From NCBI GenBank assembly GCA_951406725.2, contig OX597832.1, positions 67,642,001 through 67,706,000 of the forward strand: DNA of 64,000 nt, given 5' to 3'. Positions 1 to 64,000 of this stretch are shown in pieces. The translations under genes and the position numbers were made by a program. The stretch is from Octopus vulgaris (Eukaryota). A model generated the notes under the pieces. That model was not told the origin of the DNA, did no database searches, and was given only the letters and a program-made list of their open reading frames with translations. Each line of letters opens with the position of its first letter. Position 1 is the first letter of the stretch.

Positions 1-301
1 GCATTTGAACTGGCTCCAGTATCGAATTATAGACATTTGATGATGCTGTTCCTGGTTGCTGGGCTGAATGAAACTCGGAGATGAGAGAAGAGATTATTGT
101 GTGGAGAGGACCTGTCTACAAGTGATACAGATGAGCCAACTTACACAAACAGAGAACATATCAGGATTAAAACAAAACAAGAGCACTCGGAGAGTGCAAA
201 CCTCTGCCGAGCCAACGCCATCGTCCTCTCAACGATTAACCGGAGATGATTTTTAAAATGAGAATATCTCAAATAAACTCGTCTAATCTCACAAGCGAGA
301 A

Positions 302-359
<58 letters not shown>

Positions 360-439
360 GGGGATGAGCGGTATTGGTGTCAAGAAGACCCAAAAGGTGT
401 TGGGTAATGCTAAGTAAGTGCTATGGATAGACTATAGTT

Positions 440-1045
<606 letters not shown>

Positions 1046-1214
1046 TACATCTATTCATTTATGTATTTATTATTATTATGCTTTTGAGAGCTATGTGATA
1101 TTCGTGTTTCTGTTGGCAGATGGTTGTCTAGGTCGCTGCCCACAGAGGTTGGCAGCGGATGTCGCTATGTTTGAAAATGCTACTAAATACTGAACTATTG
1201 TAACTTTAACATGA

Positions 1215-1420
1215 TTATTTATCCTCGGAAATAGTGCTCCATAAAAAGTCTTGCTTGGTGAAGAATTAGTGGGAATGAGGAGTCTGCTAACTGGATAAAG
1301 TAATTTGGACCTGGCATCTACAGGATTGGCTACAATTTTAGATTTGTGTGGTTGGCGGTAGAATCTTCCAGAATTAATTTGCAAGAGGTGGAGTATTGTG
1401 CAACTATGTGTGGAGAAAAT
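1215..1420 (-). mobile_element. Possible decayed Penelope-type RT fragment
   Basis: Minus ORF contains SGRFYRQPHKSKIVANPV, weakly resembling the PLE RT motif FYxLPKIHK...RPIV. Confidence 0.25.
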
Positions 1421-2404
1421 TCTCCAAAATATTAACTAGTATTTGCTTCTAACTTTATATCTAGAATTCCTACTCCGCTGGTATGGTTGAGTCACTCCAG
1501 AGACCTGAACCTGATCTGCAGTGTGAAAAATATGATATAAAACATGTTTTATTTAGCTTTAGTCGGACGGGACGTCAATGCGACTACTATCCAGTTTCTT
1601 GAGAGTATATTTTGTACGAAAACTCATGGACAATAAAGATATGCGTAGTTATCTTCAAGCTGGACTGTAGAAAATTTTGTCAAACTAATCTACTCAAGAC
1701 TTGAACGCTACAAATAGTTTACACCACCAAATCTCTCCGAAGACAAGTGGTAAAGGAAAAAATGGATATACTTTTGATGAAGGATTTCTCAGACTAAAAC
1801 CTAGTATTATCAAATCCAGTTTTCTGTGTGCAAAGGAATATCAGCAGTAAGTAACAATTTCGTATAATCTACATGGAAGTTAAAAGTGTATGTTTGTTAA
1901 CTGAAAATTATACCTAGCAATAGTAATTATCAGAAAACACTGTAAAATATTATGAATAAATTAATCAACCGATTAATTAATTACTTAATTGGCCGACGTT
2001 GTCTACGAACCTACTGTTAGGTTGGAAAAATTTCTTTTCCGGCCAAACTTTTTCTCCAGAAACTATTTTGGTAATCTATTAAAATCTTAAAAGTGCAAGA
2101 TGGAAAATTTAGACATATTTTTAAAGTTACATAAAAATGAAAAGAAGCAGGAACAATAATAAATTCTCATAAATTTAAACATTCGTTTTTAAAAATAGAT
2201 TTATGTGTTTTGAAATAGGTTGACGCTTGGTTTTGTTCACGTTCGATGTTTTGTGAAATCAATGTAATGCATGTGTGTACGAAATCTACATTCAGAAATA
2301 AGCACTAAATATTTTATTTATTATTAATTAATTGTAAAACCTACTATATTTTTATATATCTTTCTCTTTACGGAAATTATATATATATATATATACATAC
2401 ATAC

Positions 2405-2449
<45 letters not shown>

Positions 2450-3164
2450 TATATATTTATATGTATATATATATATGTATATGTATGTATGTATACACAC
2501 ACATGCATAAATATATATATATATATGCATGTATACATACACATACATAAATATATATATATATATATACATGTATGTGTGTGTAAGTGTGTATGTGTAA
2601 TAACTATTATTATTGTTGTTGTTCTTATTACTGTTGCTGCTGTTATCCATCTTTATGATTATTTCTTTTAATTTACTACACAATAATGATCATATTAATA
2701 TTGTTATAAAAATTATAGAAAGAACACTTTTCAAAATCAGAATTTTAGAAATGCAAACGCCAACAACTTTTTCTTTCGTAATTGTATATTTGTATCTTTC
2801 GCAGCTTGACAAAGATGAATCTGCTTTGTATTGAAGTAGGAGAGGATGAATATATTTTCCACTAATTTGCGGTATATAATTTGTATGCTAAAAACACGTA
2901 CATAAATATATATATATATATATAATTCATATTCACACATATACAACGATAGATATATACATACGTATGTGTGTGTGTCAGTGCGTTCGTGTGTCTGTGT
3001 GGGTGTGTTTGTATATAAACTGACATTGTGATTCTATCCTTCAAGCATTTCTATAAAACTACTAACAATCGAATGAATATGAGCACTCGTGTATTATATA
3101 ATGCAAAATACTCAACTCGTCTACACTCTCCTCGCCCTCTTTACTACATTATACATATATATAT

Positions 3165-3445
3165 ATAATCAAAATATGGAACAAGATATCAAGAGGTGAT
3201 GCAGTACAACCGCTTCAAGAATGCAATCATTACATCAATTTAAATGCAGGGTTATCCTCAGCTGCATAAGCAGAATTTTTTTATGATTGCATTGTTCAAT
3301 TAAATGGAGTCGCTTGAAACGGTCGTACTGTATCACCGCTTGATATCCTTTTGCTTATTTGGATTTTATTAATCTTAATTTGAGTTGGACAGATCATACC
3401 GCACTAAGTTGGGTCTTCAACTTAAGTACCTAATTCAACTGACTC
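3165..3445. mobile_element. Fold-back PLE-like family C element with long-stem-II HHR
   Basis: Arms 3168-3267 and 3285-3367 are inverted copies; homologous to 28815-29185; minus-strand ATGCAG-CTGAGGA...GAAG-CGGTTG-TA-CTGCAT at 3199-3267. Confidence 0.6.
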
Positions 3446-4365
3446 TCAGTTATTTCTCTCTCTCTCACTCTCTCTCTCTCTAATATATATACATATGTAT
3501 ATATATATATATATGCGTGTGTGTGTGTGTGTATATATATATATACATATACATACACATATATATATATGCGTGTGTGTGTGTGTGTGTGTGTGCGTCT
3601 GTGTGTATATATATATTTATAACTATATGATGTGGTTACATATAATCTCTTCCTCACAAAAGGTTTTACGCAACTTCCGATACTCTTACTTACCCATCAC
3701 AGACAAAGGGCGATTGCAGCGGTTACATTTCGTATAGAATCTTTGCCTGAACGAACTTTATCGGGTCCAAGGTAAGTGGAAGAACTGGACATGAAATCGG
3801 GAATAAAAGCAATGTTAAATTTGAACGGACATCTTTATGCAGAAGCGCATGTCTTTAATTCATGAGATTAAAAAGGTATTTCTTTGGCATATATTCATAT
3901 ATGTGTGTGTAAGAGAAATATTAGTTTTTATAATGGTAGAATTATAAAGAAATTCTAGTAAAAGTACACTTGCAGCTTTTTAGTGATTATATACAATATA
4001 TAATAATTTTCCCATGTGCATGATTTTCTAAATTATTCAGAGATAAAGAAACGGAGAGCCACGGTTTAATTGTGTCGCGAGACGGCGACATTACTGGAAC
4101 TTGGTATCGCAAGATGTATATTTCTTTTTTGCACCTGAATAATTTGGAAAAGCATGGAATTATGAAACTAGTTAATTTAATTCCAATAAATATCTCCCCG
4201 AAATCTCCAAATGCTGTACCAAATTCTTCAGTTTATGTGTGTGAATATATTTGCTTGTGTTTGTGCGTGTGTGCGCGCGTGTGTGTGTGCGTCTGTGTGC
4301 GCGTGCATGTCGGTGCAATAACAGAAAGCCAATGTGAGATATGTATGAATATATATATATATGGG

Positions 4366-5195
4366 GGGATGTAATGAGATAAAAAAACAAGGCTGTGTAG
4401 ATTTTAGAACATTTATTGCTAGAAGGTCTTACAGCTGTTTCCAGGATATTTATTGTATCCTTTCATCGGAGACGGTGTGAGAGGATGGTTAAATAATAGT
4501 TAATTTAGATACGATACAAAATAGTGAAGGAGGTGGAGGAAAGAAAATAGATACGAGATATGTAGGGATGTTGTATTTGTAGATCCATGTTTTTATGCAG
4601 AATGGTATACATATAAGATTCCAATACCTAATGATTACAATCCAATAGTATTTAAAAATGGTCATTCCAAGTATAGAGTTTATAAGGGTTTTATTTAAAG
4701 TGGCCTAAAAATAGGGAGTGTATTAGTAGAGTCAAATTGAAAACAGGAAGAGAAGAATAAATAAAGAGAAAAAAGAAGGAAAAAAGAAAAAAATAAGAGA
4801 AAAAAAATAAGGGAGAAGAAATTAAGAAGGAAATAATAAAATATTATAAAATAAAAAAAAACAGGAAGAGAGGAACAAAGGAAAGATAGAAAAAAGAAAA
4901 AAAGCAATACAAAGATATAGATAAGGGAAAGTGTACCAGTTTGTGATCAGTGGAGATAATTTGAAAGTAAGAGTGGTAAGATAAAGGGTGATTGAGAAAG
5001 GAAGGTATTAAAGTGTAAAACGATAGAAAGAATGGTGGGGTGATAAAAAGTAAAGGAATGACAAATGTGTAGTGATAGAGTCTAAGTGATGGGGAAGAGA
5101 GAGTTAGTAGTAAGGAATTAAGCATTTAGGAATTTAGATGGTTTGGCAGGTCAGTGATTAGTAATATAAGAAAATATATATGTGAAGATGTATAC
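4366..5195 (-). mobile_element. PLE-like family A element (non-coding, pyrimidine-rich body, 3' HHR, abuts (TA)n)
   Basis: Colinear with 41345-42380 (plus) and 440-742; HHR at 4426-4473. Confidence 0.65.
4426..4473 (-). ncRNA. Minimal type I hammerhead ribozyme motif (family A)
   Basis: Reverse complement: GTCT-CCGATGA-A-AGGATA-caataaa-TATCCT-G-GAAA-C-AGCT-G-TA-AGAC; paired stems I and II, palindromic stem III. Confidence 0.7.
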
Positions 5196-5287
5196 GTATT
5201 AGAATTGTATATATTTATACAAATGTTTATGCATATCAATATCTACGTACACAACACTTACTCGTATGTATATGCACACATGCGCAC

Positions 5288-5332
<45 letters not shown>

Positions 5333-5399
5333 TATATAACTATATATGTGTGAATATATAGTGTGTGTATATATATATAAATGAATTTTTTATATATAA

Positions 5400-5590
5400 T
5401 AACGTGTACAGAGGGACGAACACGGAACACAGACAAATCATTCAAGCCTTATAGTCAGACACCGAATCATCATAGCAAATTTCGGCTGTTCAATTCTGAT
5501 ATTTGCTCAACTCGGCCAGCCCAAGAAAAAACTAAGCTGTAAGCATTAGATTTCTTGGTAGAAGACAGGAATGTGAACGCACAGAGGATG
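5400..5590 (-). mobile_element. Diverged copy of the repeat unit at 55659-55928 / 56453-56747, between (TA)n tracts
   Basis: Shared 'ctaatgct..cagcttagttttttcttgggctggccg...cagccgaaatt' segment. Confidence 0.55.
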
Positions 5591-5604
5591 TATATATATA
5601 TAAA

Positions 5605-5644
<40 letters not shown>

Positions 5645-5823
5645 CGTTGAGAGAGAGAAAAGAGACAGACAGAATCAGTGACCAAGAGAAAAGGAGAAAG
5701 AAGGGATTAAGGAGGATGGGAGGAAGAGGGGAGGAGGATGGGAATATATATGTATATATACATATAATAGAAATATTAAAATTACTAAGTCTCTCTAAAG
5801 GAGATTACGGCAGCGTTACTGGA

Positions 5824-6135
5824 AATTAATAGTTATCGCCATACTTATATGGCAGTCTTATAAATATAAGACTAAAGCTGTCGCTGATTAGCTCCAAGAG
5901 GCCACCGCCTCAAGCTAGCTATTTGACACACAACCTGCGTCCATTATAAACCTTCGAACAGGGAGGTCAACCGCTTCATCCTGCCAGTCAGACAGCTGCA
6001 GACATGTTTCAGGGTATTTGCCCTTTATCAATGCAGCGTAGTCAGACCCAGCAGGTATCGCTACTGACTGTCCCTGTTCGAAGAATATATTTACCTATGC
6101 TGCATTGATAAAGGGCAAATACCCTGAAACATGTA
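5824..6135. mobile_element. Fold-back family B element with two U3-A8 HHR copies (truncated)
   Basis: Homologous to 19128-19650; 5995-6037 and 6099-6135 are inverted copies. Confidence 0.7.
5995..6037 (-). ncRNA. Minimal type I hammerhead ribozyme with U3-A8 core variant
   Basis: Reverse complement: GCTGCA-TTGATAA-AGGG-caaata-CCCT-GAAA-CATG-TC-TGCAGC; perfect stems I and II, GUC triplet. Confidence 0.75.
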
Positions 6136-6149
6136 TGTATATATACACA

Positions 6150-6300
6150 GTTGCCCCGATGAACAGAACAGCTTGCTCGTGAAATTAACGTGCAAGTGAC
6201 TGAGCACTCCACAGAAACGTGTACCCTTAATGTAGTTCTCAGGGGGATTCGGCGCGACACAGAGATTGACAAGGCTAGCCCTTCAAAATACAGGTACAAC
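6150..6300 (-). mobile_element. Partial copy of the CORE-type tRNA-derived SINE
   Basis: Matches 28500-28640 ('cagcttgctcgtgaaattaacgtgcaa...cccttaa'). Confidence 0.75.
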
Positions 6301-7659
6301 AGAAACAAAGTGTGAGAGAAATTTGTGGTGATAGAGGACAGCAGGGATCCCCCCCTACCGGAGTCTCGTGTATGGATATATATATACCCATACATTTATA
6401 TATACCCATACATATATATACCTATATATATGTGTATATATATATGTGTGTGTGTATATATATATAGGGTTACCCAAAAGTAACTGACAACATTTTTGTG
6501 AGACCACCCCAATGTAATTCAAGCTTCCGACGCTTGAAGCCACTTGATGCGACACTGTGGCATCAGTCTGACGACTAGTGTCTTTAACTGAGATCCTAAT
6601 GCCACGTGATGCGGCTTTGTTTTTCAATGATTCGCATGTTTAAACAGGTTTTATATATAAAATAATCAATCGAATTCTATGCAGGTAGTGCCAACATTTT
6701 ATTTATTACATAAGATGAAAACCCAAGTCAAATAAAGATACCCTTCAGAATATTTAAATTTCACGTTCCTAATGTGAATGATATGTTCAATGGAGGAAAA
6801 ATGTATTTAGAAACGTCGAAAATATATTTTGGTAAACTAATATCAAATTTAAGTTTTCAGAGTTCAAAACGAAAATGTATTATAATTTAGTTTGGTCATA
6901 AATTGAGACATTAACAAAAATGAAATTATATGAATTGAAACCTCCCATTTAAAAATAGATAGATTTTTTTCCGAAATGGCTTTTCAAGCTAATTTTTCTG
7001 TGAAATTGCAAATATTTAGTAAATCTTGTTTGAAAATATCCAAACAGAAAATAAAAACATTATTCATTATCATTTAATTTGGAAAACTACTTATATTATA
7101 ATATATCTTTAAGGAAATATTTTCTTCTATCCATTTTATGGCGTTCACTTCTCAAGAGCCTTATTCATTTTTTATGTTAGGGAAAGAACCTATTTTAGAT
7201 GAGGAATTTATAATCCCAGGATTCATATTTTATGTTGCAAATGAGCAACGATAAAGTGATTTGACATTCAATTTACGCAGAATAAGCAAATTCTACATTA
7301 ATTTATCTGCATTAATTTTTATTCATTCTTACACCCACACTCATGCATATAAACGCACATATATGTGTGTGTTTGTGTGCATTAGTATGTGCGTCTGTGT
7401 GAATGTGCAGTTATACACAAATACGCGTATATATGTGCTTGTGTTTATACACAGACATACACGCACACAACAACAACAATCCTGGTTAGAAAAATGGTGT
7501 TCTTTGCATATAGATTGTGCGTTGTATAATATATTTCAAGATACAATCTCCTTCCTGGCAGTATAAGCATTTTAAACGTAACACACCTCAGGGAGGATCA
7601 TTATTAATAACCTGTAACCTGCGACGCTACTATTTACCAATTACTCCCAAGAAGCAATT

Positions 7660-8060
7660 TCTACAAACATACTAAGAGTCGGTTCACCTATGGCATTAAT
7701 GTTTCATTTCTCTCAAGGTTGGGCAAGTACTTGTTTGGGTACCATTTCTCCATCTTTCATTGGGGATAATGAGTTCATATAACCAAATTATAATCGGTTT
7801 TATGTTATGGATAGCACAATAATTCGCCTTTGGCGACGAAGATAACTTTAACCAACATTGCTGATTTGAAATAATTTACACCGAGTTACTTGAACATATG
7901 ATTACATTCGTGCGAAAGAACCTGATACTCCGTAAGTTTTATCTTTAGATTTCATTTCAAGTTTCTTCTTAGTATTTGTTGCATTCGATCGCAGTTCTTC
8001 AGAGCATGTGCTACTGAATTTTGTGCGCATTCTTCGGCACTCTCAATACACACACTTCGA
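7660..8060 (-). mobile_element. Decayed hAT (Charlie/SPIN, GTF2IRD2-like) transposase N-terminal remnant
   Basis: Broken minus-strand frames give LRRNLK..KDK and PMKDGEMV, resembling LRRHYETKH and KPFxDGEFIK. Confidence 0.3.
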
Positions 8061-10059
8061 GGTCTTTTAGGGTTCCAATAAAATTTCTCGCGTTAGTATA
8101 AAGCACCAAATATGAGACGTCAGTATTTTGAAAGCAATTATGGAAAGCAAGACCTTGTTAGCGACAGTGAACCACAAGTTAAATAACTTTCTAGGTCATG
8201 CTTCCAGAAAGATAAACACATAAAAGGAAATGACAAGTCATGTTTTTTTTTAAATCGAAAATATTGATATTATATGCAATTTATATTGTGAAAGCCGCTT
8301 ATTCCGATTATTGCTAATGCATTTATTAAATATATTTTAATATATTTAATATTACATTGATATTTTATAGGATGTTCGACATCTTTCTACTAGGCTACTT
8401 TGTATTGCAATTTTTGCTTTATATTCCAAAATTACTGCTTTGACTTACCTCTATAAATGAGTCAGAGAGCCTGAAGGCGATAAATGACTTAGCGACAGAA
8501 ATTTAGAAATTTAGAGAAATGCATCCGAAATCGTCATTTGCGTCTGAGTCTCCATAATGATTACTGGTAAATAATCATATTTTCCTATAAAATTTCTGTT
8601 GAAGTTATTTTAAATATGTAAAAGGATAAAAGTAGTGGTAGATATGAAAGGATTCGTATTGACACAATCTAAACACACACTCACTGAGGTGTGCGCTTGA
8701 ACAGGCACATACAGACAAACATACGGATTCAAACACATATACACATACAGGAATAAGTAATTTAACACAAGTTAAAAATATCGATCTCGTTTCTCGCCTG
8801 TGTGAACATATTTGTATTTCTAAGTTCAGCATTCTTTAGAAGTAAACGCAATTTTCTATGTTGTTTATTCTGAAGTTGGTTTCTAAAGTATTTGGTAATC
8901 AATTCAATTCCCAATAAAGTCTTAGAGGTTTTTCGAGTGTGAGCTACTTGAAGAATCGATAGTTAAGTAGCAGTCAAACACTTATTTTCATTATTGCAAT
9001 ATTTGACGTAGATATTTCAGTCAAAACACTTCACAAACGTTGTCAGATGTGATGAAGTTTCGTTTCACCCCATATATTTACATTAATACTTATATAGTGT
9101 ATTTACATTGATACTTCACTTTCACAAGAGACTGTATTCAGCCTCAAAAATCTCATTAAATTTTCGTAACATTTGACACAAAGGCGTCTTTTCTGCTGCT
9201 CCTCCTGTTGTTGCATTGTTTTGCTGTTGTTCTGCAGCTTCAACTCTCAATCTTAGTTTATCCGAGTTAGTTTCGACGCCAATCCAGTCACGGTTACTTA
9301 CTCTGTTTGTATTTTCTTCTATCTAGACGTCAAAATCTAACATAACTTCCTTGTTGAAGATTGTAGGGACTCTGTGGACGGAGATTTGTCTGTTATATCG
9401 AGCGACCACGTTTATCTTTTGATGGGAGCATGGAAATTTTCTCTTTAGAATACATTGATGAACCTGTCCAAACCTTGTGTACACATTGAAACCTTGTGTA
9501 CCATTAATTTCAAACTATATCCTACCCTCCTCAAATAAAAGCAGATAGTCTTCGGCGAATTTCGTTGGCTAATGAGCGCCATTGAAATGTTTCATGACGG
9601 TGATTTACATCTCCTGTCAAGACTTCTTTACATACGTCAAGTATCACTTGCAAAAGAAGATGGCGGTAGTGGAGGAGGTACATACACTAAGGACATTTTA
9701 CGAGAGGTTTGTGAGGGGGTTGATTTTATTCAAGTGAAATAGATCAGCATAAAAAATTATGGCTATAGCCATGACATCAAGAATTGCAATAATGTTATTG
9801 GCCTATGATAAGTTAATGGAATTTGGTGTAGCAGTACACCAAATGTGGTTGCTCCTACATTTCAGGGTTATTCTTCTCCTATTATGCTATGTTTCTAATT
9901 ATCCCTGTCTTTCACTATTTCTTCAGTTTTGTAATTTATCACCTGCTGATACATCATATTCACGCCTTATTGTTACTTGTTCGCTGTAAATCTATGTATT
10001 TTGTCTTATCAATGTCCCTAGAGTCATGGACTTTTTACTGATACCAGAATTTATTAGTG

Positions 10060-10077
10060 TTATTATAATTATTATTA

Positions 10078-10149
<72 letters not shown>
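10060..10149. repeat. (TTA)n microsatellite
   Basis: Directly visible; second tract at 10421-10525. Confidence 0.98.
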
Positions 10150-10150
<1 letters not shown>

Positions 10151-10395
10151 TCAGTAATTTTATTTTTATAGCGTGCTTTCACTTCACTACCGAGCGCAGC
10201 TCTGTGTGCCTTGGGTATGTGCTGTGATTTTTTGTGATGCTCTGTTGGTTTCTGTATTGAAAGTGTTTGCGTAGGATGTGTGCAGTGCCCAGTAGTGCAA
10301 TTTTCTGTATGTTATATGTGTTTGTAAGTCGTGGTGTTTTTGTTATGTATTTGTCTGAATAAGTTTTTATCATACCTAATGCACCTACTACTATT
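10150..10395 (-). mobile_element. R4/Dong-clade non-LTR retrotransposon 3' end in (TAA)n
   Basis: Minus translation (VGALG)MIKTYSDKYITKTPRLTNTYNIQKIALLGTAHILRK is a typical C-terminus of the R4/Dong REL ORF; flanked by TAA repeats. Confidence 0.75.
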
Positions 10396-10420
10396 CATCA
10401 TCTTCTTCTTCTTCTTCTTC

Positions 10421-10509
<89 letters not shown>

Positions 10510-11139
10510 TTATCATCATTATTATTGAGTGAGAGAACAAGGCATGCCATCAAAGCGACACTGGGGTACAAATATACGAAGCGCAATATACCCATCTTGA
10601 TGACCCGTCTGATAAGAGTACACCAGACGCATGCATCACAACCGCATATGCGTGACATGGTGATCTCGTATCAAGTTAAACTGCGCATGACCTTCCAGGT
10701 TGAGCCCAGTTAGAATTTCCTTCAGGGTGAGTAGCCCATCCCGCTAAAAAGATCCCTGAATAAGGGTTGTTTAAGGATTTTAAACCAAGCACCCATGTTT
10801 CCAGAGGTGAATTATTCAAACCTCAAATAATTTCTCTCGACACATGGCTATGATTCTACCGCACCACATCTGCTCGTGATCAGAGATGCACATGGCGTCA
10901 GCCACTAAGAGACATGCTCAACTGGTTAAGGTCAGACAGCTGAGAAGCAAATATGTGGTGTTCAGCAGAATATTTGTTGTAGCCTAATTTTTATTCCAAC
11001 ACAAAACATGTATATGATAACATTTTCAATCATTTAAGATCAGAAGCCATGAGAGCAACTGCCTGGTTTTGCATCAAGGTTTTTATTATTTTTTCTTTAA
11101 CACAGGGTTTGTTGGAGCTCCTGAAATTTTGCATGCGTA

Positions 11140-11420
11140 GCGGACTTACTACCGACTGCCTACGATACCATAGTATCCGTTCTTTTCAGCTATCTAATAC
11201 TTTCCAGATTTTTCTGGCCGTGCCAAAGAGGCAAGACTTTTGTAACAGTTCTACATGACACTCTATACCAATTTCCTCTATATTCCTCTTCTTGCCTTCT
11301 GATACTGTTCCCAAGGAACATTATTTTCACTTTCTTCATTTTCCAGTGCCGGGCTATTTCGTACTTAAGAGGGTTGTATCTACGTATCTTCCTGTTATTA
11401 TTATCGGGTAGACACAACTA
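11140..11420 (-). mobile_element. Second, more diverged R4/Dong-like 3' end
   Basis: Minus frames: KIRRYNPLKYEIARHWKMKKVKI and IEEIGIECHVELLQKSCLFGTARKIWKVLDS*. Confidence 0.7.
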
Positions 11421-11515
11421 ATGACCCTTTCGCATTAGTATTGTAGTTCTACCTCATCGATGTATATAGGCCTATGCAACGTTTAACCGAATTTGAACCC
11501 AAGCATTTCTGCTTC

Positions 11516-11750
11516 TTATGGAAGGGTCAGTCCAGGCCAGTCAGTTAGAAAAGCACACTGATGCCACCACTTTTCCGTGACGGCTTTATTAATAATGTGC
11601 AGTAAGGCACTGAGGATGTTATACATGCAGAAATATATTAGCCAGCGCGTCGGTACTCCCAACGACAAAGGAAAGTGAAGTCTTTCGTGTGACGAATCTT
11701 CTCTGTTACGAATCATTCCGTAATTGATCCCATCTCTAAAGAATGTTCAT
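11516..11750 (-). mobile_element. Possible hAT (Ac-like) transposase fragment
   Basis: LSLGVPTRWLIYFCM resembles the hAT motif DVxTRWNSxxxM. Confidence 0.3.
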
Positions 11751-12399
11751 GAAAATCCCTTCGTTTATACTTTTTATTGCAAATAGCTCTTCTTAAGAGT
11801 TAGTAATTTGGACTGAAAAGTTAATAGTTCAAATTCTACATAGACTTGATCTTAGTTCATTTAGTAATTGCTTTGTTAAATTTAATCTTAATAATATAAT
11901 TAAAACCTACAATAATATACTAAATATAATAAAAACTTATAGAACGACCGAAAAAGTTATATCTATCATTACTAATGGTCAGCGCTACTCGCCAGGGTTA
12001 AATAAACTATTCCGGTGCACTTTTATGCATTTCGATAATACAATATACAGCAGAATGTATTTATGTTGTCAGACGATTAATGCAAATGAGTTTATACTAC
12101 AGAGACAATTATTAATTATTTCTTAATTCAATAAATAATTTATCGTTATAATGAGAAAGATGAACTTCAAAACAAAACCTCTCCCTATGTTATGAATCTC
12201 ATACTTACATATTTTCAATTTTACACAATCATACAAACATGTAGACACACTTTTGATGATTATTGAACTTAGTGTAAAACTGACTAATAATATTATTAAA
12301 GTACTATTTCTTAATGAAGATATTTTATCACTAATACAGAAATTGATTGCTTTCTCTTTTCAGTTATCAGGAATATTAAAATTGATTGTTATTGTCTTC

Positions 12400-13207
12400 T
12401 TGACTCTGCTGACAACGTCACAAAGTATTTCATTTGCTATTCGGCCGTATTATCTTTTAATACTTCCTATCATTTGATTCATTTTTTCTAGTTTTAGGCC
12501 ATAAAATATAGCGCCTTAGGTTTCCCCATTTTACAAAACCTTTAGCACGTGGTCTAGTGAACAAGCATATGTTCTCAGTTACCTCGGGCTTTAAGTCATA
12601 GATTCGTCGATTTTCTATCGAAAGAGACCGACGCATAATGATAGTAATTGGGACATTCTCTCGCGTTGGAACTTTGCTTATCCACAAAGTTCTCTTTATT
12701 GTTAAGCGTTGCGGATTCATGGAAAAGGTTTATAAAAGCAAACAATCAGTCTTTTGAAGAATATGATTTTTCACTAAACTAGATGTGCAACATTAATAAA
12801 AGATTTCTTTTATTTAAGCACTTTCCAGTCAGTTACAAATTTATGTGTAACATTTCTGGTGTTTATGATAAATGTGATTTTAATTACCACCAATATTAAT
12901 ATTTAACATTTTCTATGTGAATATTTCTTGTGCATGTATTGAGAAATTCTTTCACCTTGAAACAGTACTGATAACAATCCAGGTTAACCTCATTGGAGGA
13001 AAATTCTGAAAACCCATTCTGAATTATTTTTTTTATTTCGGTTATGATTTCACATCTACAGTAAAACATGAGGATAAATTTTTCCTTCTCAAAGTTTAGT
13101 CTCATTTTGACTTTTAATTATAAGAAATTTTATGCAAAGTACGAGAAAATATATTTAGTACGATATGGGCTTTAGTAATGTGTATACATTTTTGGACACA
13201 CTCTGTA
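12400..13207 (-). mobile_element. Decayed Tc1/mariner-type element 5' part with TIR-like end
   Basis: Minus-strand end 'tacagagtgtgtccaaaaatgtatacac' (13179-13207) is a TA-CAG-type TIR; weak HTH-region similarity; 12860-12910 recurs at 14600-14650. Confidence 0.35.
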
Positions 13208-13543
13208 GAATTAGAAATTCGAATTGCATTTCTCACATCAGGAAATATAGTCTTATTTACTATTGTGAACCATGTAGCTATATCTCACAGCACTCCAGAT
13301 GGTGAGCCGAACTGTTTAGGAAAAAACGTAATAAAATGTCGTGTGAATGGAGGATGGGGGTCACCTCTCATATACTAAATAATATATTTGGGGTAAATAG
13401 CACATTAAATCATCCTTTTTAACTACTAGGACTATAACAACGGGTTTAGAATGAACGATAGACGAGGCTATCTTTCAATTCTTTTTTGTTTTTCTATTAA
13501 TATCCCAAACTGCCTCACAGTACAAATAAGACTTGTAACTAGT

Positions 13544-13763
13544 TCTTTTATTCTTTTATTCTTTTACTTGTTTCAGTCATTTGACTGCGGCCATGCTGGA
13601 GCACCGCCTTTAGTCGATCAAATCGACCCCGGGACTTATTCTTTGTAAGCCCAGTACTTATTCTATCGGTCTGTTTTGCCGAACCGCTAAGTGACGGGGA
13701 TATAAACACACCAGCATCGGTTGTCCAGCAATGCTAGGGGGACAAACACAGACATACAAACCT

Positions 13764-13798
<35 letters not shown>

Positions 13799-13973
13799 AT
13801 ACATATACACGACGGGCTTCTTTCAGTTTCCGTCTACCAAATCCACTCACAAGGCTTTGGTCGGCCCGGGTCTATAGCAGAAGACACTTGCCCAAGATGC
13901 CACGCAGTGGGACTGAACTCGGAACCATGTGGTTGGTTAGCAAGCTACTTACCACACAGCCACTCCTGCGCCT
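13544..13973 (-). mobile_element. tRNA-derived SINE family 1 (Octopus OK/OR-like), full length with internal (CA)/(TA) tract
   Basis: Minus 5' head aggcgcaggagtggctgtgtggtaag (A box)...ggttccgagttcagtccc (B box); short tandem tail; six copies in window. Confidence 0.9.
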
Positions 13974-13999
13974 GTTCTTTATTATTATAAATCATTTTA

Positions 14000-14650
14000 A
14001 AGCCTTTAGTGGAAAGGACTACAACAACGCATTTTGTATGTTGTTCAGATCAACATTTGTTTGGTCGCCAATTTCCATTGTCACTGGTAAAACGTAAGAG
14101 TCTTTACGCAGGTCTTTGACATGCGTGAAATAGCAGTGCAACCAAATGAAGTATACTTGCGCAGCAGGGAAGCATCGGATAAATCGCTTCCAATCAATGG
14201 TTTGAGGAAATTAAAACTTTTGAACAAAGTTAATATTTTATCATTAAAATCTTTAGAAATGAATGCAATGAAGTAGTAAGTGGCTTTTAGGAATTTGGAA
14301 CTCATGATGCCATTGTACATATATTGCAAAATAAAATAAAATAAATTATAAGCCTCCTCTAACTGATATTGTAACATCTTTAAATGTTTGAATGCATAGG
14401 AAACAAACCAAGATACTACACACATGGTAAAGTGAGGGGGCATTCATGTATTTGAACGTGTGACCTTTAAATCAGGGTTAACTTGAAATTTGCTTTTGTT
14501 TTTCTCTTTGAAACTGAATGCGCAACATTGTTAAACGATGACTTTTGTTTAAGAATTTTCCAGCCTTTTATGACTTTATGTTCAGAAACTGTCTTCTGTC
14601 ATTTATGATAAATGTGATTTTAATTACCAGAAATATTAATATTTATTTTT
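14000..14650 (-). mobile_element. Decayed Tc1/mariner (DDxD) fragment
   Basis: Minus MPPHFTMCVVSWF resembles the QDGAPPHF..VR.WL motif; shares a block with 12860-12910. Confidence 0.3.
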
Positions 14651-16217
14651 CCTTGATGATTAATTACATTCATTAAATATATTATTACCTCGGTATTTAA
14701 TTATATAAATCATAATGAGTGTATATAAGTAAATCTTTGTCAGCATTTCTTTCTCTCTCCCGCCTGATCTGTGCGTGTATGTGTGTTTGTATTTACTAAC
14801 TTGATTGGTAAAACGAACAGTAATGAAAAATATAGAAAATGCATGTACAACCAGAAATAAAATGTCTTCGGTAAATAGCGGAGCATACCTTATCTGTACT
14901 GTAAAAATGAAAGATGAATTTATTGAGCCTGATTGAGCTGAAGGTCAGCCATGATGAAGTAAATATTTAAGTGCATTTTCCGCATGTTTCACATGCTGAT
15001 TTCAAATTCTTTCGCTGTTATCTTTGATATTCATACTTTCGAGGTCCATGTACCTTTTAATTATTGGACAACATTATCAAATCTTTATTTTCGTTTCGAA
15101 ACTGAAGAGCTGTTTTGAGGCCGAATTTTTTTAATGATGATTTGGTGAATGTTGGAACGCAATATTGTGTTTGCCCGATTCTTGTCATGATTTGTATGTA
15201 ATTCCAGAACAATGCAACTGAAAACCTCCAGTGTTATTAATTGGTTGTCTGCCCTTTTAAATCATTAAATTACATTCACAAGCCAAAAAGAAAAAAAAGA
15301 ATTCATGCGTAGGTTAAACAGATATTATTATACTTAATTAAAAGTGACTCGCAACTCAAAGCATGATAGGACCACCACAATCAAAAAGAATCTGTGGATT
15401 GCAGTTAACATTCGAAACAGTCATTTTACTTACAATGCTTGTGTGCTTGAACACAGTTCAACTGTGCAATATTTATCAAGAATTCCTGTATAAGCGTACG
15501 AATGTACGTGAAGATTTATCTAAACTAAAAGCAACGAGTATTCTGACTCGAACCTAACGGTAAACTATTTATATCAACTAAAATGGCGAGAATGCCAAAT
15601 GTCAGTGGGATATAATAGTTTCAGAACAGAAGTTGTTTAACGAGAAGAAGTAGAAGCAATTCTTAGTAGCCGAAAGCTAAATAGAAACTGGGTCTCTGGT
15701 GCAACAGGAGTGACAATAATTTATATAATTCATAAGTCAGTCTGATATAACAGCTTTTGACTTCTTAAAAGACATTGAAACACAAGAAAAGGACATCGAA
15801 TATTGTTGAATATTAGCTGCTATCTATTCAATGGGAATTCAAAGGTTGCGGGATACGATGCATACATTCGTTAACATACACATAAAAGCAAATACAGAGA
15901 TGAATATTTATCTCTCTCTTTCTCTCTCTCTCTCCACACGCACACACACACACACAAGTATCAGGTTTTCGGATCGCCTAAAAGCACACCCATTGGTTTC
16001 CGTCCAGTTGTGAAGACAAAACAAAGACATGTGAGATACAGTGTTTTTGATATGACGGGAGGACGATAACAAGTTTAAGAAAATATAGAAAATATTACAA
16101 ATTAAATTACGTACGAAATAACATGATATAATTTAGTGTGACGTCTTAATCAAAAGGATACGGAAAATAATTATCTTCAACGGCTGAGAGAAACATGAAG
16201 GAAGCCAAAGTAAGAGT

Positions 16218-16430
16218 TTATATACTTCCTAATTTTGGTAGAAGGCCGGACGTTTTGAGGAGAGGGAACAAGTCGATTACCTGGAACCAATAATTAACTG
16301 ATGCTTCTACTTTACCGACCTCAAGAGTATGAAAAGCAAAGATGGCAGCGAGAGAATTTGAAATCAGCGTGTAAAGCATCCAGAAGATGCAATTTTCGTG
16401 AGGCACTAACGATTCTGCTAGCTGATAGCA
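16218..16430 (-). mobile_element. Decayed SINE family 3 (Meta/MESC-like central domain)
   Basis: Minus 'ttcaaattctctcgctgccatctttgcttttcatactcttgaggtcggtaaa' matches 41615-41670; other decayed copies near 14960-15070, 18195-18350, 43995-44095, 52090-52235. Confidence 0.6.
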
Positions 16431-16952
16431 TTACTGTAATTGATAATATTAAACGGTCAATGAAAGTATTTTGATCGGGCAAAAACGGGAGAAGGTGGAA
16501 CGCTGGACATGCAGGTAATCCCGCGGGCAATATAAAAAGTTAATTGTTTGAACTAAAGCCACGAAGGAAGGAAAACCAAGAGAGACACAACGGAGGACTT
16601 AAGGCGCAACTAATTTGGAAAGAAACGCGTTATGCATGAGTAAATAGTTTATGAGAAAAGAGAGAGTCAACATAGGATAGAATAGCGTCAGACAAGGAAA
16701 GGGAGATGAGACATAGAAAGAAGCAAGGAAGAGACAGTTTGCTTAAGAGAGAGGAAAAGTTTAAAACAGGGGAAAAATAGGAAAGAAGCATAATATTTCA
16801 CACAAAGGGAAAGACAAGAGCACATATATTAGTGACGTTGTATGTATGTGTGTGTATGTGTAGATAGATAGAAACAGAGATAGAGAGATTGAGAGAAATA
16901 AATGAGGAAAAAAATATATATGTATGTATATATATATATATATATATATATA

Positions 16953-17012
<60 letters not shown>

Positions 17013-17139
17013 GTATGTGTGTGAGAGAAGAAATAAAACTAGTTCCCGTAGCGAATCTATGACATAGCAACTGATTACGCTACTGACACACACAAACAAG
17101 AATACGTACTTATTTGTATTAAGACATCAAACCTGTCCG

Positions 17140-17188
<49 letters not shown>

Positions 17189-19293
17189 CATGTAAATTTT
17201 CGTGTGTGTACATACATGCCTTTATATGTACGTGTGTATCTCTGTGTATACATTTATATGTCTATCTGTGCTTCAGAAGTTTGAAAACCATCCATACAAC
17301 AAGTGAACACTAAACACCTAATTCGGTAGAGGTATCCCTATTGGAATTACCAAAACGGCTGTATCGATTTCCAGGAACTTCCTTACTTGGAATTTTATAT
17401 CATTTTATACCTTGCCAAATTCGATGTCCCCAAAGTTTACTGGTCATAAGCTAAGTAGTATTTTAGTCGAGTATTCTATTTATTCATGCGGACTTCTTAT
17501 TTTCCATCTTACATTTCCTCCCATATCACCAAGACTTATGAAAACGACTTCCCTTTGAGACATTATATATATATATATTTATCTATCTATGTGTCTACTT
17601 CCATACATCTGTATATCTGTATGCCTATGTGTGTTTGTTGTGTGGGTGTGTGCGTATGTCTGTATGTGTATGTATGGAACTGACTTGGCAATCATTGTAT
17701 TCTTCGTTGAATTATTTATTGTAATTTTGTCTTATAGCGTTTAACCTTTTGCATACAAGTTTGACGTTTCATGTGGAGAGTGGTGGCTGTGTCGAAAGCA
17801 TAAAGGGTATTATACCGGCAGTTTCTGAAATTAGTTCTATATTCAATTTAATATGGAATGTAAAAGAAAGCGAAGTTTTCAGTCGAACTATGCTAATAGT
17901 ATCTCCCTTGTTGTTACTGTGGTTGTTGTTGCTCTTGGTCGTGTCGTTGCATCGCGTTTCCAAGAGATTTATATAGTATTGTGCAAGTAACTATTGAGCT
18001 ATGTGTAATTGGAATTCTGAGTTTAAGAATATGAATAAGAACAACCTTGACAATATATTAGCAAAAACAGTTGCCCCACGAAAATGTAGAAGCATCAATC
18101 AACAGCCTTCAACAAACACAGAAAGGAATCCATCAATTAAACAGTTACAAAGCACCAGGTTAACCATTTTGAAATGAGGGTGTGTGAAATTAATGCTTTT
18201 GACCCAAGTGACTGAATAGTGATATATTTTATCAAACACCGAACCGATGAAACACAAAGTTTACTTCGTCGGGATTTGAATTTAGAACGTAATGATCTGT
18301 AAAATATAATACGAAAGATTTTCCGACAATCTAGCTATTCTGCCAAATACTCACAATAGCTCAGTTTGAAGAAGGACTTGAGCTGGATTGTTGCAGCAAA
18401 TTTATTCCAGTGATAGGGATTTCCAATTCTTTAGTTATTTAATGACTGAAATCATTTAACTGCGAATGTACTTACGCTATATCTTCATGATATTATACTT
18501 AATGATACGGAGTCAGTACTTGTTTTGCTGAGCAGTTAATTATCTTCTCGGGTATTTATTTTTCGATGTTATCATTCTGGGGTGCACGGATGCCACAAGA
18601 CACTGTCTTAAACCGGTAAGCATAAACATAAAGTACACGTGCACACACAGTATACATATATACATACATACAAAATTTAAGATATAGAGTAGATCAAATG
18701 CGGGCAACACATGTTTCATAACGATCACGACTTCAGAAGTAGTAATTATCTAAGAAGCAAGGTGTACTCCGGAGGCTACTCATAACGTGAAGGTCATCTT
18801 GATTATGTAATTGAATCGTCCGTGTGTTAAGATGGGCTTCCTAAGAACAAAGTAAACTTTCATTTGATTAAGATACCGTCGGCATGAAGAGTCGCCTGCA
18901 GTATACACCTCTCTTGGATAACTACTACTTACCAGGTTCTGCTTGCTATGAAATATATGTAGCTCAGTCTCTATCTACTCCGTTCCCTATCTTTTGGATT
19001 TTTATTCGCGTACCTGCAAACCCTGATTGCCAACCGTGAATTATAGAATATTTTTTTCAGCTTCTCGTATTTCGATACTGGAAAAATTCACAATTTTCAG
19101 CACCAATAAACCACCAGTCCTCCTGAAAATTGATCACCAAGCTAACATATCAGTACAGAAAAATAGGAAGAATGCTGCCGTTGATTAGCTCCAAGAGGCC
19201 AGCGCCTCTAGCTAGCTATGTGACACACAATCTTGTGTCCATTATAACCTTCGAACAGGGGAGGTCAGCAGCTTCCACTAGCTGGTTTGGCAA

Positions 19294-19334
19294 CCACAGA
19301 CTAGTTTCGAGTTAGTTGCCTCTTATCAATGTGG
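19294..19334 (-). ncRNA. Minimal type I hammerhead ribozyme, U3-A8 core
   Basis: Reverse complement: CCACA-TTGATAA-GAG-gcaactaa-CTC-GAAA-CTAG-TC-TGTGG. Confidence 0.75.
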
Positions 19335-19437
19335 AGTAGCCGAGCACAGCAGGCGTCGCTGCTGACCGACTGTTAGAAAGATTGTTTACCTAAATTCAGT
19401 GGTTTTCAAAACTAAAAATATCCTGGGTTCGGCTACT

Positions 19438-19478
19438 CCACATTGATAAGAGGCAACTAACTAGAAACTAGTATTTGG
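19438..19478 (+). ncRNA. Second HHR copy (U3-A8 core, slightly degenerate)
   Basis: CCACA-TTGATAA-GAG-gcaactaa-CTA-GAAA-CTAG-TA-TTTGG. Confidence 0.6.
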
Positions 19479-19644
19479 ATGCCAAACCAGCAAGAGAAAG
19501 ATGCAGGCCTCCCCAATTCCAAGGTTATAATGGACACGGGTTTGTGTATCACATAGTTAGATAGAGGCGATGGCCTCTTGAAGCTAATCAATGGCAGCAT
19601 TCATCCTATTTTTCTAGACTGCTATGCTAGCTTGGCGATAACTA

Positions 19645-19693
<49 letters not shown>

Positions 19694-19789
19694 TGAAGGG
19701 TTAAATCTACAATATGCCGGATTTGAACTCAAAACAGAAACAGCCGGATCAAGTACGATAAGCCGTCTCTTCCAAAGTTTTCATAATTC

Positions 19790-20400
19790 CACTAATCCAC
19801 TCCTTTTGATTGGTACTCTTCTACCCACTTGTTGCAGATGCAAGGATACCAACACATTTTATACGACCTTACATTTTTATATCTGTGGTACGGCTATTTG
19901 TTACCACTACGATATCATAGTACACTGCAGAAATTACATTAACTTGTAGACAATATCCCTTGTATTCTTACCTGCCTGTTTGCGCAAAAATCTATGTTAC
20001 ACGACGATTGTTATCCTTTGCCAAATTTACTAAAGCATTGATTTCTCGCGTAAATATAAATTTAAAAGTACTCCATAATGCTTTTGGCAGAACAAATGTA
20101 TCAAACAGTGTCAGCTTGTGTCAATAAAGTTCGCATATGTTACCGCTGTCACCTTATTTAATTCTATATAATTCTGTTATGGTTGCGTTTTAAGAAGGAA
20201 ATTATGTCTGTTAGTTTTTAAGCTAATATTTGGTTTTCAAAAGCGTTTCAAATTAGACAGACCTGACGCTTTTGAAAGTCGTACGGCCCAGTATCTTTTA
20301 GAGATGTTTCGGCGTTACCAACCTGCATTGAAAATGTGACCATGGCATCTATTTTTGTAAACATACTATGCTTGGAAAATAAACTACTTGGTTTAATTCA
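19790..20400 (-). mobile_element. Decayed N-terminal part of a second ZNF862-like hAT transposase
   Basis: 20228-20380 is a diverged copy of 21820-21965; downstream broken frames weakly resemble the D-STD catalytic region. Confidence 0.35.
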
Positions 20401-20619
20401 ATTATAAAATAATTCGAATTTATTAGGTTTCCATGATGTAATGTCGAAATAAATTCACGTCAATGACACCACCTACTTAAAGACTGATATGTTAGATGCC
20501 ATGAAAATAGTTATAGCAAACTCATTCTGTTCCAAAGCTCCTTGGCAAATTATCCATTTGCTTAATATGAAAATCCACATACGTAGCACAATTTATGTCG
20601 TCTTACAAAACTTGCATAA

Positions 20620-21970
20620 TCCTCCACAGAATAATGTTGATATTCCTTAAATCTATAATCTTTCTCTCTCGTTTATTTGGTTCCTTAGCAAATTCCATCT
20701 TGACTAATGACCTTTCATCCAATTAAGAGTTTTAATTTTTGCCTTGGCATATCCAAACAGCATTCTCTTAAACGGTTTCTCACTTTTCTTCTTTTAGTAG
20801 ATGCAACATCGAAATGAATTCAGTTGCTTCTTCACACTATATAGCATTGGTTACTTAAACCTTTCTAAAATTGACATTAGCACCGAATTCAGCGCGTGAA
20901 AATATTCTCCAATGCAATTTATCAAATGTTTTAATTTTGAAGATAAATGCCTTTTGAGAGAAACAAATAACCTTTTGACATCAGTTTGTATGAATAGGAA
21001 ATAATGAAACTCTCTTATTCCCATTTAATTACTTTCTCATTGGTAAACGTGAAGCCCCAATCTTAAACACCAGAGAAATCAAAACTTATTAATGCTTTCA
21101 CATCATATTCCCGAAACGTTTTGCCTAAATGATCGCCCACGCGATTTATAAATGTCAATGATCTTTCGCAATTCTCTAATCACAATTGTTTTACTTTTAC
21201 ATTTTTTTCACGTTGGTGAAATAGCCAATATTTAACGCAGTCACATCAGGAAAAATTGTCTTCCAGATATTATCTTCCTCAAGTTGTTCCTTGCAAAATG
21301 AACTGTATCAGTCGTTATCGCCTCCCTCTTCAAAGACATCATTTAAAGCAACAGTCTGTGTGAGGTTTCTCAATTTCTCCAGACAGTATATAGCTACAGG
21401 GTTATTTGACTTATCATCTTCAAAGCACATGATCAGCGCCTCATAATTATTTATTATTGCCATAATTGCAAGTTAGATTACCATCTGACTTTAATAAGTC
21501 GTCGTCTGAAAGCAAAGTTTCATATTCAATGACTCTGCAGTGTTTTTCTAATTTGCATTTTTGACTGTAGATCGATAAATCCGTGATATAGATTGTTCTC
21601 GTCAAAAACCCATTGCCTTCTACAAAATTCATGTTTTCTTTTTCGTGTATCACAAAAACTTTCAAAGTATGCAATACAATGTGGATTGAATAGAACTGGA
21701 ATATCATCTCCCATTCTTGTCACACAGCAAACCCTTTGAAACAAAAATGATAAACATCCCATGGAAAGTAAAAATCAAATTATCGTGTGATGTACAAGTT
21801 TCGTTACTCTTTAGTACATATCTGGTTTTTGGAAAGCGTTGCAAATATGGCAGACCCGTCTTTTGTAAAAGCCTTACAATCTACTCTATTTTCAGAGATG
21901 TTTCAGCGTGAAGAACCCATGTTCAAGATCTAACCCCCACATAAATATTTGTAAACATGTTTTTCTTTTA
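20620..21970 (-). pseudogene. Decayed hAT transposase (ZNF862-like)
   Basis: Frameshifted minus translation in correct order: IPVLFNPHCIAY (CxxH box), KVRW*S..LAIMAIINNYEALIMCFEDDKSNNPVAIYCLEKL (RWLS box), TNAI*CEE and KVRNRLRECCLDM (C-terminal dimerization region). Confidence 0.75.
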
Positions 21971-22069
21971 CCAGTGGTATACTCTTCTGCAAAAATAAAA
22001 GTTGTGATGGTCATGGGTAGAATGACTTTTTCATTTCTATACTGCATGCTAATGATGTGAGACGAAAGA

Positions 22070-22720
22070 AAAATACCCCAAAATTCTTTTACATAAAAAC
22101 ATTCAGATTAGATAATATAATTTTTTACAACGATAAAAATGAATTGGTATAAATGTATCTAAATTAAGTCATAGAGTTTTTGATGAGAACTTAAAACGTG
22201 TCTTGCTTGTCAATCAGTGGGTGCTAATGTTTTAGTCTCACTGTCATCAGAATCCCTAATTATTTACAGTATCTTAAATTTTTAAAAAAGATGATTAGAG
22301 AACTAACAGAACATTTATAGTACTTGGATCTGGTTGTTGGCTATTGCATCTGGATGGAATTTGACGGTTACAACTATTTTAAAACAGTGGTAACTGTATA
22401 GAATAGAGGTAACTGCTAAATTCCATCCCGTTGCGAGACCCAACTGCCAAATCCGAGAACTATAAATTGTCTTTTATTTGTCTTCTCACCTCTTTTTTCA
22501 ATTTAAGATGCTGTAGACAGTTATGATTTCTGATCACAGTGGGACAAAATATTTAGAACCCATTGATTGACAAAACAGATGCGTTTTGTCTTTCTGTCAA
22601 ACACTTTATTACTTGATTTGGATATATCTATGTAAACTAAATTTTTTATGTTCTTATCATTGTAAAACGGTTTAATACCTGTTTCTGATTGATTTTATGG
22701 AAACTATTTTTGACGCATCG
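22070..22720. mobile_element. Long diverged fold-back (MITE-like) element
   Basis: ~22080-22371 and ~22409-22710 are inverted copies (e.g. ggatggaatttgacggttac / gtaactgctaaattccatcc; tgtcaatcagtgggt / acccattgattgaca). Confidence 0.75.
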
Positions 22721-22922
22721 CAGACGACTCACAAAATTTCAAAATTTTTCTTTTCATTGTCAAATACTCTCTCACTTGATGTGAATACACTTATGAAAAC
22801 TAATTTGTCACACCACAGAGGATACACAAAGCCTCATACTTTAACACTTTACTTTCGAAAATCTTTTTAGATAAGTGAAAACGGTTATGTTAAATACGTT
22901 TAAAAGACTCCTGCATTTTCAG

Positions 22923-22988
<66 letters not shown>

Positions 22989-22989
22989 A

Positions 22990-23399
22990 TACTCTTTTAC
23001 TCTTTTACTTGTTTCAGTCATTTGATTGCGGCCATGCTGGAGCACCGCCTTTAGTCGAGCAACTCGACCCCGTGACTTATTCTTTGTAAGCCCAGTACTT
23101 ATTCTATCGGTCTCTTTTGCCGAACCGCTAAGTGACGGGGACATAAACACACCAGCATCGGTTGTCAAGCAATGCTAGGGGGACAAACTCAGACACACAA
23201 ACATACACGCACACTTATATATATATATATATATCAATATATACGATGGGCTTCTTTCAGTTTCCGTCTACCAAATCCACTCACAAGGCTTTGGTGGACC
23301 CGAGGCTATAGTAGAAGACACTTGCCCAAGGGTTCACGCAATGGGACTGAACCCGGAACCATGTGGTTGGTAAACAAGCTACTTACCACACAGCCACTC
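22990..23399 (-). mobile_element. tRNA-derived SINE family 1, inserted in (TA)n
   Basis: Highly similar to 13544-13973; (GAGTAAAA)n tail. Confidence 0.9.
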
Positions 23400-23469
<70 letters not shown>

Positions 23470-24220
23470 GTATATCAGAATACAATAACACCATAGAAAC
23501 ACCAGTTACTGGCGTCAACTATCACTAGACCAATGAAATTTTACAGATACCAGTTGCTGATGTCACCTAATTCTAGAACAATGAAAACCGAACTTCAGGA
23601 AATACAACAAAATGACCCTTTAAGAGAATCAAGACGTCACCAGTACTTTAATGAATCAAAAATTAGATTCACTCGCAGAAAAAAAAATATAAGTACACCA
23701 GATTCCAAAACACACCGTTACAGGCGTATGTTCCTACACACGACGGAAAGAGTATCATAGAAATTGTAAACAAAATCCAATGTTTTTACTATCATCGTTT
23801 TTCCTTTGAATTTTTCCCTCATAACACAACATGACTGAAAGTTTGATGATATCCAACTCTTGTTGAGATCTGCTAACTCATATGAACATTGTATATTCAA
23901 ACGCATTGATACAGAGTTTTACTATTAATGAGTGTTATGAACATTTAAACCTATCAACATCGACATTTTTGAACGTGTTTTTCTAATTCATAATTCAATA
24001 TTTGTCTGTTATGGAGATTGTTATTTGTCAATATTGAAACTTTTAAACATATTTTTCTAATTCATAATTCTAAATTTTTACCATTGATGAACAAAAAAAT
24101 ATTGCTGAAACTAATTTGGTATATATGTAAATAATATTTTTAGACATTTCCAAGTTTTTCAAATTTGTCTCTTATTTCCTACGTAGAAACACACCCCACT
24201 CATTTGTTATACATAGACAC

Positions 24221-24266
<46 letters not shown>

Positions 24267-24270
24267 TTAT

Positions 24271-24356
<86 letters not shown>

Positions 24357-24622
24357 GTACAATATATATGTGTATATAAAACTATGCTAGATGTGTCGAA
24401 ACACTTGCCGGGATTTATATTAAATTCTCGTACATTCCATCTACTGTCTTTCATTTGCTATACATATGTATATATATATATATATATGCATGTATGTATA
24501 TACATATATGCATATATATGTATATGTATATATATATTTATATATATATATATATATATATACTTATATATATATATGTATGTATGTAATTATGTATGTA
24601 TGTATGTGTGTGTGTATGTATG

Positions 24623-24654
<32 letters not shown>

Positions 24655-24674
24655 TAGGTATATATATAGGTATA

Positions 24675-24758
<84 letters not shown>

Positions 24759-24910
24759 ATGAAATGGATAAATGAATTATCTTGTTACGGATATTCAAAA
24801 TTTAACCGATACCTGTGTAGCAAAAATCACACCAGAAAAGACACGGTTGAGGTTACGACCATGGGGTTTCGCCCTCGTGCTTTAGCGCGGATAATTGAAG
24901 TTTTATATAT

Positions 24911-25371
24911 TTAGTGAAGGGAAGAAATGGAGCCGAACGAAGATTCTACAAAATTCCTTTTTCTTATTTTCTACACATGTTTCAAAGGCTGCAAATTCCC
25001 AAATTCGGATTGAATAAGGAGACCAGTCTGCAGCTTTCTCTTCAGGAAAATCCAGGAACTTAAAATCTCAAAACAAATGCGCAGCAAGCTTTTCGAACAA
25101 AACGCTCCCTAGGAGCCCATGGTAAAAATGGCACAAAACTGTCTCTCAATATGCGCTGACGTCAGAGTGGGTGAAGGCCGACGAAAAACCCGTTGGAATA
25201 AACCTAGGTCAAACCACGGTCAAATCAGGTAGGGGAAGAATCACAGAAAACCCAAAGAGTGTGAATATATTCTGTATAACTAGTGTTAATGTTCAAATTG
25301 TTTTAAGAATGACAGTAGAAAATAATAAAAAGGAATTTTGTAGAATCTTCGTTCGGCTCCATTTCTTCCCT

Positions 25372-25378
<7 letters not shown>
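24911..25378 (-). mobile_element. Family E element with ~65 bp near-perfect terminal inverted repeats and an HHR, in a TA-rich context
   Basis: 24913-24975 vs 25315-25377 inverted (agtgaagggaagaaatggagccgaacgaagattctacaaaattcctt). Confidence 0.8.
24966..25051 (-). ncRNA. Type I hammerhead ribozyme, canonical core, extended stem II
   Basis: Reverse complement: ATTTTC-CTGAAGA-GAAAGCTGCA...TGCAGCCTTT-GAAA-C-ATGT-G-TA-GAAAAT. Confidence 0.75.
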
Positions 25379-25432
<54 letters not shown>

Positions 25433-26103
25433 ATAAATAAGAGCAGAATAAAAAAATTGCATGCCATCTTTTTAATTGTTGATACACACAGAGTGGAAAT
25501 GAGAAAAGCAAACTAATACAAATTATTCAAAATTTGTTCTTCCCGAATCGGACTTATGTCTCAATTAATCCAGCAGGATTCTTCGTTCGTCAGCGCGAAG
25601 CTTGATAAGAATAAATGAAATACTTAGATATAAGTAGGTGCAAAGTCATGAGTGCATTTAAGTACCCCAAATATATCTGAACGGAAATTCAGTAGCTAGC
25701 CTCAGCACACGTGTATATGGTCAGTCTCGAAGTGAATTGTAATAAATTTACGTCTAATATAAGGATAAGATTTTACAAAAACATGTTATCAGCGGCCAGC
25801 ATATTAAAATACCTTTTAAGGGAATTATATACAATTATGAATAAGAGCAGAAGAAAAAATATTTTCTATAGCAATGTGCTGAACTATATGTATTAGATCG
25901 TCTAGCCACATACAATATTTTTCACTGTAGATACACAGTGTGTTGAAACGAGGGAAGCAAGATAACAGAAATTTTAAAGATTTATCATTACCAAACCTGA
26001 CCTTATTTCCGTTTAATCCAAGAGGATTCTTCCTTCGTTAGCGGTTAGACGATCTAAAGACTAGTTTTTAACATATTGGCATAGACATTTTTGTTCTTCT
26101 CTA

Positions 26104-26192
<89 letters not shown>

Positions 26193-26263
26193 CATATATC
26201 TATGTATATATGTAAATATGTATATATGTATATGTATATATGTATATATATATATATCTATAT

Positions 26264-26372
<109 letters not shown>

Positions 26373-26400
26373 AGTTAAGGAATAGAGTAGAAAAAGATAT

Positions 26401-26453
26401 CGGCTACATATGTTTCATAGCGGGGTCTATATTGCTGGCCAATCTTCAGACCA
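26401..26453 (-). ncRNA. Type I hammerhead ribozyme motif next to (TA)n
   Basis: Reverse complement: GGT-CTGAAGA-TTGGC...GCTAT-GAAA-C-ATAT-G-TA-GCC. Confidence 0.55.
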
Positions 26454-26539
26454 AGGATAACTTGATTAAATGAAAGTTTACATTGTCGCAAGGAGGTACA
26501 ATGTTAACAAAGCGAAGATTCAACGAGAATTTGTAGAGA

Positions 26540-26690
26540 GCGCAGTAGGGGAACGGGAAGAAGCTTGGTTCCCAACCGCATGGTTCCGGGTTCAGTGCCA
26601 CTGCATGTCAACTTAGGCAAGTATCCTCTACTATAGTCTCGAGCGAACCGAAGCTTAAGTGAATTTGGTAGACGAAAACTGAAAGAAGCC

Positions 26691-26739
<49 letters not shown>

Positions 26740-26931
26740 CGTGTGTATGTCTGTATCTGTTCCCCCGCCATCGCATGACAACAGATGCTGGTTCGTCAAA
26801 ATAGACCGATAAAATAAGTACTAACCTAACAAAGATTAAATCATGAGGTCGATTTCTTCGACTCATAACCTTTAAAGCGATGCTCTAACATGGCCGCAGT
26901 CAAATGAGTGAAACAATAAAAGAATAAAAGA
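26540..26931 (+). mobile_element. tRNA-derived SINE family 1 (diverged)
   Basis: catggttccgggttcagtgccactgc...gaatttggtagacgaaaactgaaagaagccc...catggccgcagtcaaatga. Confidence 0.85.
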
Positions 26932-27899
26932 TCATGTGTGTGTGTCCTTTATTTAGAAAGTTTCTTTTCCAAACATCACGGCCCCCATCAGCTGTACGAT
27001 TCTCTATAGTGCTCAGGACTGATTTCATACGCAGTAGGTAACAATATTATTTTGAGCGTAGGTGTCCTCTTCATTCATAACTTTCTAGATAACATTGATA
27101 ATAGATCAATAACTAAGCTGTACACGTTAACATATTCTAAATATAATATCAAGATGAAGTAAATGAGTATTATAAAATTAGCAATGTATTATGCATTGCT
27201 CATAATAAATGACGATGAACACGTCAACGATATCTATCAAATATCAGGTCACACATTTTTTTCCCCAGACATCCATGAAAATTTAATGAAACTAATTCTG
27301 TACTTCATGGCAGTCAGCATAGTTGATTGTCATGAATTTGTAATGAATATTTAATGAAATACGCAATGAATTTTACTTAATATTAATTTTAGGAAATGTC
27401 TCTCTACACTGCAGTATATAAAATTTCTGGGATACAAAACTATAAGATATTTGTTGAAATTGTGCACATCCAATAACATGTTATTTTAAATATTTCCCAT
27501 TGTAATATTTTGTAGATTTGGGTGCCAAAAATTCTTATAGGCACATACTTGATATATATTTGTATAATAAAATCTGTTATTGAAATACTATAAATGAGAG
27601 CAATTAATTGTTACTATAATTACTCTTCCAGCCAATTAATAGGTTTTTATGTTTTGCATCACTCATAGCAGAAAAAAACATGAACAAGGGAAAATATAAC
27701 CAGTCGTTGTTGCTATATGTACAGAAACCAGCGACATAGAAATGGCCAACGGTCTAAGTTGAATGAACGATATGAAACATGGGAAATGACTGATCCTAGC
27801 TGAACCACAATCAACCCATCAGTACATACAATCTGAAGATACAATGATTTATCGAATAACAAGAATATTTTGATGCCAACGTAAAAAATTATGCATAAA

Positions 27900-28250
27900 A
27901 AGCTCCATGAAAAATACAAAAGAAATAATTGCAGCAACGAATCAAGAGAGGTAATAGTAATGTTTGTTACATTATTGACATCGATGAAAACTACAGACGA
28001 GTTTGTTTAATACATTGACGTCTGCAACAGCGATCCAAGTCGAGGCGAGGGCATAACATTGCGACGTGTAGCTTATAGCGTACGAAAATAACAATGTGTA
28101 CAAGACGAGAGGTAAGAGTCGACGGCAATGAGATTAAATATTTTGCAGGGTCACCGTTCATGTTTAATGTAATGCCGAAGATAGCAACGAAGACTGAACG
28201 TCACATTCCATTTAAAGCAATGGAAACTGGAGACTATACACAATACAATG
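27900..28250 (+). mobile_element. Possible decayed non-LTR RT fragment
   Basis: Broken frames: MFVTLLT/IDID, REVRVDGNEIKYF, QG-like; order is consistent with the RT core. Confidence 0.25.
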
Positions 28251-28411
28251 TTTGATAGTTAAAATTTCTTATTGAGATTGCGGAAATTGAGGTTATGCAT
28301 ATATTTCAATGCGAAAATCTCATACAATGTGCTAAATTCACGTTGGCGTTGCTTGAAAATATAATAAGCAGAGAATATATCGGAGGCTTTCAACAAACAC
28401 GCACATACACA

Positions 28412-28450
<39 letters not shown>

Positions 28451-28454
28451 TCAA

Positions 28455-28768
28455 GACTCCGCCGGTTACGACGACGAGGGTCCCAGCTGATACGATCAAC
28501 GGAACAGCTTGCTCGTGAAATTAACGTGCAAATGGCTGAGCATTCCACAGACACGTGTACCCTTAACGTAGGTCTCGGGGATAATCAGCGTGACACAGAG
28601 AGTTACAAGGCTGACCCTTTGAAATACAAGTACAACTCATTTTTGCCAGCTGAGTGGACTGGAGCAACGTGAAATAAAGTGTCTTGCTCAAGGACACAAC
28701 GCGTCGCCGGGAATCGAACTCACAATCTTACGATCTTACGAATGCCCTAACCACTAAGCCACGCGCCC

Positions 28769-28770
<2 letters not shown>
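28455..28770 (-). mobile_element. CORE-type tRNA-derived SINE family 2, full length, between (TA)n tracts
   Basis: Minus head gagggcgcgtggcttagtggttagg (A box)...gagttcgattccc (B box), then gtgtccttgagcaagacacttt (CORE-like). Confidence 0.9.
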
Positions 28771-28814
<44 letters not shown>

Positions 28815-28818
<4 letters not shown>

Positions 28819-29185
28819 AGTTCAGTAAAAATTTAAATTCAGATGAATATGGTACTTAAGTTGAAGGCATACAATTTGAAATATCCATACAATTTAAAAT
28901 AAGCTGATTATAATTAAAATAAGCAACAAGGATATCCAGAGGTAATGCAGTACGATAATTTCATCCATTTAATTGAACAATGCAAATATTACATCAATTC
29001 AAAATGTAGAGAAATCTTCAGCTGCACAAAAAAACAGAATTTAATTAAATTCGAAGGACCAGCTTAAGATTGCTCTACATTTTAAATTGATGTAATATTT
29101 GCATTGTTCAATTAAATGTAGTCGCATGAAACAATCGTACTGCATTACCTCTGGATATCCTTGTTGCTTATTTTGATTAGACATA
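28815..29185. mobile_element. Fold-back family C element with HHR (28946-29026, minus)
   Basis: 28910-29025 vs 29060-29180 inverted; TGCAG-CTGAAGA-long stem II-GAAA-TTATCG-TA-CTGCA. Confidence 0.7.
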
Positions 29186-29215
29186 TACTTATATATGCAT
29201 GCATATATGTATATG

Positions 29216-29288
<73 letters not shown>

Positions 29289-29462
29289 ATGCAATAATAA
29301 ATCTCTGAGCGAGGTATAAACAGTAGCTACACGTCACCGTGAAGTATATTAGCCACTTAAATGTGGCTAACCCTTGAGGGTGGATGCTACTGCAGTTTGT
29401 AGATCCAGGAAGACACCTCCTCCAGCTGGCTATTGACACACTTTCTGTGCCTTGACGTGATA

Positions 29463-29507
29463 CACACGGACCCGAGTCTCTGTGTATTGACCCGTCATTA
29501 GCGTGTG
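29463..29507 (-). ncRNA. Hammerhead ribozyme motif in the inverted terminal copy (degenerate)
   Basis: Reverse complement: CACACG-CTAATGA-CGGGT-caat-ACACA-GAGA-C-TCGG-G-TC-CGTGTG. Confidence 0.6.
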
Positions 29508-29888
29508 ACAGTCAGCCACATTTAAGTGGAAAATGCACTTCACGATGTCGTGCAGCTACTCTTTATATCTAGCTCAGAGATTTATTGTTGCTTGTTTACA
29601 CTTTTCCGAGATTAGTGACTTTTCGTCACGGGTAAAAGGATATATATATTTGCATTGAGAACCAATCCACATCGTCAAACGGTGGTTGCTACTATTGCGT
29701 GTTGGTTGTGATTTCGTCGATGTGAGTTCGAATCGTTACACACTGATATTGTATGTTTGTTGTAGGTTTCCCCGCGTGGGTGAACCAGGATTCGTTGGAT
29801 TGTGTAAATTATTGAGAATAGACAAAGTTACGCAGCGGCAACGACACAAGGAATAAATACCAACGCCCTGGAATTGCAGGGAATAGAA

Positions 29889-31071
29889 ATGGACACAAGA
29901 AAGAGGAAGGAAGGAAGAAAATTTGTAAAAAAGGAGGGAACCAGTCTAAAGCTAACTCCCCCAGAAGAACTGATGAAAATTATAGGGAAGAGGACGGTAG
30001 TATACAGAACGTTGTCTACGTCCTCGAACAAGACAGAGGCAGCCCCAACAGAAGAAATAGAGGAATGCCTCAAAATGTGAAAAAATTGACCACGTCCTAT
30101 ACACGTGGAAAGAAGTATGGCTCAGTGGAAGTAAGGTTTAGCAACGAAGAAGATGCCATAAACCACTCCACGGCGCTGTTACGGACAACAGCATGGATAC
30201 TACTCCCGACGTACTGTGGCAAACGCTTTGCCAGAGTGTGAGTTGGAAGAGTACCCCCAGAAATCTAGGAAGAATGGCTGGTAGCAGCCATAATTCACGA
30301 TATGAAGGATGGGGCAGAGATCCTCAAGATAACGAGGTCGATTGGTGGGGATATAACCTCGAAGTGACTATGCAGGTATATTTGGAAGACTTGCATAGTA
30401 TAACGGGGGAAATAATACAACTGGAAGACAGCAGACTTCGAATAACAGTGAAGACCACCAACATGATTCCTTTTCAGCAAAAAGGGGCACAAGAAAGCAA
30501 GATGTCCCGAGAAGGAAAACGAAGAGGAGAAGAAAAGTGAAAAATACAATACCGAAGAGGTAGTACCAACGAAAGGGACAGATAGAGTGGAGGAACCCTT
30601 CACAGTAGTAAACACGAAGAAGAGAAAGGGACGGGTGAATTCTCCCCCACACAGTAAAAAAAAGGCTAAAGGAGATTGTGATAGAAGGAAAGTGAAATAG
30701 GTGTGAAGCACCAACAAAAGCACTAGTGAAAGAAGTCACAAAGGAAAAAACAGCTTTACAACAGGGAGAAAAAGGAAGCGTTCATAATATTTGTTGTGAT
30801 GTTTCTGCACGCCCAAACAGATCAGGCCGGGAGCCGCAAAGGTAAAGAAATAGTGAAAACGATTGTAAAATTTAAATTGGCAATAAGAGTAAAGTTGCCG
30901 CCAGGAAAATACCCGGAATACACAAAAGGAATAGTCATAGATAACGAGAGATTTTTGAAATCAAGAGAGATGTATGGACTTTTCATAGACCCGCTGGAGG
31001 TTGAAGTCGAGTTTGACGAGTTCCCACTAGTCTTGGAATTAGAAGATTCGAAACACTTTATGAACATGTAA
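29889..31071 (+). pseudogene. Decayed L1/Tx1-type ORF1 (RRM-like region plus CCHC zinc knuckle; ZCCHC3-like)
   Basis: Joined frames: MDTRKRKEG...YGSVEVRFSNEEDA...PTYCGKRFARV*VGRVPPEI*EEWLVAAI...RLRITV / RPPT*FLFSKKGHKKARCP (decayed CX2CX4HX4C at 30464-30505), then a K/E-rich tail; several stops and frameshifts. Confidence 0.7.
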
Positions 31072-31406
31072 AAACAGGTAAAATTTGTACTTCATATATA
31101 AAAAGAACGAGGAAAATATACTGTTAAAAAGCTTAAAGCAAACAGAAAAAATCGATCCAAAAGATAACAAAAAGTAAGAAAAAGCGAACGAAAAATGGGA
31201 GAAAAAGAAAAGACTGTAAGAACGTTTAATTGTGAAAAAGTAATCGTGGTTTCGTCTCGGAGCGGGACCGTGAGAGCCGTCTCATATTCATTATAATTTA
31301 ATTCATTGTAATTCATTCTTTCAATTTTTTTTTTTGTTTTTGCATGTTTGTGTATGTCCCCTCTGTATAGGCCTTGTGCCTATAATAACGTGAAACCGGT
31401 GATTGT

Positions 31407-31451
31407 CACACGCTGATAACGGGTCAATACCCAGAGACTCGGATCCGTGTG
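31407..31451 (+). ncRNA. Hammerhead ribozyme motif in the 3' terminal repeat (degenerate)
   Basis: CACACG-CTGATAA-CGGGT-caat-ACCCA-GAGA-C-TCGG-A-TC-CGTGTG; combining both copies restores CTGATGA. Confidence 0.6.
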
Positions 31452-31779
31452 TATTACATCAGGTTGTAAATGGGAAGGATGGGTTCCCTTTGCAAATATT
31501 GATAGAGATTAGAAAGTGTGTCAAAAGCCAGCTGGAGAAAGTGTATTCCTGTGGCTACAAGCTACAGTAGCATCCACCCTTAAGGATTAACCACATTGAA
31601 GTGGCAAATATATTTCACGATATATATATATATATATATGAATGATACATATCCACTCGTGACCTGGAAAGAGCACCTCTGATCAAGCCTGGTGCCTTCC
31701 TAACCAACCTGGCCTCGGAAAATCTGACTGATAAACCGTGCCATCAGATCCTTGGGTAATTATTCTTCTCGCGGGGACT

Positions 31780-32620
31780 TGTGAATTAAGTCAATAAAAC
31801 AAATTTTAGAGTTGAAAATCATTGAAAATTATTACGTTTTATTTTCAGAGTGTAACTCACACAGCTGTAAGTGTAACTTTTTTATTGCTAACTTTGCTTC
31901 TACGCAAAATATTATGGCTCATCTTGGTAGTTTGGGCTCCAGTGATTGAACCTGAAATACGAGGGCTGGAAAGGCCTTCAGTTGCGTTTGGAGCACAAGA
32001 GGAATTAGCTTTTTTTAATGTATCTTTAAGCCTACGTCAACGTTGATTGAACCACTACATCCCTGCTGTATTCTTGTTTCATATGGACGCCCACATCGTT
32101 AAGATATTAAATAGCTGAAGATATTTCACAAGAAATGTCTAATGGGAGCATAGGAGCATACCTCATCAAATGCCTTATGCGATGGATTGGTTATGTCTTT
32201 GCGTTGATGATGTCAGGTTCGCTGCACAAACCCATAAAGTACGTTCATGATAACACCAAAACATCGTCAAGTTCTTGAAAATAAGTATTCTTGAATAAGA
32301 ACTTCTCCAACTAAACAGTTGGGAATGGCAATGATTAGTTTGTGAAAATTCAAAATTTCCTTCAAATAGTGGGGCATAATTCACACAAACTGCAGGATGT
32401 TGTACTACAGTATGGTCAATGGTTCGGAAACAATGTTATATCTACTGAATGCAATGACAATGCGCTTACAAAAGCTTGACAACCATTACTATGGAGTCAC
32501 ACATTAGGGAATAAATATCTGTAGATTATGTCTACGAATCTCCAGCAGTTGCAGCGGGGCTATGTTGCTCTTTTGTGGCCAAAGTTTGATAGTGTTGTAA
32601 TGGGATGGAAATTTGTCTCA
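31780..32620 (+). mobile_element. Possible heavily decayed Tc1-like transposon
   Basis: Fragments GRPH, LMRWIGYV, NLQQLQR in Tc1-like order; no intact motifs. Confidence 0.2.
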
Positions 32621-32975
32621 GAAAAAAATCAAAATCTACAGATTTTCCTTTCCTGTGGATCCTCATCGACTAGGTGCTACCTACTCATCTGTGGAACGTG
32701 GTGGTAAGGCGGTCAAAACTGTTAAAAGCATAAGACTCAGGTAAGACAGTGGGGCGGCGTAACATTCAACAAGAAATAAGTATCGAGTTGCAGACCACTA
32801 TACACACTTATTCAGACACATGCACAGACACACGTATACATATATAAACATAGAGATGTAAAAATGCACATCATCTCCCAACCGACCCTTACCGATACTG
32901 GAACGTTGGAGTATGTATTGTGTCTTCAAACAACAGCTTTACAGTATATCTTTTTTATCTTTGGCGCGCAGAAAC

Positions 32976-33020
<45 letters not shown>

Positions 33021-33821
33021 ATATGTAGAGCGAGCAGGAGAGGGAGAGAGGGAGTTTTAACAACAAGTTATTAGTATCACTATGCCTTAGCGAAATCATA
33101 AAATACATAGATAGATAGATAAATAGATAGGTTACGCACACATTAACATGCAAACTCAAAAACGCACACACAAATTGTCTATCAAACACACACATATATA
33201 TAGAGATAGAGATGAAGAGTAAGAGAGAGGGGCATAGAGAGAAAGATTTCCTTTCTCTTCGCTCTAAATTACCCCAGCGCAAGACAGCATAAACAAAATT
33301 AATTTTAAAAAATATAGAATAATAAAATTGCAGAATAAGAGATAACACAAAAAAATATGAATAAATAAATTAGGAACCCAGTCTCTTCTATATTCTCCAT
33401 TGTAATTTCGTTATATAAAGAAACAAACACGACTAATTTTTATTCATCTATTCAGAGAATGAAATAGTAACATTCTGTCGTAGATGGAGTGAAAAAAACT
33501 AATAATAAAACTTAACTTCATCGGAATCTCTTGAGATATATCGTATCTATTGATATTTTTTCAATAAATATCAAAGAATATGGTTTACGTCTGTTCATTT
33601 TTCATTTCATTTTCTCCTCAGTTTATCAATAACGTGCAATGAATAATAAGTGTTTTTCAGATCCTATCTTCTTTGCGGAATCTTCAGGAACTATAAAAAT
33701 AATAATAATAATAATAATAATAATAGGAAGGACTTAATGAGAAATGAAATACTGTGTTAAATCTAGTGTGCATATATGTGTATATCTGATTATTCATACA
33801 TACATATATACATATGTATCT

Positions 33822-33898
<77 letters not shown>

Positions 33899-34093
33899 TA
33901 TGAAACTGTTATCGATTCAATATCTGTAAGACTACTTAGTCTCACATACCAAAGAGTATATGCACTCATTACGTTCAGAAATTCCCGACAGATATTCTGT
34001 TTGTGGGAGTCTTTCAATACGTTGAAGTAGATCACAACGCATATGTGTGTATATGTGTGGGGTATTTTTATGTATATGCTTGTACACACACAT

Positions 34094-34148
<55 letters not shown>

Positions 34149-35149
34149 AATACATATTTATATATATACATACTTGCATATACTTACATGTGTAGTATAT
34201 GTATATATATATTTACATGTGTGAGCATATACATACATACATATATATATATATATATGAATATATACATACATACACACACACACATATAGATATGCAT
34301 ATATGTATAAATTTGTACATATATATACGCATTTGTGTTGCTTTTGTATATAAATATTACTCACACAGTAACGTTCAATTAAATGAAGATGAAGAAGTTA
34401 TATTTTGAGTATTCCCAAATGAGATCTAATAATAAGCAAAGCCCTTGAACCGCTATATATGTATCGAAAGAGCCTTATTGATTTAAAACACTTTCAATCA
34501 CGAATCATAATTGTATCATTCAATATTACCCACGAGTTTAACTTGATTTATATTGTTTATTGTGGTATATCTGCAATATTTTGCCTTCAATACTTTCTTT
34601 TCTCCAATCACAACTTCAAGCTTAAATTTAAGCTGCATTTACTTGATTTCCGTTTTCATTGCACTTTGATGCCATGTTGAGGGACTTTATTTTGTAGTTG
34701 TATATCTCCGCGGCGTTCGTCAGTAAAAAGTGATAGAACCTTTCTCTCATTATACCATTTTTTCGCTCAAACCACCTCCAACAAATGATTCCGTTCTTGG
34801 TTTTTGGTGTTTTTGCGCCTCCCGTTTTAACACATATATCTAAATGCTTCCTTGTCCTACGAGTAGTCAATATGTTTCGACCAATCTCATTCGTTTCCGT
34901 TGATAACTTGTTGACATCATTTACCCAAATCTTAAATCTAGAGAAGAGTTCTGGGTGTCGCAGCAACTCCTCAGACTAAGGCATATAGGGAAAATTGTAG
35001 CATTTATTCATGTAGTTTCTTACGCAAATATGCGAAGAAATATGGCAGAGAGTTAATTCAATTCTACAACGAGACAAAATGTGCTATTCCACAGCTAGTA
35101 TATATCATAAAGCGTTATATTTTATGCTACATTTGAAAGCCCTTTACCA

Positions 35150-35800
35150 CCTTACATAGGATCTGCATAACTACAATTGTTGGAATTTTAAAAATGTTTT
35201 GCTCAAGAAAAACCACCACGCCTTATTCTATACATGCTTTCCCTCAATCATCCCGAAAACCATATTCAATGTCATAGTGACTGTGAACAAATTAGCCATT
35301 CAAGCTAGCTTTAACCCAAAATCCTCTTATCTAACTGCTTCACAATGGATTTTCTTACTGTATTTCCAAAATTGACTACATTGACGACACCATTTCATGT
35401 TCCACAGTCTTTTAAAACCCTCTAATAATTTAAAAACCACTGAATATGTTTTAGTCATTCATCTAAAACGTTTCATTTGATTTTGAAATTTTGCGACACG
35501 TTTAGCACAAGCATAATTAATGTGAATAGCTTTGCCACGCTCGTTTGTCCTTTTACACAAATAACCAACGGAATGCGCATTTCCGTCGAGAACTTTCTCT
35601 TCATGTCCCAATGTCACTTATATAAATCTAAGTGAGCAAAATGTTTCCTAATAGTTTAAGTATCCATTAACGCATACTAATGACCTCCAATGGGACAATA
35701 TTATTCAAATTAGTGAGTGTCATATGATGTACCGACCTCCATTCCTCATGAACACAATGGCAAAGTTCCGAACAACGAATACATATATTTATAAAAAGCT
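35150..35800 (+). pseudogene. Decayed ubiquitin-specific protease (peptidase C19)-like fragment
   Basis: EYVLVIHLKRF (35440-35475) matches the USP LxIHLKRF motif; upstream QCHSDCEQIS; downstream FKLVSVI and a YIYL*K-like end. Confidence 0.5.
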
Positions 35801-38309
35801 TTATCTTTCCTTAATTAACTTCTAAAATTAACTTAATTACAATAACGAATTAATGATGAATTAGTTAATTAACTAATATTTTTTTAATCGTTCTGAAATT
35901 TATAATTACATTGTTGAATATGCTGCTTAAGTGATACGAGGTGAGATCATGCGTTGATTCTAAGACTACCAATTCTGTAATATTCACTGCCTTAAAATAG
36001 TATTTAATCATTATTTCTAGCGCAGAAATAGCTGTGGATTGGCAGAATCGCAAGAGCATCGAAACGAAAGAAAATATGCTTAATGACATGTTGCGCCGAT
36101 TCTTCAAAATATGAGTTCATGATCAACCGAGATCAAATTGGATTTTAAAATTTCGCGGTCGTATTAATATATCATTCAATACTGAAGTTAGCGGTATTGC
36201 CCTTCCTCTTCCTATCGAATTTCCTGGTTTCTTTCTAAAGCCGTCTATGTTACGGGGAAAAGTCAAGTGTGTATTGAACTTGTGCAGGCAGACAACTTAG
36301 TACATTAAAGCCATTTATGGTATCACTTCCGAGTTTCAAACGTAGAGTAGAAACAATATCATCGATAATGGCTGAATTTGCGTTTGACTCCCGATAACTG
36401 ATGAAGAATTGATGATCTTCTGTGTTTTGTGTTCGCCTATGTACTTAGCATATGTTCGTTTGTTTATTTACTACACTTTTTTTAAATTATATATAGAGGT
36501 ATATCTTCCGTTTGTTGTCTTTTTATTTAATCCTGAAACAAATATATATATATATTCACAATATATTGGACACATGTTTTGTGTCGTTAACCAGCTGGTA
36601 GAGACGTTTTCTTGGGGTTAAGATGTAGTAACATAGTTCTGTAAAGAACAGCCATGTTAAAGTGGCAAAAATTTGTACCGTCTAGTTTCTACTTATATCT
36701 CGTTTCGAGATTTTTGAACCAGCTACTTTGCTCATTACGAGATCAACACATGGCTGGTGCTTCTCTATTTTTATATTGTGAGTAGGAACGATTGACTGCC
36801 ATATGAATACCAGTCAGGTATACATATGTGCGTGTGTTCATATAGAAATGCTTATTGCATGAATGTTCTTGCAGAAACGTATATATATATATATACATAA
36901 CTATATATACACCAGAGTATGCACATAAATACGAAATAAGGAGGAAGAAGCAGTACTCGAATACCGGAGGTAGAGGAATATGTTTTATTAAAAAGGCATA
37001 TATATATATATAAATATAAATATATGTGCCTCTGTGTGTGTGTGTGTGTGTGTATAAACGTCGTTTTGACTTGCATATGTATTTATAGTAGGGTGAAAGT
37101 GAAACTTATAGTAAAGAAGTTAGAAATACTGAGATCCATAACTTGGTATTTCACGCTTCTACGCATCTATCATTTGGTATCAGATCCCTAAAGGTTTGCA
37201 CATTACCAATAAGAATCACTCAAATATTTAATTTTTGCTTCTAGAGCTTGAGAACGCGTACATGATGATAGTTTAGGGGGAACAATGCTGTATTAGTCAC
37301 TGACCAAATTCCCGTGCGTCATGACTCCTATTTCTGCATTTATACGAGTCGGACGGAAATATTAAATTTATCATATGCAACAAGTCAGAACAAACAATAA
37401 TGAACGAATGTCTGCTTGGTCTATTTTTTGTAAATACATATACACACACACACACATGCACACACACACACAAACACATACACATTTATACACACACATA
37501 TACACGCTTGTATATATACATACTAAGAGTTAGATAGATGGATAGATATATTTGTACATGCATACATACACATATAAATGTATTCACAGATACAAGCTGA
37601 AACAGAAAGTCAATGAATAAAGAGAGACAACACTAAAGAAGCGCGCGCGCATGTGTGTGTGTGTGTGTGTACGTATCTATTAGTGAAAGGCTATTTTAAA
37701 AAGTCATGCCTTACGTGCAACCATCTATTGATCCCAGCGTGTGCACCGGTGGTCACTCATCAATCATAGTTGAATCCTTTCACCTTATATCCACAGTGAC
37801 AGATGATATATCGAAGTTCCTCACCAGTAATTTTCTTCTTTCTTTCCGAATTCTATCAGGCCCATTATAGCGTGTTCTGCCCATCACATTCCCACACCAT
37901 GCAACCAAAGACGAAATAACACTTTGATCAAATATGACCCCCGTTTATTTCACCTGCTTATTTCTTTAAATTTTGTTTCATTGGGAATATGGTGTCATAA
38001 ATCACATTTGCTACTTTCTAACAGTATCCATTTTCTCATATATCAAGAATTAGTGCAATGGTATTTCGTTTTCTTTAGGAGAATTGAAGCTACATAAATA
38101 TTATAAACTTTATAACACGCTTGTCATTGCTTTTCCGGGTTTTCAGAATTTTTTTCTTCCTCATAAGAATTGTGTATTTCTTTCCAAAATCAAGGAAATA
38201 TTTGACAATATTCTAAAGTGTACATTTTAAACGGGCCCAAAATCATAGTTCTTGATGCTATTTGTATTTATTATTTTCAGTGTGCCGATCTATATATGTA
38301 TATATCTGT

Positions 38310-38347
<38 letters not shown>

Positions 38348-39815
38348 GTATGTATAGCTTTGGCAATAAGGAATATATATATACACATACCATATATATA
38401 TATGTGTGTGTGTGCGTGTGTGTGTGTATTTCTTATTAATATTTAGCAAAAGCAGAAGAGGGACGCAATGATGGAAAATTTCGTTCGTTAGCTAATCATG
38501 ACAGGGAAATTGATGAAAATATTAATTTCCCAAGGTATAGACAGATACCATTGTGCGAACACACAAAGAGATATGCGGCGAATCGCTGATCAAACTTCAC
38601 AGTTTCACCCATCTAGCAATGCAAGGAAAATTCCCTATACGAGAACGATTAAAGAGAATATATTTATTGAAAAATAGAAACCGCGCTGTTATAGGAATGC
38701 AAAACAAATTTTGGATACAAGATATTTTAGTTCATGAAAGCATAGTGAACTGTATACATATTATATTTCACTAATTTAATTCATGAATTTATTATTTCAT
38801 AATATAAATGCAACAAATTTACCCACGAAAATTTTACCCTGGAAAATCGTGTACCCCACAAAACCAAAGGGTAATAATCACCCCACATCTTGAATAATAA
38901 CAGTCACCAGTTACCTCCCCTTAGATGTTTCTCCATGCAGGTTCATCTACACACAAACTTTCATACAAAACACACACACACACACACAGACAGACGTGTG
39001 TTTGTGTGTGTGTGTTTAGAAGGGTGTTTAATATGTCAGGTCAGAGAGTGACAAGAGAAACCATACCGCCTTCAAACGTTTTCGGAAGGGATCGTAGGCA
39101 GAACTGGGGACGTTGTAAGAAGTATAACACCGCCTCACCTAATGTCTGCTCATTTGAGTTTTGTTCAGGAATTCTTGTTTATGAAATTGACGGACCTTGT
39201 CTTTGACCTCCCTTCAGTTTTAGAAATTTACATGCTTCCAACCATTTGAGTCAGAAGTGTCTCCTATGCGACTTAGCGCTTTATATGTACGAAACCACCG
39301 TCCATACAAACATATAGATATATACACGCATTTATAAATACATGCACAAAAATACACACAGACACACACACAAATATACACTCACACACACACACATACA
39401 CACATACGTACATATTAGGACATGTATATATAAGGATCAGACTGATAGTCAATTGACAAGTATGTAATGATGAAAGATTGGGCTGCCAGAATATCAATAT
39501 AATATATCAGAGTATAACGAGTATCAACGAGTGTGTATAAGAGTATCAACGAGTGTGTATTGCATAGATGTATTGTTAATGATCTTGGATTGTCGAAGAT
39601 ATATATACATTCTTATAAAAACTGCATATTCATGTTTACCAACCAAGTTAGCAAAAATAAGGAGGGAAAACATTCTGTTATATTATTTTGGTTGTAAAGA
39701 AAGAACGAAGTTTAATGAAATCTAGAAATGTCAACAGGTTGATCGAAACCTTCACTTTACCAAACACCAAAAGATACTTGGAAATTTTAGAAGCGATATA
39801 TATTTATATATAAAT

Positions 39816-40020
39816 ATGTGTTATGAGTATTTATAGAACACATATCCCATAGAAACTTAACAAATAATTAAAGATGGTGAAGAGGTGTTAAAAGTTTTAA
39901 AAGAACTTAATCCATGCATGGATTAAATTCTTTTAAAACTTTTAACAACTTCTCTTCTCCATCTTTAATTGTTTGTTGAGTTTCTATAGGATATGCGTTC
40001 TATAAATATTCGTAACACAT
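39816..40020. repeat. ~200 bp spacer-less imperfect palindrome
   Basis: Centred on ttaatccatgcatggattaa; arms atgtgttatgagtatttatagaac... / ...gttctataaatattcgtaacacat. Confidence 0.9.
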
Positions 40021-40163
40021 CTTATAATTCCAGCATTTTCCTATTCGAAAAATTCTTACAACATAAGCTACCAATGTAATATGAAGAATCTTTATTAGAA
40101 ATAGACAAAGTAAAGGATGAAATAGAACTCAACCTTTTCTCATATATATATATATACATACAA

Positions 40164-40263
<100 letters not shown>

Positions 40264-40682
40264 ATATATGCTTTTGCACTGGGGTAAATTGCGAAATCTA
40301 GAAGTGTGTCGCTTGCAAAATGCATTCCTATCAAACAATCTTTGATAACTTCCATTTGACCAAACATTTACTATCTCCTTCTGGAACTGGTTTCAATGTC
40401 AACAAGACATTTTTTCGATTAGAATTATCTGTTCTCATTACAGAATAAATCCCTGACATTCCTGTCAGGAGAAGGTCATCTGTTGTTGCAGCATAAACAA
40501 ATGAATGCTGTTCAAAATAAAATATACTAATTACAATCGCTATGCAATCCCTATGGATACACATGACTCTCTTCATATCAACACATGCATAAAGACGCAC
40601 ACAGAGACATACATACACATACGCATACACAAATATATATATATATATATATATACATGAAGAAATCTATTAATCTATCTAG

Positions 40683-40732
<50 letters not shown>

Positions 40733-40746
40733 GCACACGCACGCAT

Positions 40747-40795
<49 letters not shown>

Positions 40796-41124
40796 TATAT
40801 ATATATTTATACAGGGTCCGGTAAATAATTGTATTATCGTTCCTACATATGCAGTTACCACACATTTAAATTCTATCACAAATCCAAATACCAAAATGAC
40901 CATACGGTACATATCTGCATTAATTATTAGGTAATCCCATTAACCAATAAATTTACACTCTAACTTATAACCCATATCTAGTTTCTCACAAATACAGCCA
41001 TCTGATTATATTCGTTTACATACATACACACCCATACGCGAGTATATACATACCAGTGAGGGTATGCATGTGGATATATGTAAACACTTATACACATGCA
41101 ACATATAGATAACTGCAAATATAG

Positions 41125-42379
41125 GAACGATTTAAACTGACATAGAAATAGGGAATGTATTAGTTTGGTCAAATTGAAAACAGGAAGAGTGGAATGACAA
41201 AGAAAAAGAGAGAGAGATAAAAGGAGGAGAGAAAGAAAAATATCAAGAGAAAGAAAAAAGAAGATTAGTAAAAACCAAAATAAAGAATAAAACTCCTGAA
41301 AGTATAAATAAAGAGAATAAGGAAAAGAAAAACTGATATACATGTATATGCATCTTCACATAAATATCTTCTCAGAATAATTAACACTGATATTTCCTTA
41401 ATTCTTAATTCTTCATATATTTGCCTCACAATTAAAAGCTATTACTACACTTAGTACCTCATCTACCTCTTAACTCCCCCATTCCTCTATCAGTTATACT
41501 ATAATACCTTTCACACTTCTACTTTCAAACTACCGCCACTGACCACTGACCAGGCAGAATGGTTAGCACGCCGAGCGAAATGCTTAGCGGTATTTCGTCT
41601 GCCGTTACGTTCTGAGTTCAAATTCCGCCGAGGTCGGCTTTGCTTTTCATCCTTCCGGGGTCGATAAATAAAGTATTAGTTTCGCACTGGGTCGAGGTAA
41701 TCGACTTGATCCGTTTGTCTGTCCTTGTTTGTCCCCTGTGTGTTTAGCACCTTGTGGGCAATAAAGAAATATATATCTTAATTTTTCTTTTTTCTTTTCC
41801 TTATTCTCTTTATTCATACCTTCAGGGTATTTTCTTTATTTTTGTTTTTACTTATCTGCTATCTTTCTCTTTAATTCTTTCCTCACCTGTTTATCTCTTT
41901 TTTTGTCATTCCTCTCTTCCTATTTTCAATTTCACCAAACTAATACATTCCCTATTTCTAGATCAGTTTAAAAACAAACCTCGAATCTGCTACACTCTAT
42001 ATAAATTTCCTACTGGGAAGGACCAACTTTAAGAGAATCTTACATTGCTTATAAACTTTACATTTGGGTGAACTCATATTAAACTCTGTTGGCCTTATGG
42101 ATTTTACTCAAAGGATATTGGAATTATACACATATATACCATTATGCCTATAAAGCGGATTTATGAACTCAATAACCATACATATCTTACATCTATTTTC
42201 TTTCCTCCACCTCACTCTCTACTTTATATCACATCGAAACTATGACTTTTCCTTTCACAACGTCCCCGATGAAGGGATATTATCATTAATTAATATTCTA
42301 GAAAGAGCTGTAATACCTTCTATCTATAAATGCTCTAATATCTATACAGCCTTGGTTTTTTTATCTCATTACGCAAAAA

Positions 42380-42380
<1 letters not shown>
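41125..42380 (+). mobile_element. Family A PLE-like element with inverted 5' segment, interrupted by a SINE; degenerate HHR at ~42262-42318
   Basis: 41125-41340 is the inverse of 41770-41975; body colinear with 4366-5195; 'ccgatgaagggatatt...aatattctagaaagagctgtaa'; ends in (TA)n. Confidence 0.65.
41551..41770 (+). mobile_element. tRNA-derived SINE family 3 with Meta/MESC-like domain
   Basis: ggcagaatggttagc (A box), gagttcaaattcc (B box), tttcatccttccggggtcgataaa central domain, aataaagaaata tail. Confidence 0.85.
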
Positions 42381-42448
<68 letters not shown>

Positions 42449-42554
42449 TTCATCGATCAGACTGCGAAGCATTCGCCTCCCGATCTGTATATATACATAT
42501 ATATATATCCGATCTGTATATATATATGAAGGCGAATGCATCGCAGTGTGACCA

Positions 42555-42678
42555 ATTTCTAACTGAGTGGACAGAAGCAACGTAAAATGAAGTGTTTTAC
42601 TGAAGAAGATAACACGACGCAAGGTTCGAGAATCGAACCCACGATCTAGCGATCTTGAGTAGAAAAAGTCCTCACCAT
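42555..42678 (-). mobile_element. 5' fragment of SINE family 2
   Basis: Matches 28650-28760. Confidence 0.6.
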
Positions 42679-42933
42679 ATATGTATGTGTGTGTGTGTTC
42701 GCGTGCGCGTTTTCATGTAGATACACACAGGAGCTGATGGTGAGCGTGTGTTAATAAAATCTTGCGTTTGTTTGTTTACTCTTCACTAACCTTTCCGTAA
42801 ACATTCTAATCTAAATCTTTTACATTTACCACATGCCTCATATACGTAAGGCACGAGTGAAAGTTCTAATGGTTTTGTAAATATGTGAGTCATGGGTAAA
42901 GTTTCCGTCAGTAACTAACCGAGAAAGTTCCAT

Positions 42934-42934
42934 G

Positions 42935-42983
<49 letters not shown>

Positions 42984-43183
42984 CCATCCTCTTCCTCCTC
43001 CTCCTCCTCCTCTTCATCATCATCATCATCAACATCATCAACATCATCATCATCAGCGTCATTGTCATCGCGTCGTCGTCGTCGTCGTCGCAATGAATTA
43101 CTTTTGCTTAATTTTGCATTTCGTTTGTGCTTGTTTGAGAAAATATTTTGGCTCTTATTGAACAATGTCGATTATTATTATTA

Positions 43184-43241
<58 letters not shown>

Positions 43242-43275
43242 CTACATCATCATCATCAGTATCATCATCATCATT
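42934..43275. repeat. Compound trinucleotide microsatellites (CAT)n/(CCT)n/(CGT)n and (TAT)n
   Basis: Directly visible. Confidence 0.97.
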
Positions 43276-44435
43276 TAGGTTCCACTATTTTTTCTGCTTT
43301 AATTCTCTTTGTTTCATTTACTCGTCTGTATCTATGAAACTAGTAGTATGTGATGTTAGATCTCTCCATCGCATCCATTAATTATCCTCATTAGGAAAGA
43401 CGTGTCTTTAAATCAACTACATTATTTCATTAGACTTAAAGTATTGATGTGTATAATAACGATCCTGCTGTTTATGAGTATTTTTTCTTCTTACTTGTGA
43501 ATATTATTGTTATTTTGTAGACGTTTTATTCTTTTTATCCCTTTTACTATTTAGCCTCAATATCTATATGCTTAACTCATACGCCTGAGTCATTGTAAGT
43601 TACATAACTACTAGAGATCTTTAGAAGAGTCTATTTCCCCTGGCTTGATATATCTAATTTGATGGTACCAGAACGCAAATAAATATGTACAGGAATTGCA
43701 GGAGAAGCTGCTAGTTGCCTAAGGTAGAACAAGTCATAAAACGAAACGTCTGTAAGAAGTTAATGAAATATTTCATTACTTTCATATGCATTTTTGTATT
43801 GTAGTACTTTACGCCATTACCAAATTAGGTTTCGGGGGGAAAAATCAAATCTATACTCATCAAGAACACAACACCAACACAAGGACCCTGCTGAACAGAA
43901 GCAGCCGTTCCTAGGCCGGTCACAATCACTTCATGAGTGATAAAGCTGACTGTATCAAAATAAAGTGTTCTTTTTTCAGGCCCACATCATCATTATAGTG
44001 TCGACAAAATAAGTGCCAGTTAAGCACAGGTGTCGACCTGATCGACATACACTCGCCCCGAATTGGCTGGCCTTGAATCAATATTTGAAACCAATACTAT
44101 CAATCACACATATTCTGTGCGAGTTTCATTAGTAAGGATTAATCGGAGAGTTTGTGTTAGATTTTGTGTGGATCTTGTCTTTAGTATATATCTTCGTCTC
44201 ACAGGGATTAGAATGTCCAGATTTTAGTACGATTAGTTGTTAAGATAAACTAACAGGTGTTAGTTGAAAATACTTTGCAATCACGGTAATGCCAATTTCT
44301 CTCTCCTTCTCTGTCTCTCTCACCTTCTGTGTCTATCTGTCTGTCTCTGTCTCTGTCTGTATAAATATATATGCGTGTATATACATATACACATTCATAC
44401 TAACATAAAACATACATACATAATACATACATACA

Positions 44436-44466
<31 letters not shown>

Positions 44467-44477
44467 GTATGTATATA

Positions 44478-44846
44478 TAGGTGTAAGCTTGGGTGAGTGG
44501 TAGATGTTTGCTTCCCAACCACATGCTTCCGAGTTCAATACCACTGCGTAGCACTTTGGGCAAAGCTTTTCTACTATAGCCCCGGTCCTGTCAGAACGTT
44601 TCGTAAAAGAAAAGAAGCCTATCGTATATGTGTGTATATGTGTGTGTGTGTTTGTGTGTGGGTCTTTGCGCCTCTGTTTGTCCGTCCTTCATTGCTTGAC
44701 AACTTGTGTTTATGTATGTACGTTCTCGTAACCGAGAAGTGACGCAAAACAGACGGATAGAAGTACTAGTCTTAAGAAATACGACTTGGGTCGATTTGTT
44801 CGACTAAAACCCTTCCAATGATTAAAAGGAATAGAAGAATAAAAAA
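44478..44846 (+). mobile_element. tRNA-derived SINE family 1 (diverged)
   Basis: cttcccaaccacatgcttccgagttcaataccactgcg...ttgggcaa...ggtcgatttgttcgactaaaa. Confidence 0.8.
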
Positions 44847-45619
44847 ATTTAGTTTCGCTCATGTCAGTCGTTAGTTTTATTAAATTTCTATGATTATTTG
44901 TCTTTTATAGAAATAAGTTCCAAATTGCAAGTAAACGCATACAATCATATATATATATACGGCAAATGATAGAAGGAAAATGCAATATACGAGAATTTAT
45001 TATTAATCACAACAATTGTTTCGACACATGTAGTATCAATCCCTCATTAAACATCTTCCGTCTTTCATTTGCCATATATATAACGATCACTGTGAAAGTA
45101 ACCGTGCTTTACCGTAAGCTACCAGATGTAAGCCATTCGTTATATATATATATATATCTATGTATGTATGTATTTCTCTGTGTGTATTGCATATGGTGTA
45201 TTGCATAAGTTACGTTCATTTTACTAGTTTTCTTGTTTCTTTGTTTCTATTCCTAGTCCCTATACTCTTCTTTTTCTTATTCTCTATATTTCTAGGCAAG
45301 GCATCTATTAAATATCTCGACTGGGTTTATTCGATGATGAGTTGCTAGCGTATTCACTTTTTGATACGTTAGAATGGATAATGCTCAAACTTATCATATA
45401 TCCCGAACTACAATTCTTAGCATGATTATATAGGTTGTGGCTGTTAGGATTCAACTTTTTATCAGATTTTTATATATTTTCTGTTATTACAATACTTAAC
45501 TCTATGCTGAGATGCATGTTCACCCTCTAGACATTAAGTTTCGCTCAAATCGTTTATTTGTTTTACTAAATTTGTATCGTTATCCGTGTCTTTTATCGGA
45601 ATATCAGGATTTCTTTATG

Positions 45620-46130
45620 TCAATTTCCAACTTGCAAGTCAACAAGTACAACCGTTTCTTTAAAATTTATACATTTCTTGTAAGTTAGCTGCCGAACCCA
45701 AAAGCAAAGAACCTCCATCAATTGCGTGGTTTCCGACCTTTCTATAAATTGGTGTAGCTTTGTTCGGGTCACCTCTTCTAGGCATTTCCTTAGTAGCATG
45801 TAAGCAGTTTAATGCATGGAGAAAAATAGTAAGTCTCTTGAGTTCCTAATGAATCTCTCCATCACCCCAGTTTGCAGAAGATTCAACTAATAATCTAAGA
45901 TACCTGACTGTAGATTTCCAATCGTATATATTTAGACGAGCATCTCCGTCTACGCAAGTCACAGAACTTTGTTTATCGAAAGCAAGCGTGAAATTGCGGT
46001 TAGTGAGTGAAGTATGCACCGAAATGCATCGATGCTTTAGGTTGAAGTTTTCTTCTCTGTGACTGAGCTTTGCACTTATTTGAACAGTAGCACAATAGCT
46101 AAACATAAAACAATTCCAATTAATTCTCAT
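45620..46130 (-). mobile_element. Possible decayed RTE-like RT C-terminal fragment
   Basis: VRYLRLLVESSANWGDGEIH resembles F.YLGS.I...G..D.EI; downstream TKL..FI. Confidence 0.25.
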
Positions 46131-46860
46131 AATTCTAAAATCAATTCACTCACCTAGAATTGGATAGCTACTAAATTCTTCCTTCAGGAAAATTGCCAAC
46201 TGAAAAATGTAGTCTATAAACGTTAGGACAACTTGCATTTTTGCACTGTGTGTCATGTTAATTGTACATCTATCATTCCAACACATTATAAGCAGCGCAA
46301 GTAATGAACATGTAATTTAGTCGATATCATTAGCTTTTTATATCTGCACTTAAAATGTTAAACGACATTACTTGTAAATCAGAATGGACAATAATGTCTG
46401 CCACTCCGCCGTATAAACGTAATAATAGCTATGTGTCGTCTTCGTACTTGAGAATTTTTACAAATATTTGAAGCCTACGTTAACCTAATAAATATAAAAA
46501 GCTTCAGAAGTCATTATTCAGTTCGCTTATAATGTTAATGGTAATATGGTAATGGTAATAAGTGAACGTTTAAAACAATAATAACTAGAATGAGTAACCT
46601 GCGATACGATTTCTTATTCGTTGCCGTAATCAAAAATATACCACTGGACGTCAATCAAAAATAAGTTTCCGACATACGGTTGGTCGGTTTGTAAGAGTAT
46701 ATAAATCAGTCATCCTATGTCTCTATCCATTAATACACCATAAAGATTATATTGTTACACATATCCGCTACACCAGTATGTGAAAATACACGGGGCAATG
46801 TACATAAAAAAGTATGCTGATATTTACGCAGATATTTACACGGATATAGAAGTGTGTTTG

Positions 46861-46862
<2 letters not shown>

Positions 46863-46945
<83 letters not shown>
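46863..46945. repeat. (TC)n-(TA)n microsatellite
   Basis: Directly visible. Confidence 0.98.
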
Positions 46946-46946
<1 letters not shown>

Positions 46947-47077
46947 ATTTCGAAGAATATGAAAGTCACTCTTAAATAACTTGTATGTGTCTTGCGAGGG
47001 ACAACAAAACACGTGTAACAAAGACTTTAGCAAAGACATAAATAATTTCGCATATATGCATGGGCACAGCCTGTGTG

Positions 47078-47116
<39 letters not shown>

Positions 47117-47244
47117 GCATATTTAAATAGATGCAGACTTACGAACAGAGATGCATACGTACTTATATATAAAAAAATTCATACACACATGCAGGCATAC
47201 TTTCCTGCACATATACATACATGCATACATACTTACATACATAC

Positions 47245-47275
<31 letters not shown>

Positions 47276-47887
47276 CATACATACGTACACTCAATTTTAT
47301 ATAATCTTTGCATGTCTTACCGGAATTTTCGTGGCTTTATTTCTAACATCATTTTCACAGCCACTAAAATAATGGCCAATCTAATTTTAAGACATGTTTC
47401 CAACGTTGCTCTAATGTTTTTGGTTTCTTTTGCTACATCTCCTTCTTACTCTCCCTGTTTCTTTCCACATATCCTCGTTGCTATCGTTATCAAAGTCATC
47501 GCTATTGCTTGCTACCTTGGTGACATTTTTATTCTCCCTTATTTCCCATATTCTCCATTTATACATGTTTGTGTGTATGTGGGTGCAGGTTTAGTGTGTG
47601 TTTGGTGTATGTGTATGCGTGTGTGTACGTGTGTATGTATGTGTGTGTGGTGGGGGTGTAATATATATGTATTCTGTCGGTATGCTTCCGCTGCCGGAAT
47701 GGCTGTTCTGTTCTTACTTTTTGACTTTCCGTATTTTATGTATAGTTTCTTAGAATTACGTATTTGCAATGAAGACCTGTATGTCAAAAATATGGCGAGC
47801 TTTATACTTACGTGCAATTTGTTATTCAGAGAGTAGTTGAAAGGACTGTATTTACTACACTTGCTTTTTGGTGTATAAATCGTATTC

Positions 47888-48180
47888 CATCGGTTACGAC
47901 GATGAGGGTTACAAGTGCTCCTATCAATGGAACAGCCTGTTCGTGAAATTAACGCACATGTGGCTGAGCACTCCACAGACATGCGTACACCTAACATACT
48001 CCTGAATGATCTGACACAGAATAGGATAAGGCTAGCCCTTTGAAATGCAGGGTCTACTCATTTTTGCCAGCCGAGTGAACCAGAACAACAAGAAATAAAG
48101 TTTAATACTCAAGAACACACTGCGCCGCCGGGAATCGAACTCGTAGTTTTGCAACTGTAAACCTAATGACTAAGCCATGC

Positions 48181-48181
<1 letters not shown>
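47888..48181 (-). mobile_element. CORE-type SINE family 2 (diverged)
   Basis: Colinear with 28455-28770; abuts (TA)n. Confidence 0.85.
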
Positions 48182-48235
<54 letters not shown>

Positions 48236-48654
48236 TATATAAATAGATAGATAAATATATACATACATGAATCGAAACAGCTGTTAAAGATCATGTTTAT
48301 TTTTGTAGTCAATAAATATACTTATTAATTGATGTATATTCATTTTCGTATTTTTCTTGAATAAATATATACTTTGGCTTATCTAATTACCTATTATTCA
48401 TGAGTTTTATATAATTAATATTCACGACAAATATAACTATTCATTAATGAGGCTTGTCCAACTTTTAATTAAACTTTTACATGCATACATACATGCGTGC
48501 GTGTGTGCATGTGTGTGCGTGTGTGTGTTTGTGTGTGCTTGTGTGTGTGTGATTGTTCAGTTTTATTTCAAGAGTCGGTTTCATCGGAATTCCAACATCA
48601 ACAACTGGGAATTTTTGTTGTATACATGCATGCGTGCATGTATGTATGTATGTA

Positions 48655-48692
<38 letters not shown>

Positions 48693-48694
48693 AA

Positions 48695-49148
48695 AAGCAA
48701 TAAAGATTCAAGTTAATTTAAATGAATTTACTTGAATATGGTACCTAACTTAGATGCACCAAAAAACTATACTGTTTTAACAATATAATGTGGGGTGATT
48801 ATAAGCGAGAAAGAAGCAACAAGAATGGATAGGTTTTTAGTACAATCGTTTCATACAAGGACAGGCTTTATTAAAAGTTGCAAAAATTACAGCATATAAA
48901 CGTGATGCTGTTAAAACTTTTAATATTCTGTGATAATACTGTACATCATCTTTAAAGAACTTTAATGAACTTTGGAAATCTGTTTATGTTACTTAATTAT
49001 CTACTTATGAGTATAGCCTCAACCAATAGGATGAACTCACATGTATTTTAGCTGATGAGTACAGGACACGTTTATATGCTGTATTTTGCAACTTTTAATA
49101 AAGCCTGTCCTTGTATTGTACTAAAACCTATCCATTCTTGTTGCTTCT

Positions 49149-49155
<7 letters not shown>
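48695..49155. mobile_element. Fold-back family D element with HHR halves in both arms, between (TA)n tracts
   Basis: 48807-48904 vs 49067-49152 inverted; terminus 'gaatatggtacctaactt' shared with family C (28845-28862). Confidence 0.75.
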
Positions 49156-49215
<60 letters not shown>

Positions 49216-50193
49216 TGTATGTATATATATATGTATGTATGTATGTATGCATGTATCTATGTGTAAGTAATGATATTTTGCTTGTTTTCTAATCTTATGG
49301 AATTTCACTTCCTATTTTTTGTGGGCTACATGGAAACCAATACATGTACGAAAAGAGCAGACGAAGAAACTCCAAACTTTTTGGTTTTTATCTCGTAGTA
49401 GACATACTGCCTATATCTTACAATATCAGCTGTATTCCAGATACTCCGTTGCTCGGACAACTACATTGCAGAATGTGACCATTGTATTTTTTTCTTGGAT
49501 AACAGTGTGAATTAGATTACAGTTGTTTAATATTGCTTCAGGTAAGAGCATCTACGAATAGGGTACATTTTTGGCTCATCTATTGCTCCTAAACATTGAT
49601 CTACAGAATATAGTAATGTCATTCACCTCGAAATAGTAAAAGTAATTCTCCATTTCGTGAAAGTTATAATTGAAATCACTTAATATTGGACCAACTTCAT
49701 TTATTCAATAACGCACGTTAGAAATAACCAAAGCGTTCAAGATGATATAACTTTCTATCGTTATTTATTATATTTTACGCAAGATTTTATAATCACAAAC
49801 ATATTCTAGCTCAAGGCTAAATAGATATTATTTATATTGAATTAAATGATTATTTACTACATTTCATTGTGAGTGTCGTAATTACATGTATTGGCAATTA
49901 TGCACAGCACGATAAATTACGCTGGATATAGATATTTAGAAGGAAAAAAAAACATGCACAATCGCATTATTTACTCCGGATATTAAATGGAATATATAAT
50001 TCCAATTAAATTCATCATTTCCATACGTTTCTCTAATATTTATGCGCTTCTAATAAAGCTTGAACGTATTTATGTCGTTATATATGTTTTAAGTTTGTTC
50101 CATGTTAGATTTAATAGATGACGTATGTGTTGTGAAAAGCATTTGGAAAATAGCCATCCCTCTCAATATACATACATATGCGAATGTATGTAG

Positions 50194-50239
<46 letters not shown>

Positions 50240-51160
50240 ACACACATATTTCAAACATATATATATACATATAGCTGTGTTTATACATACACACACACAC
50301 ACACACACACTTATACACACATACACACACATGCAAACACATACACACTCACACACACACATATATATATATATGCATGTTTATACTTACATATATAACT
50401 CAATATATTCGTATGAACAAACATATTTATATGCGTATAAACATACCCACATACCCATACACACGCGCGCGCGCACTCACGCACATATGCACACTCACAT
50501 ATATGCGTATTACTTAAGAACATAACATACCGATAAACATTGAAATAAAATACGTGTAAATTAGACATCTAACAATACTTTATATTACATAAAGTATATT
50601 AAACGATATTTCATTAAAAATAATATGAGATTCTATATTCCTCGGAAACTAGAATTCCAAGTGTATCAAACGTAAACGAAACATTTGCGATATATTCGCG
50701 ATATCTCAAATTACTGGGCCTTCTTCTCATGTTGACGGTATCGCACTCCATGAAGTAGAGTATGTCAGTACGATTGCATTGCAGAGAGTAGAATACATTA
50801 TATATGAGATGCACGTGCATTTATCATTCGATATATATTGAAAATACACATAGATTAAAGTTTTCCGAATATCCTCTGTATCGTTTTCTTTAAAACCTTA
50901 CAAATCTGCGTGCCGAGATTAAACTATTTGAATGTATGTGTTTTACGGTGAGATTCAGCCGTGTCTAACATTTCCATTCGGCTTCCAAAGGTTTAGTTAT
51001 TTTTTAATCTATTTTGATATAAATTTTCACCTCCCAATACACCAATAAATTTCTTTCAAAAAGTTTCTTCAGCGGTTATAAATAGGTGCGCATGCGTATA
51101 TATACACATATGCACAGATACATGTATATATACAAACATACATGCATACATATGTTTATA

Positions 51161-51229
<69 letters not shown>

Positions 51230-51285
51230 GTCTGTGTGTGTTCATACAAATAATTGCACAAACACACATATGTATTCATATGTAC

Positions 51286-51339
<54 letters not shown>

Positions 51340-51378
51340 GCACACACATACACGCACGCATGCACACACACACACGAA

Positions 51379-51470
<92 letters not shown>

Positions 51471-52312
51471 GAGAGAAAGTGGAAGAGATGGAGGAAGAGA
51501 AGCACACATTTGGCCATGTCTATGCACTGCAGTTTTCCATAAAACAAAGATTTCTATTATGCAGTTTATCTTTCAGTGTTCTATCTTCTATATATATCAT
51601 TTCTTAACACCAAAACACTTCAATTTTAAAAAGATTCACTGAAGCTTTCAATTTCATAAATTGCATTTTCGCTTCTGTTGCATAAATTTTGCTTCATATT
51701 AGTATTTATGTTTTTTTGAATTTCATTGTGTAAACGTAGATATGCGTTTCATTAACTTTTACATACATATACACATACATTTATAAGCGCACACGCAGGT
51801 ACACACAGCACGCACACAAACACACACGCCTATGTTGTTATTGGCATCTGGCAATAGATTCTGATGCCATCCTTTACATTAAATGCTCATGATATATTCC
51901 TGACAATCATTCAAACAATCAATTGATACAACACAACAAAGACTCAATCTGATTCAATATGTTGGTATGATATAAATAATTTCTTATATAGCATATTTCT
52001 TTGGGGCGTATTCTAAGATTTTATACGTAGATTTATAACGACATCTAACATCTTTTGTTATCCCGTAATAATATTTGTTTCAATGTTTGGGACACGGGAG
52101 TAAGTCGTTTAAATCGACTCCAGTGTTCGACTGGTATTTATTTTAACGGTTCCGAAACGATGAAAGGTAAAATCGACACCGGTACAATTTCAACTCAGAA
52201 CGTAAATTCTGAAGATATACTGCTAAACGTTTTTGCGCAGCTCAGTGCCTTTGTAATTCCTTATGATACTGAATATAAAAAATAAACGTTGTTACCATAT
52301 ATGCTATCCATA

Positions 52313-53200
52313 CGCGGTATGATCAATAAGTATCCGGACTGTTGCCATAGTTATGAATCTAAAACAAGCAGAGTGAAGCCGCTGGACAAAGATTGACCTT
52401 GAACTCTGCTTTGCACGTGCACTAAGATTTAACTTTCTAGATCACTTCCGCTGATTACAGCAGTTCTTAACATGAAGGTCTGTAGCGTGTGATCTTCGCA
52501 TTGACCATGACAGAGAAAGTTGTCATGGTGATATATGCTCAGAGGCTTACGCATCGTTGCAGAAAGTGTCTAGAGAGGAGTATATTAGCCGCACACAAAT
52601 GTACGAGTGGGTCAGACGTTTCCAAGAGGGACGGAAAAATGTCGATATTGACGAACGTTCTGGAAGACACGCAACCAGCGGAATTGAGAAAAACATTGCA
52701 GATGGGAATGCAGATGGGAGGGAAATTCGTCGAATCACCATCCATGAGTTATCAGACTATGTGTAGGTTAGTAACGTTTCACCTCAGTCCATTATCACTG
52801 AAGATTTGCGTATGAGATGCGTGTCTGCCAAGTTTGTGCCGAAACCGCTTTCAGCTGACTAAAAATACACTCAGGTTTCACTTGCATAAATTCTCCTTGA
52901 TTGTGTCAAGAACGATGAAACCCCTTTCAAAAATTTGCGTGGGCATCTGAGCAGATATCGACAAGATTCTGGTAAAATTTGATGCAGGTTCTCTGCTCAA
53001 CTTTCTCTGTCATGGTCAATGCGACGATCACACGCTACATACTTTCCTTCCAAGCACTGTTGTAAACAGCGGAAGTGAGCTAGAACGGCGAGTGTTAGTG
53101 CGCATGCACAGCAATTTTCAATGTCAATCTGTCCGAAGCGGCTCCACTCTACGGCTTCGCTACTACTGCAACAGTCCGGATACTAATTGATCAGACCATG
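52313..53200 (+). mobile_element. Internally deleted mariner-type transposon with ~210 bp terminal inverted repeats
   Basis: TA then cgcggtatgatcaataagtatccggactgttg ... caacagtccggatactaattgatcagaccatg; remnant SRTQMYEWVRRFQEGRKNVDIDERSGRHATS...VSAKFVPK (HTH plus WVPR-like motif); no DDD domain. Confidence 0.85.
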
Positions 53201-54806
53201 AATAGCAACATACTTCGGACTTCCCAATTATCGACAGCGAAGGCTTGATTGTAAAAGTATTAGTAAACAGGAGTAAAACATGATTCAGTGGACATTCGCA
53301 ATTGTTATCATCTAGCGCAAGAAGGAAAAGAGTAAGATGTCGGTTGTTCGTTACTTTCTGTGAATAAATTTTCTTTTTTTGTGAAGAATATTTAAGCTTT
53401 CACATTTTGCCTTCCAAATCCGTGCCATTCTTCCGTAAATTTTTACTTGCACTTTTCTCCGTAAGTTACTGGTAGCCATTACACGAGTGCAATTAATATT
53501 TACAGTGGTCTCATGTGTGTGAATAGAAATGTGCCGATACTAGGTAAGTACCAAATATACCTGTCTTACAAAGCACGTAGAGAAGTCAGTGAGAACACAA
53601 TTACTGCGGCCATCACATTAATTTCCTTTAACCCTTATTATATCTCCTTCAGTATGTATGCATTAAGCAGTAGAGAGCTCTACCGAAATCGTGAGCGTCA
53701 ACTAAATATGAAAAAAAAATGTCCTGATTAATAAAAGATATTGGAAATACACTGATTGAGAGAAATGTTTAACAGTTTTCCGGGTGCGATGAAAATTGTG
53801 GGCATATTTCAGCGTTATTTGCAATCGTCAGGAAATTGTAATTAATTACCGGTGTGCTAATCGATAACGAGAAATGAATATGGCAAGCGTTCTGAAAGGG
53901 TCCCAACTTACTTTTCATGATATCTTTATGTATCTCTTCATGTTCACATTTGAATTCATCCACTTATTTAAAAATCTCTTTGGCTAATTCAAGTGTTAAT
54001 TTCCTAGAAATATTAACCAAATTACTTCGAAATATTTATCTTCATGAATGGACATGTTAAATATTAGCTATGGAAAAAATGAGCACATTAAATTGTAGTT
54101 ATGGAAAGGAGACGTGTCTTCCGCAGAACGCCCTTGATCATTGCCTTAATCGATCATAAATTACACAGGGGCTAATAAAATATGAAAGAATTATCGATGA
54201 ACCAACGCGTGTAACATTACTTTACGATCCACCTGCTACGCATGGTAGTAAAATATTTCTGAAATTACAAACTCTGTCTCAAAATCCGAAGGACATGGAA
54301 AATACTGCAGTCTTAGGTGAAACGTGCTCAGGGAGAGACGGATTTTGATTAAAGTATATAAGAAAACTATTGCCCTGGAACAAGAACGTCAATGTTACAT
54401 TTACCGATTAAATTCACATATCGTATCGATTACAACAAAGGTGGAAGAAATAAAGAAGCGAAAATTCTTTGTTTCTTATAAAATATTCTATCCTAAGAAT
54501 ATTTTTGTCATTTTTTTTTTCATTTTACAAATATTACTCTTTCATCATAATTGCCTAAAACATCCTACTTAAATTGATGGAAAAATATTTTTAGCTCGTG
54601 TCCGATAACACTATTCTCATTGTCTTGCTATAATAGACCAAATAAAGCTACTTTGGCAGATACATCCCCTTTGAAGATTCTCATAATCGAAATAGAAAGA
54701 TTATATGTTATGGTGACCATCTGCGTACCTGCTCTTTGCATATGTATGCATATCTATCTTTTCAATTCTTATCATTTATACATGTATGAATTCATGCATG
54801 TATGTA

Positions 54807-54839
<33 letters not shown>

Positions 54840-54858
54840 CTGTATGTGTGTCTGTATG

Positions 54859-54899
<41 letters not shown>

Positions 54900-54987
54900 T
54901 GTGCTTGTGTATTCGGATATAAATAAATACTCATATATAAAGACACAACCAGATACACAAGGCCCGCGCACACTCGCACACGTAGGC

Positions 54988-55061
<74 letters not shown>

Positions 55062-55066
<5 letters not shown>

Positions 55067-55550
55067 TGGTGCAGACAACAAACAGATGTATTAGTTTGAC
55101 GCTCCTGAAGTGAAAAAGTCTTTCCGTTTCGAACCTACGCTCTTCAACAGAAAAGAAAAGAAAAGAAAAGAGAAAGAAACAAGGAGAGAATATAAAGAAT
55201 GTGAAGTGGTTAGCGATCTATCACGGCGAATGCCGGAGAGAGAGGTTACACAGGAAAGCTAGAAAGGAGGGGGAGATAATAAAGTGGTGGTGATCCCAAA
55301 ACAAAGATGCGCGTGCGTATGTATAAGAGAGCATATATGTGCGTTGGGAAGATGGCAGTTGACCTTGACGTTTGCGTGAGTGTATGTGTAGGTGTATGGA
55401 TGTGGGACAGGGAAATGGTCAGTGCTAGTGTGTGCGTGGTGGTGTGATGTGGTGTTGTGTAGTATGGTAGTGTATGGTGTAGTGGAGTGTGATATGGTGT
55501 GATGGTGTTAGGATGTGGGAAAGCAAGTGTAGGATGTGGGTTAGGCTGAG
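55062..55550 (-). mobile_element. Inverted copy of the PLE 3' pLTR found at 58930-59455
   Basis: gacaggtggtg..aacagatgtatt...tttcgaacctacgctcttcaacagaaa...agtggttagcgatctatcacggcg is the inverse of 59255-59420. Confidence 0.8.
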
Positions 55551-55662
55551 GTATTTATATATGTATAAATAGGTACACACGCATATATATATATATATGC
55601 GTGTGTACCTATTTATACATATATAAATACCTCAGCCTAACCCACACCCTACATTTGCTTTC
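55519..55662. repeat. Near-perfect ~144 bp palindrome centred on (AT)n
   Basis: gaaagcaagtgtaggatgtgggttaggctgaggtatttatatatgtataaataggtacacacgc(at)n mirrored with about 2 mismatches. Confidence 0.95.
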
Positions 55663-56747
55663 GTATACATTAGATCCTTTTTCCAAGAATTCTAATGCTC
55701 GTAGCTTAGTTTTTCCTTGGGGCTGGCCGTATCGAAGCGATCTCAAGATTAATCAGCCGAAATTGCGATGATGATCCGGTTCTTGACTGAAGATTAGAGG
55801 CTTCGAATGACCCGTCCGTTTTTTGTGTCGTCTATTTGAGTGTTTTGCGCTCTTGTCCCATTTTGTATTTTTATATATATTTTTTATACATATATTATTG
55901 CGGCGTAACGTACATCTTGTTCTCTTATGTATCTAAGCATCCCACTACTGAACGACTTCTACACACACTTTCTCTATACTTCACTAGTCTCTGTCTTTCT
56001 CTTTTCTCGCCTCTGATTCTTGGTCTCCTCTTCTCCCACTCTCTCACATTTCTCTGTCTTTCTCACTTTGCACCTCACTGATTCTGTCATCAAGCCAATC
56101 CTTGGCACGCTCTCTGTCCTCTCCCCTCTTTAATTCCTTCTTTCTCTCTCTTCTCCCCCTCTTTGATGCCTTCGTCCCTCATTTTGTCTCTCTCTCTTTG
56201 ATTCCTTTGCCCCTTTTTTTCTCTCTCTTCTCCTCTCACGTGACCGCCGGTCAACTAGCCTTTCGGCTTCTGAGCACCGCTACGACAACATCGATTTCTT
56301 CGTCTGCCGTAAAGGCATTATTTTCCAAATATGCCAGCTAAGCTAATTTGAACTGTCTAAAGTCGTAAGACACCCGCTGTTTTTGTCCTGTTATTACTAT
56401 TATTGTTTTTTGTATTTATATTCGTGTGGCATCGTCCGTTTTTCAGTCCTTGTTTCGTATACATTCGATCCCTTTTCCAAGAAATCTAATGCTCGTAGCT
56501 TAGTTTTTCCTTGGGGCTGGCCGGATCGGAGCGATCTCAAGATTAATCAAGAGTAAAAGAGTAAAAGAGAGAGAGCCGAAATTGCGAGGATGATCCGGTT
56601 CTTGACTGAAGATTAGAGGCTTCGAATGACCCGTCCGTTTTTTGTGTTGTCTATTTGAGTGTTTTGCGTTCTTGTCCCATTTTGTATTTTTATATATATT
56701 TTTTATACATATATTATTGCGGCGTAACGTACATCTTGTTCTCTTAT
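55659..56747 (+). mobile_element. Non-coding element with ~270 bp direct terminal repeats (55659-55928, 56453-56747), ending in (TA)n
   Basis: Repeats nearly identical; second copy has a 25 nt (GAGTAAAA)-type insertion at 56550-56574. Confidence 0.8.
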
Positions 56748-56915
56748 ATATATATTTACTCATATTCATAAACAAACACACACACACACATATATAAATA
56801 TATATATATATAATCAGGATGACCCAAAATACTGCCATGAATAAAAAAAATCCAGTATAAACAATTATAAAGGAAAGCCAAACATTAATTAATCAATATC
56901 CAGATTTTGTCTTTT

Positions 56916-57045
56916 CGGCCTTGGCGGCTTTGCCGTTCATCCTTTCGGGGTCGATAAATTAATTACACGTAGCGTACTGGGGTCGGTTTAATCGAATGGC
57001 AGCCTTCTCCAAAATTGCGGACCTTGTACTTAGAGTAGAAAAGAA
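56916..57045 (+). mobile_element. 3' part of SINE family 3
   Basis: ttcatcctttcggggtcgataaattaa...tactggggtcg...agtagaaaagaa. Confidence 0.75.
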
Positions 57046-57079
57046 CATCCATACTTTTTCACTAAAATGAGGAAGGGCA

Positions 57080-58200
57080 ATTTCTACGGATTTCCCACGA
57101 TTCTTAAAAGCTCAGAAATACCGAGAACTGTAAAGGAACATACGAACCAGTACATAAAATTATTAACATCCACTGATCTCAAGTAGAGGCCAATAGGTTC
57201 AGGACAACAATCTTCGACACAATGACAAGTTATACTTTTATACATGCGTCTTAAGCACTTACTCCTTTTAATGCCCTGGTATTTATTATATAAAATGGAT
57301 TTCCATACGAGCTCTCCTAACAAGTTTCAATGTGAAGAATATCTATATTAACATATCTCGCAATGGGTAGAAATCATAAAGATGATAAACGTTTCAGAAC
57401 GTACTTCATCACAAAACAAAACCCTTAGTAATTGAGAACAACTTCAACTTTGATAAAATATACTGACAAATATGTGGTGCAGCTATAGTGATAATATTTG
57501 CATCCTCATATGCTAACCTGCTGATGGTTTTCTTAGAAGTACAATTATACCAGTAAGTGCCCAAAATTTTACGAAGAGCGTTCTTTAAAAATATAAATGC
57601 TTCCTGGACAGCTGCTTTATGTTTAGGAGTAAATCAATTCAACTACAATTATTGTAGAACATTCACAACAAACTTCTATCTCTCCATAAATTCATAACGG
57701 AAACCAATCGTGTTGGGGGTCATCTTTACGTCTCTGCTCCCTCACTCTCCTTCTCTCCTCTCTATGTTCTTGAACATTCACCTAAAAATATGTAATTCCA
57801 AAATAACAAACGTTATATTTCACAAAACGACAGACTCACACCAACATTTGAGATTTTACTCTTGTCATCCCACACACATCAAACAGATAGCAAGACATAT
57901 TTCTACAATACTGGTGAAACCAAAATTACGATTAATTCGACTTCATGAACTAAAAAGTTTCTTACAACTACAGAATCCCCCCTTACAATCAATAAACAAC
58001 GGAATTATAATAGCAAAGGAACTAGCTATCCTACTACTGAGGGAGACTAGGGAAAATTGTGGGAAAATACTATTCCGTTTATCAAGACACTTGCTCCAGG
58101 GGTGGCCAGCGTATTCAATGCTACAGAAGCAAATCTACTGATACTTTCCGAAAGCGCTAAAACGAAAATCTGGTTGAAAAAAAATTGATAAGGCACAACA
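57080..58200 (+). pseudogene. Decayed Penelope-like (Neptune/Poseidon-type) reverse transcriptase
   Basis: FYGFPTILKS...DLK*RPIGSG; ENN / FNFDKIY*QICGAAI..FASSYANLLMVFLE; CFLDSCF; FLNI..KITNVIFHKTTDSHQHLRFYSCHPTHIK, i.e. PLE RT motifs in order. Confidence 0.85.
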
Positions 58201-58379
58201 AGGCTGCCAGGAGCCCCAAATCCGAGTTAGTGGCCAGAATCAAATGGCGTAGAAACCTATGTGCAAGATTCCGGAGCTGTTCTGAAGCCGTACTGGGAGC
58301 AGAGGGCTTCTTCTACGAGGAAAATATTATCTAATTGTTATTTTGTTTTATTTTTTTAAAACTATTATTTTGGGATAGA

Positions 58380-59451
58380 AAATTGCTCTTTCTTTCCTTT
58401 TTAAGCAAATTTTCAAATTCATCCTGAACACCTTGGATCTCTCTCTCTTTCTCTCTCTCTCTACTCTCTTACCCTCTTCTCCCTTACTCACTTTCTCTCT
58501 TCTCTCTTTCTCTCTGCTCCCTCACTCTCCTTCTCTCCTCTCTCTCCTCCTCCCTCCTACTTCCTCCCACCCAACTCTCCTCTCTTGCCCCGACTACTTC
58601 TATTCGCTCCTACTTCTCTTCACCCCTTCTCTCTTTCTCACTTCTCTCTTTCTCTCTTCTCTCCTACTCTCTTTCTCTCTTTCTCACCCCTCTTTCCCTC
58701 ATCTATCTTACCCTCTTTCTCTCTTCTCTCTTTCTCTCTTCTCTCTTACTCTCTTTCTCTCTTCTCTCCTCACATACCCACCTTCCCCTCCCCTCATAAG
58801 CCCACCCACCCCTACACATTCCTACTCCAACTTCCTTATCCTTCTCATCCCCCCATCTTATCCTACACACCCTCTCCCATATACCCCACCTCTACCTCCA
58901 CCCTCTGCCTACCCACAAACACCAACTCTACCCCAACCCTCAGCTGAACCCACACCCCACTCGTGCTTTCCCCACTCTCGCCTCTCCCACTGTCGTCTCC
59001 CCCATCTCCCTACAACATCACACCACACCACACCGTACAACATTACACATCACATCACATCACACCACCAACACAACTATCACCACATTTTCACACCTAC
59101 ACATACATCCACGCACACGTCCAGACCACCAGCCCTCTTTCACACTCATATAATACTCTCTTATACACACACGCACCTTCGTGTTGGGGGTCATCTTTAC
59201 TTTGTTATCTCCCCTACTTTCACCCTCGTGTGTGACCCATCTGTCCGAAGTCAGTCGCCATGATAGATCGTTAGCCACTACACACATTTTTTCTCTCCTT
59301 GTTCTCTCCTTGTTTTTTCTGTGTCCCTTTCTGTAGAATAGCGTAGGCTCGAAACGTAAAAAACTTTTCTATTCCTGAGAGTTATACGAATACATCTGTT
59401 TGTTTTGTACACCACCTGTCTTCGTCTTTTGTTTTTTTTTTCGTTAACTCT

Positions 59452-59455
<4 letters not shown>
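58380..59455 (+). mobile_element. PLE 3' region / pLTR with C/T- and CA-rich low-complexity body and atypical HHR-like motif (59328-59361), ending in (TA)n
   Basis: TTT-CTGTAGA-ATAGC-gtag-GCTC-GAAA-CG-TA-AAA; lies downstream of the PLE RT; inverted homolog at 55062-55550. Confidence 0.7.
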
Positions 59456-59494
<39 letters not shown>

Positions 59495-59599
59495 TGCATG
59501 TATATATATAAATATCAATGAGAGTATATATGTATGTATATATGTATGCAAACATATATGTATGTATAAATGTACACTATGTATGACTGTATGTATACG

Positions 59600-59736
59600 A
59601 GCAGGCATGGCTCGCTTCACAGCCGCGTAGTTTCGGACTCGTTCCCACTGCCCGGTACATTGGTCAGTGTCTTCTACTATAGACGGCCAATATCTTTGAG
59701 CGAAATCGGTAGACGGAAGCTGCGAGAATGTCTGTC

Positions 59737-59771
<35 letters not shown>

Positions 59772-60060
59772 AGTATATACATGTGTGTGCACATGCGCAC
59801 GTGTGTTCATGTGTGTGAGTGAGTGCGTGTGCATGTGTGTACCTGTGTTGTGTGTGTATATCTTTCTGTTCGTTTTCCAATGTTTTGACAACTTGTGTAG
59901 ATTTGTTTCCGTGTTTGTAGTTAAGTTTTTCAGTAAACGTCAACGATAGAATAACCACCAGGCACAAACTAGTCTTTCAGTCGATATTTTCGACTAAACG
60001 CCCAGAAGAAAGTTGCCCGACATGGCCAGCGTCTAACGACTGAACCAAGTGCAATATAAA
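59600..60060 (+). mobile_element. Decayed SINE family 1
   Basis: cccactg...gtgtcttctactatag...ggtagacggaagctg...gtcgatattttcgactaaa...catggcc. Confidence 0.7.
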
Positions 60061-60689
60061 ATGTTTATGTATGCATGTGTTCATACAATACTTTCATTAA
60101 TTGTTTCAAGTATTGCTTATATGTTCAAAGGGAACTTCATGGTATATTTTAATATCTGAATTTTAGGTCAGTTGAAAAATAATATCTCTCCTCCCGTCAT
60201 ATCAGATCTTCACAACGTTCGTTACGAACAATACCCATGTGACTTTCCGATGCTTATAACTCATTTCTTTTTATAGCTTTGATTATAACATCTTTTCCTT
60301 AATAAGAATAAATATGAATATCATAAATTGAATATTTAAGATAATTTTCGAGATTTATTTAGTATTCAACTATGATGGTGTAATAAAAATTAACTAGAAT
60401 CTGCCGGCAAAGAAAGTTACTATGGAGATGCGTCTATTTTGAGGCTATTTGCATATAAATCACCATTTTATTAAACCATGAAGGAATTTTTTCTCTATTT
60501 GTCTGTGTCTATTATTCATTTCGCTGATAGCTGAATATATTAAGATATAAAATTATACCACCAATATTTATATATGTGTGTAGATGCATATATATATATA
60601 TATATATGTCTGTACATGTGAGTGTGTGCATATGCATGTGTATGTCGCTGTGTGTATGACTTTGTATGTGTGAGTTTTAGTACTTTGAA

Positions 60690-61050
60690 ATTCAAACATT
60701 GCAAAATAAGAGAATATACGCAATAACTTCGCTGAAATCTTTTTCTCGTGACACGAATTTCACATCACTGCAATCATCAAACCACAAATATTCCTTTCGA
60801 AATTTAGTTTGCTTTCATCCAGAATATAACGAATTCATTATTTTTCCCGGGATGACCGTTGCAGGCAGAAAGCATGGGTACTTGTTCACTGATTTTCCCC
60901 AAAATAGAAGCTTTATGAAATTAGTCATCACAGCATGTATTATTTTTTCATTCCCACCGAGGTGTATAAACTTTTCTTTACATCTGTTTACATTCCTCAG
61001 TGACTATACAATCCCATGCACAACTATACCACATTTTCATATTATCCAAC
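60690..61050 (-). pseudogene. Decayed USP (peptidase C19)-like C-terminal fragment
   Basis: Minus: LDNMKMWYSCAWDC / KFIHL..EKI..V..F / KY..SACNGHPG / YLWFDDCSDVKFVSREKDFSEVIAYILLF, matching His-box, WxxFDDxxV and AYILFY order. Confidence 0.5.
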
Positions 61051-61589
61051 AAACTATGGATCGAGGAAGATTAATTAAATTTTATTTAATTAAGCACATG
61101 GCCAATAAATGAAATCTTATACAAATTAGATTGGATACATATCAAACCAAAATTCTACGGAAGTGCAGATGGAAAATCGATTAAGTTGCTGCTGAAGAAC
61201 ACTGAGACTTCTATCAACCTAAAAAAGCGTGTTTCTACTCCGAAAAATGTCTTCCTGTGTTCTAGCCAACATACAGAATCTTCAGACAGTTTTACGGCTA
61301 TTTATTTCAGTATGTATGTATGCATTATCTTTAATAATTTTCTACAGCATTTTTGTAATTCTTCCTAAACACAATTAATTCTTTTATTTCTTGCTTTCCA
61401 GATTTCTGTACACGAATGTTTTTCAATTAACTGTCAAAGCAAGTGAAAGAAATTTCCACATTACGTATAACTATCATTCGGTTTGATTAAGTGCCTTGAT
61501 AGTTACATATCAGGCGATTCCATTTTGGTTAGAGGCGCAGTGCATTACCAATCAATTATAAATTTCGTCGTGTGAATTATTTTCTAGGG

Positions 61590-61900
61590 GTGACGAAGAT
61601 TAAGAAAGAACTATCAAAGAGGATATTCCTCATATTAATAAAAAGTAATATCATTCAGAAGTTACAGAATGAATCTGGTATGATGTTGAAAGACTGGTTA
61701 ATTTATAACTTGTTAGAAGCGAAGTATTTCCTTTAATCTGGCTGAAGCCGCACAGGAGGACATACTTAAGTATATGTGCCTTTGTAGAGATACATAAATC
61801 ACAGGCTTTGATGATGAGTGAAGCCGAAATTATGTCTAAGACTGATTAGGAAATGGAATTCTCAGGTTGAGACTATAAAATGTCTGGCATGGACATTTTG
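61590..61900 (+). mobile_element. Possible decayed CR1/L2-type RT fragment
   Basis: IIQKLQNESGMMLKDWL, AQEDIL, GFDDE weakly echo KL..GI.G..L.W, PQGSIL, FADD. Confidence 0.2.
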
Positions 61901-61987
61901 AAGCACATGGACACAGAGAAAATCATATATCGTGTGTGGGGTTGTTTTGATTTTATATATGTAATTGTGTATTATGTATGTATGAAC

Positions 61988-62032
<45 letters not shown>

Positions 62033-62398
62033 TTATTTGTGAATGTGTGAAGTTATTTGCATTTAAATTTGAATGCTTCTCTGCATGAGTTCTCTCCCAC
62101 TCAAAATATTTGTGGCTGAACATTTCTGTGAGAGTATGCGTGCGTAAGTATGTATACATATTTATACACATACAAATATATAATTATTTATTTACATATG
62201 TATATTTACACATGTTTATATGGGTGTTCATATCACTGTAATTAATGAATATTTACAATTCTATATACCGTGTTTCATTGAAAATCTACTGTAAAAACGG
62301 GGAAAGGATTGAATATCAAGGAATTCTGTATTTTTGATAAAGCAATAATTACTTATCAGCATACAACACTATATTACATTCCTACATAGATACAGTGG

Positions 62399-62432
<34 letters not shown>

Positions 62433-62457
62433 ATATATACAGAAATATATATATATA

Positions 62458-62675
62458 TTCTTTTATTCTTTTATTTGCTTCAGTCATTTGAGTGGGGTCA
62501 TGCTGGAGCACAGCCTTTAGTCGAACAAATTGACTTATACTTTGTTTGCCTAGTACTTATCCTATCGGTCGTCTCTTTTGCTGAAATGCTAAGTTATGGG
62601 GACATAAACACACCGACATTGGTCGTAAAGCGATAGTGGGGGGACAAACAGAAATACAAACACACACACACACCA
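62458..62675 (-). mobile_element. 3' half of SINE family 1
   Basis: Matches 13544-13760. Confidence 0.85.
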
Positions 62676-62680
62676 TATAG

Positions 62681-62963
62681 TCGTTGACAGCACCAGCAAC
62701 CAATGGTTTCTGGGTAATTTGCCTTCTTCTGTACTGGACAACCGTCTGGATCTATGCCCGGGACATACTGTAAGTAAGGGGGTATACTACTCCTTTCTAA
62801 ACGTTGACAGTGCCAGAAAACCAATGATTTCTGAGTAATTTGCCTTCTTCGGTACTCAACAACCGCCTGTATAGAGACAGCAGCTAGTCGACCTTACTTA
62901 CAAGTATGCCTTAGACACAGATTAAATGTCGATAAACCAGCTGGAAAAGATGTTTTCCGGCCG

Positions 62964-62970
<7 letters not shown>
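62681..62970 (-). mobile_element. Element with two tandem ~70 bp HHR-like repeats, abutting (TA)n
   Basis: 62681-62750 and 62801-62871 are direct repeats; minus CAGTA-C(A/C)GAAGA-AGGC-aaatt-ACCCA-GAAA-CCATTGG-T-TGCTG. Confidence 0.5.
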
Positions 62971-63003
<33 letters not shown>

Positions 63004-63004
63004 T

Positions 63005-63411
<407 letters not shown>

Positions 63412-64000
63412 ACAATGAGGGTATTTATGCCTCCTATAGAGATATTTATCGAAGATACTGATTTAATATATAAAATTTTGAAGAGACAATACTTCAATGA
63501 ATATATATAAAACATCGCAAGATATCAGACATTTTTATTGAATTAGAAAATCGAGGGGTCTATTAGACACAAATTAATTCATTAATTAATCAACAAATTT
63601 ACCAACAATTGTTTCACTTCTGAAATAAAGATAAAATTTGAAAATAAAGAATAAAAGACCAAAAGAATATATAAAATATACATTAGAATTTTAAATAACT
63701 GATAAGGAAAATCGTCTGGGTTTATAAACTCATGGAACCCTATTTTAAATATGATAATAAGAAAGGTAAAAATTTAAAAAATTAATAGTATTGATAAGGA
63801 TATAATTAAAAGTTCTTATAATAATAGACATAACATTAATTAATAAAGTAAGATATATTCCTTGCATAAATTCTAAGAAAAACTATGTTGATTAATTAAT
63901 AAATTAATTTGTATCCATGGGATCTCTCTGTTTTCTAACACAATATATATGATGTAATACATGTATATAGATGTGTATATATATATATATGTGTGTGTGT

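Follow-up and report, generated by a model that had tools for sequence, protein, structure and literature searches.

The region at 29291-31640 of the window (the 64,000-nucleotide stretch of Octopus vulgaris DNA analysed here) consists of two separable modules, an ORF1-only LINE derivative, or half-LINE, nested inside a hammerhead repeat. The reading that we favour with considerable confidence is that of a small hammerhead repeat with Penelope-type anatomy and a nested ORF1-only half-LINE flanked by a 17-bp target duplication, the half-LINE likely having been inserted by the ORF2 of a full-length LINE. The half-LINE unit (29693-31392, ~1.72 kb) lies between the two copies of the 17-bp repeat, inside a hammerhead repeat of ~370 nt, to which the apparent pLTR, the inverted segment and the terminal (TA)n belong.

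The features of the locus are collected in the table. The initial annotation described them as a single Penelope-architecture element, and the order that it gave, an inverted HHR-B-C segment followed by C, a leader, an A-rich ORF, a 3' UTR, HHR-B-C and (TA)n, is present in a self-comparison, in which 29291-29514 matches 31400-31619 in inverted orientation with 85-89% identity in three pieces (29511-29591 is a further matching segment). The Penelope-type anatomy stands for the ribozyme module; the single element does not, since the 17-bp repeat, which that annotation had overlooked, splits it into a nest of two. The ORF (~1.26 kb, A-rich) is frameshifted, with tblastn pieces spread over all three frames. 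Its translation contains the words YGSVEVRF, GRVPPE and EEWL and the decayed CCHC knuckle that had been noticed, the knuckle being an intact CX2CX4HX4C (Pfam zf-CCHC) in natural sister copies, and the stretch 29291-31620 does lack RT, APE and GIY-YIG sequences. Just upstream, between TA tracts, the window holds an unrelated SINE-like repeat and a short inverted-repeat element (28450-28772 and 28820-29180).

Table. Features of the nested locus, in window coordinates.
Positions	Strand	Feature	Basis
29291..29514	-	Hammerhead repeat HHR-B-C plus extension, inverted and 5'-truncated; Penelope-type inverted arm; HHR core mutated	self-comparison
29511..29675	+	Hammerhead repeat C-D block, direct; upstream host flank	block also found ahead of HHR in empty repeats
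29640..29649	+	Putative repeat promoter: TATA-like box, ~30 bp upstream of the 5' copy of the target duplication	sequence and positional statistics
29676..29692	+	Target-site duplication, 5' copy, 17 bp	direct-repeat comparison
29693..29810	+	Half-LINE 5' leader; lacks ~60 bp that sister copies have immediately ahead of the ORF start	comparison with sister copies
29811..31071	+	Decayed ORF1, disrupted by several frameshifts and stops; two RRM-like domains, then a CCHC knuckle, a linker rich in K/E and a conserved C-terminal domain of ~85 aa	
31072..31392	+	3' UTR and LINE-type tail ending at AATAAA signal (AATAAC in the window copy, 31384-31389)	tail resembles those of other ORF1-only families and full LINEs
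31393..31409	+	Target-site duplication, 3' copy, 17 bp	direct-repeat comparison
31407..31451	+	Type I hammerhead ribozyme; two core changes in the window copy; predicted cut after 31445	
31452..31620	+	Hammerhead repeat, B-C part	self-comparison
31621..31640	+	(TA)n microsatellite, 3' end of repeat	sequence; further TA/TG tract at 29220-29290

The host module carries a type I hammerhead motif with stem I CACACG/CGUGUG and stem II GGG/CCC. Both hammerheads in the window have core changes (CUGAUAA or CUAAUGA, and GAGA for GAAA), and because of these changes both copies are probably inactive. A scan with the motif found 130 non-redundant sites in 331 loci and none in the reversed loci, and an Rfam scan returned TA-repeat artefacts only and no match to a hammerhead model. 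Stem III is short and palindromic at 66 of the 130 sites, and type I hammerheads of this form are reported to be active as dimers (PMC4209133). The repeat units (~345-370 nt) are non-coding and show D>HHR joints, in the manner of metazoan non-LTR retrozymes, for which short non-coding units of 170-400 nt, arranged in tandem and bearing type I hammerheads, are described (PMC7229834); the octopus repeats differ in having Penelope-type inverted arms and (TA)n ends and in serving as LINE landing sites. The HHR-bearing pLTR, the partial tandem arrangement, the inverted 5' arm and the (TA)n target are found on the small repeat with or without the ORF. Among the first 30 of 121 exact-core hammerhead matches we mostly find the short non-coding unit, often with an inverted arm of its own, and in none of the 30 a half-LINE tail upstream of the ribozyme. 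The Penelope-like anatomy is therefore a property of a small repeat that also occurs where the ORF is absent. Copy numbers also differ by part, with at least 331 for the ORF DNA, at least 3,286 for the ribozyme block and at least 12,652 candidates for the protein in the 2.8-Gb genome, all of which are lower bounds or loose first-look candidates.

Around the ~16-17-bp repeat all four joints occur, namely D>HHR, D>leader, tail>HHR and tail>leader. For the leader, 30 of 40 loci were scored by eye, and it follows the D block in 12, the tail of another ORF unit in 17 and other sequence in 1. For the tail (n = 30), the hammerhead repeat follows in 27, part of the repeat in 2 and unrelated DNA in 1. 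This last copy (L009) lies at a ribozyme-free site with a perfect 15-bp TSD of its own. Chance nesting at this one locus had been named at the outset as the finding that would undo the ORF-ribozyme link; with 29 of 30 leader loci at the hammerhead repeat, the link is one of targeted nesting and not of chance. The idea of a chimeric single retroelement is not supported: a LINE-type tail and a TSD belong to the ORF unit itself, which also occurs without the ribozyme, at L009 and in other families. A tandem ORF joint was considered as a spliced intron and rejected, there being no AG acceptor at the joint.

We weighed whether the composite of repeat and ORF1 could be one non-autonomous Penelope-type element, formed once and amplified by the RT of a Penelope-like element (PLE), and consider this improbable. 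Most copies do show Penelope-type anatomy, several 5'-truncated half-LINE copies have no upstream D-repeat junction, and of six informative inverted arms at filled loci two (L014, L094) contain half-LINE sequence, the arm at L094 being 675 bp long, 98% identical and inclusive of the ORF end and tail, with L014 similar. The composite was thus copied as one unit in these two cases, and at times such joint copying, or a later rearrangement, takes place. The other four arms (L017, L018, L023, L236) carry the empty-type junction, indicating that the repeat was present first. Against a single origin stand also the variants of the 5' and 3' repeat, which co-vary within copies (54 of 66 matches vs 43.1 permuted, P = 0.00075, 11 pairs), the separate TSD of L009, and the use of this slot by ORF families of no relation and by complete APE-RT LINEs. 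The ribozyme blocks occupied by the window's half-LINE family are moreover interleaved with empty ones, so that the occupied repeats are not monophyletic (single clade rejected, p-AU 0.003, in a quick tree of 17 vs 48 rows and 211 columns in which some 'half_other' labels are probably empty repeats). Our trees were built quickly from short alignments (211-458 columns), and repeats could have been scrambled by gene conversion. TSD-like calls were obtained at 60 of 140 ORF1 loci vs 4 of 153 control sites, at least two of the calls being spurious. The best reading of the 17-bp repeat is that of a TSD, left by insertions that occurred repeatedly in ribozyme repeats already in place, the composite being occasionally copied thereafter.

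The same alternative can draw on active PLEs, which are abundant in this genome. We count 16,018 RT candidates, including near-identical intact copies, for PLEs that encode RT plus GIY-YIG and that we take to be Neptune-type from their architecture; their ends lie at (TA)n, and the minimal hammerhead that they contain is a different one. PLEs (Neptune; Chlamys-2_cBra) are described with HHR-bearing pLTR-like repeats, an inverted 5'-truncated arm and (TA)n targets (PMC8557442, PMC4209133), and in Chlamys-2_cBra a zf-CCHC ORF lies upstream (PMC8557442). The window element differs from these in that it has no PLE ORF with RT and GIY-YIG, its ORF being a nested LINE passenger. Of 50 Neptune-type loci (30 + 20 of the 16,018 RT candidates), none shares the window's repeat, and in none is a CCHC ORF present upstream as a component of the element. 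The initial annotation had envisaged one segment of a bipartite system served by an RT-GIY-YIG element with the same pLTR; no such element appeared among these 50 loci, and the RT-encoding relatives of the ORF are instead APE-RT LINEs in the same slot. The only PLE RT adjoining an ORF1 (L099) was rejected as a two-ORF PLE, since it is an insertion that has lost its 5' part and has an inverted arm of its own; the RT begins at the DKG motif and is preceded by part of the element's 3' UTR in inverted orientation. A very young intact Neptune-type family (L112-L161; 753+ aa, minimal hammerhead with a UUGACAA core, (TA)n ends) is accompanied by two older families of ~70% identity, and 3' of one Neptune fragment (L157) lies a fragment of a different RT, presumably of Naiad type given its motif. 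We find it plausible, by inference, that Neptune-type PLEs are the trans-mobilisers of the small repeat.

The nested unit belongs to a group of ORF1-only families whose protein is well preserved elsewhere. Other families contain complete natural ORFs of 431-461 aa, in which an RRM-like region (49-135) is followed by a second one (135-219), a CCHC knuckle, a charged linker and a conserved C-terminal domain of ~85 aa. Residues 49-135 and 135-219 are predicted to adopt two RRM folds. This assignment rests on the alignment-based model (pLDDT 86), which matches tandem-RRM proteins in Foldseek at E ~2e-5 with middling Z scores of up to 8.8; a single-sequence fold (pLDDT 41) was uninformative. The C-terminal ~85 aa had no Pfam assignment and no usable Atlas match and were barely covered in the fold searches, so that the lack of matches is no sign of novelty; over the last ~85 alignment columns they form a conserved alpha/beta domain specific to the ORF1-only families. 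Named homologs of the ORF are octopod proteins (Octopus sinensis, O. bimaculoides, O. vulgaris and Argonauta hians), and the element is therefore not HAL1 proper, which is of mammalian L1 descent.

The assignment of the ORF to the L1/Tx1 ORF1 type is borne out by its homology to the ORF1 of APE-RT LINEs. A divergent LINE ORF1 with APE lies directly behind a window-family tail and repeat (L091), and a search with this ORF1 led to intact 5.3-kb LINEs with an ORF1 of ~480 aa and an APE-RT-zf ORF2 of ~1,140 aa, many of them arranged head to tail in arrays. Their Pfam domains are RVT_1, Exo_endo_phos, zf-RVT and zf-CCHC, a CCHC ORF1 combined with an APE-RT-zf ORF2 that we assume from its architecture to be of L1/Tx1 type. 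The ORF1 proteins of LINEs and ORF1-only elements are matched by hhalign with a probability of 100% at 28% identity, so that the ORF1-only element encodes nothing but a homolog of LINE ORF1, on a unit that has both a TSD and a LINE-type 3' tail.

The possibility that the ORF-only copies are dead deletion derivatives of an active ORF1+ORF2 LINE, listed beforehand as a finding that would overturn the proposal, is largely refuted, and we regard it as very improbable. Homologous ORF1 N-terminal domains and the similarity of half-LINE 3' tails to those of full LINEs are what one could cite for it. However, in an ORF1 tree of 109 rows the 68 ORF1-only rows form a separate, deeply branched clade vs 41 LINE rows (SH-aLRT 100, branch ~1.3); this tree is a quick one, with one of the 41 LINE rows mislabelled and LINE sampling biased by the query. 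The ORF1-only families also have their own C-terminal domain and their own stop-to-tail distance, besides the complete ORFs noted above. For the 33 of 66 pairs in which it could be computed, dN/dS is below 1 throughout (0.10-0.61), as had been asked of a functional ORF, with values of 0.26-0.61 within the window's family and 0.10-0.41 in 27 other pairs, the remaining pairs being saturated; synonymous sites are saturated between families. These comparisons of sequence show that the ORF1-only elements are an old radiation of their own under purifying selection. At none of 121 partly overlapping ORF1-only loci does an ORF2 follow in order, and the RT or APE pieces near 14 of the 121 lie upstream, in opposite orientation or in truncated inserts. 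We found no autonomous LINE whose own ORF1 falls within the ORF1-only clade, so that the full-length LINEs are only candidates for the parent and for the source of the trans-acting ORF2. One candidate for an autonomous parent (L083) was rejected, since only a mid-ORF2 fragment from aa 731 follows. The half-LINE is likely to be mobilised in trans by the ORF2 of a partner LINE, of which shared slots and mixed arrays are indirect signs. An abundant SINE (L412:~370-640) has a 3' end that resembles the half-LINE tail, which suggests that SINE and half-LINE use the same RT partner; at two loci (L259, L269) half-LINEs are inserted near the 5' end of this SINE.

The slot is shared widely. Other ORF1-only families are hosted by the window's repeat (L092, L094, L097, L103), by a third hammerhead repeat (L100, L111, L258, L272) or by ribozyme-free hosts. 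Of 40 LINE-clade loci, 4 (L229, L234, L236, L285) lie at the same site of the window's ribozyme repeat family and 9 at the matching site of another hammerhead repeat, and the same slot is used by several half-LINE families and full LINEs, including mixed head-to-tail arrays. Young intact LINEs occur in a second hammerhead repeat of ~360 nt with an atypical UUGAAAA core (L226, L231-L233, L282-L284, L291, L299), and at L232 and L284 the variant of the LINE and that of the second repeat appear linked, hinting that an autonomous LINE is co-amplified inside this ~360-nt ribozyme repeat. Elsewhere (L222-L228, L332-L361) six or more 5.28-kb LINEs can form head-to-tail arrays with one TSD copy between each.

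Insertions of both half-LINEs and LINEs cluster 24-35 bp behind TATA-like boxes. For the tests of this position, 26 and 23 of the 60 TSD calls were kept, with one site per host, after tandem copies, same-host repeats and two spurious calls had been dropped and three doubtful calls retained. A TATA score of >=7/8 at -35..-24 before the TSD is found at 13 of 26 sites vs 55 of 416 background windows (P = 7e-6). A second TATA motif, present at 14 of 23 non-HHR sites vs 17 of 253, was chosen after seeing the data and is supportive only, and 9 of the 23 sites have no TATA word. One full LINE (L293:6461-6657; G000:C23) has a TSD that spans the 5' end of a U2 snRNA gene, beginning 3 nt ahead of it, with an intact U2 downstream; the transcription start is known at this site only, the other start positions being inferred. 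From these positions the insertion site would be the host transcription start behind a TATA-like box.

This positional pattern could also arise if the ORF2 endonuclease recognised local sequence or structure in a few abundant hosts, the association with TATA being a by-product of selection for transcribed copies. We judge this rather unlikely as the account of targeting; it bears on that step alone and does not conflict with the nested anatomy. Sequence targeting is known for Tx1 families (Tx1D, U2, Mariner-N4; PMC4494074), and in the youngest octopus LINE family the TSDs often start with TCT. A young LINE family has 10 of its 15 readable 5' flanks in a variant of a ~1.15-kb host from which the TATA segment is deleted. 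TATA-less hosts are filled in 6 of 30 cases, and as the filled ones are not one clade (p-AU 0.019), they were entered by independent site-specific insertion, with the TATA box dispensable there; sequence or downstream cues may guide insertion into them. The TATA-bearing form of the host is represented by 27 copies, with fill status known for 2. This host (L412-L441), which we take to be Helitron-like, is a non-autonomous repeat ending in a hairpin and CTAG and is a recurrent LINE target in TATA-bearing and TATA-less forms. Recognition by ORF2 fits less well with the TSDs at the 23 non-HHR sites, which have a common position and no obvious common motif, with single young copies with intact ORFs at the same TATA offset, and with the U2 site, which matches the RNA start.

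In the sequence of events that we propose for the nested half-LINE, the hammerhead repeat would first have inserted at a TA tract with its inverted arm. A half-LINE RNA with the LINE-type tail at its end, covered by the ORF1p that it encodes, would then be inserted by the partner ORF2p of the 5.3-kb LINEs through target-primed reverse transcription, duplicating 17 bp at the repeat's presumed transcription start, ~30 bp behind the TATA-like box. The passenger may thereafter be transcribed from the host promoter, and each new insertion at the same position would push older ones downstream, giving rise to arrays. The half-LINE would keep ORF1p as an RNA chaperone and possibly as a targeting factor, a tether between ORF1p and promoter being suggested by analogy with TRE5-A. 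The repeat itself was probably moved in trans to (TA)n by a Penelope-like RT, with the passenger occasionally carried along.

By analogy, the octopus element may work like the half-LINEs HAL1 or TRE5-A.2, combined with Tx1-type targeting and a retrozyme-like repeat. HAL1 is a non-autonomous LINE derivative that encodes ORF1p only (PMC5753468), and the octopus half-LINE resembles it in encoding ORF1 alone, and has a TSD and a LINE-type tail; it differs in deriving from an L1/Tx1-type LINE with an RRM-RRM-CCHC ORF1, in its strong positional targeting and tandem arrays, and in its extra C-terminal domain. TRE5-A.2 of Dictyostelium is likewise ORF1-only and is moved in trans by the ORF2 of the full element; TRE5-A inserts position-specifically beside promoters, and its ORF1p binds TFIIIB subunits in vitro (PMC3159450). 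An ORF1-only partner beside a full element and insertion at a promoter position are thus common to both systems, trans-mobilisation in octopus being presumed. Insertions of TRE5-A are found ~50 bp ahead of tRNA genes, which are Pol III genes, whereas those in octopus lie at presumed Pol II starts behind TATA boxes, and the octopus ORF1-only clade is old and divergent in relation to LINE ORF1, not a recent deletion. Tx1-clade LINEs (Tx1L, Keno, Tx1-Mar, SINEU partners) are APE-RT elements that insert into transposons or U2 genes, and their tandem insertions sandwich the TSD, with possible reliance on flanking promoters (PMC4494074). The octopus LINEs share with them a target preference accompanied by a TSD, but hit many unrelated hosts at a common TATA distance and not one sequence, their clade being presumed from architecture.

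L1-Tx1 and Penelope families are listed for O. vulgaris (PMC13282606); the supplement of that study makes no mention of hammerheads, ORF1 or retrozymes, and the text portions examined contain no targeting analysis. In searches of the open literature we found no published descriptions of cephalopod ORF1-only Tx1-type elements, of LINE targeting to TATA positions or of LINEs nested in hammerhead repeats, nor did we find one of hammerhead repeats in octopus, which are documented here. Apparent 'Penelope + gag' chimeras in cephalopod repeat libraries are, on this evidence, to be understood as nests. A wider reading, which we advance tentatively and rate somewhat short of an even chance, is that octopods carry a LINE lineage which targets Pol II starts generally (25-35 bp behind TATA, at snRNA genes and at the promoters of transposons and ribozyme repeats) via ORF1, that the old ORF1-only parasites under selection keep ORF1 with a new C-terminal domain for the tether, and that nested composites can be copied again by Penelope machinery into protein-coding, ribozyme-flanked units. 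To our knowledge, the usual targets of site-specific LINEs are a single host sequence or genes transcribed by Pol III. A LINE family that lands at Pol II starts across unrelated hosts would, if true, represent a new targeting strategy; it would have direct regulatory consequences, would predict an interaction between ORF1 and promoters, and would explain why an ORF1-only parasite has remained under selection.
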